DNA of 64,000 nt from Candidatus Magasanikiibacteriota bacterium. Its GTDB lineage: Bacteria; Patescibacteriota; Patescibacteriia; Magasanikbacterales; UBA922. A program made the position numbers and the translations under genes. Positions 1-64,000 of this stretch are shown here, one piece after another. The notes below the pieces were generated by a model. That model was not told the DNA's origin. It searched no databases and saw nothing but the letters and a program-made list of their open reading frames with translations. The stretch lies in NCBI GenBank assembly GCA_052033375.1, contig JBPOJQ010000006.1, positions 24,791-88,790 of the forward strand. The letters run 5' to 3'. Numbering within the stretch: position 1 is the first letter of the stretch; each line of letters begins with the position of its first letter.

Positions 1-1028
1 ATGACAAATGCATAGCATGATGCAAGTGTACAGGTGCGTGCACGTGCGATATAGCCAGATTTTGAAGCTGCGACTGGAGTACCTTGGGCACTTCGGATAT
101 CAATCGCAGGATGTTCATAGATATAGCGGAATGGATAGCTTTTGTCGTGAAAATACGCCGTCACATAGCGACTCTGTGTGGGCCATGAAAGAAGTGTCTC
201 GTCATCGCTCAGATCAGCAAATTTTTGACTCTCGGCTAATTTTTTCCGGACCTGTTGTTCAACAGCCACAATTTCATTCTCCACCTGTTTATATTGGGAT
301 TTGAGACCTGAAACCAGGGATTTATAGGTCATCTCAGATGATTGCGTTTGTGCGAGTAGTGTGCCTTTGAATTTTGATTGTTCATCCAAATCTCGCTTAC
401 GATTATCCAATCGTTCTTTCAATTCCTCGTAAGTCTTTTTTCGCTCCTCAGTTTCAGTCTTCTTCTGTTCTAATTCTTCTTTAGCAATACGAAGAGCCTT
501 GGCACTCTGTCCGAGATCCTGCTCTAGACTCTTTAGATATTGAACACGGGTATAGAAATCAGAAAAATTATCATACGCCGCCATGACCTCAATATACTTC
601 TTGTTGTTTTCATAATGGAGTGTGCGCACTAATTCAGCAAGCATCGCACGCTGTTTTTCAATTGCAGCTTCTTTGGTAGTAATACCAATCGCAAGCTCTT
701 CAATTTGAAGGGTTAGTGTTTCAAGTTTTGCCTGAGTAAGATCGATATCGAGCTCAATTTGTTTTATTTGATTATCCAAAATTGCCAACTGATTCGAAAG
801 TGATACCGCCTCAGTGCGCTTTTCAGAAATTTTCTTATTATATTCATCAATACTTTTCTGGAGTTGTTCAATCTTACTTTTTCCTTCAGAAATTTTCTTA
901 TTAAGCTCATCTATTTCAACTTGAGTTGCAGCATGTACAGGCTGAATAATCAAAAACTGCCGCATCCCGATCAATGCAGCAAATGACAGTACACAGAAAA
1001 AAATTCTAAAAGATAAATGTGTAATCAT
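1..1028 (-). CDS. M23 family metallopeptidase with long N-terminal coiled coil (EnvC/NlpD-like murein hydrolase activator), partial: C-terminus runs off the 5' window edge
   Basis: Own translation of the minus strand from the ATG at 1028-1026. The protein is MITHLSFRIFF..., with a signal/TM segment, long heptad-like coiled coil, then ...YIYEHPAIDIRSAQGTPVAASKSGYIARA, a typical M23 HxxxD region. It is not in the ORF track because no stop codon lies inside the window. Confidence 0.7.
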   Translation of the reverse strand, partial: MITHLSFRIFFCVLSFAALIGMRQFLIIQPVHAATQVEIDELNKKISEGKSKIEQLQKSIDEYNKKISEKRTEAVSLSNQLAILDNQIKQIELDIDLTQAKLETLTLQIEELAIGITTKEAAIEKQRAMLAELVRTLHYENNKKYIEVMAAYDNFSDFYTRVQYLKSLEQDLGQSAKALRIAKEELEQKKTETEERKKTYEELKERLDNRKRDLDEQSKFKGTLLAQTQSSEMTYKSLVSGLKSQYKQVENEIVAVEQQVRKKLAESQKFADLSDDETLLSWPTQSRYVTAYFHDKSYPFRYIYEHPAIDIRSAQGTPVAASKSGYIARARTCTLASCYAFV

Positions 1029-1050
1029 GTATCTTTTAGTATATCACAAA

Positions 1051-2541
1051 TTAAGCAAGACGTGCCAGAGCTGCATTAATTCGATGGAGTGTTCGTTCTT
1101 TTCCCAAAACAGCAGCAATTTCGAATGGTCCTGGAGAATTTTTTTGTCCAGAAAGCGCAGTGCGCATAGGCCAAAGAATATCTCCTACACCAAAATTATT
1201 CGCAGTAATCCAGGCGAGTGTGTCTGTTTCGAGTTGCTCTTTCCCCCACTCATGTTCATTTTTTTGACTCAAATAATCCAACAATATGGCGAGCTTCTCA
1301 TGAGTAGCCTCTTTCGTGCTTTTTTTCCAGACCAACAATTCGGAATCATAGCTCAAAGTCTCAGCAAAAATAAACCCGAGTGCTTCGGGAAACTCTCGAA
1401 GTGTACTTGCTCTCCCCTTCTCAAGCTCAATAACTTTTGCCAAATCTGCCAACTCACTTTCAGACTGAGGCAATGCTTTGATAAGTCCATGATTGAGCAT
1501 AAATGGCGCAACACGTCGTGCGAGCTCAAGTCTATCCAGTGCTATCAGATACTGCTTGTTATACCAATTAAGTTTTTCTACGTTAAATACAGCAGCAGCC
1601 TTACTCACCGTGTCAAAATCAAATTCTTGCTCTAACTCTTTGATTGAGTATATTTCTTGTTCAGTACCAGGATTCCAGCCAAGAAATGCAACGAAATTAA
1701 TCAGTGCTTCAGGTAGATACCCTTTTTCTTTAAAATCACTTACGCTCACATCCCCATGTCGTTTACTTAGCTTCTGTTTCTGCTCATTAACCAAAAGTGA
1801 AAGATGCGCAAATTTGGGCGCTTCCCAACCAAACATTTTGTATAATTGAATATGTTTTGGAGTAGAAGGAAGCCATTCTTCAGAACGAGTTACATGAGTA
1901 ATTCCCATAGTATGATCATCGACGACCACGGCAAAATGGTATGTTGGAAAACCGTCTGCTTTAATAAGCACCTGATCATCAACTAATGCATTTTTGAACT
2001 CCACCCTACCTCGTATCAAATCTTCAATTATGGTCGTACCTTCTTTTGGCATTTTCATACGAACAACAAAAGTTTCCCCGCCATCAATTCTTTTTTGAGC
2101 CTCTTCTCTTGAGATGTTACGGCACGTACCATCGTACCCCGTTGGGAGTTTGTTTTTCTCCTGAGATGTACGCAATTCGGCCAATCGTTCTTTGGTACAA
2201 AAACAATAATAGGCATGCCCTGCATTCAAAAGTTCTGTAATGTATGTACGGTAAATTGACAGACGTTCTGACTGAACATATGGACCTAGGTTTCCTTTCT
2301 GTATGATATTTCCTTCTTCATCCATCGAAACTCCTTCGTCGATAGCAATACCAGCCCAGCGAAGTGAGGAAATCATATTTTCAGTTCCCCCCTCCACAAA
2401 TCGTTCACGATCAGTATCTTCAATTCGAAGTACAAAGGTGCCACCATGTTTTTTTGCAAATAAATAGCCAAATAGAGCGGTTCTGAGTCCACCCACATGG
2501 AGCATTCCTGTTGGACTTGGAGCAAAACGAGTTTTTACCAT
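1051..2541 (-). CDS. gltX: glutamyl-tRNA synthetase
   Basis: N-terminus is MVKTRFAPSPTGMLHVGGLRTALFGY...RIEDTD, the class I HIGH-type motif of GluRS. Length is 496 aa. Confidence 0.93.
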   Translation of the reverse strand: MVKTRFAPSPTGMLHVGGLRTALFGYLFAKKHGGTFVLRIEDTDRERFVEGGTENMISSLRWAGIAIDEGVSMDEEGNIIQKGNLGPYVQSERLSIYRTYITELLNAGHAYYCFCTKERLAELRTSQEKNKLPTGYDGTCRNISREEAQKRIDGGETFVVRMKMPKEGTTIIEDLIRGRVEFKNALVDDQVLIKADGFPTYHFAVVVDDHTMGITHVTRSEEWLPSTPKHIQLYKMFGWEAPKFAHLSLLVNEQKQKLSKRHGDVSVSDFKEKGYLPEALINFVAFLGWNPGTEQEIYSIKELEQEFDFDTVSKAAAVFNVEKLNWYNKQYLIALDRLELARRVAPFMLNHGLIKALPQSESELADLAKVIELEKGRASTLREFPEALGFIFAETLSYDSELLVWKKSTKEATHEKLAILLDYLSQKNEHEWGKEQLETDTLAWITANNFGVGDILWPMRTALSGQKNSPGPFEIAAVLGKERTLHRINAALARLA

Positions 2542-2543
2542 AT

Positions 2544-3305
2544 CTATGATATACGCGACATAACAATTGCCGCAGAGATTGCGATATTCAATGATTCAGC
2601 CTTTCCTTTACCTGGGATAGTATAGCGGACATCGACAATGTCTTCAAGATCTGGTGAAAGGCCTTGTGATTCAGATCCAAACAGAAAGACTGTATGTGTT
2701 GCCTTGGGAATTGATGTGGGAAGCACTTCACCTGAGAGATCAAGCGCAGAAACAGAATAGCCAAACGAATGAGTCAGTTCGGACAATTCTTTGAACAAAT
2801 TATGTGAACGATAAATCTTTGATCGGAACATCGATCCCATCGTGCTCCGAACCACTTTCGGATTATATTCATCTACGCTATTTTCTGAAAGTATAATATT
2901 CGTAATTCCAAACCACTCTGCAGTTCGAATAATTGTGCCCAGATTTCCCGGGTCTTTAATATTATCTAGTGCAATAATAGGACCTGTAGCGATATCTGTA
3001 AGTGTATGTTCAAAGGAATCAACTATTGCAATAATACCCGAAAACGTGTCAGTTGTTTTAATTTCTCCAATATCTTTTCTACCGCAATATTCGACTGGTA
3101 TATCTGCACTTTCTGCTTTTTTAATACACGCGGCAATATGCTCCTCATCTCGTCTGGTGCCTTCTACCACAACCATCGCAACTTCCGCATAGTCGAGTGC
3201 CTCCCCCACCCCCTTGAATCCTTCAACAATAAATTCCCGAAACTCACGTCGATATTTTTTTTCTTGTAATTGATTGAGGTGTTTAACGATTTTTGGTGAG
3301 AGCAT
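2544..3305 (-). CDS. SpoU/TrmH family RNA 2'-O-methyltransferase (RlmB-like)
   Basis: Shows the SPOUT methylase core: ALDNIKDPGNLGTIIRTAEWFG ... LFGSESQGLS ... GKGKAESLNIAISAAI. The ORF extends in frame to 3413. The hydrophobic 36-aa N-terminal extension looks spurious, so the start at MLSPKIV (3305) is preferred. Confidence 0.8.
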   Translation of the reverse strand: MLSPKIVKHLNQLQEKKYRREFREFIVEGFKGVGEALDYAEVAMVVVEGTRRDEEHIAACIKKAESADIPVEYCGRKDIGEIKTTDTFSGIIAIVDSFEHTLTDIATGPIIALDNIKDPGNLGTIIRTAEWFGITNIILSENSVDEYNPKVVRSTMGSMFRSKIYRSHNLFKELSELTHSFGYSVSALDLSGEVLPTSIPKATHTVFLFGSESQGLSPDLEDIVDVRYTIPGKGKAESLNIAISAAIVMSRIS

Positions 3306-3477
3306 AATAAGGAAAAATAATAGTAGCAGTGATAATTCGAGAGAACCGTTTAGGCTGAGTAATGAATCTATACAACCATTCAAAACCTGCTTTGCGTAGC
3401 CATGTTGGAGCACGTTTTATTGAACCAGAAATGTAGTCAACAGCGCCCCACACCCCCATTGCTATTTTGACCCCACG

Positions 3478-4035
3478 TTATTCATCTGCATGGGTATTAA
3501 TCCAAATCTCCTGTTTCTCATGTCCAAATGCTACAAAAATAATATCTGGTTTATTTCTCTGTATTTCATTGATAATTTGTTGATTAATGCGTTTCTCTTC
3601 TTTATTCTTATAGACAATCGCACCGCCCCGGACAAAAAAATTGGGTCCTGGATGCATGCCTGCGACATGCAGTGTCGGGAAGGCTTGCTGGATATAATAA
3701 AATAACTTCTTGAGAGTTTTTGTTTTTCCTGAACCAAGTAGAAAGATTGATTTTTGCTCATGTTCTGCGATAGAGAGAAGCTCAAGCATAAAATCAACCC
3801 CGGTAATCCTATTCAACCTGCCTTCTGAAAACAGGACTAGTCCCCTGCCATCACACAGTGATAGATCAGCAGTATTCAAGATTTCCCGAAATGAATGATG
3901 GCGATATGCGGATACAATCATCTCAGGATTTGGAGTAAAGATACGATGAAGTCGCTCCTCGTGAAGAAACGCCTGCGCTCTGTTTTTTGCCTCATCAATA
4001 GTGACTTCATCAACCTTTACATCGAGGATATGCAT
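3478..4035 (-). CDS. WecB/TagA/CpsF family glycosyltransferase (TagA-like)
   Basis: RIFTPNPEMIV ... LNTADLSLCDGRGLV are motifs typical of the WecG/TagA family. Length is 185 aa. Confidence 0.65.
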   Translation of the reverse strand: MHILDVKVDEVTIDEAKNRAQAFLHEERLHRIFTPNPEMIVSAYRHHSFREILNTADLSLCDGRGLVLFSEGRLNRITGVDFMLELLSIAEHEQKSIFLLGSGKTKTLKKLFYYIQQAFPTLHVAGMHPGPNFFVRGGAIVYKNKEEKRINQQIINEIQRNKPDIIFVAFGHEKQEIWINTHADE

Positions 4036-4075
4036 AGATCCTAAATCAGGGATAATTATGCTATACTAACATATA

Positions 4076-4104
4076 TTGACAGTTTTGGCGAGTGTGATAT
4101 AGTA
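4076..4104 (+). promoter_or_regulatory. sigma70-like promoter of clpB (TTGACA-16-TATAGT)
   Basis: TTGACA at 4076-4081 and TATAGT at 4098-4103, about 125 nt upstream of the clpB ATG. Confidence 0.45.
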
Positions 4105-4131
4105 TTATCACTCTACATCTACGAGTGCTAA
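4105..4131 (+). promoter_or_regulatory. CIRCE-like inverted repeat (HrcA operator) TTATCACTC-N9-GAGTGCTAA
   Basis: One mismatch to the consensus TTAGCACTC-N9-GAGTGCTAA. It lies immediately downstream of the predicted -10 of the heat-shock chaperone gene clpB. Confidence 0.55.
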
Positions 4132-4229
4132 TTCTATCTTAAAGTCCAGTGTCGAATAGTCGGATGTAGCCTACATTTTACATTAAAAATCAGATACAGT
4201 TAAAAACTGTATCTGATTCAACTTTTATT

Positions 4230-6869
4230 TTGTATATGATGCCTCAAAATTTTACCAACAAATCTCAAGAAGCAATTCAAAATGCACAAGGTATTGCGCA
4301 TGAAAATGGACAACAGCAAATAGATCCGCCACATTTGTTTCTGGCTCTGATCAACGAAGATGAGGGTGTTGTCGTATCAATTTTTAAAAAACTCAATGCT
4401 TCCGTCGATGTAATTAAGGAATTCCTACAGACACTAATTGATCGGATACCAAAACAGCCAATCAGTGCCCAAGGTATTGGACAAGTAACCCTCTCACAAG
4501 CGACACTCTATATACTACAAAACGCAAATAATGAAGCCCAAAAAATGAAGGATGAATTTATTTCAGTCGAGCATCTCCTCCTGGGATTTTTGACAAATAA
4601 AAACCCGATCAGTGATTTTCTGACACAGCAAGGCGTCACCTATCACGACATATTGAAGGTGCTCCAATCAATTCGTGGAAACCAGCGTGTTGACTCCCCT
4701 GAGCCTGAAAGCAAGTACCAGGCTCTAGAAAAATATGGGCTCAATCTCACCGAGCGAGCACGCAAAGAAAAACTCGATCCGGTGATTGGTCGTGACGATG
4801 AAATTCGCCGAGTCATGCAAGTGCTTACCCGACGAACCAAAAATAATCCAGTACTCATTGGTGAGCCGGGGGTAGGAAAAACAGCAGTGGTCGAAGGATT
4901 GGCGCAACGTATTGTAAATGGCGATGTACCAGAAAACCTCAAAGATAAGGAGGTCATTTCTCTGGATGTCGGTTCCCTACTCGCAGGTACCAAATTTCGG
5001 GGAGAATTTGAAGAACGTCTCAAGGCAGTAATCAAAGAAGTTACCAATAGTAATGGACAAATTGTTCTATTCATCGATGAACTTCATACAATCGTTGGTG
5101 CAGGTAGTTCAGACGGTGCAGTAGATGCATCAAATATGCTGAAGCCTGGGCTTGCTCGAGGTGAATTGCATATCATTGGTGCGACTACTATCAAGGAATA
5201 TCAAAAACATATTGAGAAAGACGCGGCTTTTGAACGGAGATTTCAAACTGTCATGGTCCACCAACCCACCCTCGATGATGCGACTGCGATTCTTCGTGGT
5301 ATTAAAGAAAAATATGAAATTCATCATGGGGTGCGAATTACTGACCCTGCAATTATAGCCGCAGTCACACTCTCGGATCGCTACATTAGTGATCGATTTC
5401 TTCCAGACAAAGCAATCGACCTCATTGACGAAGCCGCGAGTGCCCTCAAAATGCAGATTGACTCTATGCCTGATGATCTAGACAAAATGAAGCGCAAAAT
5501 GATGAAGATAGAAATCGAACTTCGGGCACTCAAAAAAGAAACTGACAAAGATTCAAAAGAACGTGAGAAATTGCTCAAAGAAGAATTAGCAAACCTCAAA
5601 GAAAAAAGTAAAGAAATCGAAATGCAGTGGGGTAATGAAAAAGAAATCATTACCAAAATGCGTGAACACAAAAAAGAAATTGATAAACTGAAACAGGAAG
5701 CTGAAATCATGGAACGTAAAGGTGATTTACAAAAAGTCGCTGAAATTAGATACGGAAAAATTCCAGTTATCGAAGAGGCAATCAAGAAGTACGAAGCAAA
5801 ACTTGCCGACCTGCAAAAGAAAAGTTCGATCCTCAAAGAAGAAGTCACTGAGGAGGATATTGCTCGAGTGGTATCGAAGTGGACTGGGATACCTGTAAGT
5901 AAAATGCTCGAAGATGAAGTCTTCAAGCTCGCCCGTATGGAACAGGAACTCAGTAAAAATGTAGTCGGACAAGAAGAAGCGATTGGCGCTGTCGCACATG
6001 CGATTCGTAGAAACCGGGCAGGAATTTCGGAAGAAAAGCGTCCAATCGGCTCTTTCATCTTCATGGGACCGACAGGTGTGGGAAAAACAGAGCTTGCAAA
6101 AACACTTGCTGAATTTCTGTTTAATGACCGTGAGGCGCTCGTGAGAGTAGACATGACAGAATATATGGAAAAACACGCGGTCAGCAAAATGGTCGGCTCT
6201 CCTCCAGGCTACATTGGGTTTGACGAGGGTGGACAACTCACCGAAATTGTACGTAGAAAACCATATTCAGTCATCCTATTTGATGAAATTGAGAAAGCCC
6301 ACCCAGACATATTCAATATCATGCTTCAAATTCTTGAGGATGGACATCTGACTGACGCCAAGGGTCGCAAAGTAAACTTCAAAAACACCGTTATTATCAT
6401 GACGAGTAATATCGCAAGTGAACTCATTGTACAGATGGGTACACAGGGAGAATTTGGTTTTGGTGAAAAGAAAAAAGGTGGAAATACAAAACAATCACAA
6501 GAAGCAATCAATAAACGAATTTTCGATGCACTTCGCGAACAATTCAAACCTGAGTTCCTCAATCGTATCGATGAAATCATTGTATTCCATCCATTGAAGG
6601 AAGAACAAATTCGTTCAATCGTCGATCTTCAGTTGGAAATTGTAATGAAGCGACTTGAAAAACAAAAAATAAAACTCGAGATCACTGACAAAGCAAAAGA
6701 TTGGCTCGCGAAAAAAGGTTATGATGAGAATCTCGGCGCTCGCCCGCTCAAGCGAGTAATACAGACAGAGTTATTGAATAAACTTGCGTTAAAAATCATT
6801 GAAAAAAGTGTAAGCGAGGGTGATACTGTGTATATTGACACAACTAAGGACGGATTAAAAATCAGTTAA
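4230..6869 (+). CDS. clpB: ATP-dependent chaperone ClpB (Hsp100, two AAA+ modules with middle coiled-coil domain)
   Basis: N-terminal Clp_N repeats. Two Walker A sites ([22 protein letters not shown]). A long middle coiled coil. [16 protein letters not shown] motif. Length is 879 aa. Confidence 0.95.
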
Positions 6870-6874
6870 AAAAA

Positions 6875-6902
6875 TAAAACCGCTCTCTCGAGCGGTTTTT
6901 AG
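6875..6902. terminator. bidirectional intrinsic terminator between clpB and the convergent ferredoxin gene
   Basis: CCGCTC-tctc-GAGCGG hairpin flanked by A-run and T-run on both sides. Confidence 0.6.
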
Positions 6903-7189
6903 TTTGGAAACAACTTATTCCCCTCTTCATCGTACAGATGTATGGCGAGCACGGGACATACTTGTGCCGCCATCATAATCGTATCCTCATCGGTGCTATC
7001 AGGATCAGTCACATATGCCAGATTTCCATCATCCATCTGGAATACTCCGGGAGCCACCACCACACATGATTGAGCCCCGATACACGCCTGGCGATCTACC
7101 ACAATACGGCGGATCTTTCCGCCTTTTCGTATTTTCATTGAAATGTCTTCTGGTAAATTGTCAGGAAGTTTTGGTTCGATGTCGGACAT
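6899..7189 (-). CDS. small ferredoxin (single-cluster Fe-S protein)
   Basis: CIGAQSC ... CP cysteine motif. Length is 96 aa, with an acidic C-terminus. Confidence 0.55.
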   Translation of the reverse strand: MSDIEPKLPDNLPEDISMKIRKGGKIRRIVVDRQACIGAQSCVVVAPGVFQMDDGNLAYVTDPDSTDEDTIMMAAQVCPVLAIHLYDEEGNKLFPN

Positions 7190-7195
7190 AACGTG

Positions 7196-8077
7196 TTATT
7201 TCAGTTCAATGGTACTGATGATATCTTCGAGATCGTCATAAGAATATCTGTAAAACTCATGGATTGAAAAAGTGTAGGTATATTTATCACCAAAAAATAC
7301 CAACTTATAATTTGTTCCTAAGCCTCCGTCGAAATATTCCAAAACAGTATGTGTATTTTTAGTGTTGTACAGAGATGGAATATTCACTAACTTAAAACCA
7401 TTTGAACTGCCACCAGAATTACGTGCTGATTCGGTTACATACATATCAACATCAGATCCGGTACTATTTCGTATGATAAGAGAAAAAGGACGTGTCAAAC
7501 GATAGCTCACACCTCCCTCAGGCATAGGATAGGTTATCCTACCAAATGAAACATAGGACGCACCCTTATCCCAAGAAACTTGTTCGTCAACGATATACGG
7601 CTCAAACTTATACAAAGGATCCCCCCACTTTTCATCGAATGGTAGACGCAATGATAATTCTTCATTTTCAAAAACAACAAACGTATTCGGAATTGACATG
7701 TTAACCTCTTGAGGAGGTGGAGGATTCGGTGTTTCAGGTTCAATATATTCTTCAGAAGAAAAAAATTTGCGTTCCGAATTGGAATAGACACCACTCCATT
7801 TACGTGTCATCCACCCATCATTTGATGGATCGTTTTTTCGAACTTCAGGAATCAAAACTTCATATTCTTTTTCTACCCTAACCTTAGGTTCTAATTTGGT
7901 CTCTTGCACAGGAGTTGGTTCAGACTTTTTTTCTTCCTGCTGAGAGAGAGTTGATTTTTGCATTGGTGCAGATTTGAACAAAAACTTATCCTGAAATATA
8001 AAAAAAGAAAGGATAACATTCAATCCAATACTGACGCAAAGTCCAATAGTCACAATATTTTTTCTGTCAAAAGTCAT
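7196..8077 (-). CDS. hypothetical membrane-anchored protein (N-terminal TM helix, Pro/Glu-rich linker)
   Basis: Long ORF with an N-terminal hydrophobic helix. No recognisable catalytic motif. Confidence 0.45.
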   Translation of the reverse strand: MTFDRKNIVTIGLCVSIGLNVILSFFIFQDKFLFKSAPMQKSTLSQQEEKKSEPTPVQETKLEPKVRVEKEYEVLIPEVRKNDPSNDGWMTRKWSGVYSNSERKFFSSEEYIEPETPNPPPPQEVNMSIPNTFVVFENEELSLRLPFDEKWGDPLYKFEPYIVDEQVSWDKGASYVSFGRITYPMPEGGVSYRLTRPFSLIIRNSTGSDVDMYVTESARNSGGSSNGFKLVNIPSLYNTKNTHTVLEYFDGGLGTNYKLVFFGDKYTYTFSIHEFYRYSYDDLEDIISTIELK

Positions 8078-8085
8078 AGTTATAG

Positions 8086-8388
8086 TTATAAATCACCTAA
8101 AAAATCATCATTCAAATCAAGTTGCCCAGGGGTAAACTTGTGGTATGGTTCACCGCTCCCCTGCTCAATCTTTTCTACCACATTTTCAGGAGTACTATAC
8201 GAGAAAATTTGATTGTCGTCAACGATGACGTTTACTGCTTTTTTACATCGATCAATACAGCCACATATGCCGACAGTAGTCTCTGTTCCTACATATTTTT
8301 CTTCCAACACACCGACAATAGCATGGGCGCCCTCTACCATGCAGTCCGCTCCACAACAGACTTCGATTTTTTTAATTTCTTTATTCAT
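8086..8388 (-). CDS. thioredoxin-like [2Fe-2S] ferredoxin family protein
   Basis: CCGADC ... CGCIDRC gives a Cx4C...Cx3C pattern typical of Trx-like 2Fe-2S ferredoxins. It sits at the distal end of the Fe-S assembly gene string. Confidence 0.45.
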   Translation of the reverse strand: MNKEIKKIEVCCGADCMVEGAHAIVGVLEEKYVGTETTVGICGCIDRCKKAVNVIVDDNQIFSYSTPENVVEKIEQGSGEPYHKFTPGQLDLNDDFLGDL

Positions 8389-8396
8389 ATTCAGTT

Positions 8397-8482
8397 GTCA
8401 TCCTGAGCGAAGCGAAGGATCCCTTAAAGAATGTTTGAAATAAAAATTTAGTCAAGGGATTCTTCGCTTCGCTCAGAATGAC
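8397..8482. repeat. near-perfect 29-bp inverted repeat pair (GTCATCCTGAGCGAAGCGAAGGATCCCTT / AAGGGATTCTTCGCTTCGCTCAGAATGAC) separated by a 28-nt AT-rich loop; member of a dispersed hairpin-repeat family
   Basis: Seen directly in the sequence. Related copies occur at 9163-9190 and 56115-56140. Confidence 0.7.
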
Positions 8483-8484
8483 AT

Positions 8485-8757
8485 TTATTCAGTATTTTGT
8501 TCGAATTTAGTCGCTAAGTCTTCCCAATGAGGATTTATAGAATTAATCAACTCCTCTTTTCTGATGCGCTTCCAACCTTTTATTTGTTTCTCCCTTCTTA
8601 TAGCTTCTTCAATATCACTAAATTGTTCAAAATAAACTAATTTAGTACAAGCATATTTCTTCGTAAAACTATCTGCGGCGCCTTGCTTGTGCTCATACAC
8701 CCTTCTCTGCAAGTTATTCGTCACCCCGATATACAGTGTTCCAGAATAACTTGCCAT
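8485..8757 (-). CDS. GIY-YIG nuclease family protein (COG2827/UPF0213-like)
   Basis: MASYSGTLYIGVTNNLQRRVYEHK matches the GIY-YIG motif. Length is about 90 aa. The start is taken at MASYSG; the ORF extends in frame to 8787. Confidence 0.85.
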   Translation of the reverse strand: MASYSGTLYIGVTNNLQRRVYEHKQGAADSFTKKYACTKLVYFEQFSDIEEAIRREKQIKGWKRIRKEELINSINPHWEDLATKFEQNTE

Positions 8758-8790
8758 AATATAAATGTAAAAATTATTCCGCAACATATT

Positions 8791-9087
8791 CTAGACGCCC
8801 ATCGCAGCCCGTAAATCTGGAGGTGCTACCCAAGGCGGATCAAAGGTAACATCAATGTAAACCGCTTCACGCTCGAAACCAAACGACATAATTACTTCCC
8901 GTATCTCATCAGTGAGTTGCGGACCGAAGGGACAAAATGGTGTGGTGTAAGTCATGGTTACTTCAACTCTATTCTGTTCACTATCCACACGAATATCATA
9001 AATAAGGCCCATAGTAACCACATCTACATGGACTTCAGGATCAAAGACCGTCTTTAATTTTTCTAAAATTTGCTCTTTGGTGACCAT
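8791..9087 (-). CDS. sufT: Fe-S cluster assembly protein SufT (DUF59/MIP18 family)
   Basis: VFDPEVHVDVVTMGLIY ... TYTTPFCPFG is the DUF59 signature. It is adjacent to sufC. Confidence 0.8.
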   Translation of the reverse strand: MVTKEQILEKLKTVFDPEVHVDVVTMGLIYDIRVDSEQNRVEVTMTYTTPFCPFGPQLTDEIREVIMSFGFEREAVYIDVTFDPPWVAPPDLRAAMGV

Positions 9088-9162
9088 ACATTATTTATTT
9101 TGTTATCCTGAACGTATTGAGTGATCCCGTGAAGAGTGTTATACGTAAAACCCTCTTTAAGA

Positions 9163-9190
9163 GATTCTTCGCCTACGGCTCAGAATGACA
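9163..9190. repeat. solo copy of the TGTCATTCTGAG...GAAGAATC hairpin-repeat family
   Basis: GATTCTTCGCCTACGGCTCAGAATGACA is the reverse complement of a GTCATTCTGAGCCGTAGGCGAAGAATC-type unit. Confidence 0.5.
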
Positions 9191-9196
9191 AATACA

Positions 9197-9925
9197 CTAT
9201 TTAAAATTATTATACCCACTCTTCTCGACTTCATGTGCCAATTCAGGACCACCACTCTTCACAATATTACCATCAATCATGATGTGAACTACGTCCGGCA
9301 CCACGTAATCAAGAATACGATTGTAGTGGGTAATCAATAGTACTCCAGTTTTCTCACTCTTAAATTTAACAATTCCTTCCGCAACGATTTTCAACGCATC
9401 CACATCAAGCCCGGAATCAGTCTCATCAAGTACCGCATATGTCGGCTCAAGAACCGCAAGCTGGAGAATCTCAGCTCGTTTCTTCTCTCCTCCAGAAAAT
9501 CCCGTATTCACATATCGAGTCGCAAATGCTGGATCCATTCCAAACTCTTTTATTTTTTCTACCAACTTTCGGTGAAACTCAAGAGGATTCACCGTAGCAC
9601 CTTTGAGCGAATTATACGCGAGACGCAAAAAATTAGAAATCGTCACCCCTTCAATTTCTGGCGGATACTGCATCGAGAGAAACAATCCATGCTTTGCTTT
9701 CTCATCTGTAGACATATCGGTCACGTCCACAGCGTCAACAATAATCTTCCCCTCAGTGACGGTATATTTTGGATGACTAAGTAGTGTATTTGCAAGGGTG
9801 GATTTCCCCGAACCATTCGGTCCCATAATCGCATGGACTTCACCTGGCTTAATCTCAAGATTAAGACCTTTTACAATCGGCTTTTCTTCTACTGAAACGT
9901 GTAGGTTTTGTATCTGTAAGCTCAT
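9197..9925 (-). CDS. sufC: Fe-S cluster assembly ATPase SufC
   Basis: MSLQIQNLHVSV...GPNGSGKSTL, plus ABC signature and Walker B. The start is taken at MSLQ; the ORF extends to 9985. Confidence 0.9.
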   Translation of the reverse strand: MSLQIQNLHVSVEEKPIVKGLNLEIKPGEVHAIMGPNGSGKSTLANTLLSHPKYTVTEGKIIVDAVDVTDMSTDEKAKHGLFLSMQYPPEIEGVTISNFLRLAYNSLKGATVNPLEFHRKLVEKIKEFGMDPAFATRYVNTGFSGGEKKRAEILQLAVLEPTYAVLDETDSGLDVDALKIVAEGIVKFKSEKTGVLLITHYNRILDYVVPDVVHIMIDGNIVKSGGPELAHEVEKSGYNNFK

Positions 9926-9932
9926 AATATAT

Positions 9933-10304
9933 TTATATAAGTGATTCTTGAGATGCTCTGAAGACAAGTAACGCACATTTTTCACGATTAATCCCTACAT
10001 CAATTCCAAGTAAATTGAGTACTTCAGCATCAGTTATTTTCTCAACCTCATCCAAACTTTTTCCTTTAATATACTCAGTAAATAATGATGCAGAGGCTTG
10101 CGAAATAGCGCATCCAGCACCTTCAAATCCGATATCAATAATTTTCTCTCCATCAGTTTTTACATAAACCGTTAATTCATCACCACACGTCGGATTATTC
10201 TTGTGCGCAGTATGTGTTGCATCCAAAACTTTCTTCTTATTCTTCGGATTGCGATACAGATCCAGAATATACTCTTTGTAAATTGTTTCCATTTCATGAT
10301 CCAT
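9933..10304 (-). CDS. sufU: SufU/IscU-type Fe-S cluster scaffold (NifU N-terminal domain)
   Basis: PTCGDELTVYV ... GAGCAISQASASL ... conserved cysteines. It is 4 nt from the sufS stop. Confidence 0.8.
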   Translation of the reverse strand: MDHEMETIYKEYILDLYRNPKNKKKVLDATHTAHKNNPTCGDELTVYVKTDGEKIIDIGFEGAGCAISQASASLFTEYIKGKSLDEVEKITDAEVLNLLGIDVGINREKCALLVFRASQESLI

Positions 10305-10305
10305 A

Positions 10306-11508
10306 TTATTTCTGAAATACATTAACCAAATCAGAGAGTGCAATATCCAGTCGCTGAATATCTTCTTCATTCGTATACAGGCCAATTGAAACGCGTGCAG
10401 TTCCCTGTGGCATACCCAACACGTTTACAAGCGGCATCGTACAGTGATGACCAGCACGAATCGCAATATTTTTTTCATTCAAAAATCCGGCGATATCATG
10501 TGGATGAATCCCTTCAATTGCAAACGATACAACTCCAATTCTTTTACCCAACTCATTCGTACCGATTATTTTTCCATATTTTGATACAACCTCAACAAGC
10601 TCTTTAGTTAAATTTTTCTCATGCTCTACAACAACATCCCAATCAATACCAGTAATGAATTTCAAAGCAGCTCCAAGTCCAATCACACCTGCAATATTCG
10701 GCGTACCCGCTTCAAACCTACGAGGAATTTCTGCCCACGTGGTTTTTTCATAACTAACCGTATCAATCATGTCTCCACCAAAACTTGCAGGGCTCAGCTT
10801 TTCCAATGCAGTAGTCTTGCCATAGACAATTCCAATGCCAGTTGGCCCATACATTTTGTGTCCTGAACATACCAAGAAATCACAATCCAATTTTTTCACA
10901 TCAATCTGTATGTGAGACACAGACTGTGCAGCATCAACAATGACGAATGCACCGACTCCATGAGCAAGTTTTGTAATCTTTTCAATCGGTAAAATAGTCC
11001 CAAGCGTATTTGATACATGTGCAACGCTCACGATTTTTACCCGCTTATCAAAATATTTTTCCAAATCAGCGTCTAGTTCAAATGTTTCGTTATTTACAGA
11101 CATAAATTGCAACTGGGCTCCAGTTCGTTTTGCAAGTTCTTGCCAAGGAATCAGATTTGCATGATGTTCAAATTCGGTCAACAAAATTACATCGTCTTTT
11201 GAAATGAGATGCTCAAGTCCATATGCAAGCTTATTGATCCCATCCGTAGTGCCTGAAGTAAAAAATATTTCTTTTTCTTCAGCGCCAAAAAATTGAGCCG
11301 TTTGTTTTCGAACTCCCTCATACATTTCACTCGCCTTTTCACTATCAGAATACACACCGCGATGAATATTTGATCGATACTGTGTATAATATTTGTTCAT
11401 TGCATCAAGGACACTATCTGGCGTAAGCGAACTTGCGGCGCTATCAAAATACACGTAGTCAGGACGGTTTTTGAGAATGTTAAATTGTGGGCGTATCTTT
11501 TCATTCAT
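10306..11508 (-). CDS. sufS: cysteine desulfurase SufS (class V aminotransferase)
   Basis: 400 aa. Lys in the SGHKMYGPTG motif (PLP site). C-terminal HHCTMPL with the catalytic Cys. Confidence 0.9.
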   Translation of the reverse strand: MNEKIRPQFNILKNRPDYVYFDSAASSLTPDSVLDAMNKYYTQYRSNIHRGVYSDSEKASEMYEGVRKQTAQFFGAEEKEIFFTSGTTDGINKLAYGLEHLISKDDVILLTEFEHHANLIPWQELAKRTGAQLQFMSVNNETFELDADLEKYFDKRVKIVSVAHVSNTLGTILPIEKITKLAHGVGAFVIVDAAQSVSHIQIDVKKLDCDFLVCSGHKMYGPTGIGIVYGKTTALEKLSPASFGGDMIDTVSYEKTTWAEIPRRFEAGTPNIAGVIGLGAALKFITGIDWDVVVEHEKNLTKELVEVVSKYGKIIGTNELGKRIGVVSFAIEGIHPHDIAGFLNEKNIAIRAGHHCTMPLVNVLGMPQGTARVSIGLYTNEEDIQRLDIALSDLVNVFQK

Positions 11509-11509
11509 A

Positions 11510-12565
11510 TTAGACAGCTAGATTTCGATGCATTCTTTCTTGCAATGTTATGTGTGCATTTTCATCAGAAATAGCATCCAGACAAGGAGATACATGTCCG
11601 TCTACAAAAAGCTGTGCAGCATTCTTCTCACTAATTCCCCTACTCTGTGCGTAGAATAATTTTTCTCGATCAATATGTGCAGTAGTGACTCCATGCGAAC
11701 ACTTCACATCACTATTTTCAATTTCAAGATTAGGCACTGCATTCACCTCAGCACTATTAGACAATACCAAACTATCTTCTTTCTGATATCCTGTACATCC
11801 TACAGACTTCTCATCAATATGGATAAGCCCCTGATACAATGCTTTTGCTTTGCCATTCAATACACCTTTGGTAAGCATATCAGACGTCGTGTGTGACGCG
11901 AGATGGTACATGGAATGGTACATATCAACTACAGTACTGCCTGCAAGCGCAAATATTCCCTTTACTTCAGCTCGACTCCCAGGTTCGTATAAATATGTTC
12001 TAATGTGAGACTGAATCAATTCCCCCTCAATAGTGCCTTCCATCCATTTAATCAATGAATTTTCTTGCAAATACGCATTTCGGAGTACTGTTCGCATACT
12101 TGTATGTTCAGGGTGAGCCACAAACGTAACCTCAGCACCTTTTCCTACAATAATATCAAGCGTATATCCGAGATAAGCACTTCCCGTAATCGATTCAGCA
12201 AGAATAACTTTTGCTCCATCTTCAATAGCAATAACCACATGAGTTCGTGAAGAATTCTGTATGTCTAACAAAAGAGTGTGAGTAGTCAACGTGTTTGTGT
12301 TTTTAACAGTAAAATAAAATTCATCAGTAGGCTGTGTATGTACTAAATTAAAAAGTGGAAAATCGAAGAGATGCTTACTTACAATTGAGCTAAGTTTTTC
12401 ATTTTTTTCTAAAATCGATTGAAGCGTGTTCTTATCACCAACTTCAGAATTTGAAAGTGAAACCACGCTCGATGATGCTTCGAATTTGAGCGTATCATAA
12501 GCCAGTGGCTCAAAATTCATGAGCATTCCTATACCATAGTGAATTGTATAGGGAGTTGATTTCAT
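11510..12565 (-). CDS. sufD: Fe-S cluster assembly protein SufD
   Basis: 351 aa SufBD-family beta-helix C-terminal region. It lies downstream of sufB. Confidence 0.8.
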   Translation of the reverse strand: MKSTPYTIHYGIGMLMNFEPLAYDTLKFEASSSVVSLSNSEVGDKNTLQSILEKNEKLSSIVSKHLFDFPLFNLVHTQPTDEFYFTVKNTNTLTTHTLLLDIQNSSRTHVVIAIEDGAKVILAESITGSAYLGYTLDIIVGKGAEVTFVAHPEHTSMRTVLRNAYLQENSLIKWMEGTIEGELIQSHIRTYLYEPGSRAEVKGIFALAGSTVVDMYHSMYHLASHTTSDMLTKGVLNGKAKALYQGLIHIDEKSVGCTGYQKEDSLVLSNSAEVNAVPNLEIENSDVKCSHGVTTAHIDREKLFYAQSRGISEKNAAQLFVDGHVSPCLDAISDENAHITLQERMHRNLAV

Positions 12566-12635
12566 AATTGACTTTTGTATAAATAATGTTAGTATCTGAT
12601 GAATCGGACGCCTCCACCGTCCGGAAGGAGAAAAA

Positions 12636-12821
12636 ATGACCAGGCGGAGACAAGAGGACCGACGTCGAAGGAGAAAGGCAGGTCGTCATGGTGTCGCGAT
12701 GTTGGATTTTCTCATGAAGATGGAAATCATCTCGAACTGCCTCGGAGAAAACGAACAAGTAGTAGAAGGGTCAGAGGAGGAGAATGGAGAGGAGGATCCT
12801 GCGGACGGCGAGAACGAGTAG
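12636..12821 (+). CDS. hypothetical 61-aa protein encoded in a GC-rich insert, antisense to the suf operon (Arg-rich N-terminus, hydrophobic core, acidic C-terminus)
   Basis: Textbook RBS ccggAAGGAGaaaaaATG. GC content is visibly far above the surrounding genes. Coding status is unproven. Confidence 0.3.
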   Translation: MTRRRQEDRRRRRKAGRHGVAMLDFLMKMEIISNCLGENEQVVEGSEEENGEEDPADGENE

Positions 12822-12929
12822 TCTCGCACCGTGTAGATGCCACGCGCTGCGCCAGACAAGTCTCCCACTCGGGATCGACGACTCTGGTGTGGCGCTTCTT
12901 AATTTTAAAATAATGTTACATACATTTGT

Positions 12930-14336
12930 TTACCCCACACTCCCTTCCATCTCAAGCTCAATAAGTTTATTCAACTCAAGCGCATATTCCAGCGGAAGTG
13001 ATTTAATTACTGGCTCAATAAAACCCGAAACTACCAAATTCATTGCAGCTTCTTCTGAAAGCCCACGTGATTGCAAATAAAAAATCTCATCATCACCTAT
13101 TTTTCCCACCCGCGCCTCATGCGCAATATCAGTCGTACTATTATTAATCTTCATGTACGGATACGTATTGGAAATTGCATCGTCCCCAATCAGAAGCGCA
13201 TCACACTCGACAGATACTTTTGAGCGCTCGGCACCTTTAGCAACTTTTACCAATCCTCGATATGAGGTGATTCCTCCATTAACTGAAATGGACTTTGCTT
13301 TAATGGTAGATTTCGTATCCGGTGCCACGTGAATTGCCTTGGCACCCGTATCCTGATTCTGTCCTGGACCCGCAAACGCAACTCCGAGACTGTCAGACCG
13401 TGCTCCACGTCCACGAAGAACAGATGATGGATAGAGCATAGTTGTGCCTGATCCCATATTTCCATTCACCCATTCAATTACCGCTTCTTCGTCGACAAGC
13501 GCACGCTTCGTATTAAGATTATAGGTATTCTTTGACCAATTCTCGATTGATGAATACCGGCATCGACCACCTTTTTTTACGAATATCTCTACTCCACCTG
13601 CATGAAGTGAATTAGCATTGTATCGTGGCGCTGAACATCCTTCGATATAGTGAAGCTCTGCACCCTCATCAACAATAATCAGCGTATGTTCGAATTGCCC
13701 ACCTTTTTCTGCGTTCATTCTGAAATAGGCTTGCAATGGCAACTCAACTTTCACATTCTTTGGTACATAAATAAACGTACCACCAGACCATACCGCCGCA
13801 TGAAGCATAATAAATTTATGGTCATTGATCGGAATACATTGTGTCATGAAATATTCCTTCACCAAATCAGGATATTGCTGTACTGCCACATCCATATTTT
13901 CAAAAATCACACCCTTCGCTTTGAGGTCATCCTTGATCTTGTGATATACCACATCACTGTCATATTGTGCCCCGGCTCCCCCCAGTGCTGTTCGTTCAGC
14001 CTCTGGAATTCCCAATTTTTCAAATGTTTTCTTGATATCCTCTGGTACCTCTTTCCAATCAGAAGATTCTTTCGCATCCGGACGAATAAAATAGACAATC
14101 TCATCGAGATTTAATTTCGATAAATCAGGCCCCCAGGTAGGAACTGTTGTTTGTTTAAAAAACTCAAATGCCTTGAGCCGTTTTTCAAGCATCCAACTCG
14201 GTTCTTTTTTCTGCTCTGAAATTTCACGAATAATATTTTCACTGAATCCTGGCGCAGTCTTAAAAACAGACCGGTCAGCATTTGCTGAGTCATACAAACT
14301 TCTATCTATCTCAATTATTTGTGGAGCCTTAGACAT
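12930..14336 (-). CDS. sufB: Fe-S cluster assembly protein SufB
   Basis: 468 aa. Conserved SufB C-terminal half: GGVEIFVKKGGRCRY ... DTGAKAIHVAPDTKSTI. Confidence 0.9.
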   Translation of the reverse strand: MSKAPQIIEIDRSLYDSANADRSVFKTAPGFSENIIREISEQKKEPSWMLEKRLKAFEFFKQTTVPTWGPDLSKLNLDEIVYFIRPDAKESSDWKEVPEDIKKTFEKLGIPEAERTALGGAGAQYDSDVVYHKIKDDLKAKGVIFENMDVAVQQYPDLVKEYFMTQCIPINDHKFIMLHAAVWSGGTFIYVPKNVKVELPLQAYFRMNAEKGGQFEHTLIIVDEGAELHYIEGCSAPRYNANSLHAGGVEIFVKKGGRCRYSSIENWSKNTYNLNTKRALVDEEAVIEWVNGNMGSGTTMLYPSSVLRGRGARSDSLGVAFAGPGQNQDTGAKAIHVAPDTKSTIKAKSISVNGGITSYRGLVKVAKGAERSKVSVECDALLIGDDAISNTYPYMKINNSTTDIAHEARVGKIGDDEIFYLQSRGLSEEAAMNLVVSGFIEPVIKSLPLEYALELNKLIELEMEGSVG

Positions 14337-14432
14337 ATAGTTTAGATTGACCTGAAAAGCCCAAAATGCTTAAAAGGCTGGAAAGGTTTTAAAGCCTCTT
14401 AGACCTCTCGGGCATTTCAAGACTTTTGAGCT

Positions 14433-15617
14433 TTATAGCTGCATTTTTTTCACTTTCTCCACAATCGTTGGCAACACCTCCAACACACGCTGAATCTCAC
14501 CATCAGTCGTATGTTTCCCCAGAGTAAATCGAATTGCGCTATTTTTTCTCCCCGTATCATACCCACATGCTTCCAACACATGCGAACCCGATCGAGAATC
14601 CTCTGCACACGCAGAACCAGTGCTTACGCAAATTCCCTGTGCATCGAGATATAGAACCAGCGCTTCTCCAGGAACGCCAATAAATGAAACATTAAGATTG
14701 TTTGGTAGACGTCTCACATCAGTAATTTCAGGACCATTCAAAAAAACACCGGGGACACGCTCCTTAATTCCATTCCACAGACGATCACGGAGTGTTTGTA
14801 TTTTTGTATAATATAAACCAGGGGAAACGCGGGTGATTGCTTCAGTCATGCCGACCACCATGGACATATCTATGGTTCCACTTCTTCTACCTTGCTGTTG
14901 TCCACCACCTACAATCAAGGGATCTAATTCGACCCCACGACGGACATACAAAATTCCCGAAGATTTCGGTCCATACAACTTTCCACCGTTACACGACAAC
15001 AAATCAACGTGTAATTTTTCGACTGATAATTCGAGATATAATACGCTCTGACATGCATCAACATGTATCAGTGGGTACTGCGTCTTTTCTTTTTTTCGAT
15101 ATTTCAAAATTTCACGCCCAATATCTGCAACTGGCTGCACCGAACCGATTTCATTATTAGCATGCATGATTGATATGAGAATAGTATCCGGACGAACTGC
15201 CTGCATTACATCTTCCACACGGACCAATCCATATTCGTCCACTGGCAGATAGGTAATCTCATAGCCATATTTTTCAAGTGTGCGAACTGACTCGAGTACT
15301 GCGCTGTGTTCAATTCGAGTCGTAATAATATGTTTTCCATGTTTTCCATGACTTCGTGCAACACCGAGTATGGCCGTATTGACAGATTCACTCCCACCAC
15401 TTACATACGTAATCGTATCAGAAGTAGTGCAAAAAAAATCAGCAACTCGCCGAGTACACTCAACATATGTTTCTAGCAATTTTTTTGATGATTGATACAA
15501 TGAAGAAGGATTAGTAAATGCATCAGAAAAATATGGTTTCATCGATAAAAACACCTCATGATCGACAGGCGTAGCAGCTGCATAGTCGAGATATATTGTA
15601 TTTTTTTTGCCAAACAT
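14433..15617 (-). CDS. cysteine desulfurase (NifS/IscS family)
   Basis: ILISIMHANNEIGSVQP ... SCNGGKLYGPKSSG ... SAIRFTLG. The start is taken at MFGKKNTIYLD; the ORF extends to 15773. Confidence 0.85.
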   Translation of the reverse strand: MFGKKNTIYLDYAAATPVDHEVFLSMKPYFSDAFTNPSSLYQSSKKLLETYVECTRRVADFFCTTSDTITYVSGGSESVNTAILGVARSHGKHGKHIITTRIEHSAVLESVRTLEKYGYEITYLPVDEYGLVRVEDVMQAVRPDTILISIMHANNEIGSVQPVADIGREILKYRKKEKTQYPLIHVDACQSVLYLELSVEKLHVDLLSCNGGKLYGPKSSGILYVRRGVELDPLIVGGGQQQGRRSGTIDMSMVVGMTEAITRVSPGLYYTKIQTLRDRLWNGIKERVPGVFLNGPEITDVRRLPNNLNVSFIGVPGEALVLYLDAQGICVSTGSACAEDSRSGSHVLEACGYDTGRKNSAIRFTLGKHTTDGEIQRVLEVLPTIVEKVKKMQL

Positions 15618-15618
15618 A

Positions 15619-16014
15619 TTAATGTGAAGAAACCAAAAATCGAGACCCAAGTAAATCAGCAATTTCTGCCTCCACAGAACGAAGTCGATGTTTTGCTGTA
15701 CATACCATTTCAAGTCCGCATTTCCCCCCTTTGGTGCATCCAAGGACAGAAAATGGCCCCTGTACCGCCTCAATCACTTCTCGAAAAGAAATACGCGAAG
15801 CTGGTTTGAGTAGTCGATACCCCCCATTGATTCCACGCACTGATTCAATCAGACCCGCTTCACGCAATGACTTAGCAATGCGTTGTAGAAAGAGAAACGA
15901 TATGGTACTCTGTTTAGAAAATGCACCCAAACTCAATAATTCACCTTCCGTAAGCTTGGAAAGCGCAATAATGAGTTCGACTGCGTAATCTGTCTGTTTA
16001 CCTATCGAAAACAT
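15619..16014 (-). CDS. Rrf2 family transcriptional regulator (IscR-like, Cx5Cx5C cluster-ligand spacing)
   Basis: N-terminal wHTH (MFSIGKQTDYAVELI...) and CTKGGKCGLEMVCTAKH, which resembles the IscR C92/C98/C104/H107 ligands. It is the first gene of the suf string. Confidence 0.8.
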   Translation of the reverse strand: MFSIGKQTDYAVELIIALSKLTEGELLSLGAFSKQSTISFLFLQRIAKSLREAGLIESVRGINGGYRLLKPASRISFREVIEAVQGPFSVLGCTKGGKCGLEMVCTAKHRLRSVEAEIADLLGSRFLVSSH

Positions 16015-16047
16015 AGCGTATTATTGCAAAATTCATACTTCTACAGT

Positions 16048-16076
16048 ATGATATATGAATTGCACCTAACTGTCAA
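16048..16076 (-). promoter_or_regulatory. sigma70-like promoter for the iscR-suf operon (TTGACA-17-TATCAT on minus strand)
   Basis: Minus-strand reading aatggTTGACAgttaggtgcaattcataTATCATactg. A 6-bp inverted repeat CATACT-N5-AGTATG overlaps the -10 (candidate operator). Confidence 0.4.
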
Positions 16077-16081
16077 CCATT

Positions 16082-16765
16082 ATGGAGAGCTACAAAACCA
16101 AACTTCTTGAAAAGAAAAAAATCGCCGATGCCATCATTGAAATGCGTTTTGCGAAGCCAAAAAATTTCAACTTTCAAGCAGGACAATTTATCCAAATTGA
16201 GGTTCCGCAACCCAATAAAACAATCTTTCGTTCCTATTCATTATCTTCTGCACCTCAAGACGAATATTTTGAACTTTGTGTAAAACTCTATGAGACCGGA
16301 CTCGCGTCTCATCTATTCAATACCCTAAATATTGGAGAAGAAATATCATTCAAAGGTCCGGTAGGCAGATTTGTATTACACTCACAGGATGCTGAGGTAC
16401 ACTTTATTGCAACAGGCGTAGGGCTCGCCCCAATCATGGGTATTATTCGTGATGAATTATTATACAAAAAAAATACCCACAATATGCATCTCATTTTTGG
16501 TGTTCGTCATGAAAAAGATATTTTTTGGACTACTGAGCTCGATCAACTTCAACAAATGCATCCCAATTTTACCTACTCCCTTACATTATCTCAGCCAGAT
16601 AAATCATGGACTGGATTGCGTGGCCGAGTAACAGAACATATTCCTGAAAATACCTCCACCATGGATGCATTCCTTTGCGGAAGCGCCGACATGGTACAGA
16701 CAGTTCGAGATATATTAAGAAATCGAGGCACTGATCCAAAACATATTCATTTTGAAATATTTTAA
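16082..16765 (+). CDS. ferredoxin-NADP reductase-type FAD/NAD(P)-binding oxidoreductase
   Basis: FQAGQFIQI ... RSYSLSS (RxYS FAD motif) ... GTGVGLAPIMG (NAD(P) motif). Length is 227 aa. Confidence 0.75.
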   Translation: MESYKTKLLEKKKIADAIIEMRFAKPKNFNFQAGQFIQIEVPQPNKTIFRSYSLSSAPQDEYFELCVKLYETGLASHLFNTLNIGEEISFKGPVGRFVLHSQDAEVHFIATGVGLAPIMGIIRDELLYKKNTHNMHLIFGVRHEKDIFWTTELDQLQQMHPNFTYSLTLSQPDKSWTGLRGRVTEHIPENTSTMDAFLCGSADMVQTVRDILRNRGTDPKHIHFEIF

Positions 16766-16766
16766 A

Positions 16767-16795
16767 AATCCTCCTATATGGAGGATTTTTATTTG
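16767..16795 (+). terminator. intrinsic terminator (AATCCTCC-tatat-GGAGGATT + T-run)
   Basis: Seen in the sequence directly after the stop of the oxidoreductase gene. Confidence 0.65.
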
Positions 16796-16822
16796 CACGT
16801 TGTAAATATCCCTTATAAATTT

Positions 16823-17407
16823 CTAAAATGGTAACGTCAAGTTTACTCCACCCTGTACAGCACCCTGACCCACAACAGCCTTTGGTTTGGGATCAAAATT
16901 CACAGGAAATGGTTGAATTTCTCCGGTGAGAGTTGGGAAATAAAGCATCTTATTTTTTCGACCAAAGTCATACAATTCCTTGGTAACTTTTACATCCTGC
17001 TCACAATATTTTTTAATCAAATCTATTTTTCCTTCCTTATACCACTCCATAGCCTGGAGCCCATCAGCACTTTTCTCAATTTGCAATGTTGCTTTTGCAA
17101 GATCATTCAATTTGAAGCGTTTTCCTGCAGAATCTTTGACCACTTTCAATAAATCGAGGTGCGGGAATTGTGAAATATTCCCTGCATAGTATTTTTTCAA
17201 TACTGCCAAATCAAATGATTCGCTATTGAATCCAATCAATCGCTCAGCTTTCTCAAAAATAGTCCACAGAGATCCAAGCTCGTGTTCATCAAACGAGCGA
17301 TATGAATCAGTCTCGTACTCATATACGGAGACCACCGTAACTTTCAATGAATCGAAATCTCGAATATCGCCAATTGTTTCGATATCAAACACTACTTCTC
17401 GTGACAT
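16823..17407 (-). CDS. DEDD-family 3'-5' exonuclease domain protein
   Basis: MSREVVFDIETIGD gives an Exo motif I with DxE. Length is 194 aa. Confidence 0.5.
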   Translation of the reverse strand: MSREVVFDIETIGDIRDFDSLKVTVVSVYEYETDSYRSFDEHELGSLWTIFEKAERLIGFNSESFDLAVLKKYYAGNISQFPHLDLLKVVKDSAGKRFKLNDLAKATLQIEKSADGLQAMEWYKEGKIDLIKKYCEQDVKVTKELYDFGRKNKMLYFPTLTGEIQPFPVNFDPKPKAVVGQGAVQGGVNLTLPF

Positions 17408-17413
17408 AGAATA

Positions 17414-17767
17414 TTACTGTTTCTTAAATTTGACTGAAAAAACTGGTTCGTAATTATTCTTATATTCATCAGAGAGTTCGAATGTTTCGCCTTTCATCAT
17501 CTTCGTCAGCGCCATATCATTCAACATTTCAGTATCAGATTCAATATCAATTTTCAAATCATCAAGTTTCTGCATTTCTCCTGAAAATCCTTCTTTAATC
17601 GCTGTCTCTACGCGTTTCTTATTTTCACGAAGGGCTTTCATTTTTTCCATCAATTCCTGATATTCACCATTTCCATCAAGTGCGTCTCTCAGCATTACTT
17701 TGATATCTTTCATTTTTTTTCGAGTCTCCTGAATACGATTGAAAATTGACTGTATGTCTTGTTCCAT
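17414..17767 (-). CDS. hypothetical coiled-coil protein
   Basis: 117 aa, charged and heptad-like. No motif recognised. Confidence 0.4.
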   Translation of the reverse strand: MEQDIQSIFNRIQETRKKMKDIKVMLRDALDGNGEYQELMEKMKALRENKKRVETAIKEGFSGEMQKLDDLKIDIESDTEMLNDMALTKMMKGETFELSDEYKNNYEPVFSVKFKKQ

Positions 17768-17911
17768 AGAATAGAATTTATGTAAGTGAAGAATAGTGTA
17801 CCATGTTGAAAAACAATGAGCAACTACTCATACATATCGCGGCTCACATAACACATACTACAACAATTCAAATTTCGTCTGATACATGGTGCGTGATATA
17901 TAAAACAATTT

Positions 17912-19126
17912 CTACAGCCTATCCTTGTATTTTGCAACCTGGTTTTCAAATCCCGACCGATGCTCTTCGTTGATCGGATCCCCTGGAGGAAACTCAACCT
18001 TAAGAGGATTCACCAGAGCCCCATTCTGTCTGATCTGATAATGGAGATGAGGTCCAGTGGAAAGTCCGGTCGATCCCACATATCCAATCACCTGTCCTTG
18101 TACGACACGGCTACCTGATTTAATACCCTTAGCAAAGGCAGATAAATGAGCATATTCAGTAGTAAACTTATCATTATGCTTAATACTGACAAAATTTCCA
18201 TATCCACCGCTATTCCAACCCGCAAATACGACCATACCATCTCCTACTGCCATAATCGGTGTACCCGCCGCAGCAGCATAATCAATCGCAAGATGTGTCG
18301 TATTCCTACCCAGTATAGGATGGAAGCGTGCTGTCGTATATCCAGACGTAATACGTTTATACTCAAGCGGTGCTCGCAAAAATGCCTTGATCATTGATTC
18401 ACCCACTTCATTAAAATATGAAGGCTTCCCTTTTTCTTGTTCATACAAAAATCCATATAACTCCTTTCCATTATTTACAAATTTCCCTGCGCGAACCAAT
18501 CCTGTACCAGCATCAACACCATTTCGTTTGCGCTTCTCATAAATCATAGAAAATGCATCTCCATGCTGTACTTGGGTAGAAAAATCAATCGTCCATGCGA
18601 ATATATCAGCAAATTGCATAATCACCGCATCGGGAATTCCAAGCGCAAGCCCCTCAAGATATAGAGACGAGGAAACAGTGCCAGTGATGACTACCTCCTC
18701 GACATCGTATTCAATCGGGATAATTTCAGTTCGTGCATCCGCAAAATAAAAACGGACGATAACATCTCTGTCTCGTTCGTAGTCCAGATATACCATGGAG
18801 CCATCTTCATCTCTTGCAAGCGTGAGCGGTTGTCCTATCTTTACCCGAGTGAAATCATACGTCGATGAAGCAGCATCAAGAATTTCAAGCATACGAGCAT
18901 AGGTAATCCCAAGTGCATCAGTTGCAATACCAAATGTATCGCCTGTAGCAATAATATGTGTCTTGAAAATAAATTGAGGTTCTGTCATCTGTCTAGAGGA
19001 AGAGGCGGTAGACGAACTACTGATGATTTTTTCACCCCGTATACTCCCTGCTTGTGAAATAAAAAAATAACTCAAGCCACCAAAGACTGAAACTAAAAAA
19101 AAGATACTAATGATTTTGAACTTCAT
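17912..19126 (-). CDS. LysM domain-containing M23 family peptidase
   Basis: N-terminal TM. LysM (TGDTFGIATDALGITYARMLEIL). M23 core (HLAIDYAAAAGTPIMAVGDG ... GSTGLSTGPHLHYQI). The ORF extends to 19180. Confidence 0.85.
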   Translation of the reverse strand: MKFKIISIFFLVSVFGGLSYFFISQAGSIRGEKIISSSSTASSSRQMTEPQFIFKTHIIATGDTFGIATDALGITYARMLEILDAASSTYDFTRVKIGQPLTLARDEDGSMVYLDYERDRDVIVRFYFADARTEIIPIEYDVEEVVITGTVSSSLYLEGLALGIPDAVIMQFADIFAWTIDFSTQVQHGDAFSMIYEKRKRNGVDAGTGLVRAGKFVNNGKELYGFLYEQEKGKPSYFNEVGESMIKAFLRAPLEYKRITSGYTTARFHPILGRNTTHLAIDYAAAAGTPIMAVGDGMVVFAGWNSGGYGNFVSIKHNDKFTTEYAHLSAFAKGIKSGSRVVQGQVIGYVGSTGLSTGPHLHYQIRQNGALVNPLKVEFPPGDPINEEHRSGFENQVAKYKDRL

Positions 19127-19279
19127 ATATGCGCACAAAAAACACCATCTCATAATATCAAAAATAAGATGCCATGTCATTACTGCTTGAAAAAATAGCT
19201 CGGTTGAGATAAGATGGCACTACATGTCATCCCAAGTGAGGGGTCACACGACGAATCGAGGGATCTCTTGATTAAAAAT

Positions 19280-20200
19280 ATGCCCACAAAAATCGCTTTT
19301 TTCGGAACTCACGAATTTGGAGCAATCATACTCAAATCACTTGCACAGGATGATCGTTTTTTAGTTGATCTTGTGATAACACAACCAGATAAACCGGTAG
19401 GTAGAAAACAAGTACTCACTCCCCCACCAGTAAAAATTTTGGCCGACACATTAGGAATTAAAACAGAACAACCAGAAAATCTCAAAAACTTCCATCTTGA
19501 AAAAGATGAATTCGACGTAGCGGTAACTGCACAGTACGGACTATTGATTCCCTCTCATGTATTTAGCGAAACAAAGCATGGATGTATAAATGTACATACC
19601 TCGCTCCTGCCAAAATATCGTGGCGCATCACCAATTCAGTCAGCACTCATTAATGGAGAAGCAGAAACTGGAGTAACTATTATGGTTATGGACGCGGGTA
19701 TGGATACGGGAGATATCCTGTCACAAGAAAAAATTACAATTAATCCAGACGAAACGTACCCCGAGCTCGATATGAAGCTTGCTAAAATAGGCTCAACACT
19801 TCTCATGAAGACCTTGCCCGATTATATTAATGGAAAAATTATTCCTCAAAAACAGGATGAATCCAAAGTGACCGTGTGCAAAAAACTTTCACGTGATGAT
19901 GGGAAAATAAATTGGAATAACACTACTGAAGAAATTTATAATCTGTATCGTGGTACAAAACCCTGGCCAGGAATCTGGACAACCCTCAATGGAGAACGAG
20001 TGAAATTGCTTGAAATTAAACCAGCACAGGAAAAATTCGATCCGGGATATATACGGTGCAAAGAAGATACTATATTAGTTGGAACCAAAAACGGTTCAAT
20101 CAAAATTGAAAAAATTCAATTTGAAGGAAAACAATCGCTCGACGTAAACGCCTGTCTGGCGGGATATTGGCTCACGCTAGATGCACAAACATGTGAATAA
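19280..20200 (+). CDS. fmt: methionyl-tRNA formyltransferase
   Basis: KIAFFGTHEFG ... HTSLLPKYRGASPIQ ... C-terminal Fmt domain. The start is taken at MPTKIAFF; the ORF starts at 19214. Confidence 0.9.
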   Translation: MPTKIAFFGTHEFGAIILKSLAQDDRFLVDLVITQPDKPVGRKQVLTPPPVKILADTLGIKTEQPENLKNFHLEKDEFDVAVTAQYGLLIPSHVFSETKHGCINVHTSLLPKYRGASPIQSALINGEAETGVTIMVMDAGMDTGDILSQEKITINPDETYPELDMKLAKIGSTLLMKTLPDYINGKIIPQKQDESKVTVCKKLSRDDGKINWNNTTEEIYNLYRGTKPWPGIWTTLNGERVKLLEIKPAQEKFDPGYIRCKEDTILVGTKNGSIKIEKIQFEGKQSLDVNACLAGYWLTLDAQTCE

Positions 20201-20202
20201 AA

Positions 20203-20229
20203 AACGAAGCCCAATACGGCTTCGTTTTA
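20203..20229 (+). terminator. intrinsic terminator after fmt (CGAAGCC-caatac-GGCTTCG + TTTT)
   Basis: Seen in the sequence. Confidence 0.6.
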
Positions 20230-20231
20230 AT

Positions 20232-20650
20232 GATAGAGTGTGGGAGGCGGACATAGCATAAAGCTACGTCGCGCCTCCATTCATCCTTGTATGGCCCGTT
20301 GGGAGCCAACGAGTGGCTGCGACCGAGGGTATACAAGGACACTCCTATCATTACATAGAAATAAAAAAGTGTCAAAAAAATCGACTCTCGTCGATACTAC
20401 TAGTACATATGGGACAAGGAGGCATGAGGGATTGCTCCCCCATGCCTCCGAGCGAATTCGTCTTATCTCGATGAATGCACGGACTAGGCAAAGTGTATAC
20501 GGTATGCCGTAAACCGATACCAGAGACAATCCCGCACGCTGCATGATACCGGCAAAAGTGACAGACGGAACAACGAACACACTACCTACTCGTGGAGTCA
20601 GGGAGAACAACAAATTCATCCAGGTTATATCACATAATGTAAAAAAAATC
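20232..20650. ncRNA. about 420-bp GC-rich, hairpin-dense non-coding island between convergent genes; candidate structured RNA of unassigned class
   Basis: Composition is strongly GC-shifted relative to the flanking CDS. Multiple extended stems are present, e.g. GGAGGCG-GACATAGC-ataaa-GCTACGTC-GCGCCTCC, GGAGGCATG...CATGCCTCC, CCTTGTAT...ATACAAGG. No ORF with an RBS. RNase P P4 (GGAAAGUCC) and tmRNA termini were looked for and not found. Confidence 0.3.
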
Positions 20651-20658
20651 AAGTGTGG

Positions 20659-21384
20659 TTAGGGTGAAACCGAATGTTTACGCAATACAATCTCTCGAGC
20701 GGCTTCGTACTTTTTCACCCGCGTACGCAAACCTGGGATCCATCGAAATGGAATGCGGTATGCAAATGAAGGTAACCAAGAACTCATAGTGCCACCCGTC
20801 GAAACCTGAAAAAGCACTTGATCTATCCATTCACCACGATTACCAGACTCAACAACAGTAAGCCACATATCCCAATCCTGAAATCGTTTCAATGATTCAT
20901 CCCACGACACTACATCTCCCACTCTCATAAGTGATGTAGTGGTAATAAAATTTTTCTTATATAATTCAGAAACTGAAAATGCCCGTCCGCGAAATAATTT
21001 TTTTCCAAATAAAAAATTAGAATAAACAAACGATATATCTTTTTGTGTATGCAACACACTATACATAGTATTGAGCATAGTGGGTCGTGCAATCACATCA
21101 GCGTCCCAAAAAATGACATACTCACCCTCGACCTCCCGAAATCCGCGATTTCTTGCAGCAGGGGCACCGTTATTTTTTTCTTGCCTGATACACACAAAGC
21201 TACGTCCCTCACGCTCATATGTAGCACGTACCCGTTCAAATGCGCTGCATACATCCTCGACACTTCCATCATCGACAATAATAATCTGCAACTGAGGATA
21301 TGTTTGCGAAACCAAAGATTCGAGAGATTTGAAAAAAATCTCTATACGATTATAAACCGGAATCACAACACTTATAAGCTCCAT
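20659..21384 (-). CDS. family 2 glycosyltransferase
   Basis: MELISVVIPVYNR ... IIIVDDGSVEDV ... DAD gives the GT-A fold DxD. Confidence 0.85.
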   Translation of the reverse strand: MELISVVIPVYNRIEIFFKSLESLVSQTYPQLQIIIVDDGSVEDVCSAFERVRATYEREGRSFVCIRQEKNNGAPAARNRGFREVEGEYVIFWDADVIARPTMLNTMYSVLHTQKDISFVYSNFLFGKKLFRGRAFSVSELYKKNFITTTSLMRVGDVVSWDESLKRFQDWDMWLTVVESGNRGEWIDQVLFQVSTGGTMSSWLPSFAYRIPFRWIPGLRTRVKKYEAAREIVLRKHSVSP

Positions 21385-22799
21385 AATGAATGAATTTCTT
21401 TTTTGTCTCCGCCACGAAGTTCGAGCGCATCTCGGACTACTTTTCGGTCATCCCAGGGAATCATTTTTCCACCAGCAACGCATAATGCCTGTTCACTCCC
21501 CTTTCCAGTGACTAGTACAATATCTCCAGCTTCTGCCATCATTACCGCGCGTTCAATTGCCTCTGCTCGATCCTCAATCAAAAATACATTTTTCCCTGAT
21601 ATTTTTCCTTTCTTTTCTACTGCATGTAATACATCACGCATAATCTCAAGAGGGTCATCATCATACGGATCTTCATCAGTCACAAATACAATATCCGCAT
21701 GCTTTCCAACAAATTCCCCGACACTCCATCTTCTTGATACATCACGCCCACCACCAGTCGATCCAAACACATGGATAATGCGTCGGGGTGCAAGTTTTGC
21801 AACGACCGCATAGAGTGCTTCCATCGCCTTCGGCTCAAAAGCATAATCGACAATAACACGAAATCCATAGTGCTCTGCCTCAGGGATAAATTCATTTCGC
21901 CCAGGTGCATTGGTACATACTCGGGCTGTATGAATAATCTGATCCCATGTAGTACCTAAAATTGATAGCACACTAAACACAATCGCACAGTTCTCTGCAT
22001 TATGTTCTCCATAAAGTGGTACCCGTATGTCATGACCATCAAGCGAAAAAGCGATTCCGTTTTGCTCACTTCGAGTATTCGAAAGAAGAAAATAATGATC
22101 AAGAGTGTCAATCATCCGCACTCCGCGTCCAAATGCATACGCATGATCAAAGGGTCCTTGTGATAAAAATTCTGGAGCATGCACTGAATCACCGTTCACC
22201 AAAGCAATTTTTGACATGTATTCGGTTCCAGGTCGAGTGAGTAAGGGAAATCCGAGTGCATCAGCATTTTTCTTAGTTCTTCCAAATCGTGCAATATAGC
22301 GAAAAATAGATAATTTTGCTTTTTTGTAATTATCAAAGCTACCATGAGATTCAATATGCTCAGGATATAAATTCGTGAGAATAATCATGTCATAATTAAT
22401 AAACTCATGACGATGCTGGACTGCTCCCTCTGAAGTAGTTTCAACAATCGCAATTTTACAACCCTTCGTAACCATTTCTCGTAAATACTTCTGGATCTGG
22501 GTACGACCGAGCATAGTCATTTTTTGATTGTTCAATTTATTTTCCCCCGCAATATGAAAATCAATCGTAGAAAGTGAACCAACGCGGTATCCCAATGCTT
22601 CGAGCATAGTACGAAGCAAAAAAACCGTGGTAGATTTTCCACTCGTTCCAGTAACACCAATTACCAAAAGCTCACGTGATGGATGCCCATATCGAATTGC
22701 ACCATACCAGGCAAATACCAAATGACGCAGATTAAGCATCGACTTCGGTACGTACTTTTTAATCAATTGTTTAATTTTTTGAAGCATAGTTTGGGGCAA
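21372..22799 (-). CDS. Mur ligase family protein (MurE-like UDP-N-acetylmuramoyl-tripeptide synthetase)
   Basis: GVTGTSGKSTTV P-loop. PGRNEF motif. C-terminal Mur ligase domain. Length is 475 aa. Confidence 0.75.
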   Translation of the reverse strand: MPQTMLQKIKQLIKKYVPKSMLNLRHLVFAWYGAIRYGHPSRELLVIGVTGTSGKSTTVFLLRTMLEALGYRVGSLSTIDFHIAGENKLNNQKMTMLGRTQIQKYLREMVTKGCKIAIVETTSEGAVQHRHEFINYDMIILTNLYPEHIESHGSFDNYKKAKLSIFRYIARFGRTKKNADALGFPLLTRPGTEYMSKIALVNGDSVHAPEFLSQGPFDHAYAFGRGVRMIDTLDHYFLLSNTRSEQNGIAFSLDGHDIRVPLYGEHNAENCAIVFSVLSILGTTWDQIIHTARVCTNAPGRNEFIPEAEHYGFRVIVDYAFEPKAMEALYAVVAKLAPRRIIHVFGSTGGGRDVSRRWSVGEFVGKHADIVFVTDEDPYDDDPLEIMRDVLHAVEKKGKISGKNVFLIEDRAEAIERAVMMAEAGDIVLVTGKGSEQALCVAGGKMIPWDDRKVVRDALELRGGDKKEIHSLWSL

Positions 22800-22829
22800 C
22801 AGACCATGTGAAATTTTTGACCATGGTCA

Positions 22830-23402
22830 TTATTTTCGAAGTGATAATTCATACACGATATGCTCAAGTTTCTGTACTGCACTTTTTGCCTGGTCGAACT
22901 TATTTCTGAGATAGCTGGTGAGATTACACTCGATAAGCTCTCCAATAATTTCGTCAGCCACCTCAGCGCACACTCTGACTGTAGTAGTATCCCCCGCAGT
23001 CGCAGCCTTAATCGCAAATCGATACAACTCGCCGGGTACATCCGTGAGACCTGCAACATATGATTCAGAATTGACCTTAATTCCCTTCACTTCTCCAATT
23101 TTGTGTGTGGTAACAAATTGGTAAAACAATTCAGCCTCAACAAATTCTTCCACTGCAGCTTTATAGGCACCCTCTTCGAGCACTCGTGAATCGCGCCCAT
23201 ACTCTTTTGAAACCTTTACCAAGAATTCACGCGATGAAGCAAGTTTTTCCTTTGCCTCGCCTACCTGATCTCGATGAAGAGCAAAAATCGCACGTTTTGC
23301 ATGAAAAAGCGCATCATTTGAATCTTTGATTACCTTTTGTCGAACTTCAGCATACGTAAGCAAATCTTTTCTAATTTTTGAGAGGAGACCGGTGTTCAGC
23401 AT
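22830..23402 (-). CDS. hypothetical protein, possible translin-family fold
   Basis: 190 aa, all-helical. Resemblance to translin is weak (SKIRKDL ... FALHR). Treat as a low-confidence family call. Confidence 0.35.
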   Translation of the reverse strand: MLNTGLLSKIRKDLLTYAEVRQKVIKDSNDALFHAKRAIFALHRDQVGEAKEKLASSREFLVKVSKEYGRDSRVLEEGAYKAAVEEFVEAELFYQFVTTHKIGEVKGIKVNSESYVAGLTDVPGELYRFAIKAATAGDTTTVRVCAEVADEIIGELIECNLTSYLRNKFDQAKSAVQKLEHIVYELSLRK

Positions 23403-23411
23403 AATTTAAAA

Positions 23412-23813
23412 TTAATTTGTACTAATATTTCTTTTTTTGGCAAACAAACTGCCAATCCCATAAGAAAATCCACCCCAAACTATCATATTAAGCAAAATTG
23501 AAAATTCAGAAAAAACCGAACGTTGATTACATACAGCTCCCACATGTGCCCCTAAAAAATCCATAGAACAACCTGCATACGCACTGAAGGGAAAACCGAA
23601 TCCTAAAAACTTATCGTCATATGCTATAGTTGTAGTAAACCCTATAGGCTTATGCAGAAAATTAGAAGCTGCATTATCTGGAACAAGACTTATATTCCAA
23701 TAGAAATCTCCTGACCAAGATGCAATATACGAAAATCTAGTTAGTACTGCAAAAAGAAATCCGATTAAAAAACTAGCTAAAAATAATTTTTTCTCTAAAG
23801 GCAACAAAAACAT
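23412..23813 (-). CDS. hypothetical integral membrane protein
   Basis: 133 aa with several hydrophobic helices. Confidence 0.4.
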   Translation of the reverse strand: MFLLPLEKKLFLASFLIGFLFAVLTRFSYIASWSGDFYWNISLVPDNAASNFLHKPIGFTTTIAYDDKFLGFGFPFSAYAGCSMDFLGAHVGAVCNQRSVFSEFSILLNMIVWGGFSYGIGSLFAKKRNISTN

Positions 23814-23895
23814 ACATGTTTAGTATAGCTAATACAGCACAAAAAGCAAGTAATACACTATTGAAGTTTTTGCTCATTGTTCCTTGCTAATTGCT

Positions 23896-23945
23896 TTTTA
23901 CTAAAAACAAAAACCGCCGTGTTTGGCCCGGCAGTTTTGCGGTGA
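23896..23945 (-). terminator. intrinsic terminator downstream of the DsbA-like gene (minus strand CCGCC...GGCGG hairpin + TTTTTGTTTTT)
   Basis: Seen in the sequence. Confidence 0.5.
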
Positions 23946-23994
23946 AAACTGTTACCATGTGATTGCTCACACGGTTACACCTGGGATCCTGAAT

Positions 23995-24807
23995 TTAGTC
24001 GAGTCCAATCTCTGTCGCTGCACGCTTATATCCATTAATTCCGAGCTGATTTGACGACTGTAATCCGAATAATTTACTATGCATCTCCCACGCTTTTTCA
24101 GCACCCTGTTCTTTCGCACATTCGAATGCTTCTGCAGCTTTTTGTGCCTGTTGGTGGAATGATAGTGGGAAATGTCGATAGGTAAATCTAATCTTGTCCC
24201 CATATTCTTCAAGCATCTGTTTAATAGCTGGTTCAAATCGGAGACAAAATGGACACTCAAAATCAGAGAATTCAATAATACTCACTTTTGCATCCTCATT
24301 TCCCAACCAGATTGCATCAGGCAATTCGGGCATCGTTACCTTTACAATAGGTAATAATTCTCCAGTATTTTGATCTTTTTGCTTCAAGAAATCAAAAGCA
24401 GAATCCTTTGTCACATCTTTTCCAGCAAGCGCAGCATCAATTACCATTTTCAAAGCATTGTATGGAAAAGCACCGCTCACCAATACACCATTAACAAATG
24501 TCGCAGGAGTACCCTCGACACCAATCGCTGAACCGAGCTGCAAATCAGCCTCGACAACATTTGCAGTCTTTCCAGAATCGAGACATTGACTGAATTCTTC
24601 GGGACCTTCTACATTTCCATTTGCATCAGTCGTGACAGTGGTATTTGTATTCTTAGCCCCCTTCACAGAAGGAGATCCATCACCGAGCATAATACCAAGC
24701 AAGACAAAAAAACCGATCGTACAGAGCACCATAACTCCACCGACAAGCCCAACCACAAACATTTGTTTAGGTGACAGGAGTTCAAACACGCTTTTCTCTT
24801 CATTCAT
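23995..24807 (-). CDS. membrane-anchored DsbA-family thiol:disulfide oxidoreductase
   Basis: N-terminal TM. FSDFECPFCLRFEP gives a CxxC thioredoxin motif. The start is taken at MNEEKS; the ORF extends to 24858. Confidence 0.8.
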   Translation of the reverse strand: MNEEKSVFELLSPKQMFVVGLVGGVMVLCTIGFFVLLGIMLGDGSPSVKGAKNTNTTVTTDANGNVEGPEEFSQCLDSGKTANVVEADLQLGSAIGVEGTPATFVNGVLVSGAFPYNALKMVIDAALAGKDVTKDSAFDFLKQKDQNTGELLPIVKVTMPELPDAIWLGNEDAKVSIIEFSDFECPFCLRFEPAIKQMLEEYGDKIRFTYRHFPLSFHQQAQKAAEAFECAKEQGAEKAWEMHSKLFGLQSSNQLGINGYKRAATEIGLD

Positions 24808-24908
24808 AACGTCCAAGTTAATTAATAAGTAATAAAAGCTTATGGCAAAGTATACCATGGGCTTGCAATTGATACAATTGTGGATAACGATTTATTTCAA
24901 TTGATCAA

Positions 24909-24937
24909 TTTGACGTAACAAAAACATACTTGTATAG
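24909..24937 (+). promoter_or_regulatory. sigma70-like promoter of sod (TTGACG-17-TATAGT)
   Basis: Seen in the sequence about 50 nt upstream of the sod ATG. Confidence 0.45.
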
Positions 24938-24985
24938 TACATACAAATAAAAATAATACAATACTACATTGCACTACTACACACT

Positions 24986-25567
24986 ATGAAACATGAATTA
25001 TATTCACTTCCCTACGATTTCAATGCACTCGAACCCCACATCGACGCGAGAACCATGGAAATTCATTATACAAAACATCACCAAACCTATCTGGATAATT
25101 TCCTAAAATTTTTAGAAAAATACCCAGAATTACAAGAAAAAACTGCTGAAGAAATTTTACGTTCACTTAATTCACTGCCGATCGATGAGATGGATAAGAC
25201 AATCTGCAGAAATCACGCAGGCGGGTTGGTAAATCACAATCTATACTGGTCAATCATGGGACCACACAAAAACGAAAATGTACACCTAAAAAAAGAAATA
25301 GAAGAGACGTTTGGTTCAGTCGACGCATTCAAAGAACAATTCAGTGCACTTGCAACCAAACATTTTGGAAGCGGGTGGGCATGGCTCGTACGAGATGAAG
25401 CTCAAAAACTAGTCACCTACTCTCTCCCCAACCAAGATTCACCTTATATGAAAGGCCATACTCCTATCATAGGACTTGACGTGTGGGAGCATGCATATTA
25501 TCTCAAATATCAAAACAAACGCCCTGACTATGTGAAAGCATGGTGGGAAGTGATGACACTGTTCTAG
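24986..25567 (+). CDS. Fe/Mn superoxide dismutase
   Basis: HYTKHHQTYLDN ... DVWEHAYYLKYQN(K)RPDY, with the canonical metal ligands. The metal type was not assigned. Confidence 0.95.
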   Translation: MKHELYSLPYDFNALEPHIDARTMEIHYTKHHQTYLDNFLKFLEKYPELQEKTAEEILRSLNSLPIDEMDKTICRNHAGGLVNHNLYWSIMGPHKNENVHLKKEIEETFGSVDAFKEQFSALATKHFGSGWAWLVRDEAQKLVTYSLPNQDSPYMKGHTPIIGLDVWEHAYYLKYQNKRPDYVKAWWEVMTLF

Positions 25568-25589
25568 TGATCGTCATGGGATACCAGAC

Positions 25590-25618
25590 TTGACAAGATA
25601 CAAAAAATTGTGTATTCT
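25590..25618 (+). promoter_or_regulatory. near-consensus sigma70 promoter (TTGACA-17-TATTCT) preceding a GC-rich non-coding transcript
   Basis: Seen in the sequence. Confidence 0.5.
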
Positions 25619-25625
25619 CCGTACA

Positions 25626-26036
25626 CTTTTTCAAGAGACCACAGCTCTATATCAGATTGGATATAAATTTGTGGTCTGAGTAGGGGTTATGGACACGTCC
25701 CCTTCAGAGGACAGCTCTGCGGGTCGGCCTCATCAACCCCCTCCAGAGAAATCTTTGTAGCATCGGGCTAACGTATCCAATGCAACAAGTGGGCAGATGT
25801 AGTGTCTGATGCGTCGCGCCATGCGCGAAAGCTCCACTCATGTGCCTGCCTATATGCATGCCAATGCTGCGAGGTTCACCCTCGCCTCGCATGAAGATTT
25901 TTGAGGTGCGCTAACGTGGTTTACCCTTGGGCCACGATACGCGAACACCTCTCTGTCCTCTGCACTTTTCCATAATAGCAATAGAACATAGGATAACAAA
26001 AAACCACTCTCATATACGATAGTGGTTTTTTGTTTT
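25626..26036 (+). ncRNA. about 400-nt GC-rich candidate structured RNA bounded by its own promoter and an intrinsic terminator (class unassigned)
   Basis: Promoter at 25590-25618. Terminator AACCACT-ctcatatacgat-AGTGGTT + T-run at 26000-26036. Internal stems AGACCACA...TGTGGTCT, GGGG...CCCC, CAGAG-gacag-CTCTG, CGTGG...CCACG. No convincing ORF or RBS. Confidence 0.4.
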
Positions 26037-26069
26037 AACATTGCACCATGTATCAGACGGGATGCAAGT

Positions 26070-27416
26070 CTAGTAATCACTCAATTTATCAATTACCTCA
26101 AAACTCTTAATTTTTTCAATCGCTTTTGCCTCAATCTGACGAATACGTTCACGAGTTACCCCAAATTCCTTACCCACCTCTTCGAGTGTATGCGTGACTC
26201 CGTCTTCGAGACCAAACCGCATTTCCAAGATTTTTTTCTCACGTGGAGAAAGATCCTGAATCGCTTCGCGAATATAGTCTTTCAACAATTCAGAACCCGC
26301 AGCAGCTGACGGACTAATATTTTTTACATCCTCAATAAAGTCTGAGAGTGAGGTATCATCGTCGTCGTCATCACCGACAGAAGTTTCAAGTGATACGGTA
26401 TCTTGTGAAATCTTAATAATATGTTTTACTTTCTCGACGTCTTCGCCCATTTCTGCCGCAATTTCTTCTGGAGTTCCATCACGACCAAGATCTTGAAGCA
26501 ATCGACGTGATACTTGCTGAAGTCGATTAATTGTTTCTACCATGTGGACTGGAATACGGATGGTACGAGAATGATCTGCGAGCGCACGAGTAATCGCCTG
26601 CCTAATCCACCACGTAGCATACGTAGAAAATTTGAATCCCTTCCGATAATCAAATTTTTTAACTGCACGAAAAAGTCCGATATTTCCTTCCTGAATCAAA
26701 TCCAATAACGACAATTGTTTCCCCACAAATTTCTTCGCGATAGAGACCACCAGACGCAAATTCGCTTCAATCATACGTCTTTCTGCTTCTTTGTCACCAC
26801 GTTCTTTGCGTTTTGCCAAAGACATTTCTTCCTCAGCATTGAGCAAATGTACTTTTCCAATTTCACGCAAATACATCTGAATAGAATCTTGTGAAATACT
26901 TCCTAGATCAAAATATGAACCACTCTCTTTATCAGGCTGTTCACCCTGGAATCCCTGAAGCATTTCTCGCTTTTTCTCAACCGTATGATTACCTCCGAGA
27001 AGTCCTTCCTGACCTTCAACCAGAGAAATACTATTTTTATCCATGAGATTCAAAAAATACTCATAGAGATCAAGATAGAGTTCAGCTCGAGGAAACTTCA
27101 ATAGGACTTCTTTTTCAGTAAGAAATCCTCGATTGCGTCCTTTGGTCACGAACTCATGAATCTGATCTGCGGTTGGCGGAAGTACTATTTCCTGTTCAGG
27201 TTTTCGTTTAGGAGCCTGCTGTCGGAAATTACGTACAAATTTTTTCTTTCCCTGCTTTCCTCGATTTTTTCCAAATTGATTCCCGGTTTTTGCCCCGCTT
27301 ACGCGTCGGGATTGGGCTTTAGCACTAGGTGCTGATGGTGCCGCTTTTTTTGAAGCGGTGATAATTCGTTTCTTCGCTTTGAGCGATTGTTTAGTTGTCG
27401 ATGGTTTCTTGGCCAT
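26070..27416 (-). CDS. rpoD: RNA polymerase sigma factor RpoD (sigma70) with Lys/Ala-rich basic N-terminal extension
   Basis: Region 2 ([39 protein letters not shown]). Regions 3 and 4 ([20 protein letters not shown]). Confidence 0.95.
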
Positions 27417-27448
27417 GACGATAAGAATAATTTTATTTAAAATAACCC

Positions 27449-29254
27449 TTATTGATATTGTTGTAGCGACCGGAGTAATGACTCGATAGTTGCGCTATCC
27501 CCCCGCATCTCTGCATCTCTGAGAGCATTCTGTATTACACTTCGTTTCTGTTTTATCCACTCTGATCGTATGCGCATTGCTAATGCGATGATCTCCTGCT
27601 CACGAGCTTCTGATGTAAAATCAGAAAACTCCTTCTCTCCCATGAGAAGAAGTACGTCGAGAGGATTTTCAGTGTCAACATGTGTATAACGCTCCCGTAC
27701 ATGTGTAAAATCACATGGTATACGCTGAGTATAGGCTATTTTTACGATTTCGTAAAGGTCTTGATGGAGTGCTGTGGAAAACGCATCAATCGTGAAAAAA
27801 TTCTCAGGTATTTTGAGCACCAATCCGGGCGCAATATATAGAAGAGAAAACAGACGATCAGCCAGCACTGTCAGATGATCTATGGTAGATTTCACCGGGG
27901 CTCCTGTAGGTGAAGAACTACGCGAATGGATGGTCTTCTGTTGTTCCTTGAGAATACGAGCAATGTCCTCGCGCAACACTACCACATCCACCTGAAGTCG
28001 GTGGGATAATGTTGAAAGCCAGTGATCACGTTCTACCGCATATGGTATTCGAGAAATTTCGAGCAATAGCTCATTTGCAATCTTTTGTTTTGTTTTCGGA
28101 TCGTCAAGTGGCATGTCTGCAAATGACCGATCAAAATACCATTGCATAATATCTTTCGCATGCGCAACAGATTCAAACCATACAGACGCATTTTTCTTAA
28201 TACATTCATCTGGATCTTTTCCTGCACCTTCTGGAATCTGAATAACTTTTACATTCATTCCATCTTCAATCAATAAATCAATACCTCGTTTTGCTGCAGC
28301 AATACCCGCAGAATCTGAATCAAAAGCCATATTTACATTCGTGGAATATCGTTTCAATAATGTTATCTGATGTTCGGTCAAAGCAGTACCGCTTGTCGCA
28401 ACCACATTAGTCATCCCCGCCTGATGACAGGCAATTACATCCATCTGGCCTTCGACCATGACAATCAAATCGCGTGCCTTGATTTCACGTTTTGCCTTAT
28501 TCAAACCAAACAAGACCCGCGATTTATCATAGAGTAACGTCTGAGGTGTATTCACATACTTTCCGCCACTATGTTCAGTTTCCACGAGCACACGACCAGT
28601 AAATCCGACTACAGCATCATGCGCATCCCAAATTGGAAACATGATGCGTCCACGAAAACGATCATAGTATCCCCGTCCGCTCCGCTCAGAAGTACCATCT
28701 TTCTTAATTGCAAGCCCACTCGCAATCACATCATCAATTGCATGTCCTTTTTTGAGCAAATACTTGGTGAGAAGATCCCACTGATCCGGAATAAATCCGA
28801 TTTGCCAGGCACTAATAGTCTCATCTTTCAATCCACGATTAACAAGATATTCAAGCGCTGGTCTGGACTGAGGAAGTTTGAGAAGAATGTAATGAAAAAA
28901 TTTTGACGCATCATGATTGATATCTTTCAAACGATTTTTCTGACTAGTCTCAGTGGTATTAATTGTTCGAGATAATACAATACCTGCCTTATCAGCAAGA
29001 AATCGGAGTGCATCCCGAAATTCCATTCCCTCAATTTCTTGAATAAACGTAAACACATCCCCGCCTTTGGCACACCCAAAACAATGCCAGCTCTGTCGCT
29101 CGCGATTTACCATAAACGAAGGAGATTTCTCGTGATGAAACGGACAGAGTCCCTTGTGGTTGACACCTGCCGGCTTCAATGCAACATACTCAGAAATCAA
29201 GTCCACCACATCGACCTTCTCTTTTATACGTGTAATGTCATCGTTCATACTCAT
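27449..29254 (-). CDS. dnaG: DNA primase DnaG
   Basis: CHC2 zinc finger ([11 protein letters not shown]...WHCFGC). Toprim ([14 protein letters not shown]). The start is taken at MSMNDD; the ORF extends to 29380. Confidence 0.9.
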
Positions 29255-29303
29255 TCGAGAGTACCTTATTGTGGATAAACTTTCAAGATGAATAGTGATA
29301 ATA

Positions 29304-29331
29304 TTGACAAAAAATAAAACAATACTATAAT
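29304..29331 (+). promoter_or_regulatory. consensus sigma70 promoter TTGACA-16-TATAAT pointing away from dnaG into a GC-rich non-coding region
   Basis: Seen in the sequence. Confidence 0.5.
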
Positions 29332-29337
29332 TCGTCT

Positions 29338-29447
29338 TTGTGTCTTGGTGTCTAAACTGAGAGGGAAAAAACACGCACATGTAGATGAATGAGGGTACAT
29401 ATGCTTGGCTTGAATGGCGATATCCTGCTTGCAGGATACGCTTTTTT
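29338..29447 (+). ncRNA. candidate about 110-nt small RNA (promoter to intrinsic terminator GCGATATCCTGC-ttgc-GCAGGATACGC + TTTTTT), followed by about 350 bp of further GC-rich hairpin-rich sequence to about 29800
   Basis: Promoter at 29304-29331. Terminator hairpin at 29418-29441 with U-run 29442-29447. No downstream same-strand gene. A 13-bp perfect inverted repeat ATACCAGTTGCAT...ATGCAACTGGTAT + T-run lies near 29730-29800. Confidence 0.3.
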
Positions 29448-29852
29448 CGGCACCATCGTTCTCATGGTTGCGATTCCTGCAGTGCTCATGTGCACTCGCA
29501 ATTACGAGAAACCGAAGACCATCTCAAAGAAGGGACGAAAACCGTAGAGGAGGACTCGGACCAAGGCGAAAAAAAAGCGCGTAAACAACATGCTCGAAAC
29601 CGAGAATGCTCGTGCAGATCTCGATGAGGCAGGCTTCTGACCCCCCCACTACCCCCACAAGAGGAGTAGACCACACAGCTTTCTACGAAGAAGGGTATCC
29701 GCGGGGGAACAACAAAATACCAGTTGCATCCCCCACTGTTGGACCCGAATCATATCGGATCCAGCACAAGGAGAACTATGCAACTGGTATTTTTGTATCA
29801 CGATATTGTGTTGACAGCCAATGTGCCACCCCGGATCAAAAAGTCTCCTGAG

Positions 29853-30560
29853 TTACAATGCGATAAATGGACGAATGACAGTTCCCTTGAATTTCTTTCC
29901 TTGAATTGCCTTTGCAACTTCGCCCAGATCACTCCCGCGTACGATTGAAACAGTCATACCATATGTCTCCGCACTCCTACTCGCGATCGGATCAAATGGA
30001 GAATTTTTTCCCGGTTCCCACACATTCCCGACAATATCTCGACGGTACGTTTTCCAATCAATATTCTCTATTTTTTCCGCGTCAGAAAACTGATTTGGAT
30101 CTTTGGTGTACACATATTCAATATTGGAAATATTTACCAATTCACGTGCGCCGTATGTTCGCGCGAGCAATACTGCATCAGCATCCGTACTGCATCCGGG
30201 CTTCCATCCACAAGCAACAATAATTGATTTTGATGTTTTTACAGGCTTAGTCGGATCAAAAATGACTTCGCCATATGCGTGCTCTCCAAAAAAAAGACGA
30301 ACAAAGTTTGCATTAAGTCGTGTGGTTTCAATTCCAATCAAATCAAGTTGATGATGTTGTTCACCAATCATGGCCCTGAGACCTGCCTGATAGGTGCGAG
30401 CTGTCGTACCACCACCCACCACCAAAATAAATCGAATACCTTTTCTCGCTTCCCTAAGAATCAGGGCTTTGAATTTCTTGAGGAATTCGATATCGAATCC
30501 GGTCGAAGGGATGATAATCGATCCTCCAATGGAGAGAATTTTGGTTTGTCGTTTCGCCAT
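29853..30560 (-). CDS. pyrH: amino-acid kinase family protein, archaeal-type UMP kinase
   Basis: KILSIGGSII ... LVVGGG ... about 235 aa. The short N-terminus is typical of archaeal-type PyrH. Confidence 0.7.
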   Translation of the reverse strand: MAKRQTKILSIGGSIIIPSTGFDIEFLKKFKALILREARKGIRFILVVGGGTTARTYQAGLRAMIGEQHHQLDLIGIETTRLNANFVRLFFGEHAYGEVIFDPTKPVKTSKSIIVACGWKPGCSTDADAVLLARTYGARELVNISNIEYVYTKDPNQFSDAEKIENIDWKTYRRDIVGNVWEPGKNSPFDPIASRSAETYGMTVSIVRGSDLGEVAKAIQGKKFKGTVIRPFIAL

Positions 30561-30752
30561 ACACGTGAATAATTAAATTGACTAGCACGCACCTTGAAGC
30601 CGCTCGACGTGCGATACGCTGTCTTTCCTTTGCCTGCACGATTCGAACTATACTTTTTCATAATACCCTAACCACTAGACACATCACACATCTGTAATAT
30701 ACACATTTTGACTATATAAAGATATCAAAATGTAAAAATATTGCATAGATCT

Positions 30753-31097
30753 TTAGCTTCGACGGGACACCAGACTTGAAATAAGCCAACTCGAAACACT
30801 AAACAACAGCGCACCCCAAAACGCACCCCAAAACCCATCTACTTCGAATCCCTTGACAATTGAAGAGGCAAACCAAAACATGAGTGCATTGATGACGAGA
30901 GTGAACAAACCAAGAGTCAAAATATTTACAGGCAGGGTCAAAATAAGAATCAACGGACGGATAAGTGCATTCACAATACCCAATACAATAACAGTCACGA
31001 TGGCAGACCACCACCCACCAAGCCTAATCCCTTCGACAACATTTGAAATAAGTAGCAGTACACCTGCATTGAGTACAATTCGGAGCAGAAAAAGCAT
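30753..31097 (-). CDS. DUF360/phage-holin-4-like small membrane protein
   Basis: 114 aa, four TM helices, GG/W-rich. Resembles the YvlD/DUF360 family. Confidence 0.5.
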   Translation of the reverse strand: MLFLLRIVLNAGVLLLISNVVEGIRLGGWWSAIVTVIVLGIVNALIRPLILILTLPVNILTLGLFTLVINALMFWFASSIVKGFEVDGFWGAFWGALLFSVSSWLISSLVSRRS

Positions 31098-31222
31098 AAT
31101 TAAAACTGAATTTAATAACTAATAAAATTAGTATAGCACAGAAGAACAAACACGCAATATAAAAAAGTGGATATTTACAGAAAAAATGCGCTCAGGTACA
31201 CTAATCTAATAACTTCAAGCAT

Positions 31223-32605
31223 ATGACTGATCTCAAACTATACAATACATTGACCAGAACAATTGAAACTTTCAAACCTATTACAGATAAAAAGGTCGGT
31301 CTCTATACCTGCGGACCTACTGTCTATCACTATGCGCATATAGGAAACTTACGAACCTATATTTTCGAAGATATTTTGAAAAGAACATTAATGACTCAAG
31401 GGTATACCGTACAGCATGTCATGAACATCACCGATGTTGGTCATTTATCAGGTGATGATGATACAGGGGAAGATAAGATGGAAAAGGGGGCAAAACGTGA
31501 AGGAAAAACCGCATGGGAAATTGCTGAATTTTATACCAAAGCATTTACCAAAAACATCGAGGAGTTAGGGATTCTACCTCCAGACATATGGTGCAAGGCC
31601 ACTGACCATATTGAGGATCAAATCGCGCAAGTACAGATTCTGATTGATAAAGGTTTTACCTACGAAACCAGTGATGGTATTTATTTTGATACAACCAAAT
31701 TTCCACGATACGGAGAAATGGCACTACTCCACAAACAAGAGTTGCAAGCAGGGGCACGCATAGATTTGGGTGAGAAAAAAAATACACACGATTTTGCGCT
31801 ATGGAAATTTTCGACACCCACCGAAAAAAGACAAATGGAATGGAAAGCATTCGGTAGAATGGGATTCCCTGGGTGGCATATCGAATGCTCTGCTATGAGC
31901 ATGAAATATCTCGGAAATCATTTTGATATCCACTGTGGTGGTATTGATCATATTCCCGTTCATCACACCAATGAAATCGCGCAAGCAGAATGTGCAGGAG
32001 CAAATCATCCCTGGGTAAATTATTGGCTCCATAGTGAATTTCTACTGATCGATGCAGGAAAAATGTCAAAATCAGATGACAATTTTATCACACTCGATAC
32101 CGTGACACAGAAGGGCTATTCCCCACTCGCCTACCGATACTTCCTACTCCAAGCACATTACCGGAAACAACTTAATTTTACATGGGAAGCGCTCGACGCG
32201 GCGGAAAAAGGTTTGGAAAATCTCTATCGCACGATTGAGTCACTCGGAGACATGGTCGGAGAATCAGATGAAAAATACATATCAAAATTCAGCGAACACC
32301 TAGCTGAAGATTTGAATACACCCCAAGCAATAGCAGTACTCCACGAAATGCTAAAGTCTGGCTTACCAAAAGAAATAAAACTCGCCACAGTGTATGAATT
32401 CGACAAAATTCTCGGACTAGGCCTCAATAATATTCAAAAAAATGAAGTGGAAATCCCCAAAACAGTCCAAAAATTACTAGAAGAACGTGAAGTAGCGCGC
32501 AGAGAAAAAGACTGGACAAAAAGTGATACATTGCGCAAAGAAATCAATGCACATGGATTCGAAGTCAAGGATACGGAAAATGGGCAAGAAGTGACTTCTA
32601 TCTAA
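31223..32605 (+). CDS. cysS: cysteinyl-tRNA synthetase
   Basis: CGPTVYHYAHIGN (HIGH) ... KMSKS. Zinc-binding C in LYTC. Length is 460 aa. Confidence 0.95.
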   Translation: MTDLKLYNTLTRTIETFKPITDKKVGLYTCGPTVYHYAHIGNLRTYIFEDILKRTLMTQGYTVQHVMNITDVGHLSGDDDTGEDKMEKGAKREGKTAWEIAEFYTKAFTKNIEELGILPPDIWCKATDHIEDQIAQVQILIDKGFTYETSDGIYFDTTKFPRYGEMALLHKQELQAGARIDLGEKKNTHDFALWKFSTPTEKRQMEWKAFGRMGFPGWHIECSAMSMKYLGNHFDIHCGGIDHIPVHHTNEIAQAECAGANHPWVNYWLHSEFLLIDAGKMSKSDDNFITLDTVTQKGYSPLAYRYFLLQAHYRKQLNFTWEALDAAEKGLENLYRTIESLGDMVGESDEKYISKFSEHLAEDLNTPQAIAVLHEMLKSGLPKEIKLATVYEFDKILGLGLNNIQKNEVEIPKTVQKLLEEREVARREKDWTKSDTLRKEINAHGFEVKDTENGQEVTSI

Positions 32606-32703
32606 AAATCTATTGTGTAATAAGACTGTAACAACAATTTTTGTAGCTAAACATTTTATTTTTTGCTATACTATAAAGCGCTAGATATTTCTGCGCTTTT
32701 TTC

Positions 32704-33285
32704 TTGTCATGTATGGCATTACGCGACAGTCGCGACCCAAAAAAACTCATTGAACAAATCGGAGGTGGTCCCACTGAAAATAATTCATTCCACATCAACA
32801 AAGAAATCCCCACACCGGATGTTTCTTTGGGCACCCCACCAGCACGTGAAAGTGAAAAAAAATATGAAATACAGGAGAAAAAACCAGATACCCCCTCTGC
32901 TGAAGAACCAATAGAACATATTGAATCTTCAATAAAAACACTTACCAACAAATTACGAATGGGTAAAAAAAAGAAGACCATTATCCCCACAACCAAAGAT
33001 GAATTTACACTACGAGTAGAAAAAATAATGGAAGAAGGTTTGGGTGATGCTTATCGTGAACTCACGACTGTACAACGCGAAGAGTTCAAAATAAAAGGAG
33101 AAGAGACTGCATGGAAAATCCGCGAACTATTCAAAAAAACGCATATCAAAGTAAAAGAAATTTTTAGATTACTCGTAGAATGGTTGCGTCTACTCCCTGG
33201 AGTAAATAAATTTTTTATTGAACAAGAGGCAAAAATCAAGGCAGACAAAATCCTCACGCTCAAAAAACATCAAAATTTTGAATAA
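32704..33285 (+). CDS. hypothetical protein
   Basis: 193 aa, charged, no motif recognised. Confidence 0.4.
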   Translation: MSCMALRDSRDPKKLIEQIGGGPTENNSFHINKEIPTPDVSLGTPPARESEKKYEIQEKKPDTPSAEEPIEHIESSIKTLTNKLRMGKKKKTIIPTTKDEFTLRVEKIMEEGLGDAYRELTTVQREEFKIKGEETAWKIRELFKKTHIKVKEIFRLLVEWLRLLPGVNKFFIEQEAKIKADKILTLKKHQNFE

Positions 33286-33286
33286 T

Positions 33287-35863
33287 ATGCTGCCCTTCCT
33301 ACAATTCACGGCAGGTTTTCCGGAAACAGAAAATTTTATCGCACCAACGATTGCACTGCCTACTTTTGCAATTACCCTAACCGTCGTGGTTCTCGTATCG
33401 ACTGTCGCGACCATATATATCATCCGCAGTGTTCTTCACTCTCTCTACAAAGTACAAAAAGCATTCGATCGAGTAGTGCTACATATTCTTGTGCCAAAAG
33501 AACGAAAATCAGAAGGATCATCAAACGGGATGCAAGAAGACCGTTTGGAGCATGTAAAGGAAGAAATCGGAATCACAGAAACATTCTTCTCGACTATTGG
33601 AGGACTGAAACCAGAGCATGGGATCAAAACATGGTTTACCGGACGAAACGATCATATTTCGTTTGAATTAGTTGTTCATAATAATTTAATTAATTTTTAT
33701 ATTGGTGTTCCTCAAAAATTAAAGGGATTTGTCGAACAACAAATCAATGCGCAGTACCCATACGCTCATATTGAAGAAATCACTGATTATAATATTTTTA
33801 GCGAACACAGCTCGATTGTAGGTGCATATCTCAAAGGAAAGGCAGTCGGTGCTCTACCCTTTAAAACATACAAAAAAATGGATTCAGATCCCCTATCAGG
33901 AATTCTGAATACGCTTGCAAGAATACACGAGACAAACTCATCAGCAGCAATACAATTTGTCGTGCGAGTAGCAGATAAAAAATGGCGCAAAGAAGGTGTG
34001 CACATCGTGCGAGAAGTACGCAAAGGCAAGCCATTCGAAGACGTCATCCATGGAAAAAGTAAACTAGGCGGACTCATCACAGCTTTCAGTAGCGAGGCAA
34101 AAAGACAGATGATTGACTCAAAAGAAAGTATCAGAGAGAAAGAAAATTACCAGCTCTCAGCACTCGAGGAAGAAATGATGAAAGGTATCGAAGAAAAATT
34201 AGTAAAAGGTGGATTGGAAATCACTATTCGTGTCGTATCCTCTTCGGATAATCCAGAACTCGCCGGTCTCAATCTCGATAATATCGTCAATTCCTTTGCA
34301 CCATACAATCTCTATCGATACGGAAACTCGCTTGGAGCAATCATCCCAAAAAATCCCCAAAGTATTATTCGATCATTTATCTACCGATCATTTCATGAAA
34401 AACGTGCAACTATTGTAAACACCGAGGAAATGGCGGGATTCTGGCATCTTCCACTCCACTCGACCGAGGCACCCAATATCAAATGGCTCCTTGCACGCAA
34501 AGCTCCACCTCCACCAAACCTCCCTCACACAGGAATCGACCTCGGTCGTGTGCTGTATCGTGGTCAAGAATATCCCGTAAAGATGAAAGATGAGGATCGG
34601 AGACGACATCTCTATGTCATTGGTAAGTCAGGAAGTGGAAAATCAGTATTTATCGAAAACCTTGCAGTGCAAGATGTACTGAATGGCAAAGGTCTTGCAG
34701 TCATAGACCCTCATGGAGATTTTGCAGAATACGTACTCGAACATATACCCAAAGAACGTGCCGATGACGTGGTTATATTCAATCCATCAGATTTCGAACG
34801 TCCTATCGGATTGAACATGCTTGAGGCAAAGACAGAAGATGAGAAAGATTTTGTTGTGCAAGAGATGATAGCTATTTTCTACAAACTTTTTCCTCCCGAA
34901 ATGATTGGTCCGATGTTTGAGCATAACATGAGAAATGTGATGTTGACTCTCATGGCTGATTTGGAAAATCCAGGAACAATTATCGACATTCCCCGCATGT
35001 TTACCGATGACGCATATGTAAAAAAATATTTGGTAAAACTCAAAGACCCCGTAGTACGCGCATTCTGGGAAAAAGAAATGGCAAAAACAAGTGACTTCCA
35101 TAAATCAGAAATGCTCGGATATCTGATTTCAAAAGTGGGACGATTCGTCGAAAATGAAATGATGCGCAATATCATGGGACAACAGAAATCAGGATTTGAT
35201 TTCAGAGATATCATGGATAAGCAAAAAATTCTGATTGTAAATCTTGCCAAAGGAAAAACAGGAGAAGTAAATGCAAAATTAATCGGTCTGATTATCGTAG
35301 CAAAACTCCAAATGGCAGCACTCGGTCGTGCAGATCTACCAGAAGAAGAGCGCAAAGATTTTTATCTCTATATCGACGAGTTCCAAAACTTTATCACAGA
35401 CTCAATTGCAACTATTCTCTCAGAAGCCCGCAAATACCGCCTAGATCTGATTATCGCCCATCAATATCTTGGTCAATTGACAGATGAAAAAGGACGATCC
35501 GATATCAAAGACGCGGTACTCGGAAATGCAGGGACAATGGCAGCGTTCCGTATTGGGCCAGAAGATGCCGAATTACTTGCAAAGGAATTCTCCCCCGTGT
35601 TTGGTCCATACGACCTTATGAACGTGGAAAAATTCACTGCCAATATCAAACTTTTGATTGATAATGAGCCTACCAAACCATTCAACATGTCGACCTACCC
35701 ACCCACACGAGGAAGCAAGGAGTTGGGTAATGCGATTCGTGAACTTTCCCGCTTGAAATATGGACGTGACCGACGTATTGTAGAATCGGAAATCATGGAA
35801 CGAACAAGACTCGGTGAAAGCAGTGAAAATAGCAAAACAGACATGATCGAAGCAAGCCTCTAA
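33287..35863 (+). CDS. membrane-anchored P-loop ATPase of the TraG/VirD4/HerA-like (T4SS-DNA_transf / DUF87-type) superfamily
   Basis: N-terminal TM. Walker A VIGKSGSGKSV. Walker B LYIDEFQNF, followed by IIAHQYLGQL. The N-terminal about 170 aa is homologous to the protein at 58238-59656 (AQYPYAHIEEITDY versus AQYPDAEITEVEDY). Confidence 0.55.
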   Translation: MLPFLQFTAGFPETENFIAPTIALPTFAITLTVVVLVSTVATIYIIRSVLHSLYKVQKAFDRVVLHILVPKERKSEGSSNGMQEDRLEHVKEEIGITETFFSTIGGLKPEHGIKTWFTGRNDHISFELVVHNNLINFYIGVPQKLKGFVEQQINAQYPYAHIEEITDYNIFSEHSSIVGAYLKGKAVGALPFKTYKKMDSDPLSGILNTLARIHETNSSAAIQFVVRVADKKWRKEGVHIVREVRKGKPFEDVIHGKSKLGGLITAFSSEAKRQMIDSKESIREKENYQLSALEEEMMKGIEEKLVKGGLEITIRVVSSSDNPELAGLNLDNIVNSFAPYNLYRYGNSLGAIIPKNPQSIIRSFIYRSFHEKRATIVNTEEMAGFWHLPLHSTEAPNIKWLLARKAPPPPNLPHTGIDLGRVLYRGQEYPVKMKDEDRRRHLYVIGKSGSGKSVFIENLAVQDVLNGKGLAVIDPHGDFAEYVLEHIPKERADDVVIFNPSDFERPIGLNMLEAKTEDEKDFVVQEMIAIFYKLFPPEMIGPMFEHNMRNVMLTLMADLENPGTIIDIPRMFTDDAYVKKYLVKLKDPVVRAFWEKEMAKTSDFHKSEMLGYLISKVGRFVENEMMRNIMGQQKSGFDFRDIMDKQKILIVNLAKGKTGEVNAKLIGLIIVAKLQMAALGRADLPEEERKDFYLYIDEFQNFITDSIATILSEARKYRLDLIIAHQYLGQLTDEKGRSDIKDAVLGNAGTMAAFRIGPEDAELLAKEFSPVFGPYDLMNVEKFTANIKLLIDNEPTKPFNMSTYPPTRGSKELGNAIRELSRLKYGRDRRIVESEIMERTRLGESSENSKTDMIEASL

Positions 35864-36064
35864 AAATAAAAGGTAAAAAGCCTGCCCGCATCGCTACGCG
35901 AAACGTTGCAGACGGGGCAAAAGTAAAAAGAAAATCGAAGCGTTCCTCCCCTTTTAGGGGAGGACAGGTGGGGTTGAAGGTCGAAGAAACAAAGTTTGCT
36001 CACTACAATTCAAGTAGATCCTGATAACAAAAATTAACCAACAAATAAACTTAACACAAACCCT

Positions 36065-36766
36065 ATGGACCACATCTCAAATTATCTCGATTTCTCACTC
36101 GCAGGAATTGACCCACCACACAACAAAGGAACAACACTACCTACGTTTTCTGATCTTCCACTTGATACTTCACCAAATACATCTGACGAGAAGAACAATC
36201 CGGCACATAGTACAGAAGTTACCAGTGTGCAGCCAATAGACACCATCTCAGAGGTCAAAAAACGCCTCTACACACTAAAAGATGAGTTATCCTCTCTCAT
36301 ACGTCTTCTCGAAGGAAATACTGAAAAAACTGAAATACCAAAGCCATTCCGATCATCTGTTGTGGAAACTGTCCATACACTATCCCCCAATGGGGAGCAA
36401 ATTATCGAAGGTGTGTTTAATGGCGAAAAAATGGTGGGTCCTGATGGACACGAGTATGCTGTTCCACCAAATTATGCGAGCAAATCAAGGCTGGTCGAGG
36501 GTGATCACATGAAGCTGACAATTACCTTGTATGGAAAATTCATTTACAAGCAAATCGGACCAATAGAGAGAAAACGTATCATCGGTGTACTACAATTCGA
36601 TGAGACCACCCAGCTCTGGAGCGTAGTCCATGAAGGAAATACCTACAAAATTCTCACTGCCTCCGCAACCTTCTATCGAGGGAAGCCCGGAGATCATGTC
36701 GTAATCCTCGTTCCGAAAGATGCTAAGAGTTCGTGGGGGGCGGTAGAGAATATTATTGCTTCATAA
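36065..36766 (+). CDS. hypothetical protein
   Basis: 233 aa. No motif recognised. Confidence 0.4.
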   Translation: MDHISNYLDFSLAGIDPPHNKGTTLPTFSDLPLDTSPNTSDEKNNPAHSTEVTSVQPIDTISEVKKRLYTLKDELSSLIRLLEGNTEKTEIPKPFRSSVVETVHTLSPNGEQIIEGVFNGEKMVGPDGHEYAVPPNYASKSRLVEGDHMKLTITLYGKFIYKQIGPIERKRIIGVLQFDETTQLWSVVHEGNTYKILTASATFYRGKPGDHVVILVPKDAKSSWGAVENIIAS

Positions 36767-36821
36767 AAGCTTAAAATGTTTTAGCATTTCAAGCATTTTC
36801 GGCATTTTAAGCCTTCTTCAA

Positions 36822-36851
36822 AAAAACAAAACCCCGGCACTAGCCGGGGTT
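36822..36851. terminator. bidirectional intrinsic terminator (AACCCCGGC-acta-GCCGGGGTT)
   Basis: T-run on the minus strand serves the SWIB gene. A-run on the plus side. Confidence 0.55.
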
Positions 36852-36876
36852 TAAAATACTTCGATAAAACCGAGCC

Positions 36877-37140
36877 TTAGGCAGCGGTCAAATGGTTGTT
36901 TACGAGTTTAGCCATTTCAAACATGGTCACCTCACTCTTGCCACCAAAGATTGCTTTAAGCTTATCATCTGCAAGAATGTTTCGTTTGTTCTTTGGATTC
37001 TGAAGATCATTCTTCTTGATATATTCCCACATTTTCTTTACTACCTGTGAGCGAGGCATAGGACCTGCTCCTACTACTGCTGCGAGCTCAGTTGAAACCT
37101 TGTATGGTCTCATGAGCGCTGGATTTGCTTTGCGTGGCAT
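36877..37140 (-). CDS. SWIB/MDM2 domain protein
   Basis: VSTELAAVVGAGPMPRSQVVKKMWEYIKKNDLQNPKNKRNI is a typical bacterial SWIB domain. Confidence 0.85.
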   Translation of the reverse strand: MPRKANPALMRPYKVSTELAAVVGAGPMPRSQVVKKMWEYIKKNDLQNPKNKRNILADDKLKAIFGGKSEVTMFEMAKLVNNHLTAA

Positions 37141-37311
37141 AGAGATATGATTAAATTATTAAAATGTACCATGCGAGATTAGTATAGCATTGACCGTTCC
37201 CCCTCGCAAGAGGGTACCCCCCTTCTCCATTTGAAACACCACAGAATCTAGGATATACTAGTGTCTACGCTGATAGATAAAAACATATACTAACATCCTA
37301 CAAAATCACCT

Positions 37312-38895
37312 ATGGCACTCTACCACAAACACCGACCGCAGACCTTTGATACTATTATTCATCAGGAACACATCACGACCACTCTGAAGAATGAAATCAC
37401 CGGAGGCATGGTAGCTCACGCATATCTTTTTTCTGGTCCGCATGGCGTAGGAAAGACAACAACTGCCCGTATTTTAGCGAAATCTTTGAACTGTAAAAAT
37501 CGAAAGTCTGATGAGCCAAATCCATGTGATCAGTGCGACTCATGCAAAGACATCTCGAATGCGCGATCAATTGATGTCATAGAAATTGACGCAGCCAGTC
37601 AGACAGGTGTCGATAATGTGCGAGAAAATATTATTGAAAATGCACAATTCAAACCTACACTTGGAAAATACAAAATTTTCATCGTAGATGAGGTGCACAT
37701 GTTGTCCACAGCTGCATTTAATGCACTCCTAAAAACACTTGAGGAGCCACCAGAACATGTCGTATTCATTCTTGCAACGACTGATGCACAAAAACTTCCA
37801 GCAACAGTAGTATCACGATGTCAGAGATTCACGTTCTCACGAATTCCTGATGAAACCACCAAAAAACATCTTCAATCAATCGCGAAAGAGGAAGGGGTAA
37901 CTATTGATGAGGTCGTGCTTGATGCAATTGTACGCAAAGCTCGTGGAGGCGCACGCGATGCAGTGAGCCTGCTCGATCAATTAATCGCAACCGGGGAAAA
38001 GCATCTTACGGCACAGGCAGCTTCACATATCATGCCAACTACATCAAATGAATCCCAAATCAGGTTTCTCTCACATCTAATCGAAAAAAATGCTATCGCA
38101 ACACTCGGTGACATTGAAATATTGAGTGAACAAGGAACACATCCGTATTTTTTCATGGAAGAAATCGTACAAATGCTCAGATTACTCCTAATCACATCGA
38201 TTGATGAAAAATTGGCAAAAAAAGAATCGTATCTTCCAGAAAGTGATATAGCAACATTACAATCACTCACCACACACATATCAAAACGCGATATCGTACG
38301 CCTGACAGACAGAACAATCGCTCGAATGCAGGAAGTGAAATCATCACTCCTCCCCTACCTCCCCCTTGAGCTTCTTGCTGTCGAGTGGTCTGCAGACGAA
38401 GAAGATGTCACTCCTCCTCCCAGCCGCCCTGTGGCAACGGCGCCCGCTGTAGTGGTGCCAAAACAACAACCCACTACTCCACAATCCCAGACATCAGTAT
38501 CGTCGCCCACAAGCAGAGAAGAGAAAAAGAGTGATATACCTCACACAGACAATCTGCCTCCTGCACCAGCAGACGCTGATTTATCCCAAGTAAAGAAAGC
38601 GTGGAATTCGCTCATCACTGAAATCGAAAAAACTACGCCATCGCTTATATTCATACTCAAAAACGCGATATTACTCTCATCAACACACGGAGTACTCAAA
38701 TTGAAGGTCGCCTATAGTTTTCATCAAGATAAAATCATGCAGGTAGCCACCCGAAAAAAAATAGAAGACCATCTCGCAACCATACTCGGATTCAGATTGT
38801 CACTCGAAGTAGAAATAGATGAAATGATGCAACAAAAAAATGCAGCCTCAGATCTCAATGATCTCGCGACAGCATTGGGCGGTAGTATTATTTAA
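37312..38895 (+). CDS. dnaX: DNA polymerase III subunit gamma/tau
   Basis: YLFSGPHGVGKTTTARILAKSLNC ... zinc module CDQCDSC ... sensor motifs. Length is 527 aa. Confidence 0.9.
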   Translation: MALYHKHRPQTFDTIIHQEHITTTLKNEITGGMVAHAYLFSGPHGVGKTTTARILAKSLNCKNRKSDEPNPCDQCDSCKDISNARSIDVIEIDAASQTGVDNVRENIIENAQFKPTLGKYKIFIVDEVHMLSTAAFNALLKTLEEPPEHVVFILATTDAQKLPATVVSRCQRFTFSRIPDETTKKHLQSIAKEEGVTIDEVVLDAIVRKARGGARDAVSLLDQLIATGEKHLTAQAASHIMPTTSNESQIRFLSHLIEKNAIATLGDIEILSEQGTHPYFFMEEIVQMLRLLLITSIDEKLAKKESYLPESDIATLQSLTTHISKRDIVRLTDRTIARMQEVKSSLLPYLPLELLAVEWSADEEDVTPPPSRPVATAPAVVVPKQQPTTPQSQTSVSSPTSREEKKSDIPHTDNLPPAPADADLSQVKKAWNSLITEIEKTTPSLIFILKNAILLSSTHGVLKLKVAYSFHQDKIMQVATRKKIEDHLATILGFRLSLEVEIDEMMQQKNAASDLNDLATALGGSII

Positions 38896-38980
38896 AAAAT
38901 TCAAAACTAATATCAGGTTATTGAGTGATAAAAAAAAGACTCCTCCAATTCGGAAGAGTCTTTTAGTATATACAATCGTA

Positions 38981-39523
38981 TTATTGAGCGTATATCTTAT
39001 CTCCACAATACGTTCCAGTAAAGCTTCCGGAAATCGTCAATTCTTTTCCAGTATACACACCAGTATCTGGAGTGAAGGTGGTCTCGTCAACACAGATCGT
39101 CATCTCTTCGCCTACCCCCGCTGGTTGCTTGCTAACCTTGGTCTGTACACCAAACCAGGTATATGCATCAGTATTCAAACCTTGTGCATCTCGAGCAAAA
39201 GCTCCGATTTTCTGTTCACCCGGCTTTGACTGATAACCAAAATCCAATGCATCTTCACAGGTGACCTGGTCATGATTATACAAATCTACTTCCTCGGTGC
39301 GATATTCTTTATTTACCAGCGTATACGCGACACCATGAGTCAAATTAGTAACTTCTTCTCCATCGACAACCACTTTGAGCGGTCCACACTTTGAACCTTT
39401 TGCGGAGGTTTCTGCGCCTGTGTTGGAACTAATATCACCCGACGAAGACGATGGTGAACATCCTGCCCCCACGAGAGTGAGTGCCAAGGCGCCCAAGAGA
39501 AGTCTGTATCCGATACTGTGCAT
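38981..39523 (-). CDS. hypothetical lipoprotein
   Basis: Lipobox LVGAGCS after a signal peptide. Length is 180 aa. Confidence 0.5.
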   Translation of the reverse strand: MHSIGYRLLLGALALTLVGAGCSPSSSSGDISSNTGAETSAKGSKCGPLKVVVDGEEVTNLTHGVAYTLVNKEYRTEEVDLYNHDQVTCEDALDFGYQSKPGEQKIGAFARDAQGLNTDAYTWFGVQTKVSKQPAGVGEEMTICVDETTFTPDTGVYTGKELTISGSFTGTYCGDKIYAQ

Positions 39524-39601
39524 AGAATACTAAAGATTAAAAAATAAAACTACATAAAAGTATAAAAGATTGTGGCACAGTACGCAAGAGTGGAAAAAAT
39601 A

Positions 39602-39928
39602 TTACCGCAATTCGATCGGATATCCATTCTCTCTCCACATACGCATACCTCCGACAACATTGCATACATTCGTAAGTCCTGCGATTTCGAGCTGTGTTGT
39701 GGCAAGCAGGCTTCTTCCACCGGATTGGCAAATGAGATATACCCGATCATAGGAAACCAGACGATCTTTTTCTTGTATAATCTGATCCAGAGGAATATTC
39801 AGTGCACCCTTGATTTTGCCACTCCTAATTTCAAAAGGCATCCGCACATCGACAATAATCCGACGCGGGTCATCATGTTCGAGCAATGAGTGTAGCTCCT
39901 GTACGGTGATTTCTTGTGGCATAAGCAT
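39602..39928 (-). CDS. rhodanese-like domain protein
   Basis: Active-site loop CQSGGRS. Length is 108 aa. Confidence 0.85.
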   Translation of the reverse strand: MLMPQEITVQELHSLLEHDDPRRIIVDVRMPFEIRSGKIKGALNIPLDQIIQEKDRLVSYDRVYLICQSGGRSLLATTQLEIAGLTNVCNVVGGMRMWRENGYPIELR

Positions 39929-39962
39929 AAATAGATAGACACGTCTGCTGAATAATAAAATC

Positions 39963-39990
39963 TTGACTTTTATTGTATTTTTGGTAAAAT
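39963..39990 (+). promoter_or_regulatory. sigma70-like promoter of tRNA-Gln (TTGACT-16-TAAAAT)
   Basis: Seen in the sequence about 30 nt upstream of the tRNA. Confidence 0.45.
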
Positions 39991-40019
39991 TTTCTAGTCA
40001 AATATATCATACCACATAT

Positions 40020-40090
40020 TCGGGGATCGTCTAATGGTAGGACTACAGGTTCTGGACCTGTGTATCGGGGTTCGAATCCCTGTCCCCGAG
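40020..40090 (+). tRNA. tRNA-Gln (anticodon CUG)
   Basis: Manual fold. Acceptor TCGGGGA/TCCCCGA. D-arm GTCT-AATGGTA-GGAC. Anticodon stem ACAGG/CCTGT with loop TTCTGGA (CTG at positions 34-36). T-arm CGGGG-TTCGAAT-CCCTG. Discriminator G. CCA not encoded. Confidence 0.85.
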
Positions 40091-40098
40091 CTAAAAAA

Positions 40099-40130
40099 AG
40101 AATATCGCCAATTGGATATATTCTTTTTTT
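40099..40130 (+). terminator. intrinsic terminator after tRNA-Gln (GAATAT...ATATTC + T7)
   Basis: Seen in the sequence. Confidence 0.55.
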
Positions 40131-40142
40131 AAGTCAGAGATA

Positions 40143-40261
40143 AAGAGGGATTCGAACGAGGGAAGGGTGAAACCGTGAGGTTTCACTGGACTGAGGAAAG
40201 TACACGAAAACCCGAAGGTTTTCGTGATATGTTCGAATAGCGAAGCGCCCTGTCCCCGAGC
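40143..40261 (+). repeat. tRNA-Gln 3'-end-derived element 1: starts with an inverted copy of the tRNA T-arm/3' region (GAGGGATTCGAAC) and ends with a direct copy of the tRNA 3' end (CCCTGTCCCCGAGC); internal perfect hairpins
   Basis: Direct comparison with tRNA positions 40072-40093. Internal hairpins GTGAAACC-gtgag-GGTTTCAC and CACGAAAACC-cgaa-GGTTTTCGTG. Confidence 0.6.
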
Positions 40262-40306
40262 AAAATATAAATACACCCATATAGGTGTATTTATATTTAT
40301 GATAGT

Positions 40307-40407
40307 GAGAGGGATTCGAAGGACGCGAGAGAAGCCGAGCGTGCGAGGCTTCGGTGCGCAGCGCCCCGGTACCCGAACGGAGTGAGGGGGAATCCCTGTC
40401 CCCGAGC
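40307..40407 (+). repeat. tRNA-Gln 3'-end-derived element 2: same architecture (GAGAGGGATTCGAA ... GGGGGAATCCCTGTCCCCGAGC)
   Basis: 21-nt match to the tRNA 3' end with the TTCG of the T-loop deleted. Internal hairpin GAAGCC-gagcgtgcgag-GGCTTC. Confidence 0.6.
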
Positions 40408-40418
40408 TAGTGACAGTA

Positions 40419-40763
40419 TTAATCTTTGGCGCGACGATAAATGACACCAGTGATAATCGAAGCAATTAATGCAAAGGTTATTAGTACAGTAATCCAATTT
40501 TGAGTAACCAAATACCAGATGAGTGTTGCAAACATTTTGCAAAATCCATACACAAATTGTATGGCCACATTCAGACTTTCATAGATGATGTTAAAAATAG
40601 GAATTTGTATCATTCCTGTACTATTATTAACAATAACAAAACAGCTAATACTGATAATAGCTAATAGCGCTATAATTATCCATTCAATTTTGTGCTTTTT
40701 TGAGACCATATTATCATAAAAGACGGCGTAGCCATCTCTATATTTGTGTAGTTTTGCGACCAT
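40419..40763 (-). CDS. small hypothetical membrane protein (3 TM) at the edge of the AT-rich island
   Basis: 114 aa, hydrophobic. AT-rich composition like the island. Confidence 0.4.
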   Translation of the reverse strand: MVAKLHKYRDGYAVFYDNMVSKKHKIEWIIIALLAIISISCFVIVNNSTGMIQIPIFNIIYESLNVAIQFVYGFCKMFATLIWYLVTQNWITVLITFALIASIITGVIYRRAKD

Positions 40764-40880
40764 GTCCTAAGGAATAGTTTTTAGGTCTTAAATTTTTTTT
40801 ATTTTACGTCATTTAAGTATTAAAGGCAAGAAATTGTCTTTTTAGAATAAATTAGATACTATAGGGTAAATTACGATGCT

Positions 40881-42884
40881 ATGTATCTATCGCAACTTAT
40901 AGTAAGAAATTATAGATCAATAAAACAGTTAAATATTAATTTTGAAAAAGGAAAAAATATTATTGTTGGAAAAAATAACGCAGGAAAATCCAATATAATA
41001 AAGGCAATAGATCTTATACTTGGAGACACAAGTCCTACATACGAAAAGTTAGAAAATATAACTGATAATGATTTTTTCGGCGGTGACACTTCAAAAAACA
41101 TTTTAATTTTTGCAAAATTAAATCGTGAAGCAAAAGAACCTCTTAATTATGAGGAACTATACAAGTGCTATGGTTTTTATAGAGATACTAACCAGGTGAA
41201 TTTACCTGAAAATAATCCAGATATATTTTCTAGACATTTAGCTGTTTTATTTAAAACTAATCCTGAAGACTTGGAACGCGCAAGAAAAAAATATATTAAT
41301 CCAAAATTAAAAAATCAACGGACCTTTGAAAATGAATTTGATAACAAACATGAATTCGGCCTAGTATTTTATGCTCATAAAGATGATCACGGCAGAATTA
41401 ACAAAGAAATGAGATTTATATATAGAGAAGGATCTGGTCAAAATTGGGTGGTCGCTTTTTCGGCAGCAGCAAGGAATGGATTATTACAAAGCGCAATAAT
41501 TCCTTCTTTTAGGGATCCTCAGAATCAATTAAGAATAAGTAGTTGGAGTTGGTATGGAAAATTATTAAAAAGCGTGGTCGATCCTAATAATAAAAATTTA
41601 CAAAAAGCATTTCAAGAGGTTAAAATTGCATCTGAAGATGTTTTTTCTCAGCTTGAAACTAAAATTAATAATAGTAAAGTTAAAGTTGCTTTTCCAAATA
41701 CTAAAATTTCCTTTCAATTTAATCCAGACACTAAGCAGGACATTCATAAGAGTGCATTGGTTTATGTTGACGATGGTTTTAAGAGTCAATTACAAGATAA
41801 AGGATCGGGAATACAAAGTGCCGTGATAATAGGATTATTTGATTTTTATACACGAGAGATTGCACATCAAGGAAATTCATTGCTGGCAGTTGAAGAACCA
41901 GAACTCTATTTACATCCTCATGGACGAAGAGTGCTCTCTAACAGATTAGACGATTTTTTAGATGGGAATAAAAATCAAGTTATTATTACTACCCATTCAC
42001 CTGAATTTATTAGTACAGCAAATGATAGGTTTAATATAGTAGTGGCTTGTAAAAATGAAGAAGGAAAGACAGAGGCAAAAAATGTTAATTTTAGTAATGC
42101 TAAAGAAAGACAAATTTTAATAAAAAATCAAAATGCTGAAATGTTTTTTGCTGATTGTGTAATTTTGGTTGAAGGCGGAGGTGATAAATATATTCTTGAA
42201 ATGGTGGCTAAAAAATTTGGTGAAGAAAAAAATATAGGATCAAATTGGTTAAATGATAATAACATCTCTGTTATTCCTGTAATTGGAAAATCCGAATTTT
42301 ATAAATATGCTAAAAAATTAAAAGAAGCGAATATTGATTGTTATATTTTTGCAGATTTTGATTATCTTTGTTCAAAATTAGCAGAATGTTTAACCGAACT
42401 CGATTATAAAGAATTAAAAAATGATCATAACACTGTTAATGGTAAGATTAAAAAGATTCCAAATGAAAAATGTGAGGCGTGTAAACAAAATATTAAAGCA
42501 CAATCTTACCCTAAGAGAATAGATGAATTAACAGATAAAGCCCTAAAGACAGAGGTGGAATCTTTTATTGCAAAACTATCAGATAGTAAAATTTATATTT
42601 GTGCCGATGAATTAGAAGATCGTTATAGAGACAAAAACTTAATTAAAGGTATCAGTGGTAAAGAAGAAGCAGCTTTACATATAGTGGGGCATATTTTAGA
42701 AACTAATAAAGATATTAATGACCTTATTGAGTTAAAAGATTTTTGGAATATTTTTGATAAAATATTAGAACATAAAAAAATACCACCTAAAACACAAAAT
42801 AGCTCAGAAAAGAAAGTCCCCACAGACTTACCTAATGATCTTGATAGTAACTTAGAATTAGAATCAAATGAGAACATTTTTTAA
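40881..42884 (+). CDS. OLD-family ATP-dependent endonuclease: N-terminal ABC-type ATPase + C-terminal TOPRIM domain (GajA / P2 Old / AriAB-like)
   Basis: Walker A GKNNAGKSN. Walker B/D-loop LLAVEEPELYLHPHGRRVL. H-loop VIITTHSPEF. TOPRIM with CVILVEGGGDKYILE (catalytic Glu) and IFADFDYL (DxD). Length is 667 aa. First gene of a tight three-gene operon. Confidence 0.8.
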   Translation: MYLSQLIVRNYRSIKQLNINFEKGKNIIVGKNNAGKSNIIKAIDLILGDTSPTYEKLENITDNDFFGGDTSKNILIFAKLNREAKEPLNYEELYKCYGFYRDTNQVNLPENNPDIFSRHLAVLFKTNPEDLERARKKYINPKLKNQRTFENEFDNKHEFGLVFYAHKDDHGRINKEMRFIYREGSGQNWVVAFSAAARNGLLQSAIIPSFRDPQNQLRISSWSWYGKLLKSVVDPNNKNLQKAFQEVKIASEDVFSQLETKINNSKVKVAFPNTKISFQFNPDTKQDIHKSALVYVDDGFKSQLQDKGSGIQSAVIIGLFDFYTREIAHQGNSLLAVEEPELYLHPHGRRVLSNRLDDFLDGNKNQVIITTHSPEFISTANDRFNIVVACKNEEGKTEAKNVNFSNAKERQILIKNQNAEMFFADCVILVEGGGDKYILEMVAKKFGEEKNIGSNWLNDNNISVIPVIGKSEFYKYAKKLKEANIDCYIFADFDYLCSKLAECLTELDYKELKNDHNTVNGKIKKIPNEKCEACKQNIKAQSYPKRIDELTDKALKTEVESFIAKLSDSKIYICADELEDRYRDKNLIKGISGKEEAALHIVGHILETNKDINDLIELKDFWNIFDKILEHKKIPPKTQNSSEKKVPTDLPNDLDSNLELESNENIF

Positions 42885-42896
42885 GATTTTCATAAA

Positions 42897-44360
42897 ATGG
42901 AAAGCAATAGATTTTTTCAAAAACTAAGTGAAGTATCTCCATTAGTAAACAATTACGCGTTTAATTTTTTTGAAATATCCAAGTATGGGAGTTTTAAAGA
43001 ATCACTTGAGAAAGTAAATCATAAAGATTTCATAAGTAAATGTTACGAAGGTTTTAAAATCGCTCAGGATAAATTAATCGAAAATATTTTGGAGATTGAA
43101 TCAGAAATTGAGAAAATAAAAAGCGAAATCAATGAATATGAAAGAGGTAAAAAGAAATCATCTTTAAAAGATGATTCTCATTATTTAGGAATGAATCGAC
43201 AAAAAAATGACCTAATTTTTCAAAGAGCTTCTTTTAGAGAATTAGCCAATGTTATTGTCTGGACAATTTTTTTAGAACAAAGAACAGATATTAAGAGTTT
43301 TATAAAATTAAGTAACAGTGATGGATATTTAAAAGACAGAGATATTGAAAATTGCATAAAGGTTGCAAGACAAATAAATAATGATAGTAATACTTTTGCT
43401 CTAATTACTGACATTACCTCTACTCTTCATGTTGGAGACCTGATTGTAGTGGAAGAAGGTAAAATATCTGTAACTGAAGTTAAAAGAGATACTAAGATAA
43501 ATAATTTAATATCAAATATTGTTGAATATCCAAAAGATCCTAAAGATACAAAAATTTTTCTTGAAGAACTCATACAAACTTATGGTGTTAAGGGTGTTAA
43601 GCAGCTTCAAAGAAACATGCGTCAAATGATAAGAATGCATAATATTAAAGAGTACATTGAAAAAGATGAAGTTTTTGATTTTGATTTAAATCAAAAGAAA
43701 TATGCTTTTGAGGTTTCAACTCCGGATATAGATTTCATGAAATTCTTAGAAATGGCATTAGATGAGTTTTACAAACATGAAAGAAAAATGTTTGTTTTTC
43801 CTACAGACTGTTGTTTCGTAGGAATTGTAAGAAAAAATGGAGAAAAATCAGAAATAGCTTTTAAATTGGATTTTAAACATGACATATATCATAGACTATT
43901 TAAAAATTGGGACGAATGCGCGTTTAGTAATAAAGATAAGCCAGGATTTACAAAAGAAAATATTCCAGAAATGTTTTTATATCATAAGTTGGATATATAT
44001 TCTTTTAAAGACAAAGTATTTTTTCCGGCACAGCGGCCACTTTTTTTGAGTCTGAAACAGGAATATGTAATTGACTTGTTGACTGACAAGATTGCTATCT
44101 ATATTTATTTTGATCCAGATCGTCTAATAGAAATGGCTAAAGAAAGAAAATTAAAAATGGAATTTGTAAAAAAGACCTCGAAAATAAAAGATCATCCTTA
44201 TAAAAATGAATTTCCTTTTTTCGAAAAGGGTTATATGCAGGTAAGTAATAAGGAAACAAAACTAATAATAGGCTATGGAATTATATTGAGAATAGTTTAT
44301 GAATTGCAGTCTGGATATAATTTGATTGAACATTTAAAAGAAGACCTTAAAAAGATTTAG
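42897..44360 (+). CDS. 487-aa protein of unknown function, second gene of the OLD-family operon; possible PD-(D/E)xK-type core (LHVGDLIVVEEGKISVTEVK)
   Basis: 12-bp gap to the upstream gene. No P-loop or helicase motifs, so not a GajB/UvrD-type partner. GD...EVK spacing is compatible with a restriction-endonuclease-like fold. This is an inference only. Confidence 0.45.
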   Translation: MESNRFFQKLSEVSPLVNNYAFNFFEISKYGSFKESLEKVNHKDFISKCYEGFKIAQDKLIENILEIESEIEKIKSEINEYERGKKKSSLKDDSHYLGMNRQKNDLIFQRASFRELANVIVWTIFLEQRTDIKSFIKLSNSDGYLKDRDIENCIKVARQINNDSNTFALITDITSTLHVGDLIVVEEGKISVTEVKRDTKINNLISNIVEYPKDPKDTKIFLEELIQTYGVKGVKQLQRNMRQMIRMHNIKEYIEKDEVFDFDLNQKKYAFEVSTPDIDFMKFLEMALDEFYKHERKMFVFPTDCCFVGIVRKNGEKSEIAFKLDFKHDIYHRLFKNWDECAFSNKDKPGFTKENIPEMFLYHKLDIYSFKDKVFFPAQRPLFLSLKQEYVIDLLTDKIAIYIYFDPDRLIEMAKERKLKMEFVKKTSKIKDHPYKNEFPFFEKGYMQVSNKETKLIIGYGIILRIVYELQSGYNLIEHLKEDLKKI

Positions 44361-44366
44361 TTTATA

Positions 44367-45149
44367 GTGTTTACTATGAATTTTGATATAGAAGTTTTTA
44401 ATAAAAAAACTCAAGATTTTATTAAAGAAATAGAGCAAGAATTTGGTCATGAGATTAGAGTTGAATACATTGATTTAGAAGAAGGGCATAGTGGTTTTTG
44501 TAATGTCGATGAAACGGGTACACCAACTGTAACATTAAATTCCAATGAAAAAGATGCTGAGAAAATAAAACATTTTTTAATTCATGAAACTTATCATCTT
44601 AGATTACTATTAAATAAGTTTCCAATGTTTGCTTCTGTGGGAAATGCGCAGGTAGTCTATGTGCCAGAGTACTATAAATATATAAGTAACAATTTTTGGG
44701 ATAAAATTGTGCATTCATATTTTTATCCTAAAATAAAAAATGAACTAGATCATGATCCGTATAAACATTTCGAACCAGATTTTAATTTGATTAAAAATAG
44801 TTTATTGGAAAAGAAATTTAGTGAGAACTCAGATGACGTAAAAAAAATGCGAATAATCGGTTGGTATCACCAAATTTGGGCCGAAGGGAAAAAAGAGGAT
44901 CTATTAGAGTATGAGAGTTTAGTTAAGGAGTATCATAATAGTCTCGGTTTAAAAGAGAGCGAAAAAATGATTAAAATATTTGAAAAAAGAGATATTAAAA
45001 ATTCTAAGGATCTGATCGATATTTTCATTGAATTTTTTAATGCTATACACGAGGATAGAGAAATAATTTTAGTAAGTGAAGAGGTTAAATTGAGAGGGAG
45101 TTTTGAATTGCAGGTCGCATATTTTACTGTTTATAAGCTGGATAAATAA
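44367..45149 (+). CDS. HExxH zinc metallopeptidase-like protein (ImmA/IrrE/M78-like motif HETYH), third gene of the operon
   Basis: LIHETYHLRLL motif. 6-bp gap to the upstream gene. Length is 260 aa. Confidence 0.45.
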   Translation: MFTMNFDIEVFNKKTQDFIKEIEQEFGHEIRVEYIDLEEGHSGFCNVDETGTPTVTLNSNEKDAEKIKHFLIHETYHLRLLLNKFPMFASVGNAQVVYVPEYYKYISNNFWDKIVHSYFYPKIKNELDHDPYKHFEPDFNLIKNSLLEKKFSENSDDVKKMRIIGWYHQIWAEGKKEDLLEYESLVKEYHNSLGLKESEKMIKIFEKRDIKNSKDLIDIFIEFFNAIHEDREIILVSEEVKLRGSFELQVAYFTVYKLDK

Positions 45150-45250
45150 GTTCCTATTTCATCCCACAGCCAGAGCTAATAAAAAATACCCTATCCACGG
45201 GTATTTTGTTTTTACATTATCATGATATACTATATGCCTAATTTTAGTAT

Positions 45251-45916
45251 ATGATCGACCAACTCGTCACCTACATCCAATCACTCATCGCGACCTACGG
45301 CGCATGGGGAGTATTCCTCGCAACCATGATTGAGGAAATCATCGCCCCAATCCCCTCACCTATCGTCCCTCTTGCCGCAGGCTTTTTCCTCATCACCCCC
45401 GAGATAACATCACTCATACAAATATTGATCAAAATAGGCGTCGTCATTGCTCTCCCCGTGACCGCGGGCATTACCATAGGATCTGCCTGTGTATATGCGA
45501 TTGGTTTTTTTGGCGGGAAACCAGTACTTGATCGGACCAAAAAATGGCTGGGCTTCGGATGGGACGATGTACAAAAAGTAGAAACTCGTCTCCACAAAGG
45601 AAAGAAAGACGAATGGGTGTTATTTTTTCTCCGCATGATTCCGATTGTACCAGGTGTCGCTATTTCCGGTTTATGTGGCATCATACGCTATCCGTTTTTC
45701 AAATTCATCACTATCACCATGCTCGGGGCATGTCTGCGAGCATTCATTCTCGGAATTATTGGATGGAAAGTGGGAGAAGTATATGGCGCGTTTGCACATA
45801 CGGTAGAAAAGAGTGAAGATTATATTCTATATGCGGTTATCGGCATATTGTTCATATGGGGAGTATATTACTTTTTTAAAAAACGTACATTAAAAAATAA
45901 CATCACACAACCATAA
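45251..45916 (+). CDS. DedA/VTT family membrane protein
   Basis: GAWGVFLATMIEEIIAPIPSPIVPLAAGF is the typical DedA N-terminal motif. Length is 221 aa. Confidence 0.75.
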   Translation: MIDQLVTYIQSLIATYGAWGVFLATMIEEIIAPIPSPIVPLAAGFFLITPEITSLIQILIKIGVVIALPVTAGITIGSACVYAIGFFGGKPVLDRTKKWLGFGWDDVQKVETRLHKGKKDEWVLFFLRMIPIVPGVAISGLCGIIRYPFFKFITITMLGACLRAFILGIIGWKVGEVYGAFAHTVEKSEDYILYAVIGILFIWGVYYFFKKRTLKNNITQP

Positions 45917-45918
45917 AT

Positions 45919-46644
45919 ATGCATCGGTCATCACATGCTATTCTCGTAATCCTCACAGCACTCATCACTCTCGGTGCTGGCTGTACCAACACAGAGATGA
46001 AAAGAACTTACATCTCAAGCGATGGACCCACCGCAGAAGAACTATTTGTAAAAAAAGAATCTACGCCAACTAACAACAATCAATCGACCTCGAGCCCACC
46101 ATCTCAATTACTAGCTACTTCACCTAATTCACCTACTACAACCACAAATTCTATGGAATTCAATGCTTCAAAACATTACACTGCGATACTACATACCAGC
46201 AAAGGTAATATTGAAATCGAACTTAATTTTGGACAAACGCCAAATACGGTAAAAAACTTTGTCGATCTCGCAAGAAAAAATTTCTACGATCAGACAATTT
46301 TCCACCGCGCAATCAACGGGTTCATGATCCAGGGTGGCGACCCCAATGGTGACGGTACAGGCGGACCTGGGTATCGATTCAATGACGAGCCATTCACCGG
46401 GGAATACACGCGTGGCGCAGTGGCTATGGCAAATGCAGGCCCAAACACCAATGGTAGTCAATTCTTTATCATGCATGCCGACAACCCCCTACCAAAAGCC
46501 TATACAATCTTTGGACGTGTAATCAAAGGAATGGAAGTGGTAGATGCGATTGCAACAGACAAAGTCACGATGAGCTCATCAGGAGAAATGTCAAAACCTG
46601 TATCGCCTACATCAATTACAACCGTCGAAATTCAAGAAAAATAG
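45919..46644 (+). CDS. lipoprotein peptidyl-prolyl cis-trans isomerase (cyclophilin type)
   Basis: Lipobox LGAGC. Cyclophilin core FHRAINGFMIQGGDP ... MANAGPNTNGSQFFI. Confidence 0.9.
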   Translation: MHRSSHAILVILTALITLGAGCTNTEMKRTYISSDGPTAEELFVKKESTPTNNNQSTSSPPSQLLATSPNSPTTTTNSMEFNASKHYTAILHTSKGNIEIELNFGQTPNTVKNFVDLARKNFYDQTIFHRAINGFMIQGGDPNGDGTGGPGYRFNDEPFTGEYTRGAVAMANAGPNTNGSQFFIMHADNPLPKAYTIFGRVIKGMEVVDAIATDKVTMSSSGEMSKPVSPTSITTVEIQEK

Positions 46645-46717
46645 CTTACCATTGCTATTTTGAGAGAAATCTGATACACTCCCCGCTTATTCAAGAAATT
46701 CAATAATATACGTTCAT

Positions 46718-47248
46718 ATGGGTAATTTCAATCGAGGTGGCGGAAGATCATTTGGTGGCAAAAAATTCGGTGGCGACCGAGGTGGATTCCGAGGTGGCGA
46801 CCGCAGAGAAGGTGGCAGATCAGAAATGCATGCTGCTACGTGTAGTGAATGTGGCAACGCATGTGAAGTCCCCTTCCGACCTACCGGAGCCAGACCTATT
46901 TTCTGCAGCACGTGTTTTGGTAAGCAGAAAAGCCAGGAAGGCAAAAGTTTTGGCGGAGGATCACGTGAAAGAAGTTTTGACCGACCACGCTTTGAAAACA
47001 AACGCCCTGATTTTCGACAGGCTCCTATTCAGGACAACAAAGCAATCAACGAACTCAAACAACAGATGGAGATTATAAACAACAAACTTGAGCGAATTCT
47101 AAAAGCAGTGAGCCATGAATTTTCTGAAGAAAAACAACCAGAAAAAAAGAAAGAGTCAAAAGCACCAAAAAAATCTGAAGAGAAGAAAGAAGAAGTGGTT
47201 TCTGAAAAACCAAAAGCAAAAAAAGCTAAAACGAAAAAGAAGAAATAA
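46718..47248 (+). CDS. Arg/Gly-rich zinc-ribbon protein with Lys-rich C-terminal tail (putative nucleic-acid binding)
   Basis: RGG/GGR repeats. CSECGNAC-x13-CSTC zinc ribbon. KKxx tail. Length is 176 aa. Confidence 0.5.
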   Translation: MGNFNRGGGRSFGGKKFGGDRGGFRGGDRREGGRSEMHAATCSECGNACEVPFRPTGARPIFCSTCFGKQKSQEGKSFGGGSRERSFDRPRFENKRPDFRQAPIQDNKAINELKQQMEIINNKLERILKAVSHEFSEEKQPEKKKESKAPKKSEEKKEEVVSEKPKAKKAKTKKKK

Positions 47249-47262
47249 TAGCTTACAAAAAA

Positions 47263-47291
47263 ACATCCCGACTCAATCGGGATGTTTTTTA
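47263..47291. terminator. intrinsic terminator (ACATCCCGA-ctcaa-TCGGGATGT + T6), between convergent genes
   Basis: Seen in the sequence. Confidence 0.65.
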
Positions 47292-47305
47292 TTCAGGAAA
47301 AAATA

Positions 47306-48064
47306 TTATGATTTATTCTCATGCTGATCGCAATAATACGCAATTGCATCGCGCATGAATACTGCCAACCCTGGACGAAATTTCTCATAGTATGCAGTAA
47401 ACCGTGGATCCTCTACATACATCTTCCCCAAATTGCGAAACATCTCGTAGCTGCAATCATAAAAGAAATTCACCCCTTCATGACTTTGCTTAATAAGCTT
47501 CTGTACATCAGAGTGTTCAATTCCCTTATCCATCGCGTCAGCAATTGCCTGCGTATGCTTTTTTCCATCTGCTTTTAGTTTTTCCATTTCTTTTTTTGTC
47601 ATCGTACCCACTTTCGCCATACTCTGACGGTACGCGTCGCTATTCCCCCACCGCTCCTTTACTTCATCCTGATACTGTTTTACCTCAGCGTCTTTGAACA
47701 CGTCATACAGTTCCTCATCGTTAATTTTGTGATTATTACTCATAGTTTTAATAGTTTTATTAATTGAATTAATTAATTTTTCAAGTCTCGCCTGCTTTAA
47801 TCGTATTAATTTTTTCTGATCTTTCAGCGCTTCGACTACGCTAAACTGAGGACGATTAAGCATACGCTTGATGTCTTCCAGTGGAAACTCTAGTTCGCGG
47901 AAAAAGAGTATTTGTTGCAAACGAATAAGTTCGGCATCCTCGTAATAACGATATCCATTCTTTTTGATGACCGAGGGCTTCAAAAGACCAATTTCATCAT
48001 AGTAATGAAGGGTGCGAACACTAATTCCTGCCAATTGTGCGAGACTGTGGACGGTATACGACAT
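47306..48064 (-). CDS. MerR family transcriptional regulator with TipAS-like C-terminal effector domain (Mta/TipAL-type)
   Basis: MSYTVHSLAQLAGISVRTLHYYDEIGLL gives the MerR HTH. A coiled-coil linker and a C-terminal roughly 140-aa TipAS-type domain follow. Confidence 0.8.
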   Translation of the reverse strand: MSYTVHSLAQLAGISVRTLHYYDEIGLLKPSVIKKNGYRYYEDAELIRLQQILFFRELEFPLEDIKRMLNRPQFSVVEALKDQKKLIRLKQARLEKLINSINKTIKTMSNNHKINDEELYDVFKDAEVKQYQDEVKERWGNSDAYRQSMAKVGTMTKKEMEKLKADGKKHTQAIADAMDKGIEHSDVQKLIKQSHEGVNFFYDCSYEMFRNLGKMYVEDPRFTAYYEKFRPGLAVFMRDAIAYYCDQHENKS

Positions 48065-48180
48065 AGATAGGATCCTATAATACCTATACTAAACTATAAC
48101 GTAACGTTAGGGTCAAGAAAAGTTATCAACACGAGCACTCTGAGAGCAAAATAAAGTAAATATGCTATAATTTTGACACT

Positions 48181-49122
48181 ATGCCTGTCTATCTCTCAAT
48201 TATTATATTGATCGCGTTGTTTGGTCTTTTGGGATTTTCTGCAAACATTGTAGTCGATAATATAAAAAAAATTACACACAAACTCGGTGTGCCTATTTTC
48301 CTATTGGGACTAATTCTCGGATTACTCACCTCACTTCCCGAACTCTCGATTGCAATAAACGCAGCGATACGAGGAGTCGAGGATGTGTCAGTCGGAAATC
48401 TGCTTGGAGGAATTACAGTATTATTGGGATTAATTCTCGGATTGAATCTAGTACTCAACCGCAAAGTAAAGACCGATGGAAAAATAACGACACCACTCCC
48501 CGGTTTTTTACTCCTCATACTTCCTCTTATCATGGGATTAGACGGAACACTTGGCATCGGTGATGGAATTATTCTCTGCATCGGATATATCGCCGTACTC
48601 ATACACTTTTACAAACAAAATCACTATACTGCCGACCACCCTCATCCAGAAATCACAAAATACAACAAAAAAATAGCAAAAGAAATTGTCCTGATCGTCG
48701 GTGGATCGCTCGTCATCGTCGGTAGTTCAAATATCATGATACGCATCACAACCGATCTACTAAACCAATTCAACATATCGGGATTTTTGGTCGGGTTGAT
48801 GATTTTTTCTCTGGGAACCAATTTGCCAGAACTGACAGTTACCATCACTTCATGGAGAAAAAAAGTAAAAGAAGTAGCATTCAGTCATCTACTCGGTTCA
48901 GCGATTGCAAATCCGCTCATACTCGGTAGCATCGCATTACTTAGTCCCATATCCATCACCGTAGATCGATCATTCATGCTTATTCTGTATTTCTTCCCAA
49001 TTCTATTTATCATGCTGTTATACTTTTATCACTCACACAAAAATTTAAGCCGTGTTGAAGGCGTATTTTTGCTTCTCATGTTCATTACTTTTGGATACCT
49101 GCAAATGTACCTGTTGTATTGA
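48181..49122 (+). CDS. CaCA-family cation/Ca2+ antiporter (YrbG-like)
   Basis: Two alpha-repeats with GxSxPEL-type motifs (LTSLPELSIAI and GTNLPELTVTI). Multiple TM helices. Confidence 0.7.
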   Translation: MPVYLSIIILIALFGLLGFSANIVVDNIKKITHKLGVPIFLLGLILGLLTSLPELSIAINAAIRGVEDVSVGNLLGGITVLLGLILGLNLVLNRKVKTDGKITTPLPGFLLLILPLIMGLDGTLGIGDGIILCIGYIAVLIHFYKQNHYTADHPHPEITKYNKKIAKEIVLIVGGSLVIVGSSNIMIRITTDLLNQFNISGFLVGLMIFSLGTNLPELTVTITSWRKKVKEVAFSHLLGSAIANPLILGSIALLSPISITVDRSFMLILYFFPILFIMLLYFYHSHKNLSRVEGVFLLLMFITFGYLQMYLLY

Positions 49123-49416
49123 CAATACGCTTCTTACAAATACACACACCCAAAATGTCAGTAAAAACAGGTGTGGTGACAACTATCGACTACTCAGAGA
49201 TACGACAGAGAGTCAAAAAAACAAATACCCATTCGGAAGCTTCCAAAATGGGTATTATGTTATTTGAGTATCCTATACGCATCACAATCACAAGCATGTA
49301 ACTGCGATACAAAAGTGAATTAAGTGTATCATGCGATAAAATAAAACGTCAAAATTGGCTAACTGCTTTATTTTTTTGCCAATAAGTGATAACATATCCA
49401 CAAGTCACATACACCT

Positions 49417-50271
49417 ATGAAAGCTACACTCATTGACGGTAAACAACTCTCAGAAAAAATTCTTAGTTCTCTTAGAATTGAGATTACAAAACTCAAAACA
49501 CACGGAATCATACCAAAGTTGGCTATTGTGCACGTCGGCGACCATCAGCCTTCAAAAACCTATATCCGAAGAAAAGAAGAAGCGGCTAGATCAATCGGTA
49601 TCGATTTTGAATTGCATTCATATCCAGCGGATATTTCAAAAGAGGCCATCATCGGATATATCAAAAAAATTCAAAAAGATACAAAATTATCAGGCCTCAT
49701 CGTACAATTACCACTACCTGAGCCACTCGATACGGCCGACGTATTGAATGCAATAGATCCTGAACTTGATGTGGACTGTCTGACGGATACACAAATGGGG
49801 AAACTTGTGATGAATACACATACTATCGCTCCCCCGACTCCAGGAGCAGTATGCGAAATACTAGACATGCTGAATATAGACGTGCAAGGGAAGCACATCG
49901 TAATTGTCGGTGCAGGAGCACTCGTCGGAAAACCACTTTCAATCATGCTTCTCAATAAACTCGCGACAGTGACGATCTGCAATTCTCATACAAAAAATAT
50001 AAAATCAATTACCAAAAAAGCAGATATTCTTGTATCCGCGGCGGGGAAAAAAGACTTGATTACCAAATCTCACATAAAAAAAGGGTGCGTGGTGATTGAT
50101 ACGGGCATTGTGTTTGAAAATAAAAAAATGTATGGGGATGTTGATTTTAAAAAAGTCTCAAAGAAAGCATCCTACATCACTCCAGTGCCTGGAGGAGTAG
50201 GCCCAATTACTGTTGCATTACTTTTAAAAAATACAGTGACGCAAGCGAAAAGATTGAAAATTAAAAAATAA
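49417..50271 (+). CDS. folD: bifunctional 5,10-methylene-tetrahydrofolate dehydrogenase/cyclohydrolase
   Basis: KLAIVHVGDHQPSKTYIRRK ... VIVGAGALVGKPL ... TPVPGGVGPIT. Confidence 0.9.
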   Translation: MKATLIDGKQLSEKILSSLRIEITKLKTHGIIPKLAIVHVGDHQPSKTYIRRKEEAARSIGIDFELHSYPADISKEAIIGYIKKIQKDTKLSGLIVQLPLPEPLDTADVLNAIDPELDVDCLTDTQMGKLVMNTHTIAPPTPGAVCEILDMLNIDVQGKHIVIVGAGALVGKPLSIMLLNKLATVTICNSHTKNIKSITKKADILVSAAGKKDLITKSHIKKGCVVIDTGIVFENKKMYGDVDFKKVSKKASYITPVPGGVGPITVALLLKNTVTQAKRLKIKK

Positions 50272-50287
50272 AGATTGAAAATTAAAA

Positions 50288-50311
50288 AATACTCGATACC
50301 GAGTATTTTTA
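50288..50311 (+). terminator. intrinsic terminator after folD
   Basis: ATACTCG-atacc-GAGTAT + T-run. Confidence 0.55.
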
Positions 50312-50329
50312 TATAGTATTCCCCAATCC

Positions 50330-51367
50330 TTATTCCACAATCTTCGGTCGTAATTCTTTCAGAATATCTTCCAACTCCTCAAAACTTTCCACTTTCATCA
50401 ATTTCATCCGCAAATCTTTCGCTCCGTCCATTCTCTCCCCCATTCGTTCATTTTTGAAATACCACGCGAGATGTTTACGAAATGTAGGCATCGATCGTTT
50501 CTGAATTTCTTCTGGAGTAATACCATCAGCCTTGTTTTTCTTTCCCATCGCCCGGATACGTGACTGATACATCATATGGAGTTGTGCATGCTCCAATACC
50601 ACTCTCACTCGCTCAACCAGTGATACAGAAAAATCTGGATGCATATATTCTTTGAAAAACCATGGATTCCCGAGCGCCCCCCGAGCAATCAATACCCCAT
50701 CAGCGCCAGTAATCTCTAGAGCTTCATCGACCTGTCGTGGTTTGTGTATATCTCCATTTGCAAGTAGTGGAACAGTCGCGATTTTTTTTGCTTCAGCAAT
50801 TCTACCCCAATCAGAAACCCCAGTGTACCCCTGCTCTTTGGTACGACCATGTACCGTAATCAATTGTGCACCAGCTTCTTCGATTGCAGGAATGAAATAT
50901 TTGAAATCATCAGGTGAAGACCAGCCGAGACGAATTTTTATGGATACAGGAGTTGCACCAATTGCACGTTTAATTTCCCGAATGATATCTTGGGCAAGCT
51001 TTGGGTCTTTCATGAGGGCACAGCCATTAAAATTACTTGTAATTTTGTATACTGGACAACCCATATTGATATCAATACCTTCGGGGCCTGCATGCTCCAT
51101 CACAATCGCTGCTGCACGAGCCATCGTGAGTGGGTCTGAGCCAAAAATCTGCTGCACAATAGGGCGCTCTGCATCGACAAAATCAGTCATACCGAGAGTT
51201 TTTTCATTATCACGAACAATAGCTTCCGCAGAAACCATTTCACGAAACACGACATCTGCCCCGCCGATACTTCTCACAATTTGACAAAAGGCCGAATCAG
51301 TCATGTCAGCCATTGGTGAAAGCGCGAGAATTTTTTTATTTTTTTTCAAAATATTTGTAATCCACAT
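50330..51367 (-). CDS. tRNA-dihydrouridine synthase (Dus family)
   Basis: LSPMADMTDSAF ... NMGCP ... TIM-barrel FMN motifs. The start is taken at MWITN; the in-frame extension to 51460 lies in GC-rich foreign-looking DNA. Confidence 0.85.
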   Translation of the reverse strand: MWITNILKKNKKILALSPMADMTDSAFCQIVRSIGGADVVFREMVSAEAIVRDNEKTLGMTDFVDAERPIVQQIFGSDPLTMARAAAIVMEHAGPEGIDINMGCPVYKITSNFNGCALMKDPKLAQDIIREIKRAIGATPVSIKIRLGWSSPDDFKYFIPAIEEAGAQLITVHGRTKEQGYTGVSDWGRIAEAKKIATVPLLANGDIHKPRQVDEALEITGADGVLIARGALGNPWFFKEYMHPDFSVSLVERVRVVLEHAQLHMMYQSRIRAMGKKNKADGITPEEIQKRSMPTFRKHLAWYFKNERMGERMDGAKDLRMKLMKVESFEELEDILKELRPKIVE

Positions 51368-51473
51368 AGAGATAATATGCAGTGGGTGTTGGAAAGACGC
51401 GTACGGTCCCCCCGAGACACCCACCACTCTGACATGTACCGCACTACTCCACGCGCTCATCAGCGCGAGAATA

Positions 51474-51608
51474 CTACGGAGAATCGTTAATCAACAGCGT
51501 ATACAGGAGTACGACTTCTGCAACGCGGTCGATGAGCCGGACCAACACAGCGCAGGGTCCGCCACGGAGTTGCTGACTCAGGGCGACCAGCGCTTCGATG
51601 AACGACAT
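51474..51608 (-). CDS. hypothetical 44-aa ORF in GC-rich island
   Basis: RBS AGGGGG 6 nt upstream of the ATG. Very weak call. Confidence 0.2.
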   Translation of the reverse strand: MSFIEALVALSQQLRGGPCAVLVRLIDRVAEVVLLYTLLINDSP

Positions 51609-51621
51609 GAGAACCCCCTTG

Positions 51622-51867
51622 TTACAGAACCACTTCCATGAAGAGTCCTTCGACCATCTCGACGACCTCCGCCCAGAACTGGACGAGGCTCTCGACGAGA
51701 TTCGCCAGGAATTTCGGATGAGTGACATCCGATTTCAGGCGACCGAGGTCGACACCGAGCTGACCGATGATGGTCGCACCCGCACGAAGCAGGCAGACCG
51801 GGATCTCGGAGAGAGCCGCGATCATGCGATCAGTCGTGTCCATATCTTCCACCGCTCCAATTGCCAT
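51622..51867 (-). CDS. hypothetical 81-aa protein in GC-rich island
   Basis: GGAG about 9 nt upstream of the ATG (MAIGAVEDMD...). Composition is foreign to the host. Confidence 0.3.
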   Translation of the reverse strand: MAIGAVEDMDTTDRMIAALSEIPVCLLRAGATIIGQLGVDLGRLKSDVTHPKFLANLVESLVQFWAEVVEMVEGLFMEVVL

Positions 51868-52018
51868 GTTTTTCACTCCTCTCACCAAGACTTATTTCTT
51901 GCTTGGTTTGCATCTATAAAGAAAAATTCTTTGCAGATGTAAACCAAATATACCTTGATTGCCCGGGGTGCGCCTTTTGCTAAGCACATGCCCCGGACAA
52001 TCGTTTCACCCCCTTGCA

Positions 52019-52372
52019 TCACGCAAGAACCTTCCCAGCACTCTTGCGAATGAATGCTCCAGGATTGACCACCCTCTCCTCGAGCTCAAGCGTGAGTTGC
52101 ACGTACTTGATCAGGGCATCAGCCTGAACAGCCGTCGACGCGATGATCTGTTCCCCGACGGGTGGATCCAATATGATGAGGGATCGGCCGTCAGCCATGA
52201 TCTTGAAGTTCACGGTGTAGATCTGGCCTGCAGGAGACCTGTACTCATACACCGTAGTAATCGGATCTTGCGGACGCTTTTGCGGCACCTCTGTTGAAGA
52301 AATGCGTTTACCAGGAGACCTGAACAGCTTCCCCAGCTGTTCACCGTACACATTCACCATCTCTGATTTCAT
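52019..52372 (-). CDS. hypothetical 117-aa protein in GC-rich island
   Basis: RBS AAGAGG 4 nt upstream of the ATG (MKSEMVNVYGEQL...). No family recognised. Confidence 0.35.
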   Translation of the reverse strand: MKSEMVNVYGEQLGKLFRSPGKRISSTEVPQKRPQDPITTVYEYRSPAGQIYTVNFKIMADGRSLIILDPPVGEQIIASTAVQADALIKYVQLTLELEERVVNPGAFIRKSAGKVLA

Positions 52373-52779
52373 AAAACCTCTTGGTTGCACAGGTTTTGTC
52401 TATGGGCTATCCACCTCTCGGTTCTAAGACCAAAAGACATAGGATAATATCCCATTTCCAGACTCTTTGTCAAGATTAGTGAAATTATCCACAGAATATC
52501 AAAAAAAGGCTATTTTAACAAGAATTACACTCATTTGACATCACGCGGACACTTGATACAATTCTATTGTCATTTACAATTCAACCATATTCTGTGGAAC
52601 TAGGGTGCAATTCCCTGACTGTGCCGCAACGGTATGTCCTAAGCTTGGCGAAGGATGAGAGTCCGATCTTCAGAATATGAGTTATCCCGAGCAGGAAGTA
52701 GAAACGCCATATTTTTGGATACCGGCGCATACCCACTTTTATTCCTTTCTCGAGGAATTTTTTTGTCTCAAAATTATCT

Positions 52780-53385
52780 ATGCGTCAAAAAGTACTCTAC
52801 TTTCTCATTACCATCCTCGGTACCGCAACACTCGTGAGCGGATACTCGTTAGTAGAAAGTCAAAAAGTCTTTAAAGTCGAAAGTAAAAAAAACAATTCAA
52901 TTGAACAACAGTACGACGACGATCAACAACCAACGATCAACGATTACAATACTAAAACAAATGCCGAAAAAATCACGGGTTACAAGTTACAGGATGAAAA
53001 ACAAAAGATATCTACTAACACCGCTACAAAACCAGACACTCCTACAACTACTGAAATAAACCAAGCAGAAATATTCAAAACAAAAGTAACACTCCAGATT
53101 AACGGAAAAAGCTTGTATATCCCCTATCAAGAAAACATGTCAGCAGAAAGTGCGATGAAAGATGCCTATTCACGATATCCCGAATCATTCTGGTATGAAA
53201 GTATCGAATACGGCGGAGATCTCGGCACATTTGTGAAATCAATCAATGGTATAGCAGAAAATTATAGAGAAAAAATGCACTGGATACTCTACGTCAACGA
53301 TAAAAAATCAAACAAAGGAATATCAAAACTCAAACTTAACCCAGACGACATAATCATGTGGAACTATGAAAAAGAAATACTCTAG
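52780..53385 (+). CDS. secreted DUF4430 domain protein
   Basis: Signal peptide. C-terminal ...GGDLGTFVKSINGIAENYREKMHWILYVNDKKSNKGISKLKLNPDDIIMWNY is the DUF4430 pattern. Confidence 0.65.
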   Translation: MRQKVLYFLITILGTATLVSGYSLVESQKVFKVESKKNNSIEQQYDDDQQPTINDYNTKTNAEKITGYKLQDEKQKISTNTATKPDTPTTTEINQAEIFKTKVTLQINGKSLYIPYQENMSAESAMKDAYSRYPESFWYESIEYGGDLGTFVKSINGIAENYREKMHWILYVNDKKSNKGISKLKLNPDDIIMWNYEKEIL

Positions 53386-55480
53386 CCTATTTATTATCCT
53401 TGCCCTATCTTTCTCAATAACCGTGTCGGTACATGCAGAAGATGCTGTTCCAGAAATTATACAACCAGAAGTAATTGATACCCCGACGAGCACACCCGAA
53501 GAAGTAACAGAAAATCAACCAGAAATTCCCGAAGAAACTGTTTCAACTTCAACAGAAGATATTGTACTAGAAATACCTCTCGACTTACCATCCACTACAG
53601 CAAAACTATACGCAGTTGCAAATGGCACAACACTATTCGACGATATAGTACATGTCACCGCATGCAAACCATATGAAGCGTCAGTTGAATACACGCTTAA
53701 TGCAAAATGTCTGATTGACCAGGCAGTTGGGCTGACGACAACCTGGAACTCATATGGAACCGATGCATTCCTCAACTCGGTCAATGAATATACCAATGAT
53801 TTTGCTACAAATAATTTCTGGGGATATTTTATTAATCTAGAATACGCATCAGTAGCATTGAACGCATACACACTAACGGAGGGAGATGAGATATTGATCC
53901 AATACAACACCATTCCACTCAAACTTGAAATATCCACCACCACTCCAGTAGTCGGAGATTCAGTCACTCTATCAATATCAGAATTTGGACTGGATGAATT
54001 CTGGAATCCAATCTGGCTTCCCAGCATGAGCTCTACATTTACTATCAATGAAGAAATAACTTTTGTATCAAGCTCAACAGTCGATCTACCTATAACAACA
54101 ACTTCGCCATATACGATTCGTGTTGAAAAAAATGGATACGTCACGCGGGAAATTACGCTCACTCCCGGCGCAGCACCAACACCAATAACTCCCCCAAGTT
54201 CTGGTGGTGGCGGAAGTGGTGGCACTAGTGTACAGAACACTAGTGGTGCAGAGGGTATGATTAATTTTCTTGACGCAAAACAAAATTCAAATGGTTCATT
54301 TGGTACTACCGCATTCTTGAGTGACTGGGCAGCTATTGCCTATGGTGCATGGACTGGTGACTCTCGTGGTGAGTCAAAACTTACCAATTATCTACTCACC
54401 AACCCAAACCCACTTGATGGCCCAAGCGAAACAACGAACTATGCACGACGCGCAATGGCATTGATGGCACTCGGCATAAATCCCTATACTGGCACACAAA
54501 CAAATTATATTAGTGAAATAATAAAAAAATTTGATGGAACACAATTTGGTGAGGCGGGATTAATCAATGATGATTTATTCGCACTCGCTCCCCTACTTCA
54601 TTCGGGATATTCAACGAACGACGCACTCATCGTAAGTACCACCAAATACATTATTGCAAACCAAGATACATACGGTTCATTCGGAAGTATCGACCTTACC
54701 GGAGCTGCAGTGCAGACACTTTCAGAGCTGTCATCTATAGAGGGAGTAAGCGAAGCTCTCACCAAAGCAAAAAATTATCTGACATTAGCACAACAAGCTG
54801 ACGGAGGATTTGGAAATGTATATGCAACTGGGTGGGTCATGCAAGGAATTGCAGCGCTTGGTGAAAATACTACAAATTGGAATAGTAATGGAAACACGCC
54901 AGTAACATATATTGAAAACAAGCAAGCTTCTGATGGTGGAATGCTCGTAGGAGATACTGATGCAAATAGAATCTGGGCAACATCATACGCGCTTCCTGGA
55001 GTATTAGGTAAACCATGGCACACTATTCTCACATCATTCAGTAAGCCTAATAGTAGTACAGGTTCCACAAGTAGTAGTAACACCACGGAATCGACATCGA
55101 GTACCACTACAACTACTTCAACGCCAACCATCATGACTACTCCGACCTCCACACCTACATCTACTACTACAACATCGACAACTACGACTGATAGTGTAAT
55201 TGAAGAACCAATACTGTACACTCACACCGAAGTAACTCAAGAAAACGCTCAAATTCCAACACAACCTAAACCAGTGAAAGCAGTAGTACTCGGTGAGAAA
55301 GAAGAAAATACTGAAATAGCCAATGAACCAATTATCGAGGAAAATATAGAAAACAGCGAGACTGAGGAAGTAAACAATGAAAGGAACGAAAATCTGCAGA
55401 CAAAAAAATACCTATTCATAACTTCGCTTATTATATTCCTCACTCTAATCGGGTACATGGCTTTCAAACATAAATCTTGA
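53366..55480 (+). CDS. cell-surface protein with prenyltransferase/terpene-cyclase-like alpha/alpha-toroid repeats, Thr/Ser-rich stalk and C-terminal TM anchor
   Basis: Signal peptide. Repeats of the type NGSFGTTAFLSDWAAIAYGAW and DGGFGNVYATGWVMQGIAALG. A low-complexity T/S-rich linker and a C-terminal hydrophobic helix. Confidence 0.6.
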   Translation: MKKKYSSLFIILALSFSITVSVHAEDAVPEIIQPEVIDTPTSTPEEVTENQPEIPEETVSTSTEDIVLEIPLDLPSTTAKLYAVANGTTLFDDIVHVTACKPYEASVEYTLNAKCLIDQAVGLTTTWNSYGTDAFLNSVNEYTNDFATNNFWGYFINLEYASVALNAYTLTEGDEILIQYNTIPLKLEISTTTPVVGDSVTLSISEFGLDEFWNPIWLPSMSSTFTINEEITFVSSSTVDLPITTTSPYTIRVEKNGYVTREITLTPGAAPTPITPPSSGGGGSGGTSVQNTSGAEGMINFLDAKQNSNGSFGTTAFLSDWAAIAYGAWTGDSRGESKLTNYLLTNPNPLDGPSETTNYARRAMALMALGINPYTGTQTNYISEIIKKFDGTQFGEAGLINDDLFALAPLLHSGYSTNDALIVSTTKYIIANQDTYGSFGSIDLTGAAVQTLSELSSIEGVSEALTKAKNYLTLAQQADGGFGNVYATGWVMQGIAALGENTTNWNSNGNTPVTYIENKQASDGGMLVGDTDANRIWATSYALPGVLGKPWHTILTSFSKPNSSTGSTSSSNTTESTSSTTTTTSTPTIMTTPTSTPTSTTTTSTTTTDSVIEEPILYTHTEVTQENAQIPTQPKPVKAVVLGEKEENTEIANEPIIEENIENSETEEVNNERNENLQTKKYLFITSLIIFLTLIGYMAFKHKS

Positions 55481-55565
55481 TATAATCCACAAGCTCACAG
55501 CACGCTGGATAACCATAATCGCAGTTAATCCTGGTAATCTGTGCTCCAATAACCTACACAAAAAT

Positions 55566-56102
55566 ATGAAAAAATACCTTATCCTAGTTATCGCCTTAGC
55601 AACATACGGTGTCCTAGCGCGTCTCATGCCCCATTCACCGAACTTTGTGCCAATTACCGCTCTCGCACTCGTAGGAGGGCTATATATGCCCCGCAAACTG
55701 GCATATATCGTGCCAATGGCTGCAATGCTCGTAAGTGACCTATTTATCGGCCTGTACCACCCACTAGTTATGGTCTCAGTATACGGGTGTCTCCTACTCA
55801 CCACCTACATGGGTACCTGGGCGAAAAAACATAAAAACTTCGGGACTATCGTTGGGATCACATTCGCAAGCTCAATGCTATTCTACTTCGCAACCAATAC
55901 CATGGTTTGGGCATTTGGAGCGCTCTACCCACGTACACTCACAGGACTTCTCGAAAGTTATACTCTTGCACTCCCCTTCTTTAGAAATAGTCTCTTGAGC
56001 GACTTCTTCTACACTGGAGTATTGGTCGGAGGAATTGAAGCTGTACGATTTTATAGTTCAAAACTAAAAACGCAAAATTCAAAACTGAAACTAGAAATAT
56101 AA
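55566..56102 (+). CDS. hypothetical integral membrane protein (about 5 TM; possible ECF-type substrate-capture component)
   Basis: 178 aa, hydrophobic. It is adjacent to the DUF4430 and surface-protein genes. Confidence 0.45.
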   Translation: MKKYLILVIALATYGVLARLMPHSPNFVPITALALVGGLYMPRKLAYIVPMAAMLVSDLFIGLYHPLVMVSVYGCLLLTTYMGTWAKKHKNFGTIVGITFASSMLFYFATNTMVWAFGALYPRTLTGLLESYTLALPFFRNSLLSDFFYTGVLVGGIEAVRFYSSKLKTQNSKLKLEI

Positions 56103-56114
56103 AACTCTTCATTA

Positions 56115-56140
56115 TGTCATTCCTGCGAAAGCAGGAATCC
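56115..56140. repeat. copy of the TGTCATTCCTG-CGAAA-GCAGGAATCC hairpin-repeat family
   Basis: 9-bp perfect stem. Same conserved flanks as the repeats at 8397-8482. Confidence 0.55.
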
Positions 56141-56150
56141 ACTACAAATT

Positions 56151-56178
56151 AAAAAACCCGGCCAATCCGGGGTTTTTT
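56151..56178 (+). terminator. intrinsic terminator (CCCGG-ccaat-CCGGG + T6)
   Basis: Seen in the sequence. Confidence 0.6.
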
Positions 56179-56368
56179 AATCCTCAATTACTTCGTAGTG
56201 GACAAAATAATATTCGGCTTCGGGGTTTTGTATATATATTCAGTATCTCATTTTCCCCGTCGGCCGCTTTTTTATACCACAGATACTTTTCACAATACAC
56301 AGATTCCACAATACACAAAAGCATCTCATACAACAAAGCGACCATCACAACACTATTTCGCGTTGTGT

Positions 56369-56725
56369 CTAGCGGACAAAAGAAGCCCGCCTTTGAAAGA
56401 ACATCTCATTGCACACAGGACACCGCCTCTCATGCGGGAGTCGGACGAACTCACTGACCCGGATCTCATTGATCCCGACAGACTTCCCACACACAGACGT
56501 CTGGTGCCTGCCGACGTATGCGAGCAGGTGGAAGATACTGATCTCCTGCCCATGGCACATGTCGTCATGGAGGAGCCGGACACAGCGGGGGCACCTCCCC
56601 ACGTCCGGGAGCTGAGCGAACTCACCCAGATCGACGATCGGATCACGATGCGTGGCCCTGCCACACGCATCGCCGAACATGTTGTAGATTCCCCGATGAA
56701 TCCACTGGTATTTCATGTGAATCAT
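56369..56725 (-). CDS. small HNH-endonuclease-like zinc-ribbon protein in GC-rich island
   Basis: Strong RBS AAGGAG-7-ATG. CPRC ... HDDMCHG ... N ... H ... CPVC, an arrangement consistent with an HNH motif bracketed by two CxxC pairs. Length is 118 aa. Confidence 0.4.
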   Translation of the reverse strand: MIHMKYQWIHRGIYNMFGDACGRATHRDPIVDLGEFAQLPDVGRCPRCVRLLHDDMCHGQEISIFHLLAYVGRHQTSVCGKSVGINEIRVSEFVRLPHERRCPVCNEMFFQRRASFVR

Positions 56726-57350
56726 CTCGATTCTCCTTGGCAGCCTCTGATGGCGGGATTGCCAGCTGCGCCAGATGTACATACTATACAGCCAGCGCAG
56801 TAGACAATAGTTGATAGATGAATCTACCAAAAAGACAAACAATTGTCAAGATCTAGGCATAAAGTATGAACTACCACCGGCTGAACGCCGGTGGTTTCGT
56901 TCTGCTGGCTACGCCAGCGCAAGCATTCGTGACTATATGAAGGTATGAGAGTCCAATGGGGGGGTTCGGGGGGGTGAAAACTGTCTGAGCTACGAGAGTA
57001 GAATCATACACTAATCTTAGTGAGGCGAGTTTTTTCACCCCCGAAAGTTTTTGGTACTTTTTGGTTACAAAAAGTACGGATAAGGTACTCCGTATTGCTT
57101 TCAAGCTAGATGGTCACCACAGTGTCTATTCTACTCTCCGAAGAAAAGCTAAACGCAATTCCAAGAGCTTCGCGTGTAAACGCACTCACCTGTCTGACGC
57201 TGGTGATTTTTAGGGTAAAAAAATTGAAGACCCTGTACTTGTGGTACAGGGTGCCAGTTAGACGCTAACTGGAAAACGTGTGGCAGGATTGCCGGATCAA
57301 GGACTAAGTTCCAAGGATCCAAAAGAACCCAAGGTTCAAAGTGAAAAGGA

Positions 57351-58004
57351 CTACTTGCGGGGCTGCACGAACACCCAGCGGCTGTCAGGGTCCCAGACGT
57401 AGTCGGGGTAGCCATTGCAGCAGTAGAGCCACAGACCGTCACCGCTGCGCTCGACGTAGAACACGTCCAGGTACCCGCCCGAGTCAGAGATCGGCTCCAT
57501 ACCAATGAGGAGCAACTTGCCCATGGGCTGATCCTTGTACTGCAGGCGCAGCTGGGGACCGACCTCAGCCGGGCAGCGTTCGAGACCGAGCTCGATCGCA
57601 CGCTTGTAGATTTCACGACGCGTGGCACCCTTCGCGAAGCCGAGTTCACCGACCGAGACATTGACCAGGTCGAGTTCGACCTCCTCGGTCGCCACCGTAA
57701 AGGCAGGATTCCCGAGGATATCGGTCGCAACTCCGCCGACCTTCCCGCCCGCCTTCACGATGGCCAGACGGAACTGACGAGCATTCTTCATGCCCGTGCC
57801 GAGCTTGATCGTCTTCCAGACTTTGAAGTCGGATTTTGACGGAGAGAGGCCGGACAGGAATTTCTTGAGCCCATTCGGGTTCTCGATCCAGCCCTGCATG
57901 ACATAGCAAGGCATGTCAGGAAGATTCTCCGCGATCCTCGCGATCAACTTTGCAGTCTGCTTATCCATGGCGGTTTTTCCTATTGGTTTTCGCCATTTAT
58001 CCAC
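57351..58004 (-). CDS. hypothetical protein, GC-rich (horizontally acquired-looking)
   Basis: 217 aa. Composition is strongly GC-shifted. No motif recognised. Confidence 0.4.
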   Translation of the reverse strand: MDKWRKPIGKTAMDKQTAKLIARIAENLPDMPCYVMQGWIENPNGLKKFLSGLSPSKSDFKVWKTIKLGTGMKNARQFRLAIVKAGGKVGGVATDILGNPAFTVATEEVELDLVNVSVGELGFAKGATRREIYKRAIELGLERCPAEVGPQLRLQYKDQPMGKLLLIGMEPISDSGGYLDVFYVERSGDGLWLYCCNGYPDYVWDPDSRWVFVQPRK

Positions 58005-58237
58005 GCTAGAGGTCTACCAAGGTTTGTGGTAGTCATAGCTAAAAGATACCGACCAGTCAGTACTTTTTAGTTATGACTACATATTAAAAAGAACTAATGC
58101 AAAATAATGACATAAAAATTCTATTTTGTCAACCCAATCAACCATGCCTATTATAAAATCCCCTCGACTAAGTCGGGGGAATTTTATTTTTACTTCTTAG
58201 CTCACTTAGTAAACGGTGATAACTTGGCCAACTACTT

Positions 58238-59656
58238 TTATCCATACTCTTCCTCATCTGTCACAATCTCCTCACCCGAATCAGTCACAACACGCTTTTT
58301 TTGCCCATTTGCATGAGTCGTAGGAGCTTCGGAAGCAGGCGCAGGTATAAATTCCACCGGCAATCCAGAAGGAGGTTCTGCAGCCTTGTTTGCTGCTTTC
58401 TGAAGCAAAGGTACTTTTACATGAGACATTGGGAAATGCCAAATAGTAGCGAGCTCTTCAATATTCAATACATACGCATGTACTTCAAGATCCATTGAAC
58501 GACTCCGATAGGCTTCAATATATTTTGCTTTTTTCTTATCTGAAGAAGCTTGTGCGCCGACTACAATAGAATTAGCAGTAGGAATATTGAATTGACTCAC
58601 TGATCCGATGAGCGCAGTGACTCCGCGCGAAGGATTAAATACCTCTTTGCGTGCAAGATAGACTGCACGGATATTAGTCTCAAAACCAATTTTTTGTATC
58701 TTTTTTTCCATTGACTCTACCAATTTTACCTGTCCAGGAGTCATATACTTCAATTGATTCTTATCTTTTGACTCTTCATGTTCTTCATGATGAGCACCAC
58801 CCATTCCCGCTATCTGTCTCCCCGCTTCCTGCAGAAGCCCCTTCCCTTCGGTTATAAGAAAATTATCAGTAATAAAACTCAATGGTGACCCATGGCCATG
58901 CCCATGACTATCTTCTTCCCCAATAAATTCTTTAATTTTTGCAATTACTGATTCTTTCCAGGAATTATCTATTGGTCGTACCAAAATCTGAAACCACATC
59001 TGTTCCCCATGCCCAATCCGAGAAAAACTCTCGAGCATCGTACCCATCGGATCCTTCAATACAGTGTCTTTTGAAATACTATGTTCGAATTCTTCATAAC
59101 TCCGAATAGGAAAAGCAGCATTTTCTGCAAGAGCAAAATCAGCAGCCCATACATCATACTCAGCATTGGGAAAACGTGTGGGGGCGGCTGTAGTATAATC
59201 CTCGACTTCAGTAATTTCTGCATCAGGATACTGTGCATAAATCGCTGTCTCAATCAAATCACGATATTGCTCTTCAGTCCATACTAAAAACTGAATGTAC
59301 CCTTCGATACTAATCACTTCAAAGCTAAACCATTTTTGCTTATACCCCTGATAAAATTTTCCTTTCAAATCCGGCTTACTAAATACACCCGCCAAATGAC
59401 TAAAAAGCTGTTCGACCGCTTTTGGAGTCTGTACATTAAGCTGCGGAATATCAATCGCAAGCACGACATATTTCCAATGATGCATTGTCTGATGCACCTT
59501 CATATGATGATAGGTATCAAGAATTTCTTTCAGCAAGAAATTAACGATCGGTACCCAGAGAAAAATAGCAAATAACTGAATAAGGATTATCAACGGTGGC
59601 TGATCGATAAAATCAAGAATTGATGAAAAATTGAAATCAAATAAGCCGAACTCCAT
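58238..59656 (-). CDS. hypothetical membrane-anchored protein sharing an N-terminal domain with the TraG/VirD4-like ATPase at 33287-35863
   Basis: N-terminal TM. A domain ...KVHQTMHHWKYVVLAIDIPQ...AQYPDAEITEVEDY aligns to the N-terminus of the 33287 protein. Length is 472 aa. Confidence 0.5.
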   Translation of the reverse strand: MEFGLFDFNFSSILDFIDQPPLIILIQLFAIFLWVPIVNFLLKEILDTYHHMKVHQTMHHWKYVVLAIDIPQLNVQTPKAVEQLFSHLAGVFSKPDLKGKFYQGYKQKWFSFEVISIEGYIQFLVWTEEQYRDLIETAIYAQYPDAEITEVEDYTTAAPTRFPNAEYDVWAADFALAENAAFPIRSYEEFEHSISKDTVLKDPMGTMLESFSRIGHGEQMWFQILVRPIDNSWKESVIAKIKEFIGEEDSHGHGHGSPLSFITDNFLITEGKGLLQEAGRQIAGMGGAHHEEHEESKDKNQLKYMTPGQVKLVESMEKKIQKIGFETNIRAVYLARKEVFNPSRGVTALIGSVSQFNIPTANSIVVGAQASSDKKKAKYIEAYRSRSMDLEVHAYVLNIEELATIWHFPMSHVKVPLLQKAANKAAEPPSGLPVEFIPAPASEAPTTHANGQKKRVVTDSGEEIVTDEEEYG

Positions 59657-59669
59657 ACAAAATCAAATT

Positions 59670-59852
59670 CTAGTGATGTCCCCCGCCAGAAGAAGGGTTG
59701 ACGAGCTTGTAGACAATCGGATATATCACCAACACCACAACAGCTGAAAGCCACCAGCCGAGTGTTCCTGCGACATACCCCGCAAGAAACACAACAACAA
59801 ACGCAGCAGTAGCTAGAAAAGCGATAATGTGACGAGTAGAATTGTCGGTCAT
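59670..59852 (-). CDS. small 2-TM membrane protein
   Basis: MTDNSTRHIIAFLATAAFVVVFLAGYVAGTLGWWLSAVVVLVIYPIVY. The ORF extends to 59900. Confidence 0.4.
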   Translation of the reverse strand: MTDNSTRHIIAFLATAAFVVVFLAGYVAGTLGWWLSAVVVLVIYPIVYKLVNPSSGGGHH

Positions 59853-59974
59853 AGAGAATATATTATGAAAAAAGTATAGCACAGATGCATCAAATTCCAA
59901 AATACACTATTCAAATTAAAAACCCCCAGAAACATACATGTATACGGGGGTTTTTATGTATCAATCCTGAGGTA

Positions 59975-60955
59975 TTACTTTCGATGAGACCAATTGTGCC
60001 AACTCACCAAAAGCGAAGACGCAATAAATATTGAAGAATACGTACCAAAGAAAATACCAACAATCAACGCAAGAACAAAATATCTGATAGATTCTCCTCC
60101 AAAGAAAAATAATGAAGTGAGTACGATGAGAACGGTGACCGAAGTATTAATCGAACGCACAAATGTTTCATTAAACGCACGATTCACCAATCCAATGAAA
60201 TCACTCGTGCCATAACGAGTCAAATTTTCACGAATTCGATCAAAGACGACAATAGTGTCATTGATAGAATATCCAAGAATAGTAAGAAGTGCGACGACAA
60301 ACGGAATACCTACTTCCACACCATAGAAATGCCCGAGCAATGCAAATACTCCAAGTGTAATGATAATATCATGAAACAGTGCAACAATAGCTGCGGCACC
60401 ATATTTCCATGAAGCAACCGGACGTGAAACTTTTCTGAAAGTATACGCAATATAGAGACCAATCGTGAAGACCACGAATAGTACCGCCTGGATTGAACGC
60501 TCTTTTAGTGACTCGCTGATAGTAGCACCTACCGTCTCCACGCTTTTTTCTAATACACGATTTTCTGGAGTAGAAGAAGTCGCCCCTGTCTCAAATTTTG
60601 TACGTGCATCGCTAAGAATTTTCTGATGCTCTGTCTCAGTGACAAAACGGAGACGAAGCAAATATCCATCTTCCCCGACTGGCTGCACGACAGACGCTCC
60701 ATAGGTCTCTTGAGGCAATATTGACTGCATGTCTTCGAGTGAAGGTCGTGTGTGTGTAAAACCAAGCTCAATTGCTGATCCTCCAGTAAAATCAATTCCT
60801 GGCTTCAATCCATACATAACCAAACTCACTACACTCACCACCACAAAAAACAATGAGATCAGGAAAAAATAATTTCGTTTTGCTACAAATGCAATATTCA
60901 TATGATTATGATTGTTCAGGCGAGTGACCTCCGCCAAGGAATAATTTTCCGCCAT
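59975..60955 (-). CDS. secF: protein translocase subunit SecF
   Basis: MAENYSLAEVTRLNNH... resembles the E. coli SecF N-terminus. GLKPGIDFTGGS. 6 TM. The start at 60955 overlaps the secD 3' end by about 50 nt. An alternative start MNIAF lies at 60901. Confidence 0.8.
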   Translation of the reverse strand: MAENYSLAEVTRLNNHNHMNIAFVAKRNYFFLISLFFVVVSVVSLVMYGLKPGIDFTGGSAIELGFTHTRPSLEDMQSILPQETYGASVVQPVGEDGYLLRLRFVTETEHQKILSDARTKFETGATSSTPENRVLEKSVETVGATISESLKERSIQAVLFVVFTIGLYIAYTFRKVSRPVASWKYGAAAIVALFHDIIITLGVFALLGHFYGVEVGIPFVVALLTILGYSINDTIVVFDRIRENLTRYGTSDFIGLVNRAFNETFVRSINTSVTVLIVLTSLFFFGGESIRYFVLALIVGIFFGTYSSIFIASSLLVSWHNWSHRK

Positions 60956-62951
60956 CGCGTTTTTTGAACCATGGCACGACGAATCTGAGCAATACACGAG
61001 TAACAGTAATCGCACTAAACATACTCACCAAAATACCTATAATCAAAGTAACCGCAAATCCTTTGACAAAGCTCGTGCCCAACCAAATCAATAATGCGCA
61101 GGTGATAAGTGTCGATACATTTCCATCTCGAATCGAAGTCCATGCCCGTTTGAATCCCTCTTCAACCGCAACTTTGAGACTTTTTCCACGCTGCAATTCT
61201 TCCTTCATACGTTCAAAGATAAGGACATTCGCATCCACCGCCATTCCAACAGAAAGAATAAATCCTGCAATTCCCGCAAGCGTAAGCGTAACTCCAATAA
61301 ACTTGAATATTGCAAGTGTAAGTACGATATAGAGCGAAAGAGAGATAACTGATAAAAATCCAGGCAATCGATAATAGAAGAACATGAAGAGCATGATCAC
61401 CAACACACCAATCACACCAGCCTTCACACTCATAGTGACTGATTCCTGTCCGAGAGAAGCACCTACCGTCTGCTGACTTGCTAATTCCACGGGAACAGGT
61501 AATGCTCCAGCATTGAGACGCTGTGTCAACGTGCGAGCCTCCTGTACATTACCACTACCAGTAATTACCGCCCGTCCATCTCTGATAACTGTCTGGACAG
61601 TCGGCGCACTGATAATCTCGCCATCGAGGAAAATAGCAACTGTCTTTCCCAAATTTCGTTCTGTAATTTCAGAAAATAATTTGGTACCCTCATCATTAAA
61701 ATTCAAAGCTACTTGTACAGCACCTGTCTGCTGATCAGTAACAACTTCAGACCGTGCAAGCTGTTTTCCTGATAAGCCAGTCTCTTTCCATTGATCGACC
61801 GGGGGGACAATATCTTCTTTTGCCTGAGTTTCAATCAAGATTCTCCATACTTCATATTCTTTTGCAATACGTTCATCTTGCCTGAAAATAATATGAAAAC
61901 CAAATTGCGTCTCGACAGGTCCGATAATTTGCCCGTTCTGTGCACTGAAAAGTGCGGTTTCAAATTCAGGAACAGTAAGACCTGCAGGTACCCATCCCAA
62001 ATTCCCCTGATTCGACGATACCGTCGGATCAGTCGAATTCGCTGTTGCAAGCTCAGCAAAATTATCACCCGTAGCCTGCGCATAGATCTCCTCAGCCTTT
62101 GCTCGAGCTTCTTCTTTGGTATACTGAGGCGCATTACAATTAGTGGCACCGAGATAACAAATCAAAATATGACTTGCAAGCACTTCTTTTCCCCCATCTT
62201 GCTCACGTCCACGTTTCAAAATATTGTATCCATCCGCTGTCTCAACCAATTTTGCTGAAACCATTCCTTCAGTCGAGCTTGCAGCCCATGAATAAATTTC
62301 AGGATATATGTTAGTCGCGCTCACGTATGAAAGATAACCCCCGTTCACCTTACTCTGTTCATCTTCTGATAATTCACGCGCAACATCTTCGATTTTTTCA
62401 CCTTTCTTTACGCGACTAAGAATTTTCTCAGCTCGTTTTTTTGCATCAACATTATATGCGCGCATTGCTTGTTCTTCTTCAGCAGTCAATTCTCGAGCAG
62501 GTTCAGTATTTTGTTCTTTGAATTCCAAAATAGGAGTCTGGCCAATCAAATTAGTAGCTTCAGTGATATCTTGCATTCCCGGTAAATCCACTGTGAGACG
62601 ATATGAGTCACCAACTTTACTTGTTTGCACTTGAGGTTCTGATACTCCGATTCCACTAACTCGACGTTCAATAACATCGCGCACACCTTCAAGTGCTCCT
62701 GCTCGTTCTGTTTCACCAATCGAACTCATGTCTGCTTCGTATACCAAATGCGCTCCACCCTGAAGATCAAGACCTAATTGGAATGGTTTTTCAGACACCT
62801 CAGGGATACCTAATCCAGAGGAATTCAGCCATCGGATAAGCTTATTTGCAGGTTGCGGGTATACAAAAGTACCCGATACAATCAAAAGCGCGAATATTCC
62901 AACAATTCCCCATTTAATTTTCGATCGAATGTCTGTGTTTCTGTGGCTCAT
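60906..62951 (-). CDS. secD: protein translocase subunit SecD carrying two tandem parvulin-type (PpiC) PPIase domains in its periplasmic region
   Basis: SecD N-terminal TM and periplasmic head. C-terminal 6-TM bundle. Two inserted segments with parvulin signatures (…NGGYLSYVS…EIYSWAA… and ASHILICY…GNLGWVPAGLTVPEFETALFSAQNGQIIGPVETQFGFHIIF). Confidence 0.85.
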   Translation of the reverse strand: MSHRNTDIRSKIKWGIVGIFALLIVSGTFVYPQPANKLIRWLNSSGLGIPEVSEKPFQLGLDLQGGAHLVYEADMSSIGETERAGALEGVRDVIERRVSGIGVSEPQVQTSKVGDSYRLTVDLPGMQDITEATNLIGQTPILEFKEQNTEPARELTAEEEQAMRAYNVDAKKRAEKILSRVKKGEKIEDVARELSEDEQSKVNGGYLSYVSATNIYPEIYSWAASSTEGMVSAKLVETADGYNILKRGREQDGGKEVLASHILICYLGATNCNAPQYTKEEARAKAEEIYAQATGDNFAELATANSTDPTVSSNQGNLGWVPAGLTVPEFETALFSAQNGQIIGPVETQFGFHIIFRQDERIAKEYEVWRILIETQAKEDIVPPVDQWKETGLSGKQLARSEVVTDQQTGAVQVALNFNDEGTKLFSEITERNLGKTVAIFLDGEIISAPTVQTVIRDGRAVITGSGNVQEARTLTQRLNAGALPVPVELASQQTVGASLGQESVTMSVKAGVIGVLVIMLFMFFYYRLPGFLSVISLSLYIVLTLAIFKFIGVTLTLAGIAGFILSVGMAVDANVLIFERMKEELQRGKSLKVAVEEGFKRAWTSIRDGNVSTLITCALLIWLGTSFVKGFAVTLIIGILVSMFSAITVTRVLLRFVVPWFKKRDGGKLFLGGGHSPEQS

Positions 62952-63074
62952 AAGTTAGTGGTCACTATCAATTAGAATGAGCGGTATTTTACGATACATT
63001 GTCTATAGAGTCAAGTTCAGATATACACCCCAAATCAGGCCCGTATGGTATATACAGAAAATGTTTTAATTTAC

Positions 63075-63899
63075 CTAAGGGCTCCCTAGTGGGGGGACGA
63101 CTATCATCGCGGTGCGTCTACCGACTATCGGCTCATGATCCCCGGTCTCATAATCTCGAAAGGATGCCTCAAAATTATGATATGAATAGGTAAATCCCTG
63201 CCCCAGGCGAGTACCCGGATCATTGGTAATAATATGATCCTTCGTATCATCATACCCAATTACAACGAGCATATGTCGCTCAGGTCCGCCGTTCAAAAAA
63301 TTCGGATTATCAAGAATTTGCCCATCAAATGGAATGATAAGGACATTCCCCGCTGCAAGCTCATGCTTCACATCATCGAGAGTAATATCATATTCCACTC
63401 GACCACCGGTATAGCCATAAAATTCTTTCAGTAATCGACCATACGTATCTTCGGCCGACGTATCACGGTAGCTGCCATACTGACGCTCTTCCCAATTAGA
63501 CATACTGGTTATCTCCTCAAGTGCTTCTTGTCTGGTGAGATCTCTGCCATTTGCCCATTTCCACGCCATAATAACTGATGCTTCCTCACATCCATCCTGC
63601 TGACGCTGGTCGCTCCAATCACCAAATGGAGCTTGGGGAGTAAATGGAACATCAAGTAGAACTTTTGTTGGTAATTCTACAACCGAAGGAGTGCTGGTAG
63701 ATGTAGCCTGGGTTTCTACGCCTTCTGTATCTTCTTCATCTGTCCGAACAGGTGAAGAAGATGAAATTGTAATTGGGGTATTATCTACCGAAGAAATTAC
63801 TGGTGGACGACTTTGTGAAAAAAAATAATTAGCTGCAAAAAAACTTGCAACAAGGACTGCTGAACCGAGCGCTAATATACTTATGAGACGTTTAAACAT
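63075..63899 (-). CDS. membrane-anchored papain-like cysteine peptidase domain protein (C39-like/PF13529-type)
   Basis: N-terminal TM and Ser/Thr-rich linker. A domain with QQDGCEEASVIMAWKWANG, where the Cys follows a Q and a His lies downstream. Confidence 0.55.
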   Translation of the reverse strand: MFKRLISILALGSAVLVASFFAANYFFSQSRPPVISSVDNTPITISSSSPVRTDEEDTEGVETQATSTSTPSVVELPTKVLLDVPFTPQAPFGDWSDQRQQDGCEEASVIMAWKWANGRDLTRQEALEEITSMSNWEERQYGSYRDTSAEDTYGRLLKEFYGYTGGRVEYDITLDDVKHELAAGNVLIIPFDGQILDNPNFLNGGPERHMLVVIGYDDTKDHIITNDPGTRLGQGFTYSYHNFEASFRDYETGDHEPIVGRRTAMIVVPPLGSP

Positions 63900-64000
63900 A
63901 TTCTAAACAATCTGTGATAAATCACCATTAATAATCACTGGTCTTACAGCCTCAATCTCTGACTTATAATAAGGAATCTCAGGAATCGGATTATAGAGAA

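Follow-up and report, generated by a model that had tools for sequence, protein, structure and literature searches.

The 600-bp spacer between the start of dnaG and the stop of the UMP kinase gene in a Candidatus Magasanikbacteria (CPR/Patescibacteria) genome probably holds a previously unannotated, lineage-specific gene for a small membrane protein. Specifically, a conserved promoter facing away from dnaG would drive a monocistronic small membrane-protein mRNA with a structured 3' UTR, not a regulatory sRNA; we give this reading a probability of about 0.7. It is consistent with the conservation of promoter, ORF, and terminal hairpin among related genomes, with covariation in the hairpin, and with coding-type substitutions in one sub-lineage. 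The conservation of both ends across 12 genomes supports an independent transcription unit that reaches from the promoter to an inverted repeat followed by a T-run. The strongly constrained 3' hairpin, together with a G-run upstream of it, is the one unusual aspect of this gene.

The window analysed here is the whole 64-kb stretch of this genome, and the cassette under study lies inside the spacer. The neighbouring genes were identified by Pfam scan, and the name of the UMP kinase was taken from database relatives:

26070-27416, minus strand: rpoD
27449-29254, minus strand: dnaG
29853-30560, minus strand: UMP kinase gene (pyrH-like; amino-acid-kinase family)

GC content is 0.49-0.52 over 29400-29800 and 0.35-0.45 in the flanks. 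The next gene on the + strand after the cassette is cysS, 1.4 kb farther on and past two opposite-strand genes. The dnaG promoter, which lies back-to-back with the promoter of the cassette, has a DnaA box.

For comparison, 80 dnaG loci were fetched, and the DnaG relatives all come from Candidatus Magasanikbacteria or Patescibacteria MAGs. In the eight closest loci (L001-L007 and L068), DnaG is 71-80% identical to that of the window, and the spacer, 500-1020 bp in length, is alignable with the window's. Protein look-ups provided more cassettes (L082-L084, L086, and L089/L090). The resulting set comprises 12 distinct cassettes, namely that of the window and 11 related ones. The nearest relatives found have a UMP kinase 85-86% identical to the window's, and none is closer.

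The 5' half of the cassette contains the following features:

29304-29331, + strand: sigma70-type promoter, TTGACA-16-TATAAT, score 12/12, back-to-back with the dnaG promoter
29338-29400, + strand: predicted 5' UTR of ~63 nt, with a putative start at ~29338
29391-29395, + strand: Shine-Dalgarno (SD) sequence GAGGG, 5 nt upstream of the ATG
29401-29547, + strand: small ORF of 48 codons, MLGLNGDILLAGYAFFGTIVLMVAIPAVLMCTRNYEKPKTISKKGRKP, with the stop codon TAG at 29545-29547
29548-29640, + strand: in-frame continuation past the TAG (frame of 29401), 30 codons, ending in ...ADLDEAGF and then TGA

Judging from its score and its conservation, the element at 29304-29331 is a genuine sigma70-type promoter diverging from dnaG. 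It is the sole 12/12 match in 64 kb, where 0.08 are expected, and at least one such match occurs in 8 of 100 shuffles. The 11 related cassettes carry the promoter in register, as TTGAC[AT]-16/17-[TC]A[TC]A[AC]T. Specifically, the −35 element, the −10 element, and their spacing are kept in L001-L007, L068, L082, L084, and L089/L090, while the promoter of L086 has a weaker −10 element. The pentamer TTGTG right after the −10 element is invariant in the spacer alignment. The preliminary description had picked out this promoter as the best in the window, facing away from dnaG, and the perfect score and the conservation confirm that choice. The same description saw no same-strand gene in the region into which the promoter points, which is at odds with the SD-preceded ORF from 29401 onward, homologues of which occur in relatives.

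An ATG-initiated ORF of 58-82 codons with an SD-like motif is present in all 12 cassettes; in 11 of 11 relatives it has 58-79 codons and lies at the same place, and the motif is found 5-9 nt upstream of the ATG in every relative. ORFs of such length arise in 1-6% of shuffles, sequence by sequence. Comparisons of L002 with L007, L082, and L084 give 17/7/29, 17/10/32, and 18/7/28 substitutions at first, second, and third codon positions, respectively (p about 0.001-0.002), with 0 indels over 231 nt at 74-77% identity. This coding-type pattern is significant in one sub-lineage only; the comparisons L005/L006 and L007/L082 are not significant. Four members were predicted independently by gene callers. 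Many annotations miss the gene, and in L089/L090 dnaG is over-extended across the ORF. Two other ORFs of the region were rejected, namely an 80-aa ORF at 29385-29627, which has no homologues, and an 81-aa ORF at 29606-29851, which has no homologues either and whose frame is broken by 1-nt indels in the hairpin.

The product of the window ORF begins with a hydrophobic segment, a candidate membrane helix with a peak hydropathy of 2.47 (17 residues), and continues with a basic stretch. The proteins of the relatives are 19-25% identical to it and have a common layout, with an N-terminal hydrophobic helix, usually basic residues, a hydrophilic tail, and an acidic C-terminus. N-terminal hydropathy peaks reach 2.3-3.9 (17 residues) in 10 of 12 cassettes; the products of L005/L006 have a hydropathy of 1.42, without a convincing membrane helix. 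The C-terminus is usually Phe-terminal and can be summarised as ...DLDxxGF*, as in SDLDIGGF (L003), SDLDIAGF (L004), LSDAGF (L001), and DDLEINGF (L090). Other C-termini among the cassettes are DDTESF, EMDLIDFR, and LTDEEDVSQ. A search for SSB-like acidic tails elsewhere in the window gave nothing informative. An AlphaFold2 model of the L082 homologue contains a helix at residues 2-25 (pLDDT about 80), a helix at residues 31-62 (about 60), and a disordered tail. Because of the positive-inside rule, the tail is probably cytoplasmic. Searches of Pfam, NCBIfam, and PHROGs with the small protein returned chance-level matches only. Among 5.8 billion proteins, four called members of the family turned up, and a profile search run exhaustively on 1.84 billion representatives returned nothing beyond the family itself. 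Most likely, the small protein is lineage-restricted and fast-evolving, with an N-terminal membrane helix in most homologues.

Downstream of the ORF, the cassette continues with a structured region on the same strand:

29641-29713, + strand: first part of the 3' UTR, with C-runs, a hairpin, a G-run, and an A/C-rich linker (from folds and alignment)
29641-29647 and 29652-29656, + strand: C-runs
29703-29707, + strand: invariant G-run (from alignment)
29714-29797, + strand: long interrupted hairpin with U-run (from covariation, fold, and covariance model)
29730-29734, + strand: internal CCCCC, inside the long hairpin
29768-29775, + strand: AAGGAGAA, inside the long hairpin
29790-29794, + strand: U-run directly after the stem

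The best-conserved block of the spacer is 29703-29797. The long hairpin contains a perfect inverted repeat with arms at 29714-29729 and 29778-29793, 48 nt apart and followed by TTTTT. Both this repeat with its T-run and the C-tract- and GC-rich tail that precedes it had been pointed out in the preliminary description, and both are present. The hairpin folds with a dG of -38 kcal/mol (z = -8.2). It is ~80 nt long and has three helical segments, with invariant CCCC, AAGGAGAA, and UCGGAU in the internal loops; GGG, CCC, and GGAG are invariant in the hairpin alignment. RNAalifold on the 12-sequence alignment (A3) gives 27 pairs with 95.7% of cells paired, and 9 pairs have compensatory changes. The pairing values of the hairpin are matched by 0 of 500 column shuffles, and pairing drops to ~40% when the partner column is slid. 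For example, some genomes have CAGUUG/CAACUG in the outer stem where others have CGCUCG/CGAGCG. Several pairs are G-U on the + strand; read from the minus strand, they would become A-C mismatches, which indicates selection on the + strand RNA. The covariance model over 29703-29794 scores 90.8 bits. The hairpin has a mean pairwise identity of 83%, compared with 78% for the whole of pyrH and 53% for pyrH third codon positions, and the small ORF of the window is 53-66% identical to those of relatives.

With its stable stem, U-run, and compensatory changes, 29714-29797 fits an intrinsic (rho-independent) terminator, at which transcription would end. Because an A-run precedes the stem and a U-run follows it, the hairpin is predicted to be a bidirectional terminator that also serves the convergent UMP kinase gene. 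In the part of the 3' UTR upstream of it, two small hairpins are common to 7 relatives, with one compensatory pair only, and the upstream domain of the window differs from this two-hairpin form. A closing helix between C-run and G-run is predicted in the window and in 10 of 11 relatives, the exception being L086, in which the G-run lacks a C-run to pair with upstream.

The window and every positive locus have one copy of the hairpin core. Covariance model R1, run on 97 sources, found only generic long-terminator-like matches beyond the window and L089. The best match (L040, 37 bits) scores about as high as the reverse complement of the true element and belongs to an unrelated, analogous cassette by dus. 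A metagenome scan with the hairpin core pattern returned one match, spurious on inspection, and a scan of viral contigs returned 18 matches, of which 0 were confirmed by the covariance model. In a neighbour-joining tree of UMP kinase, the basal L086 and both subclades have the cassette, and L008, L087, and L085, which lack it, are nested next to L005/L006. The cassette-less loci (L008, L085, and L087/L088) have a ~105-nt spacer with only a short, simple bidirectional hairpin. This tree, a tentative one from a single gene, suggests vertical descent with one or two losses. More distant Magasanikbacteria have unrelated genes or nothing upstream of dnaG. A mobile element or integron attC site was considered and dropped, given the lack of flanking repeats, the fixed site, and a phylogeny that fits vertical inheritance.

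The cassette resembles lineage-specific small single-pass membrane proteins in its monocistronic arrangement, sigma70-type promoter, SD sequence, and hairpin-and-U terminator, and likewise in its short ORF (below 80 codons), which encodes a single hydrophobic helix at the N-terminus, evolves fast, and is often uncalled. Unlike described small membrane proteins, its product has no Pfam, NCBIfam, or PHROGs family, the 3' UTR is ~150 nt, and conservation is higher in the terminal hairpin than in the protein. Similarly, the cassette shares with bidirectional intrinsic terminators an A-run, a G+C-containing stem, and a U-run between the small gene and pyrH. Unlike simple terminators of this type, however, its stem-loop of ~80 nt has three helical segments and invariant internal loops, the identity of the hairpin exceeds that of the neighbouring essential gene, and the G-U pairs point to selection on the + strand only.

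The window genome has a second hairpin, which lies inside the ORF:

29421-29447, + strand: window-specific hairpin followed by U6, within the ORF; extended stem dG -15.4 kcal/mol

This hairpin, TATCCTG-CTTG-CAGGATA at 29421-29438 followed by CGCTTTTTTC, has 7 pairs, 3 of them G-C (z = -3.4), and encodes GDILLAGYAFFG of the hydrophobic N-terminal segment. A same-criteria scan of the 12 cassettes found no counterpart, hairpin with U-run, in the 5' UTR or ORF of any relative (0 of 11). At this place in the spacer alignment, other genomes show different sequence or gaps, and few parts of the spacer are as poorly conserved as 29338-29447. Terminator-like matches number 24 in 20 kb, compared with 16.4 ± 4.7 in shuffles; many of the 24 are intragenic, and the internal hairpin is mid-ranked among them. 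Rfam 15, which the preliminary description had proposed to scan, gave nothing for the window at the gathering threshold or at E<=10, and L002 and L003 gave chance-level matches only.

The internal hairpin bears on the reading put forward in the preliminary description, in which a noncoding sRNA of ~110 nt ends at 29421-29447, with conditional read-through into the GC-rich tail. In this genome, hairpin and U6 could plausibly act as an intrinsic terminator, and the window ORF is interrupted by the TAG anyway. Its strength, as claimed there, does not follow from 7 pairs, a middle rank, and a frequency near chance. Because the hairpin is found in the window only, a conserved ~110-nt sRNA is unsupported; all relatives have an open, SD-preceded frame at the position of the hairpin, which also argues against an RNA gene with an internal attenuator. 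We regard the sRNA as highly improbable. What survives of that description is the unit from promoter to terminator with a structured 3' RNA; its sRNA or attenuator interpretation does not. The TAG raises a separate alternative, in which the cassette is a decaying pseudogene here, the TAG and the intragenic hairpin are neutral, and only the pyrH terminator is still needed. In this genome, TAG serves as an ordinary stop codon, terminating 13 of the 47 long ORFs of the window, so recoding was rejected. The closest homologue of the window protein, that of L090 (MLGFN...TIPAVL...DDLEINGF, 76 aa), is intact and uninterrupted, the window departs from its relatives in the upstream 3' UTR domain, and other lineages have lost the whole cassette. 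However, the promoter is still a perfect consensus. Past the in-frame TAG at codon 49, the frame reads RRTRTKAKKKRVNNMLETENARADLDEAGF up to the TGA at 29638-29640, and this segment corresponds to the acidic tail that is conserved at the C-terminus of homologues without an interruption. Because the frame is still open and retains ADLDEAGF, any inactivation would be very recent. The window copy may be a truncated yet functional 48-aa form, a recent pseudogene, or an assembly error, and we consider decay of the cassette somewhat unlikely.

The remaining alternatives concern the role of the conserved RNA and of the peptide. Since conservation of the hairpin greatly exceeds that of the ORF, the main function may reside in the RNA. 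The conserved 3' UTR would then be the main product, either as an attenuator-like bistable or pseudoknotted terminator or as a 3'-UTR-derived sRNA, and the ORF would be a carrier or translational sensor. For example, a ribosome on the stop codon could cover the first C-run and leave the G-run free for the hairpin C-run. Trp-type leader-peptide attenuators use alternative 1:2, 2:3, and 3:4 pairings. Like them, the cassette has a C-run, a G-run, a C-run, and GGAG right after the stop of a short ORF, and two competing partners for the G-run, with the last helix as the predicted terminator. Specifically, pairing of the G-run with the upstream C-run is worth -8 to -13 kcal/mol (L086 excepted), and pairing with the hairpin C-run (29730-29734) is worth about the same (-8.4 to -16 kcal/mol), values that would fit either a pseudoknot or a two-state terminator. 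The bases flanking the two runs co-vary (U-GGGG-A/U-CCCC-A, G-GGGG-A/U-CCCC-C, and A-GGGG-U/A-CCCC-U). Cognate duplexes average -11.5 kcal/mol versus -10.35 ± 0.42 kcal/mol for permuted ones, and 85 of 10,000 permutations are as good as the cognate set (p about 0.009, a statistic that ignores phylogeny). Because most critical bases never vary, however, this covariation represents very few events, and the element is single-copy and limited to one small clade. Unlike in trp-type attenuators, the ORF has 58-79 codons without enrichment of a regulatory amino acid, and the alternative pairing is a predicted one. No regulated gene was found on the same strand after the hairpin, which is adjoined instead by the 3' end of the opposite-strand pyrH. 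The single compensatory pair of the upstream two-hairpin domain is a further point against this view. We consider it unlikely that the 3' UTR is the main product. Quite unlikely in our view is a new clade-specific RNA motif in the ~95 nt at 29703-29797, either one that forms a pseudoknot or alternates between two folds, with the C-run at the ORF stop or that of the terminator as partner of the G-run, or one that yields a stable RNA from the 3' UTR; under this reading, the acidic ...DLDxxGF tail of the small protein might also tether or titrate a replication protein at the membrane. Type I toxins are small hydrophobic membrane peptides, usually under 60 aa. The ORF could encode a toxin-like membrane peptide of this type, with translation limited by the structured mRNA and with the convergent pyrH 3' end as antisense RNA. 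A small product with a hydrophobic N-terminus and a charged tail, a strong promoter, predicted pairing of the 5' end of the 5' UTR with the SD/AUG region in several relatives, and the dispensability of the cassette, lost in L008, L085, and L087, are consistent with this view. In par/Fst loci, convergent transcripts share a bidirectional terminator, and the cassette resembles these loci in its hydrophobic peptide, structured mRNA, convergent transcripts, and shared bidirectional terminator (PMC7472228). Unlike par/Fst, however, the cassette lacks direct repeats as well as a promoter or sRNA dedicated to an antitoxin, and its product is longer, has an acidic C-terminal motif, and is encoded at a fixed chromosomal site with vertical inheritance. 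The spacer alignment contains no conserved minus-strand promoter block, the hairpin lies 0-57 nt from the pyrH stop across cassettes, and the sole possible antisense partner is the pyrH 3' end. The hydrophobic helix is predicted in 10 of 12 products and the window form has 48 aa, but most products have 58-79 aa and a C-terminal motif that is hydrophilic and conserved, which sets them apart from known type I toxins, and toxin-family matches are absent. A toxin is very unlikely in our estimate.

Under the preferred reading, a small membrane-protein gene, the strong, constitutive-type promoter at 29304-29331 would produce an mRNA of ~460 nt, from ~29338 to ~29795, diverging from dnaG. This mRNA would be translated into a small bitopic membrane protein, with an N-terminal helix, basic residues, and a disordered or helical tail whose acidic end would lie in the cytoplasm. 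The long 3' UTR hairpin would end the mRNA and, from the other side, the convergent UMP kinase transcript. In the window genome, the product would be cut to 48 residues by the TAG, and the intragenic hairpin with U6 would be a chance or recent feature. The transcription start, translation, membrane topology, and termination in this scheme are predicted from sequence.

The gain for annotation is a small-protein gene that explains the 600-bp "empty" spacer beside the dnaG-rpoD operon of a CPR bacterium. The locus also shows that a textbook-looking "sRNA", with promoter and terminator, can prove artefactual when only one genome is read. Sequence constraint on the 3' hairpin exceeds that on the small protein and on the neighbouring essential gene. 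If the hairpin is a pseudoknot or two-fold switch of the kind considered above, it would tie translation of the small ORF to termination, or to read-through that runs antisense to pyrH. To our knowledge, few regulatory RNAs have been described in CPR bacteria. If the hairpin and the G-run act as a switch or stable RNA, the cassette would provide a compact and testable CPR example; otherwise, it would be an ordinary lineage-specific accessory gene.

The small ORF of the cassette, which probably encodes a membrane protein and is otherwise conserved end to end, is split by an in-frame TAG at 29545-29547. The frame downstream of the TAG is still open and the family C-terminal motif is retained, a pattern that suggests an error in the assembly, a polymorphism between strains, or a nonsense mutation that arose very recently. 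In two related loci (L089/L090, 2517-2750), automatic gene calling extended dnaG too far, to 675 aa, so that the call runs over the divergent promoter and the region of the small ORF; this is one reason why protein databases lack the small gene. Inside the ORF, the window-specific hairpin has a 3' arm (29430-29441) that could also pair with a second partner, a copy of the first lying downstream at 29470-29481. The two segments, TGCAGGATACGC and GCGATTCCTGCA, respectively, are 83% complementary, and this alternative pairing is restricted to the window genome.

The dnaG gene has a promoter of its own, separate from the cassette promoter, which is kept in all relatives, including those that lack the cassette.

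Elements of the dnaG promoter in the window, and cassette-less UMP kinase-dnaG spacers in related loci
29287-29281 and 29263-29258, minus strand: dnaG promoter, CTTGAAA and TACTCT with a 17-nt spacer, conserved in relatives
29270-29278, minus strand: perfect DnaA box, TTATCCACA, inside the dnaG promoter spacer
L085, 2209-2313: cassette-less spacer
L087, 1288-1396: cassette-less spacer
L008, 3892-4000: cassette-less spacer

The conserved start codon of dnaG is the second ATG (29248, minus strand; MNDD…). Because this codon lies 9-10 nt past the -10 element and is not preceded by an SD sequence, the arrangement suggests that the dnaG-rpoD mRNA is leaderless or near-leaderless. The DnaA box is situated ~25 bp from the -35 element of the divergent promoter. 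Both L002 and L007 carry a perfect copy of it, and L003, L004, L006, L068, and L090 match at 8/9 positions; the cassette-less L008, L085, and L087 have no such box. The window as a whole shows no enrichment of DnaA boxes (26 vs 20 +/- 4.9).

An analogous cassette is present at a different site, adjoining a dihydrouridine synthase gene, in a more distant Magasanikbacterium (L040, 377-760, minus strand; DnaG 53% identical). It contains a TTGACA promoter, an SD sequence, an ORF of 61 aa that includes two hydrophobic segments, GGGGG, an A-run, a long hairpin whose internal strands are C-rich and GGGAG, and U8, and it scores 37 bits with the covariance model built on the conserved 3' hairpin. In the most divergent relative of the group (L091; UMP kinase 70% identical), a gene for a TIR-domain protein (1181-2020) takes the place of dnaG after UMP kinase.

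In the close relatives L085, L087, and L008, the entire cassette is missing, and the UMP kinase-dnaG spacer is only ~105 nt long; apart from the dnaG promoter, it holds just a bidirectional terminator, which is short. Judged from its absence in these genomes, the cassette is evidently dispensable.

Follow-up and report, generated by a model that had tools for sequence, protein, structure and literature searches.

Folded repeat units behind tRNA-Gln mark a gene-insertion hotspot in Patescibacteria

Two short non-coding units lie behind a glutamine tRNA gene of the window, the 64-kb stretch of DNA analysed here, and each of them ends in a copy of that tRNA's own 3' end. We find that they are small members of a conserved family of folded, non-coding elements that stands behind tRNA-Gln in Patescibacteria (CPR). 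The family marks a gene-insertion hotspot in many related bacteria. What do the units do? In our best reading, to which we assign a probability of about one half, they are cargo-less, non-coding mini-cassettes that recombine at the 3' end of the tRNA, with a recombinase that works in trans.

Patescibacteria have tiny genomes and few known mobile elements. By what route do accessory and defence genes reach them? A conserved structured element at a tRNA-Gln hotspot offers a concrete search handle, and there is now a covariance model for it. Should it prove to be a recombination site, it would point to a new cassette system whose recombinase could be sought by co-occurrence. Should it prove to be an RNA, the enigmatic RtT class, so far one of enterobacterial tRNA-Tyr, would reach into a distant phylum and to a second tRNA, an argument that tRNA-trailer RNAs have a general function. 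In the window itself, the analysis fixes where the insertion starts and ends (40092-45176) and in what order an OLD-nuclease island was acquired.

Insertions at the 3' end of tRNA-Gln

The intact tRNA-Gln(CTG) gene occupies positions 40020-40091 of the + strand (57.8 bits) and is the one tRNA that ARAGORN and Rfam both call here. A rhodanese gene and dnaX lie upstream of the array. In L001, a species-level relative whose DnaX is 77% identical to the window's, the site is empty: tRNA-Gln continues straight into a terminator and a DedA gene, the order that the window takes up from 45177 onward. Both insertion junctions align with L001, and the two tRNA-Gln genes are identical except for two substitutions that make a compensating T-stem pair. 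Given this empty site, the 5.1 kb from 40092 to 45176 are inserted DNA. The native tRNA-Gln terminator (45180-45214, + strand; placed by alignment to L001:12203-12300, with 82% identity across the whole two-sequence alignment) has been moved 5.1 kb from its tRNA; the DedA/VTT gene (45251-45916, Pfam) follows it. Exact-protein look-ups for strain-level relatives, made with the rhodanese, the DedA protein and a 487-aa protein of the insertion, returned no record.

How was the insertion assembled? The template for the downstream copies is the part of tRNA-Gln from the T loop to the 3' end (40070-40091). Its last 18 nucleotides (GAATCCCTGTCCCCGAGC, 40074-40091) recur exactly at 40390-40407, a match given by none of 100 shuffles, and the last 14 of these are repeated at 40248-40261. 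From start to start, successive copies are 170 and 146 bp apart. A fourth, decayed copy that spans the T loop to the 3' end (GTTCctatttcaTCCCacagCCaGAGC, 45150-45176, + strand) forms the right edge of the whole insertion, and beyond it homology to L001 resumes at GAGCTAA. The first-pass annotation of this DNA had advised looking for such a distal copy beyond 45240; the copy exists in decayed form, short of that position.

Direct repeats of the 3' part of a tRNA and an empty site in a relative, both found here, are the marks of tRNA-targeting integrative elements. We conclude that, relative to the ancestral order of tRNA-Gln, terminator and dedA, the window carries three successive insertions at the tRNA-Gln 3' end. 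Each is closed by its own copy of that end: unit 1 (170 bp including its hairpin), unit 2 (146 bp) and a 4.8-kb OLD-nuclease island. The annotation had proposed a stack of insertions and had called for an empty site in relatives; both proved correct.

It had also pointed out that an inverted copy of the T arm precedes each of the two degenerate 3'-end copies, and this holds as well. The motif AGAGGGATTCGAA[C/G]GA, at 40144 and 40308, is the reverse complement of the T loop and the 3' strand of the T stem, with complementarity at 12 of 12 positions in unit 1 and 13 of 14 in unit 2. With up to two mismatches allowed it has six matches in the window (0.78 expected), half of them at the tRNA-Gln locus. 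From the tRNA end through the first inverted arm, the DNA is a single long imperfect palindrome (40070-40157; -52.2 kcal/mol, z = -4.3). Three other origins for these sequences were rejected. A tRNA pseudogene or tandem tRNA duplication should have left remnants of the D and anticodon arms, which are absent; resemblance to the tRNA does not extend beyond the last 14-32 nt. A minus-strand tRNA ending in the inverted T arm would have unpaired stems and has no ARAGORN match. A tmRNA, in one piece or two, is suggested by the resemblance of GGAUUCGA(A)C and GGAC to motifs of the tRNA-like domain, but there is no ARAGORN or Rfam match, no tag ORF and no acceptor 5' strand.

Unit 1, which we call type B, spans 40144-40261 on the + strand and folds at -40.9 kcal/mol (z = -2.9). 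Its 5' arm AGAGGGATTCGAAC (40144-40157) is followed by two perfect hairpins (40167-40186 and 40203-40226), a full T-loop copy GTTCGAAT (40231-40238), the motif GCGAAGC (40240-40246) and the tRNA 3'-end copy, which is interrupted. Unit 2 (40308-40407, + strand) is a miniaturised type A. Its 5' arm AGAGGGATTCGAAG begins at 40308, its interior carries the motifs GCGAGAG and CGAGCG and a 6-bp hairpin, GAAGCC...GGCTTC, and it closes with the exact 18-nt copy. The internal hairpins had been reported in the first-pass annotation. Each unit is preceded by an AT-rich, terminator-like palindrome. The first (inverted repeat I1, 40093-40130) consists of an A-run, a hairpin and a T-run; it is inserted DNA and unlike the native terminator, whose homologue in L001 corresponds to 45180-45214. 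The second (inverted repeat I2, 40263-40298) has 18-nt arms that are 94% complementary.

The cargo island (40408-45149) stands out by its low GC content (0.24-0.35 versus about 0.37-0.55 in the flanks) and is missing from L001. As judged with Pfam and PADLOC, it encodes a 114-aa ORF on the - strand (40419-40763), an OLD-family AAA_15+TOPRIM nuclease (40881-42884), and two ORFs without an assigned family, of 487 aa (42897-44360) and 260 aa (44367-45149). Within the end of the last ORF, GAGAGGGAGTTTTGAAT (45092-45108, + strand), as read from the sequence, could tentatively be a decayed third 5' arm; the covariance model did not detect it. Homologues of the 487-aa protein were considered as a sign that the island is mobile, but they are solitary genes beside a methyltransferase and not at tRNA-Gln. 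As previously noted, the island has no integrase: Pfam and PADLOC find none among its ORFs. A phmmer screen with XerD and a large serine recombinase as queries covered every six-frame ORF in the window and the CPR loci; for XerD-like and serine-recombinase-like proteins, the two kinds that it covers, it found nothing in the window or in any unit-bearing locus.

A conserved fold and its cassettes

A metagenome scan returned 19 CPR-like loci, of which about 15 are distinct, in which a module of constant order follows tRNA-Gln: an AT hairpin, GGGATTCGAAC, a GC-rich fold of 100-170 nt and a second tRNA 3' end, with a spacing of 207-224 bp across the loci. The cassettes share a layout. An AT-rich terminator hairpin and a short spacer lead to the 5' arm, in which the T loop and T-stem 3' strand recur in inverted form; then come a GC- and purine-rich interior with one to several hairpins and the tRNA-Gln 3' end (T-loop remnant, T-stem 3' strand, acceptor 3' strand, G73 and C74). 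Many of the loci have no adjoining island. Rfam 15 holds no family that matches the units, and literature searches found no description of the motif in Patescibacteria.

The fold of the family covaries, and in it the 5' arm is base-paired to the 3' end of the same unit (helix P1). These terminal inverted arms, 9-12 bp long, covary, as do helices P2 and P3; arrays are present in L112, L009 and L087. Of 29 predicted pairs, 13 show compensatory changes. In an alignment of 16 units, which was fitted to the model and consists of related sequences, pairing holds in 92% of cells, compared with 37-42% in slid controls, and the observed covariation score was reached by 0 of 500 shuffles. Because the helices covary, the structure of the unit must be under selection. 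Independent matches come from the Uhrbacteria genome L009, which was retrieved via DnaX and not via the motif (76.9 and 48.1 bits); its P1 compensations, CCAGGA/TCCTGG and GGACT/AGTCC, differ from the sequence of the resident tRNA. The motifs CGAAC, AAGCGAG, GGACAAG and GCGAA are conserved and unpaired.

Where do the two units of the window fit? Unit 2 matches model R1 at 33.6 bits (E = 9e-7 over 482 kb, 1.4e-8 over 7.5 kb), above the ceiling of 22 bits reached in 1.33 Mb of control DNA. Unit 1 scores only 21.2 bits, no better than a tRNA-Gln gene; it has a collinear homologue with compensated hairpins at L136:985-1103. Both are short, at 118 and 100 nt compared with 150-170 nt in typical members. 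The first-pass annotation had recommended a search for other copies of the units, and the rest of the window contains none; nor did about 0.5 Mb of CPR loci yield a unit that was not at tRNA-Gln. It had also reasoned that conservation of the arrangement in all relatives without the island would point to a structural feature of the tRNA locus. The outcome is mixed: the closest relatives, L001-L005, lack the units, and more distant lineages, often islandless, keep them well preserved.

The units sit at the boundaries of variable one-gene cargo. In L112, four units alternate with cargo. The first unit of L115 corresponds to the second of L112 (95% identity), a new unit and a 158-aa gene having been inserted on the tRNA-proximal side. 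L087, L099 and L130 have a flanking gene in common (90% identical) and different cargo. Across the loci the cargo is varied, and neither a recurrent cargo family nor a recombinase family was found beside the units. In L136 the units end in a foreign tRNA-Gln-type end, ...CCGCCCCAGC, whereas the adjoining tRNA ends in ...TCCCCGAGC. It follows that the unit brings its own end and that the crossover cannot lie in the T loop. Several cargo cassettes, in L087 and in the island of the window, are closed by a bare decayed tRNA end without a structured unit; a cassette, in relics at least, can thus do without the fold. The hairpins 5' of the near-identical units of L112 and L115 differ, so the boundaries of a cassette are not cleanly defined. 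No cassette was seen in excised or circular form.

Recombination site or trailer RNA?

If the units are mini-cassettes of a recombination system, the fold would be the recombination site of the cassette, used single-stranded or extruded by analogy with integron attC and CTX-phage attP, and its recombinase would be encoded elsewhere. With a crossover at the ...AGC end of the tRNA or immediately behind it, the tRNA would stay intact and the newest cassette would be the one nearest to it. The AT-rich hairpin could then serve to restore termination of the tRNA. The units might also be transcribed.

Transcription is central to the main rival, a real if unlikely possibility, which takes the units for trailer RNAs of the RtT kind. 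Read-through from the tRNA-Gln promoter and tRNA-type end processing would yield a stable structured RNA, perhaps with a regulatory role, its 5' end produced by 3' maturation of the tRNA and its 3' end by the tRNA-like tail; copy number would shift by unequal recombination among the repeated tRNA ends, and the island would have landed among recombination-prone repeats. The multi-branched fold, the unpaired motifs, the high GC content in an AT-rich genome and a bias for G-T over A-C (27 against 8) are at least as typical of an RNA. Placement on the tRNA strand, conserved nucleotides at the junctions and a terminator after each unit also suit this reading.

The closest known design also speaks for it. 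The 178-bp tyrT repeats of E. coli and other enterobacteria (RtT RNA; Rfam RF00391, rttR) are, like the CPR units, arranged in tandem on the same strand directly behind a tRNA. They too close with the terminal nucleotides of their own tRNA (the final 17-19 nt of tRNA-Tyr), and near their 5' side the T arm recurs as an imperfect inverted copy, GGAAGGATGAGAAGC, which pairs with the 3' end. In both families the interior is GC-rich and carries AGCGAG and GCGAAGCG motifs. RefSeq annotates rttR as a small RNA that starts just after tyrV and ends at the copied ...CCACCA, and in the Rfam structure its 5' arm forms a helix with the tRNA-like 3' end. RtT is known as an RNA, presumably released from the tyrT operon by tRNA-type end processing. 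The window shows the RtT layout: a unit behind a tRNA that ends in the tRNA's 3'-terminal nucleotides, with a 5' arm that pairs there.

Are the two families homologous? The RtT model aligns with unit 2 collinearly from end to end, at 16.2 bits against an Rfam gathering threshold of 45. It has no match in unit 1, in L121 (E <= 10) or in six unit-bearing loci (E <= 1), and neither R1 searched against E. coli nor nhmmer in both directions found anything significant. A 15-nt identity, AGGAGCGAAGCGACG, joins the unit of the E. coli tyrT-tyrV spacer to L121. Summed local scores between the families reach 694 compared with 599 +/- 18 in shuffles. Taken singly, the top interior match falls short of significance (p = 0.07), and the shared motifs are no more than suggestive. 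Since the Rfam threshold is missed and the reciprocal searches are empty, homology is unproven.

The signals around the units also fit poorly with a trailer RNA. The only + strand promoter-like match upstream of them, TTGACT-16-TAAAAT with TG (39963-39990), belongs to tRNA-Gln, and no + strand promoter-like site lies within 40092-40411. A terminator-like hairpin with a T-run divides every full-length unit seen from the tRNA or upstream gene; the short unit of L101/L131 has none. E. coli differs in having no such hairpin between tRNA and unit, in the tRNA concerned (tRNA-Tyr in Enterobacteria, tRNA-Gln in Patescibacteria) and in the absence at tyrT of interleaved cargo. Nor does a trailer RNA explain that interleaved variable cargo, the foreign ends of L136 or the presence and absence of units among close relatives.

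An improbable reading is that the units are inert att scars, the leftovers of two larger elements that lost their cargo and integrase and now resemble other loci only through shared att arms. This was the first suggestion of the first-pass annotation, and the insertion stack that it implies is real. Stacked partial tRNAs are a known residue of repeated integration; the short lengths and low model scores of the window units, the interrupted copy in unit 1, the decaying distal copy of the island and the missing recombinase all agree with it. Yet independent deletions are unlikely to have produced modules of 207-224 bp with one order of motifs in more than 10 lineages. Mere scars would also not have covarying helices, or a collinear homologue of unit 1 with compensated hairpins, or belong to a conserved family that is often without an adjoining island. 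In addition, the unit shared by L112 and L115 is 95% identical when a neighbouring protein is only 78% identical.

Very improbable is a MITE-type transposon, with the 5' arm and tRNA-like end as its TIRs, a transposase elsewhere and a preference for sites behind tRNA-Gln: length (100-170 bp), covarying terminal arms, absence of coding and patchy presence among relatives are as expected, and the small TIR-bearing non-autonomous elements of the annotation are right to that extent, but a dispersed family is not shown because the window has no other copies and no target-site duplication was seen, and the orientation to the tRNA is constant and the right arm runs on into a complete tRNA 3' end, which follows the tRNA-Gln lineages. 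A further reading, in which the tRNA 3' end is the guide of a TnpB/IscB-type or IS110 bridge-type RNA, was set aside: no protein of that kind lies nearby, and the supposed guide is base-paired in P1.

Relation to known site-specific systems

When elements integrate one after another at the same tRNA, the older ones are displaced outward and partial copies of the tRNA stay behind, as described for tycheposons (doi 10.1101/2020.12.28.424599). The Prochlorococcus elements resemble ours in their repeated insertion at one tRNA, in the partial tRNA copy that bounds each element and in the decay of older elements pushed outward; their cargo likewise includes defence genes, and satellites without integrase exist. 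The CPR arrays differ from stacked tRNA elements in that no integrase is seen in any of them, in that many of the elements are gene-free, just 146-224 bp long and have a conserved, covarying fold, and in that the end they copy is sometimes foreign, from which a crossover at the very 3' tip of the tRNA follows. Stacked elements also arise at tRNA genes by ICE/CIME accretion.

Integrons are arrays of mostly one-gene cassettes at a fixed site, the newest proximal, among which cargo-less elements occur. Their attC site is an imperfect palindrome of 60-170 nt, conserved more in structure than in sequence, whose terminal inverted boxes pair. The CPR arrays share the fixed site, mostly one-gene cassettes, cargo-less elements, the paired terminal boxes and, probably, the proximal position of the newest cassette; a structured element closes some of their cassettes. 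TTCGAAC and GTTCGAA fit the R'' (RYYYAAC) and R' (GTTRRRY) boxes at five of seven positions each; unlike integron boxes, however, those of the CPR units are T-arm sequences of a tRNA. No IntI integrase or attI adjoins the array, and no tyrosine recombinase was found in the 64 kb. An attC is a single hairpin, whereas the CPR units are multi-branched; CPR cassettes, moreover, begin with a terminator and carry their own promoters, and some lack a unit. A broader proposal would make Patescibacteria the hosts of an undescribed, integron-like form of gene capture, with the 3' end of tRNA-Gln (perhaps tRNA-Pro) as attachment site, RtT-like folds as cassette sites, a recombinase encoded elsewhere or by the host, and the RtT repeats of E. 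coli as relics of the same kind. We consider it doubtful.

Users of host Xer recombinases offer a further parallel. CTX phage and IMEX encode no recombinase; their site of about 150 nt is built from two paired inverted half-sites and is regenerated, and tandem arrays accumulate at one chromosomal position. The CPR units likewise encode no recombinase, are folded from inverted arms and stand in tandem at one site. The target of CTX and IMEX is dif; that of the units is a tRNA 3' end, without dif similarity or phage genes, and single-stranded use of the site, a property of the CTX type, would here be by analogy.

RtT units on phages or plasmids proved to be only chromosomal tyrT loci mislabelled as plasmids. 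K. pneumoniae is reported to carry four RtT copies at a second locus, under gene numbers that do not run consecutively (PMC4147364). Viral contigs scanned with the module pattern gave chance matches only, without tRNAs; with the 17-nt tRNA end they gave phage tRNA-Gln genes and chance matches. Two tentative leads came from these scans: one low-GC contig has a large serine recombinase adjoining a tRNA-Gln end, and one GC-rich contig pair carries a unit-like arm.

Inserted DNA behind tRNA-Gln

The only tRNA gene that ARAGORN and Rfam find in the window is tRNA-Gln(CTG) (40020-40091, + strand; 57.8 bits). An exact copy of its 3'-terminal 18 nt (GAATCCCTGTCCCCGAGC) stands at 40390-40407 and one of the final 14 nt at 40248-40261; none of 100 shuffles gave a match like that of the 18-mer. 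These copies close two non-coding units (unit 1, 40144-40261; unit 2, 40308-40407). The 5' arms of the units, AGAGGGATTCGAA[C/G]GA at 40144 and 40308, are the reverse complement of the T loop and the 3' strand of the T stem (12/12 and 13/14 positions complementary to the T arm). Coordinates and shuffle test agree with the first-pass annotation, which had described a tRNA 3' terminus recurring twice behind inverted T-arm copies; the perfect internal hairpins it reported are there as well, the GC-rich ones in both units. An AT-rich palindrome of A-run, hairpin and T-run stands ahead of each unit (about 40093-40130 and 40263-40298), and a single long palindrome, imperfect in its pairing, spans 40070-40157 (folding energy -52.2 kcal/mol, z = -4.3). 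The sole promoter-like site on the + strand sits ahead of tRNA-Gln; none lies directly ahead of the units.

By DnaX search the window belongs to Candidatus Magasanikbacteria (Patescibacteria); its DnaX is 77% identical to that of relatives L001 and L002 and 65-68% to that of L003-L005; tRNA-Gln adjoins dnaX in all five. In L001 the tRNA directly abuts a terminator followed by a DedA/VTT gene. Alignment to L001 holds through the tRNA as far as GAGCTAAA, and the same terminator and gene are found from 45180 onward in the window; 40092-45176 (5,085 bp) is therefore inserted DNA. L001 thus supplies the empty site that the annotation proposed seeking in close relatives. The distal tRNA-end copy that it predicted also exists in decayed form, from T loop to 3' end, directly ahead of the restored homology (45150-45176, GTTCctatttcaTCCCacagCCaGAGC). 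The native terminator now stands at the far end, and the two hairpins (40093 and 40263) therefore came with the inserts. The units are absent from L002-L005; L002 carries different cargo, placed behind a hairpin and GGAGAGATTCAAACC.

The T stems of the window (40066-40082) and L001 (12176-12192) differ by a compensatory pair, CGGGG/CCCTG versus CGAGG/CCTTG, and the tRNA-end copies in the window units match the window's version rather than that of L001. In L003, L004 and L005 (around 11700-12620) the orientation of tRNA-Gln to dnaX is opposite to that in the window, L001 and L002, so the locus is rearrangement-prone; the L003 inversion also takes in a rhodanese gene. In L005 (12620-12990, - strand) and L140 (759-1013) an ORF of ~85 aa, with a motif resembling GIY-YIG in its sequence, directly adjoins tRNA-Gln at its 5' end. 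L005 also has a duplicate of the tRNA's first 12 nt (TTCGGGGATCG) upstream of this ORF, and ORF and duplication look like a separate small element inserted on the 5' side.

The bulk of the insert (40408-45149; GC 0.24-0.35 against about 0.37-0.55 outside) codes for an OLD-family AAA_15+TOPRIM nuclease and three ORFs without family match. The nuclease (PADLOC 'Old', 1.7e-52) is also GajA/AriA-like and is followed by two of these ORFs, of 487 and then 260 aa; the layout (40881-45149) is standard for neither Gabija nor PARIS. In Veblenbacteria the 487-aa protein has homologues (40% identity) that occur on their own next to an N6_N4 methyltransferase. Pfam and PADLOC found no recombinase among the island ORFs, nor did phmmer with E. 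coli XerD and a large serine recombinase against all ORFs in six frames across the 64-kb window, which bears out the annotated lack of an integrase. At 45092-45108, inside the end of ORF 44367-45149 and ~45 nt ahead of the decayed distal copy, GAGAGGGAGTTTTGAAT may be a third, decayed 5' arm; R1, our covariance model of the units, gives no match there.

A covarying family of units

One metagenome scan, with the pattern TGTCCCCGAGC-N35-65-GRGATTCRAA that favours 'unit first' arrangements, matched 56 loci. About 37 of them lie in GC-rich DNA and are chance matches; 19 (about 15 distinct) remain, all low-GC contigs with a true tRNA-Gln (CTG or TTG). Behind the tRNA follow an AT-rich hairpin, a spacer of 8-17 nt, (A)GGGATTCGAAC, 100-170 nt rich in GC and purines, and a second tRNA end reading GCG-NN-AATCCCTGTCCCCGAGC, the two ends lying 207-224 bp apart. 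Ten aligned units share the motifs CGAAC, AAGCGAG, CGAGCG, GGACAAG and GCGAA. Rfam 15 holds no family for such units.

For these ten, RNAalifold predicts a closing helix P1, a helix P2, internal hairpins and a 3' hairpin; in P1 the 5' arm would pair with the same unit's 3' end. Compensatory changes occur in 13 of the 29 predicted pairs. Across 16 units, 92% of cells are paired against 37-42% with partners slid, both sides change in 16 pairs, and no shuffle reaches the covariation score; the alignment was itself fitted to the model, a bias towards this outcome. In the same units G-T outnumbers A-C 27 to 8, so folding of the + strand is favoured.

R1, whose E-values are rough, finds additional units, including two (76.9 and 48.1 bits) in the Uhrbacteria locus L009, which had been fetched through DnaX alone, independently of the unit motif. 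Its ceiling in 1.33 Mb of unrelated loci is 22 bits, the top matches being tRNA-Gln genes. At 33.6 bits against this ceiling, unit 2 is a specific, miniaturised family member. Unit 1 (21.2 bits) equals a tRNA-Gln gene at best; a homologue in L136 is collinear with it and has compensated hairpins, and we name this form 'type B'. In L112 (2620-2651) a GC palindrome of 17-20 nt (CCTGCCTGCCGGCAGGCAGG) interrupts the tRNA-like 3' end of the second unit.

Ends, arrays and cargo

The tRNA-Gln of L009 has a different 3' end (…TCCTAGTCCCGCAGC), which its units match, and the P1 arms there carry compensatory changes away from the tRNA (CCAGGA/TCCTGG and GGACT/AGTCC), so P1 is under selection of its own. 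Both L136 units end in a foreign tRNA-Gln type (…CCGCCCCAGC) beside a resident tRNA ending …TCCCCGAGC, so a unit brings its own 3' end. Had the crossover fallen in the T loop, the acceptor stem of the L136 tRNA would have been broken; the joint would thus have to lie at or after …AGC. Behind tRNA-Pro(CGG) in two Patescibacteria loci (L008:4649-4735 and L011:3910-4026), inserts of 85-115 nt end reciprocally in the other lineage's tRNA-Pro 3' end (CCCGG versus CCCAC), which extends the phenomenon beyond tRNA-Gln.

L112 and L115, with neighbouring proteins 78% identical, differ by an extra unit and a 158-aa gene gained on the tRNA-proximal side of L112; the second unit of L112 corresponds to the first of L115, at 95% identity. 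The L112 array holds four units with cargo between, two units flank 5 kb of cargo in L009, and in L087 one unit is followed by two one-gene cassettes, each closing in a bare tRNA-end copy. The downstream gene is 90% identical in L087, L099 and L130, and the cargo differs. Cargo includes DUF218, methyltransferases, a deacetylase, a radical-SAM enzyme, a nucleotidyltransferase and unknowns; neither a recombinase nor a recurrent family was found among the cargo of unit-bearing loci. The window fits this array pattern, with a pair of cassettes lacking cargo, followed by a defence cassette.

Possible readings: mini-cassettes, RtT-like RNA or scars

The insertion has three parts, the units form a family with a common fold, they sit at boundaries of variable DNA, and neither recombinase nor promoter lies near them. 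We give a probability of about 0.5 to the reading that they are non-coding mini-cassettes. On this view recombination would take place at the fold, through a recombinase provided in trans that acts on the very 3' end of tRNA-Gln, and each newcomer would join next to the tRNA. This shares its logic with integron attC sites, the Xer-dependent folded attP of CTX phage and stacked tRNA-targeting elements (doi 10.1101/2020.12.28.424599).

The main rival, compatible with mini-cassettes rather than exclusive of them and on balance unlikely, is that the units are RtT-like RNA processed from read-through tRNA transcripts. In E. coli K-12 (L158:1190-2130, tyrT-tyrV-rttR), 178-bp repeats stand behind tyrV and tyrT, and Klebsiella has the same layout. 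Like the Patescibacteria (CPR) units, every repeat closes with the final 17-19 nt of its tRNA (tRNA-Tyr) and carries an imperfect inverted T arm (GGAAGGATGAGAAGC), which pairs with that copied 3' end; its interior is rich in GC and includes AGCGAG and GCGAAGCG. The Rfam structure, like P1, pairs the 5' arm to the tRNA-like 3' end; the annotated rttR RNA starts just past tyrV and ends at the copied …CCACCA. The RtT model aligns along the entire length of unit 2, but the 16.2 bits fall short of the gathering score of 45, so membership fails; it has no match in L121 and six other loci, and R1 and nhmmer found nothing between CPR units and RtT in either direction. Likeness of the interiors is no more than suggestive (local scores sum to 694 versus 599 +/- 18 in shuffles, for non-independent sequences; best single match, p = 0.07). 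The likeness is one of design.

A TC-to-GA variant (GGATGAGAAG) is common to the E. coli RtT arm and a short CPR unit of L101/L131. K. pneumoniae ATCC BAA-2146 is reported to have four RtT RNA genes (numbers 1634, 1637, 1640 and 1642) away from the tRNA-Tyr locus (PMC4147364); going by the non-consecutive numbers, they could form an array with genes between.

Plain inert scars, to which the decayed window copies would conform, are improbable, as the unit family does not fit them. Of the 'integration scars' in the first-pass annotation, the stacked insertions with tRNA-end copies are supported; the word scar is too weak for the units, which form a conserved covarying family. That the units are a MITE is very improbable.

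At the edge of an IMG/VR contig (L151:7517-9133, GC 0.34), a large serine recombinase ORF adjoins a tRNA-Gln end. Two GC-rich viral contigs (L148/L149) carry ...GAGCGAAGCGAGG...CCAAATCCCTGTCCCCGAGC without a tRNA, judged by sequence a possible attP with a unit-like arm.

Follow-up and report, generated by a model that had tools for sequence, protein, structure and literature searches.

We consider it moderately probable that a 4.75-kb, low-GC stretch behind a tRNA-Gln gene is a stacked defence islet, in which a Class-1-like OLD nuclease gene (gene 1) precedes a member of an undescribed defence-associated nuclease family (gene 2), and that its three co-directional genes are not one conserved system. 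The islet lies in the 64-kb stretch of DNA analysed here (henceforth referred to as 'the window'), and its features are listed in Table 1. The first-pass annotation had proposed that the three genes act as one system; this is not supported, gene 3 being an orphan, three relatives of gene 1 standing without genes 2 and 3, and the neighbours of gene 2 being variable.

Table 1. Features of the islet and of its tRNA-proximal border (positions in the window)
Feature	Position	Strand	Basis
tRNA-Gln, anticodon CTG, integration target	40020..40091	+	ARAGORN; Rfam tRNA 57.8 bits
Segment A, short, GC-rich, hairpin-rich, terminating in 75% copy of tRNA 3' end (40244-40263)	40094..40263	+	
Segment B, short, GC-rich, terminating in exact 20-nt copy of tRNA 3' end (40390-40409)	40264..40409	+	
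114-aa ORF, two strongly hydrophobic segments, divergent from gene 1, GC 0.32 (islet-like)	40419..40763	-	
Gene 1, OLD-family nuclease, 667 aa	40881..42884	+	Pfam, PADLOC, PDB match, motifs
Gene 2, member of large unannotated family, 487 aa	42897..44360	+	homologues, conservation, AF2 model
Gene 3, 260-aa ORFan, HETYH at residues 73-77	44367..45149	+	real long ORF in 28% GC DNA
Degenerate copy of tRNA 3' end, ATCCCACAGCCAGAGCTA, 13/18 matches, candidate right boundary (attR-like)	45161..45178	+	
Intrinsic-terminator-like hairpin, then T-run, closing the three-gene unit	45183..45207	+	

Results

A low-GC islet at a tRNA-Gln gene

A low-GC island with att-like repeats directly after a tRNA-Gln had been described in the first-pass annotation, and this description stands. 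The islet (~40410-45180) has a GC content of 28%, compared with about 41% in its surroundings; the trough itself, at 0.26-0.32, extends from ~40500 to 45250 between flanks of 0.38-0.48 and is the sole one of its kind within the window. Gene by gene, GC is 0.289, 0.272 and 0.284 in genes 1, 2 and 3 (GC3 0.17-0.23) and 0.43-0.46 in the genes flanking the islet (GC3 0.37-0.46). The 3' end of the tRNA (its last 20 nt, 40074-40093) is the first copy of a 20-nt direct repeat, GAATCCCTGTCCCCGAGCTA, which recurs as a 75% copy at the end of segment A and as an exact copy at the end of segment B. Because these further copies of the tRNA end intervene up to 40409, the AT-rich part begins ~320 nt past the tRNA gene, right behind the last copy, which is its left (attL-like) boundary. 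Segment A, which we read as the leftover of an earlier insertion, folds better than shuffled sequences (z-scores: + strand, -3.2; - strand, -4.4) and segment B does not (z of -0.9); a structured RNA was considered for the two segments and rejected, as neither matches an Rfam family and only the former outfolds its shuffles.

On the right-hand side, a degenerate copy of the tRNA end lies just behind gene 3. Matches of 13/18 or better occur elsewhere three times in 128 kb (both window strands, with the tRNA end and the two repeats excluded), and for a copy at that position we estimate roughly p = 0.01, which is consistent with a right boundary. This copy is possibly the displaced original tRNA end, and the hairpin that follows may be the original tRNA terminator; the region contains just two terminator-like sites, compared with 2.3 expected from shuffles, and the hairpin taken alone is weak. 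The only ORFs of the islet are genes 1-3 and the 114-aa membrane ORF, which has no match in Pfam, PADLOC or PHROG, and no integrase or recombinase domain is present in any of them. The 114-aa ORF, the degenerate right-hand repeat and the terminator-like hairpin were absent from the earlier description.

A tRNA gene borders the islet on one side, the 3' end of this gene recurs in direct repeats, and the composition is deviant. It resembles tRNA-targeting genomic islands in its insertion at a tRNA 3' end, its direct repeats and its sharp contrast in composition, but differs from them in being only 4.75 kb long, in having neither integrase nor excisionase and in being separated from the tRNA by two extra tiny repeat-bounded segments. 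Two islands that carry gene-2 homologues (L005 and L017) likewise start near a tRNA. Overall, these observations support the earlier view that the islet is foreign DNA, acquired horizontally at the tRNA gene.

Genes 1-3 share the + strand and are separated by 12 and 6 nt, as had been reported before, and all three ORFs are intact despite the stop-rich 28% GC DNA; the start codon of gene 3 is GTG. No PADLOC model matches gene 2 or gene 3, and the locus therefore falls outside the systems catalogued in PADLOC-DB 2.0.0, which agrees with the earlier impression that the combination is no named system.

Gene 1 resembles Class 1 OLD nucleases

By its sequence, gene 1 is clearly an OLD-family ATPase/TOPRIM nuclease, as first proposed. 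It matches AAA_15 (1.7e-42, residues 1-377), AAA_21 (9.3e-17) and OLD-like_TOPRIM (1.1e-14, residues 422-494) in Pfam, and thus combines an ABC-type ATPase with a fused C-terminal TOPRIM. All motifs were located: GKNNAGKS at 30, LLAVEEPELYLHP at 334, THSP at 371, VEGGGDK at 430 and DFD at 492. These provide the N-terminal ABC ATPase with its Walker A (K36), Walker B-like LLAVEE (334-339) and H-loop (H372), and the TOPRIM with E431 and D492/D494. The best PADLOC model is Old (1.7e-52), which outscores every GajA model (best GajA 8.4e-46). In the PDB, TsOLD 6P74 (Class 1) was the sole OLD chain matched (2.5e-20), and no chain named GajA scored better than 1e-3. Judged by these matches, gene 1 appears closest to the Class 1 (stand-alone) OLDs.

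In the characterised members of that class, P2 Old, TsOLD and Vibrio cholerae OLD, one protein suffices: its two-metal TOPRIM nuclease, under the control of the ABC ATPase, nicks or degrades DNA, and replication of the phage genome is blocked. Gene 1 shares with them the ABC ATPase, the fused TOPRIM and every catalytic motif, and it has no adjoining helicase, RT or AriB. It differs in length (667 aa, with a C-terminal extension, compared with 528 aa in TsOLD) and in setting: Class 1 OLDs are defined as single genes (see PMC10568477 for the OLD class definitions) and one of them defends alone (PMC12392090), whereas gene 1 heads a three-gene unit in which gene 2 follows after 12 nt. However, no gene-2 or gene-3 homologue adjoins any of the three nearest relatives of gene 1 whose genomic context was usable, three loci being all that this comparison covers. 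The relative with 66% identity is a solo gene flanked by RNase III and a copper operon (L020), and those with 57% and 55% identity lie downstream of an HmaC-like ATPase (L021) and of a type III restriction-modification system (L054), respectively. No gene-1 relatives were found in viral contigs.

The other OLD classes were considered for the locus and rejected. As in Gabija (the Class 2 OLD GajA with the UvrD-like GajB), an OLD-family nuclease stands in what would be a multi-gene defence locus, and GajA models match gene 1; but no UvrD or GajB is present in or near the islet, no helicase ORF occurs between 37000 and 49000, and gene 2, which has neither a P-loop nor a GajB match, is not a helicase. 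Class 3 (retron) was set aside because no neighbouring ORF has an RT domain and no msr/msd ncRNA was found by Rfam, whose scan of 38500-46500 (E <= 1) returned the tRNA, one chance miRNA match and nothing else. Against Class 4 (PARIS), the TOPRIM is fused inside gene 1, no separate DUF4435 AriB-like ORF exists, and genes 2 and 3 are unmatched in PADLOC. The earlier statement that a Gabija helicase, a separate AriB and a retron RT are not among the partners of gene 1 was thereby borne out.

Gene 2 belongs to a large family with a predicted PD-(D/E)xK-like core

Gene 2 matches no family in Pfam, NCBIfam, PADLOC or PHROG, and no fold relative was detected among solved structures; weak Pfam hits, sought at E <= 5 over 70 members of its family, were dismissed as none was recurrent. 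Its family comprises 727 representatives (50%-identity clusters) at a cut-off of E <= 1e-3 and, at the stricter E <= 1e-10, 512, and these at least 727 clusters span CPR (Candidate Phyla Radiation) bacteria, Bacteroidota, Enterobacteria, Bacillus and phages. Long helices mark the N-terminal region of the protein, which is followed by a central predicted PD-(D/E)xK-like core and a C-terminal alpha/beta region. The residues of the core are D172, D181 and E194-x-K196, followed by Q236/R239/Q243 and D261. Within the family signature D..D..ExK..R..Q, D172, D181, E194, R239 and Q243 show no variation among 70 diverse members and are kept at 96-99% in 157 members. K196 is kept at 97% across the family, and D172, D181 and E194 likewise reach at least 97% over the 70-157 members. 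The AF2 model (pLDDT 83.6, pTM 0.84) contains a helix at 150-160, strands at 166-170, 182-186 and 189-193 and a helix at 200-210, and places D181, E194 and K196 at the second and third of these strands, between the two helices. Conservation and model together agree with the alpha-beta-beta-beta-alpha core and residues of PD-(D/E)xK enzymes, and gene 2 is probably a nuclease of this type, in keeping with the first-pass suggestion of a protein without a P-loop and with a PD-(D/E)xK-like core.

In this respect gene 2 is comparable to solitary PD-(D/E)xK nucleases (Mrr of Type IV, SduA of Shedu and HamA of Hachiman), with which it shares D...(D/E)xK on consecutive beta-strands, no need for a cognate methylase and residence of its family in defence islands and prophages. 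Unlike those families, it has a long N-terminal helical region and a C-terminal domain, and it matches no Pfam or PADLOC model, including those of SduA and HamA, and no solved fold.

The neighbours of gene-2 homologues are variable

All-against-all clustering of the neighbours in 37 loci gave no conserved neighbour for the gene-2 family. OLD and UvrD genes (three loci each) were the commonest families within ±2 genes of the homologues, and neither was directly adjacent in 32 of the 37 loci. The three OLD genes that adjoin a homologue belong to three different lineages; with OLD beside gene-2 relatives in only 3/37 loci, and no gene 3 elsewhere, the triad recurs nowhere in the collections searched. 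Whether it co-occurs in other genomes was a check suggested in the first-pass annotation. In the islet's own lineage the homologues come from CPR bacteria, and in this close (CPR-type) subfamily an OLD or UvrD helicase gene is directly adjacent in 5 of ~21 loci, some with overlapping frames (L007 and L016), which exceeds random placement. In L007, a canonical pair of GajA (3.7e-140) and GajB (2.2e-91) is followed by an overlapping homologue; in L011, an Old-type gene is convergent to the homologue and overlaps with it; and in L016 (with overlap) and L017 the homologue lies directly downstream of a UvrD helicase.

Elsewhere the company is different. Two relatives with 40% identity to gene 2 stand beside a methylase (L001) and a type III restriction-modification system (L005), and further neighbours include restriction-modification genes, integrases, RteC, Mu-like prophage and phage tail genes, RelA/SpoT and DUF2971. 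A family member is paired with AbiH in E. coli prophages, with 65 of 5426 complete genomes carrying such a prophage, and in phage-plasmids; in Pantoea a different Abi gene accompanies a 56%-identical member, and in a B. cereus island with Avs1a the accompanying gene encodes an RT. The scans of these collections for the family used narrower alignments. Some distant relatives adjoin metabolic genes (acyl-CoA dehydrogenase, glycosyltransferase). Partners vary within clades, even among closely related members. Members are often found just downstream of a defence gene (OLD, Gabija, UvrD, type III restriction-modification, AbiH, another Abi or RT), and across the 37 loci and the enterobacterial records the settings are mobile or defence contexts of low GC. 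Family genes, like the OLD relatives, mostly have a lower GC than their flanks, and among the annotated neighbours of the gene-1 and gene-2 families, restriction-modification, Abi, Gabija, Avs and mobile-element genes predominate.

Gene 3 is an ORFan

No homologue of gene 3 was detected in 5.8 billion clusters, plasmids, phages or PDB sequences, or among the ORFs near all gene-2 homologues, and it has no match in Pfam, NCBIfam, PADLOC or PHROG, peptidase families included. The first-pass annotation had called it an HExxH metallopeptidase. The motif is indeed there, at the end of a predicted helix that follows three strands; the label itself is not supported, resting as it does on one motif that also appears in 5% of gene-3 shuffles. 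The single-sequence AF2 model (pLDDT 40.6) was too poor for a fold search, and zincin homology was rejected given that no peptidase family, PDB sequence or relative is matched.

Discussion

In the reading we favour, a stacked defence islet, the 4.75 kb would have been acquired horizontally and inserted at the 3' end of the tRNA-Gln gene, duplicating the tRNA end at the left border and leaving what is now a decayed copy at the right border. Because no integrase remains, the islet would be either fixed in place or reliant on a recombinase from elsewhere. The three genes would be stacked cargo: a Class-1-type OLD nuclease, a predicted Mg2+-dependent PD-(D/E)xK-type nuclease and a lineage-specific ORFan. 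In the product of gene 2, D181 and E194-x-K196 would bind metal and D172 and R239/Q243 complete the predicted site, the long N-terminal helices may drive oligomerisation, and the C-terminal alpha/beta domain may recognise the target. We infer that the family moves independently between phages, plasmids and defence islands, and that it is typically parked directly downstream of another defence gene. Gene 2 would most likely act as a second barrier in its own right, for instance as a solitary nuclease, which, lacking a partner methylase, would have to distinguish foreign from self DNA by other means, such as the modification or the ends of the DNA.

Several observations count against independent cargo. 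The 12- and 6-nt gaps, the common composition and the single terminator look like a real operon; the OLD or UvrD adjacency in 5 of ~21 loci of the close subfamily points the same way; and Class 1 denotes a gene that stands alone, yet gene 1 has companions. Functional coupling of genes 1-3 in this organism is therefore possible. One form of it is a two-component system, in which gene 2 would partner OLD- and UvrD-type defence proteins as an alternative nuclease or sensor subunit and, at this locus, would occupy the position that GajB has in Gabija, with gene 3 as irrelevant cargo. This would account for homologues beside three OLD lineages (the window, the GajA-GajB pair of L007 and the Old-type gene of L011) and directly after the helicases of L016 and L017, and for OLD and UvrD being the two commonest neighbour families. 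It also has a precedent in type II Gabija (Liu-DS1), in which the nuclease partner of GajB is swapped for GajC (PMC13069673). The UvrD and gene-2-homologue pairs of L016 and L017 are similar to this in outline, the shared concept being a Gabija component with an unrelated putative nuclease of unknown family; gene 2 is provisionally set apart from GajC by the described fold and gene order of the latter, and the combination of a GajB-like helicase and a MazF-like GajC is not found at our locus. We regard a two-component system as unlikely, given the 32 of 37 loci with neither OLD nor UvrD directly adjacent, the 40%-identical members beside a methylase or a type III restriction-modification system, the enterobacterial members that come after AbiH or another Abi gene, and the closest gene-1 relatives, which have no such partner; the genes of L011, moreover, are convergent and therefore not an operon.

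A single new system of OLD, PD-(D/E)xK-like protein and HExxH metallopeptidase, in which the peptidase might activate or regulate the nucleases, seems to us more doubtful still. The tight spacing, common composition and one terminator, the position of the HExxH behind predicted beta-strands and a helix, and the failure of genes 2 and 3 to match any PADLOC model would all suit it. However, none of the collections searched contains a homologue of gene 3 and the triad is therefore found nowhere else, gene 1 and gene 2 are each present at loci that lack the other two, and for gene 3 itself the motif frequency in shuffles, the lack of a peptidase family match and an unusable model speak against a peptidase. 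Least probable of all, in our judgement, is that the genes have no defence function and either help to maintain, replicate or repair a decayed mobile element or are themselves decaying cargo without a current role. The loss of the integrase and the metabolic neighbours of some distant gene-2 relatives would fit such a role, and an archaeal OLD-family ATPase is reported to act in the cell cycle and not in defence (PMC12796447). In contrast, the three intact ORFs in stop-rich DNA, the intact catalytic motifs of gene 1 and the defence and mobile-element genes that dominate the surroundings of both families argue against decay and for a defence role.

Taken alone, the OLD gene is ordinary and adds one Class-1-like OLD. 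The part worth following is the gene-2 family, which is large, unnamed in Pfam, NCBIfam, PADLOC and PHROGs, and shows the genomic traits by which defence systems are discovered: low relative GC, carriage by phages, plasmids and integrative elements, and defence-gene neighbours. We suggest, tentatively and as something that may well prove wrong, that gene 2 represents a new widespread anti-phage family, with a PD-(D/E)xK-like site in a previously unseen overall fold, which would either form a new defence system with one gene alone or serve as a promiscuous module that cooperates with whichever defence gene lies upstream of it (OLD, Gabija, UvrD helicases, type III restriction-modification, AbiH, Abi_2 or RT). 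Because members exist in E. coli prophages together with AbiH, the prediction is testable in a standard host. If confirmed, gene 2 would extend the defence repertoire by a new nuclease family and would raise the question of whether the enterobacterial 'AbiH' loci are two-gene systems.

Composition and borders of the islet

The three genes that the first-pass annotation had proposed as one new defence module lie in an AT-rich islet of 4.75 kb beside a tRNA-Gln gene, and ORF calling confirmed both their reported coordinates and the reported intergenic gaps of 12 nt (genes 1 and 2) and 6 nt (genes 2 and 3). Given this tight spacing, the three genes are probably co-transcribed. GC falls to 0.26-0.32 across ~40500-45250, compared with 0.38-0.48 on either side, and this trough is the sole one of its kind in the 64-kb window. 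Genes 1, 2 and 3 have GC contents of 0.289, 0.272 and 0.284 (GC3 0.17-0.23), and the adjoining dnaX, rhodanese, DedA/VTT and cyclophilin genes range from 0.43 to 0.46 (GC3 0.37-0.46). Elsewhere, two 1-kb bins (51000-52000 and 57000-58000) are high in GC, at 0.50 and 0.53 against 41% for the window.

Coordinates of the islet features (window positions) and of the Pantoea plasmid locus
Feature	Position	Strand	Description
tRNA-Gln(CTG)	40020-40091		sole tRNA of the window
114-aa ORF	40419-40763	minus	two strongly hydrophobic segments; GC 0.32, like the islet
Gene 1	40881-42884	+	ORF of 667 aa
Gene 2	42897-44360	+	ORF of 487 aa
Gene 3	44367-45149	+	ORF of 260 aa, GTG start
Terminator-like hairpin	45183-45207		3' of the 13/18 tRNA-end copy
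L056	4635-7101		Pantoea agglomerans plasmid NZ_OW970317.1; Abi gene and gene-2 family member

The terminal 20 nt of tRNA-Gln recur as an exact copy at 40390-40409 and as a 75% copy at 40244-40263. A weaker copy (13/18) is found at 45161-45178, directly past the gene 3 stop codon, and is equalled or bettered by only three other matches on the two strands of the window once the tRNA end itself and the pair of repeats above are set aside. We read the islet as an insertion at the 3' end of tRNA-Gln, with its left border at 40410 and its right border at ~45160-45180, and the intervals 40094-40263 and 40264-40409 (segments A and B) as tiny, GC-rich, repeat-bounded remnants that separate the tRNA from the islet. 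Both segments begin with AGAGGGATTCGAA, and segment A, which contains perfect hairpins of 8 and 10 bp, is more stably folded than its shuffled versions (z = -3.2 and -4.4); Rfam gave no match to 40094-40409. The segments could be leftovers of earlier insertions, or could encode a small RNA. ORF calls and Pfam searches detected no recombinase-like gene among the islet ORFs, and the 114-aa ORF that diverges from gene 1 had no family match.

Gene 1 and the OLD family

Gene 1 encodes, beyond reasonable doubt, an OLD-family nuclease, as the first-pass annotation had proposed. The motifs on which that proposal was based, Walker A, H-loop and TOPRIM among them, were all found (at residues 30, 334, 371, 430 and 492), Pfam returned AAA_15 (1.7e-42), AAA_21 (9.3e-17) and OLD-like_TOPRIM (1.1e-14), and in PADLOC the Old model (1.7e-52) outscored the best GajA model (8.4e-46). 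The single OLD-family chain matched in the PDB was that of Thermus scotoductus OLD (TsOLD; 6P74, 2.5e-20); the remaining matches were to the ATPase heads of PtuA, SMC, Rad50 and RecF. OLD classes are set by gene context: Class 1 is a stand-alone gene, Class 2 adjoins the UvrD-like gajB and Class 3 occurs within retrons, and TsOLD has been placed in Class 1 (PMC10568477). ORF, Pfam and Rfam scans of the islet revealed no helicase, reverse transcriptase (RT), ncRNA or separate TOPRIM gene. The TsOLD match, the lack of these partners and the contexts of close relatives (below) make 'Class-1-like OLD' the most fitting label for gene 1, although it does not stand alone and heads a row of three genes. 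A Class 1 OLD of V. cholerae has been shown to defend on its own, nicking DNA and thereby preventing replication of the phage genome (PMC12392090).

Among the candidates that were scored, 770 proteins fall in the clade of gene 1 at E <= 1e-20; many are ~50% identical and from Bacteroidota, and one even comes from an archaeon. The close relative L020 (66% identity) is solo, with RNase III on one side and a copper-resistance operon on the other, L054 (55%) lies downstream of a type III restriction-modification pair and is followed by nothing, and L021 (57%) has an HmaC-like AAA+ gene upstream and an integrase close by. A partner resembling gene 2 or gene 3 was present beside none of these three. 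As in the islet, the relatives' OLD genes have a GC content below that of the surrounding DNA (0.31 vs 0.42 for L020). In L021 the upstream gene (2-1219) encodes a 405-aa protein, ends 1 nt before the OLD relative and matches the AAA+ part of PADLOC HmaC (6e-28); the pair may be another two-gene organisation of this OLD clade.

The gene-2 family and its predicted nuclease core

Gene 2 had no match in Pfam, PADLOC, NCBIfam or PHROGs, and word-indexed searching recovered no more than eight relatives, of which several carry a Candidate Phyla Radiation (CPR) label. When 1.84 billion representatives were searched with a profile, 727 clusters were retrieved at E <= 1e-3, of which 512 reached E <= 1e-10 and 148 reached E <= 1e-30. 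Ten distant members gave no confident match in Pfam or PADLOC, subsets of the distant members none in NCBIfam or PHROGs, and 70 members searched against Pfam at E <= 5 no recurrent weak family. Across 70 diverse members D172, D181, E194, R239 and Q243 are invariant and conservation reaches 90% or more at K196, G199, N202, Q236 and D261, and an alignment of 157 sequences gave the same picture.

In a confident AF2 model of gene 2 built from nine sequences (pLDDT 83.6, pTM 0.84), the conserved residues are held by a helix (150-160), three strands (166-170, 182-186 and 189-193) and a second helix (200-210), with D181 opening strand 182-186 and E194-x-K196 closing strand 189-193. This order is that of a PD-(D/E)xK nuclease core and thus supports, as far as motif and secondary structure go, the core guessed at in the first-pass annotation. 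Confirmation did not extend to the fold: Foldseek searches of the PDB and BFVD gave nothing below E = 0.2 (the putative core, ~100 of 487 residues, was not searched separately), and a profile search of PDB sequences was empty. Further along gene 2, at residues 304-341 (window ~43806-43920), the CPR subfamily conserves D304, H328, H332 and C341, and 70% of the wider family keep C305; the region could be a metal-binding site in the C-terminal domain.

Gene 3

Gene 3 is a real long ORF within stop-rich DNA. Relatives were found neither in 5.8 billion clusters nor among plasmids, phages or ORFs near gene-2 homologues, and Pfam, NCBIfam, PADLOC, PHROG and PDB sequences gave no match. The HExxH motif from which a metallopeptidase had been proposed is present (HETYH, residues 73-77) in a His- and Glu-rich sequence. 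Because such a motif arises in 5% of shuffles of gene 3, homologues are lacking and the model built from the single sequence is too poor to use (pLDDT 40.6), a putative metallopeptidase is a possibility, not a finding, and the proposal gained no family support.

Genomic neighbourhoods of the gene-2 family

All-against-all clustering of neighbours in 37 non-redundant gene-2 loci produced no conserved partner. Among 111 proteins encoded within two genes on either side, the top Pfam families were OLD and UvrD helicase (three loci each), followed by integrase and ResIII (two each). The three OLD-adjacent loci (the window, L007 and L011) carry distinct OLD lineages of 25-27% mutual identity: in L007 canonical gajA (3.7e-140) and gajB (2.2e-91) are followed by an overlapping gene-2 homologue, and in L011 the homologue and an Old-type gene are transcribed towards each other. 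A UvrD-like helicase lies directly 5' of the homologue in L016 (overlapping) and L017. Other neighbours include type III restriction-modification (L005), methylases (L001, L016 and L017), a BanI restriction-modification system with an integrase (L009), serine/tyrosine recombinases, RteC, Mu-like prophage and tail genes, RelA/SpoT, DUF2971 and a Strawberry-notch-like helicase. In a rough neighbour-joining tree even the members nearest to gene 2 (~40% identity) differ in their neighbours, which are variously OLD, methylase, type III, Gabija and UvrD.

Genes of the family usually have a lower GC content than the DNA that flanks them, and two other islands begin near a tRNA. In L005 a tRNA-Gln(TTG) (3921-3995) precedes by 1.5 kb an HTH gene, the type III system and the gene-2 homologue; in L017 a tRNA-Ser (228-317) lies 240 nt before the UvrD helicase and the homologue. 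On the metagenomic, CPR-like contig of L007 (4905-11593), genes for a PIF1/RecD-like helicase, GajA, GajB and the gene-2 homologue are all co-directional and may together make up an extended, four-gene Gabija locus; a tyrosine integrase and a serine recombinase are encoded next to them.

The family also reaches Enterobacteria and Bacillus. In an E. coli lambdoid prophage (L060, NZ_CP116176.1 2370026-2372415) a family member, WP_000982358.1 (463-aa hypothetical protein; E = 7.7e-97 against the family HMM), lies 90 nt downstream of an 'AbiH family protein' gene, and the stretch spanning both is at least 80% covered in 65/5426 complete E. coli genomes. A 90% identical pair is found on a Raoultella phage-plasmid-like replicon (L055), so that AbiH and the gene-2 member form a conserved two-gene cassette in prophage and replicon. 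Members were also matched on Klebsiella and Enterobacter plasmids. On Pantoea plasmids a member 56% identical to that of E. coli lies 17 nt 3' of an Abi gene non-homologous to AbiH; compared with the E. coli cassette, L056 retains the downstream gene and has exchanged the upstream defence gene. On a B. cereus megaplasmid (L059, NZ_CP129006.1, 4272-7378) a member disrupted into three ORFs lies 35 nt 3' of an RT gene, in an island shared with Avs1a, an ABC-three-component system and an integrase.

Assembly of the islet and place of the gene-2 family

Stacked cargo is the best explanation for the islet: a Class-1-like OLD, a member of a predicted defence-associated nuclease family and a lineage-specific ORFan would have been brought together to tRNA-Gln by an element that later lost its recombinase. 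Independent defence genes in such islands are commonly co-transcribed. The first-pass view of OLD, gene 2 and gene 3 as one system was not supported, and it is the weakest reading because the triad is seen in the window alone. The main rival to stacked cargo is that gene 2 cooperates with OLD or UvrD-type partners: these are directly adjacent in 5 of ~21 close-subfamily loci, sometimes with overlapping frames, and the adjacency has several independent origins. There is also a precedent for exchanging the nuclease of Gabija, in the GajC-GajB pair of type II Gabija (PMC13069673). GajC itself is described as MazF-like and encoded upstream of GajB (PMC13069673); neither feature fits the model of gene 2, which is provisionally set apart from GajC by this description.

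Gene 1 is of an already-known kind, another OLD-family member. As far as the searched libraries and literature show, the gene-2 family is undescribed: a literature search for WP_000982358.1 found zero mentions, and a review of Abi systems held nothing relevant to the family. That it constitutes a widespread family of defence nucleases, or else a promiscuous downstream module, we put forward tentatively, as possible if on balance doubtful. The family behaves as an autonomous, horizontally mobile defence-island gene whose members frequently sit just downstream of another defence gene, and enterobacterial 'AbiH' may be a two-gene unit.

Follow-up and report, generated by a model that had tools for sequence, protein, structure and literature searches.

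Organization of the locus

The region analysed, hereafter the window, is a 64,000-nucleotide stretch from a Candidatus Magasanikiibacteriota bacterium. Three genes follow one another on its forward strand. The first (40881..42884) encodes an OLD-family ATPase-nuclease of 667 aa, recognized by both Pfam and PADLOC. The second, here called X (42897..44360), starts with ATG and encodes 487 aa. The third, here called Y (44367..45149), is an orphan ORF of 260 aa, for which an ATG at 44376 is an alternative and possibly the true start. Spacers of 12 nt (OLD gene to X) and 6 nt (X to Y) separate the three. A terminator-like hairpin with a T-run (45183..45217, + strand; 9 stem pairs, then GTTTTT) closes the array. 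The hairpin itself, at 45183-45207 and 3' of Y, is the only strong terminator-like site, and none comparable is found between OLD, X and Y. Because of the short spacers and the single strong terminator after Y, the three genes look like one transcription unit. An earlier sequence-only reading had described X as a 487-aa second operon gene lacking helicase and ATPase motifs. The ORF, its coordinates, its start and its position in the operon are confirmed, and the lack of motifs holds as well: no Walker A/P-loop is detected in X by regular expression, and no ATPase or helicase family, UvrD, AAA and GajB included, matches it in Pfam or PADLOC.

The OLD protein matches Pfam AAA_15 (1.7e-42) and OLD-like_TOPRIM (1.1e-14), and features an intact Walker A motif (GKNNAGKS, residues 30-37). 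Among the PADLOC models, the P2-type 'Old' scores best (1.7e-52) and the GajA models come behind it; by sequence the protein is closest to the P2 Old, or Class 1, type. The best-scoring stretch against the PADLOC 'Old' model stops near residue 582; the C-terminal tail left beyond that stretch, about 85 aa long (residues about 583-667; window 42620-42884), is charged.

Y carries an HExxH motif (H73-E-T-Y-H77, nt 44583-44597). By eye, the surroundings of the motif resemble those of ImmA/IrrE-type (M78) metallopeptidases, a likeness unsupported by any model in the family searches; Pfam, PADLOC and the other family libraries searched gave no match to Y. Compared to 5.8 billion proteins, Y matched only itself, and no relative was found by BLAST and phmmer among all the neighbours of X homologues. 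Y was considered as a conserved partner of X and rejected, being without relatives beside any X homologue. Having none in the database either, it cannot define a system.

A low-GC islet next to a tRNA-Gln gene

The OLD-X-Y unit sits in an islet of about 5 kb, in which GC content is 0.27-0.32, versus about 0.41-0.44 on both flanks. The left border is marked by a tRNA-Gln (CTG) gene (40020..40091, + strand), identified by ARAGORN and scoring 57.8 bits against the Rfam tRNA model. GC content drops from about 0.43 to 0.27-0.37 directly to the right of this gene, which is a likely integration target. The islet hosts OLD, X and Y; helicase, UvrD and methyltransferase genes are all absent.

Att-like scars are found on the + strand at 40074..40409. 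The 20-mer at the 3' end of the tRNA gene, GAATCCCTGTCCCCGAGCTA, is repeated exactly at 40390-40409 and in degenerate form at 40244-40263. The second exact copy lies 316 bp downstream of the first, and two copies were found in none of 100 shuffled sequences. Exact and degenerate repeats of a tRNA 3' end are the hallmark of recurrent integration at such a gene. No copy of the 20-mer that could mark an attR is found at the right border of the island. A second short repeat, AGAGGGATTCGAAC/GGA, is found at 40144 and 40308. The repeats on the tRNA-Gln side are arranged in two tandem units of about 150-170 bp each, with GC-rich hairpins; the units match no Rfam family, and look like scars of successive integrations at tRNA-Gln. 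An ORF of 114 aa (40419-40763), possibly a gene, occupies the opposite strand in the interval from the last att-like repeat to OLD; it has hydrophobic stretches and no family match.

A dnaX-like gene (DNA polymerase III gamma/tau) is located at 37312-38895 in the window, and another at 493-1635 in one of the loci hosting an X homologue (L005). In both, the X-bearing island starts within about 1-2 kb downstream of the gene; this could be a coincidence, or mark a common insertion hotspot in small genomes.

According to the best reading of the locus, X was acquired together with a Class-1-type OLD and an HExxH orphan in an islet at tRNA-Gln. As a whole explanation, this reading stands at about even chances.

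Predicted domains and invariant residues of X

The full-length AF2 model of X has a pLDDT of 83.6 and a pTM of 0.84, and a second AF2 model a pLDDT of 87.8. Residues 1-133 (42897..43295, + strand) form an N-terminal helical domain, in which helices 42-82 and 94-124 are predicted to pair as a long antiparallel hairpin; a conserved KC(H/Y)EGFKxAQ motif is also present. Residues 147-261 (43335..43679, + strand) make up a predicted PD-(D/E)xK core, as delimited by AF2 and DSSP. Residues 262-487 (43680..44357, + strand) correspond to middle and C-terminal alpha/beta regions, the parts most variable in the family. Structure comparison assigned no fold to residues 262-487, and no solved structure matched the order helical hairpin, core, alpha/beta region.

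An alignment of 48 family members, some of which are only 14-20% identical to the X of the window, has six strictly invariant columns and no more. They are D172 (codon at 43410-12), D181 (43437-39), E194 (43476-78), K196 (43482-84), R239 (43611-13) and Q243 (43623-25), all on the + strand. In addition, G180, G199, N202 and Q236 are conserved in at least 90% of the members, and D261 in 42 out of 48. Median identity to the X of the window is 30% in the core (147-261), and 21%, 15% and 19% in the N-terminal, middle and C-terminal regions, respectively. A best-conserved core with variable flanking regions fits a catalytic core accompanied by diversifying accessory domains.

In the two AF2 models, DSSP assigns to the core a helix (150-160), three strands (166-170, 182-186, 189-193), helices covering 200-256 and a strand (258-261). 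The predicted structure thus features the alpha-beta-beta-beta-alpha-beta core of the PD-(D/E)xK superfamily. D181 is located just before the second strand, and E194-V-K196 at the end of the third. The models have both the acidic residue expected where beta2 begins and the (D/E)xK expected on beta3, and these residues are invariant in 48/48 members. In the models, D181, E194 and K196 accordingly take the canonical PD-(D/E)xK placement, and the G-D-x12-E-x-K motif is, from the alignment, far beyond chance in the family.

The presence of a PD-(D/E)xK core in X, put forward in the sequence-only reading, is supported by predicted topology, placement of the motif and invariance. The AlphaFold model, which had been proposed as a check, displays an alpha/beta core rather than its absence. 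The segment to which the core had been traced is indeed there (residues 168-198), with a different spacing: 12 residues separate D181 from E194, and not the 14 indicated. Together with the profile comparison described below, these observations make a PD-(D/E)xK core in X probable.

Among the putative structural matches of X, the most compact are the Holliday-junction resolvases Hje and Hjc, with which it shares the D-x12-ExK spacing. The X family was also compared by profile-profile alignment (hhalign) to Hjc sequences taken from the PDB. A single weak alignment was obtained, with a pairwise E-value of 0.03-0.05 and confined to 33-40 columns. It is in register, pairing FALI with FAVV, G-D181 with P-D42, and E194-x-K196 with E55-x-K57; D42, E55 and K57 are catalytic residues of Hjc. 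The real score was 18.7, versus 11.3 +/- 2.1 in a column-shuffling control, in which 18.7 was reached by 3 of 400 shuffles. No invariant counterpart of the Hjc first-helix Glu is found in X, as no acidic residue in helix 147-161 reaches 70% conservation; D172 may hence stand in for it.

Spread of the X family

X on its own matched nothing in Pfam, PADLOC, NCBIfam, PHROGs and PDB sequences, and searching the PDB sequences with either X or the family profile returned nothing meaningful. When 48 diverse members were analysed, no Pfam family was matched consistently, PADLOC (PADLOC-DB 2.0) gave one stray match to a Type I specificity subunit, and PHROGs v4 gave none. None of the papers covered by a literature search describes the family or an accessory nuclease of Gabija or OLD systems.

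Homologues are nonetheless numerous. A word-indexed search detected only 9 clusters, all full-length and 29-40% identical to X, the sole named source being a CPR bacterium, Candidatus Veblenbacteria. A second indexed homology search added only 3 further proteins. An exhaustive profile search collected 727 clusters at 50% identity, of which 512 reached E <= 1e-10; most members are 440-530 aa long. Hosts are CPR bacteria, Bacteroidota and Proteobacteria. The members from named sources (Dysgonomonas, Bradyrhizobium and a Pseudomonadota MAG) are all annotated as 'hypothetical protein'. Genome scans added Saccharibacteria, Paceibacterota and Bacteroidota to the hosts. X is thus a member of a widespread family absent from catalogues.

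Three members (P0073, P0101 and P0113; 669-690 aa) have in common an N-terminal extension of about 215 aa, beginning with GILAYGSL(I/V)DDPG. The extension matches neither Pfam families nor PDB sequences, and as a clue to the function of X the fusion is a dead end.

Carriage by phages and plasmids was also monitored. By tblastn, neither X nor the distant member P0161 had matches in the phage collection, and P0061 had none in the plasmid collection. In IMG/VR the close clade of X was unmatched, and 4 loci were found for the distant clade only. Two distant members are morons inserted in prophage structural modules. One (L039, 7869-9248) is located between Mu-F (PF04233) and Mu-like protease I (PF10123) genes, the other (L040, 7827-9257) between capsid/head genes and a tape-measure gene (PF10145).

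Neighbourhoods of X homologues

Twenty-four distinct contexts were gathered, 14 from the close clade, in which X proteins are 27-61% identical to each other, and 10 from the distant clade. In the window, OLD, X and Y are arranged in tandem. In L007 a PIF1 gene is followed by a true Gabija pair (GajA 4e-140, GajB 2e-91), and X overlaps the GajB stop codon. In L015 X is overlapped by a UvrD-type helicase gene located directly upstream; OLD is absent, and a ParB_N-methyltransferase gene is divergently oriented. A UvrD-type helicase gene is found directly upstream of X also in L016/L020, again with no OLD. In L011 a Class-1-type OLD gene (1.6e-51) abuts X. The two genes are convergent, and hence cannot be co-transcribed. 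X is preceded in L005 by HTH, Mod and Type III Res (2e-92) genes, and is found in L008 in a series made of a UvrD gene, a BanI restriction-modification system with a C5 methyltransferase, X and an integrase. X is divergent from an N6/N4 methyltransferase gene in L001/L019. No recognisable partner was found in L010, L012, L017/L027, L021, L022 and L023.

OLD genes are found in none of the 10 distant contexts. A long, weakly UvrD-like protein is encoded two genes upstream of X in one of these (L036); the other neighbours include acyl-CoA dehydrogenase, glycosyltransferases, RteC, a Strawberry-notch-like helicase, Fic and integrases.

Of the 14 close contexts, 5 have OLD and/or UvrD genes flanking X; this is the case of essentially no distant one among the 10. 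Three of the close contexts have an OLD gene within the X unit or next to it, in tandem in the window, via GajB in L007, and convergent in L011; these OLD proteins are of differing types and only 25-27% identical to each other. Since Class 1 OLDs occur in about 0.45% of genomes (PMC12392090), OLD or UvrD genes are found beside X far above chance. The association with OLD is enriched, yet is not a conserved partnership.

The helicases of L015 (8026-11479, Saccharibacteria MAG) and L016 (561-4254, Paceibacterota MAG) are 67% identical, whereas identity is only 34% between the X proteins encoded directly downstream. Two explanations may be given: a mobile helicase with X diversifying much faster, or a swap of X alleles behind one helicase. 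Conversely, the L008 and L011 X proteins are 61% identical and their neighbours are unrelated. These mismatches point to modular shuffling.

Possible role of X

The reading we favour, which we hold to have about as many chances of being right as of being wrong, is that X is an autonomous PD-(D/E)xK nuclease, representative of a family of proteins of about 450-530 aa carried as cargo by mobile elements, probably for defence. The family would travel as self-sufficient cargo of integrative elements, defence islands and prophages. D181, E194 and K196, located on the beta2-beta3 hairpin and probably helped by D172, would coordinate Mg2+ and carry out phosphodiester cleavage. The active site would be lined by R239 and Q243, two residues of the long helix that follows beta3. 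The N-terminal helical hairpin and the long helix may form a stalk, probably for oligomerisation, as in dimeric Hjc-type enzymes, and the fast-evolving middle and C-terminal regions may select or gate the substrate. The habitats of the family, that is tRNA-linked low-GC islets, sites beside integrases or restriction-modification systems, and moron slots of prophages, suggest an autonomous defence or exclusion gene. We infer that X most likely acts against foreign DNA on its own, in the manner of solitary nucleases of the Type IV-like or abortive-infection kind. In the window, X would be co-expressed with OLD without depending on it, and the effects of the two may be additive.

Alternatively, X could be a functional partner of Gabija-type machines, serving in the CPR clade as an effector or sensor nuclease, exchangeable between OLD ATPase-nucleases and/or UvrD helicases. 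The window would then host a new OLD context (OLD and nuclease, with or without Y), and L015/L016 a Gabija-like pair in which X replaces GajA. We regard this as rather unlikely. The tight OLD-X-Y operon with a single terminator is in its favour, and so are the overlaps of X with GajB and UvrD genes, the recurrence of UvrD upstream of X, the second Class-1-type OLD abutting X, and the number of fitting close contexts compared to the genome frequency of Class 1 OLD. One helicase lineage followed by two X variants is moreover what is expected for a conserved motor and a diversifying effector. Against it, the remaining 9 close contexts and all the distant ones lack OLD, a UvrD-type gene being found in only one of the latter; the L011 OLD, as noted, is not co-transcribed with X; the OLDs beside X are dissimilar; and closely related X proteins are found in unrelated neighbourhoods. 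Defence genes, in addition, gather in islands without interacting. Class 1 OLD and Gabija each defend without a third gene (PMC10568477, PMC12392090). The idea of the sequence-only reading, that X is a partner of OLD and would as such define a new OLD class context, is not borne out as a dedicated partnership by the contexts, in which OLD or UvrD adjoins X in 5 of 14 close and 0 of 10 distant cases. OLD classes are defined by a conserved neighbourhood (PMC10568477, PMC12796447), a standard which X misses: with OLD in 3 of 14 close contexts and in no distant one, and with OLDs so divergent, X was rejected as a class-defining partner, and a new OLD class is only weakly supported. In a more elaborate form of the same idea, X would be the founding member of a family of modular, stalked PD-(D/E)xK effectors able to work solo. 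In CPR bacteria it would attach to exchangeable DNA sensors driven by ATP, namely Class-1-type OLD, Gabija GajAB, lone UvrD helicases and possibly Type III Res. We consider this doubtful. If the modular reading is true, the window hosts an as yet unrecognised three-gene OLD system (OLD, nuclease and HExxH protein), a sixth neighbourhood class of OLD, and UvrD-X pairs are a Gabija analogue with a restriction-fold nuclease in place of the Toprim nuclease.

Other roles may be envisaged for a nuclease of this type. X could be a structure-specific DNA-processing enzyme, resolving junctions, flaps or forks in the recombination, repair or replication of mobile elements, with no part in immunity. Its compact putative structural matches Hje and Hjc, with their identical D-x12-ExK spacing, would fit, and so would recurrent neighbours such as UvrD, PIF1, OLD, serine and tyrosine recombinases and an RNase H-like protein. 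We hold this role to be improbable. X acting as the endonuclease of a conventional restriction-modification system, with a neighbouring methyltransferase for protection, is very unlikely. Methyltransferases of the N6/N4 type are found near X in L001/L019 (divergent), L005 (Mod-Res) and L015 (the divergent ParB_N-methyltransferase), and one of the C5 type in L008. A Type II system would have a cognate methyltransferase consistently adjoining X; methyltransferases are found near X in 4 of the 24 contexts, and two of the four, L005 and L008, already have their own nucleases, Type III Res and BanI, and the window island has no methyltransferase, as is the case of most contexts. Finally, X might not be a nuclease at all, the invariant D/D/E/K/R/Q residues serving some other chemistry or binding and the likeness to PD-(D/E)xK enzymes being superficial. 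This is very improbable.

Should X, as favoured here, be an active nuclease, about 700 sequence clusters would join the PD-(D/E)xK superfamily with a domain layout unmatched in solved structures. The family is spread in CPR bacteria, Bacteroidota, Proteobacteria and prophages, and at present none of Pfam, NCBIfam, PADLOC and PHROGs detects it. Found in islets, next to integrases and as phage morons, it is a candidate, cheap to test, for a new defence or exclusion system made of a single gene. Such a system would be especially interesting in CPR bacteria, the immune repertoire of which is poorly known. The recurrent, non-obligate linkage to OLD and UvrD provides a test case to tell functional coupling from co-residence in defence islands. 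X also bears on the question of accessory proteins, and whether any Class 1 OLD relies on them (PMC10568477).

Comparison with known systems

We rate the family and the architecture of X as new, the superfamily as known and the use as familiar; to find one more nuclease of the restriction fold on mobile DNA is no surprise by itself.

The archaeal resolvases Hjc and Hje (PDB 1hh1, 1gef, 2wcw, 1ob8) are minimal PD-(D/E)xK nucleases and appear to be the closest structural relatives. They are about 120-145 aa long, versus the 487 aa of X, which features in addition the N-terminal helical hairpin, a 42-residue helix after beta3 and the C-terminal alpha/beta region. X lacks the invariant first-helix Glu and has the family-specific invariants D172, R239 and Q243. 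Hjc is a core archaeal repair gene, whereas X is cargo of bacterial mobile elements. Because of size, extra domains, missing helix-1 Glu and lack of a match to Pfam Hjc, X was rejected as a member of the Hjc/Hje family.

Nuclease-plus-motor systems and solitary defence nucleases, such as Hachiman HamA/HamB, Shedu SduA, Hna and Type IV (Mrr/McrBC-type) enzymes, differ from the X family, which has no consistent PADLOC match, matches no Pfam nuclease family and has a domain order not seen in solved structures.

Canonical Gabija, or Class 2 OLD, is made of two genes (PMC10568477). X homologues immediately follow GajA-GajB in L007 and a lone UvrD-type helicase in L015 and L016, and the X of the window is located downstream of OLD, in the slot held in Gabija by GajB. 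In contrast to Gabija, helicase and ATPase motifs are missing from X, a UvrD gene is missing from the window island, and the window OLD best fits the 'Old' (Class 1) model rather than GajA. The identification of X with GajB, and of the locus with Gabija, was rejected, as both the SF1 helicase motifs (Walker A/B) and a helicase gene are absent.

The window OLD is, by its best model, of the same type as the Class 1 OLDs (P2 Old, Ts OLD, Vc OLD), and similarly resides in a variable, horizontally acquired neighbourhood. Class 1 OLDs are encoded by stand-alone genes (PMC10568477, PMC12392090), whereas the OLD of the window appears to be co-transcribed with X and Y.
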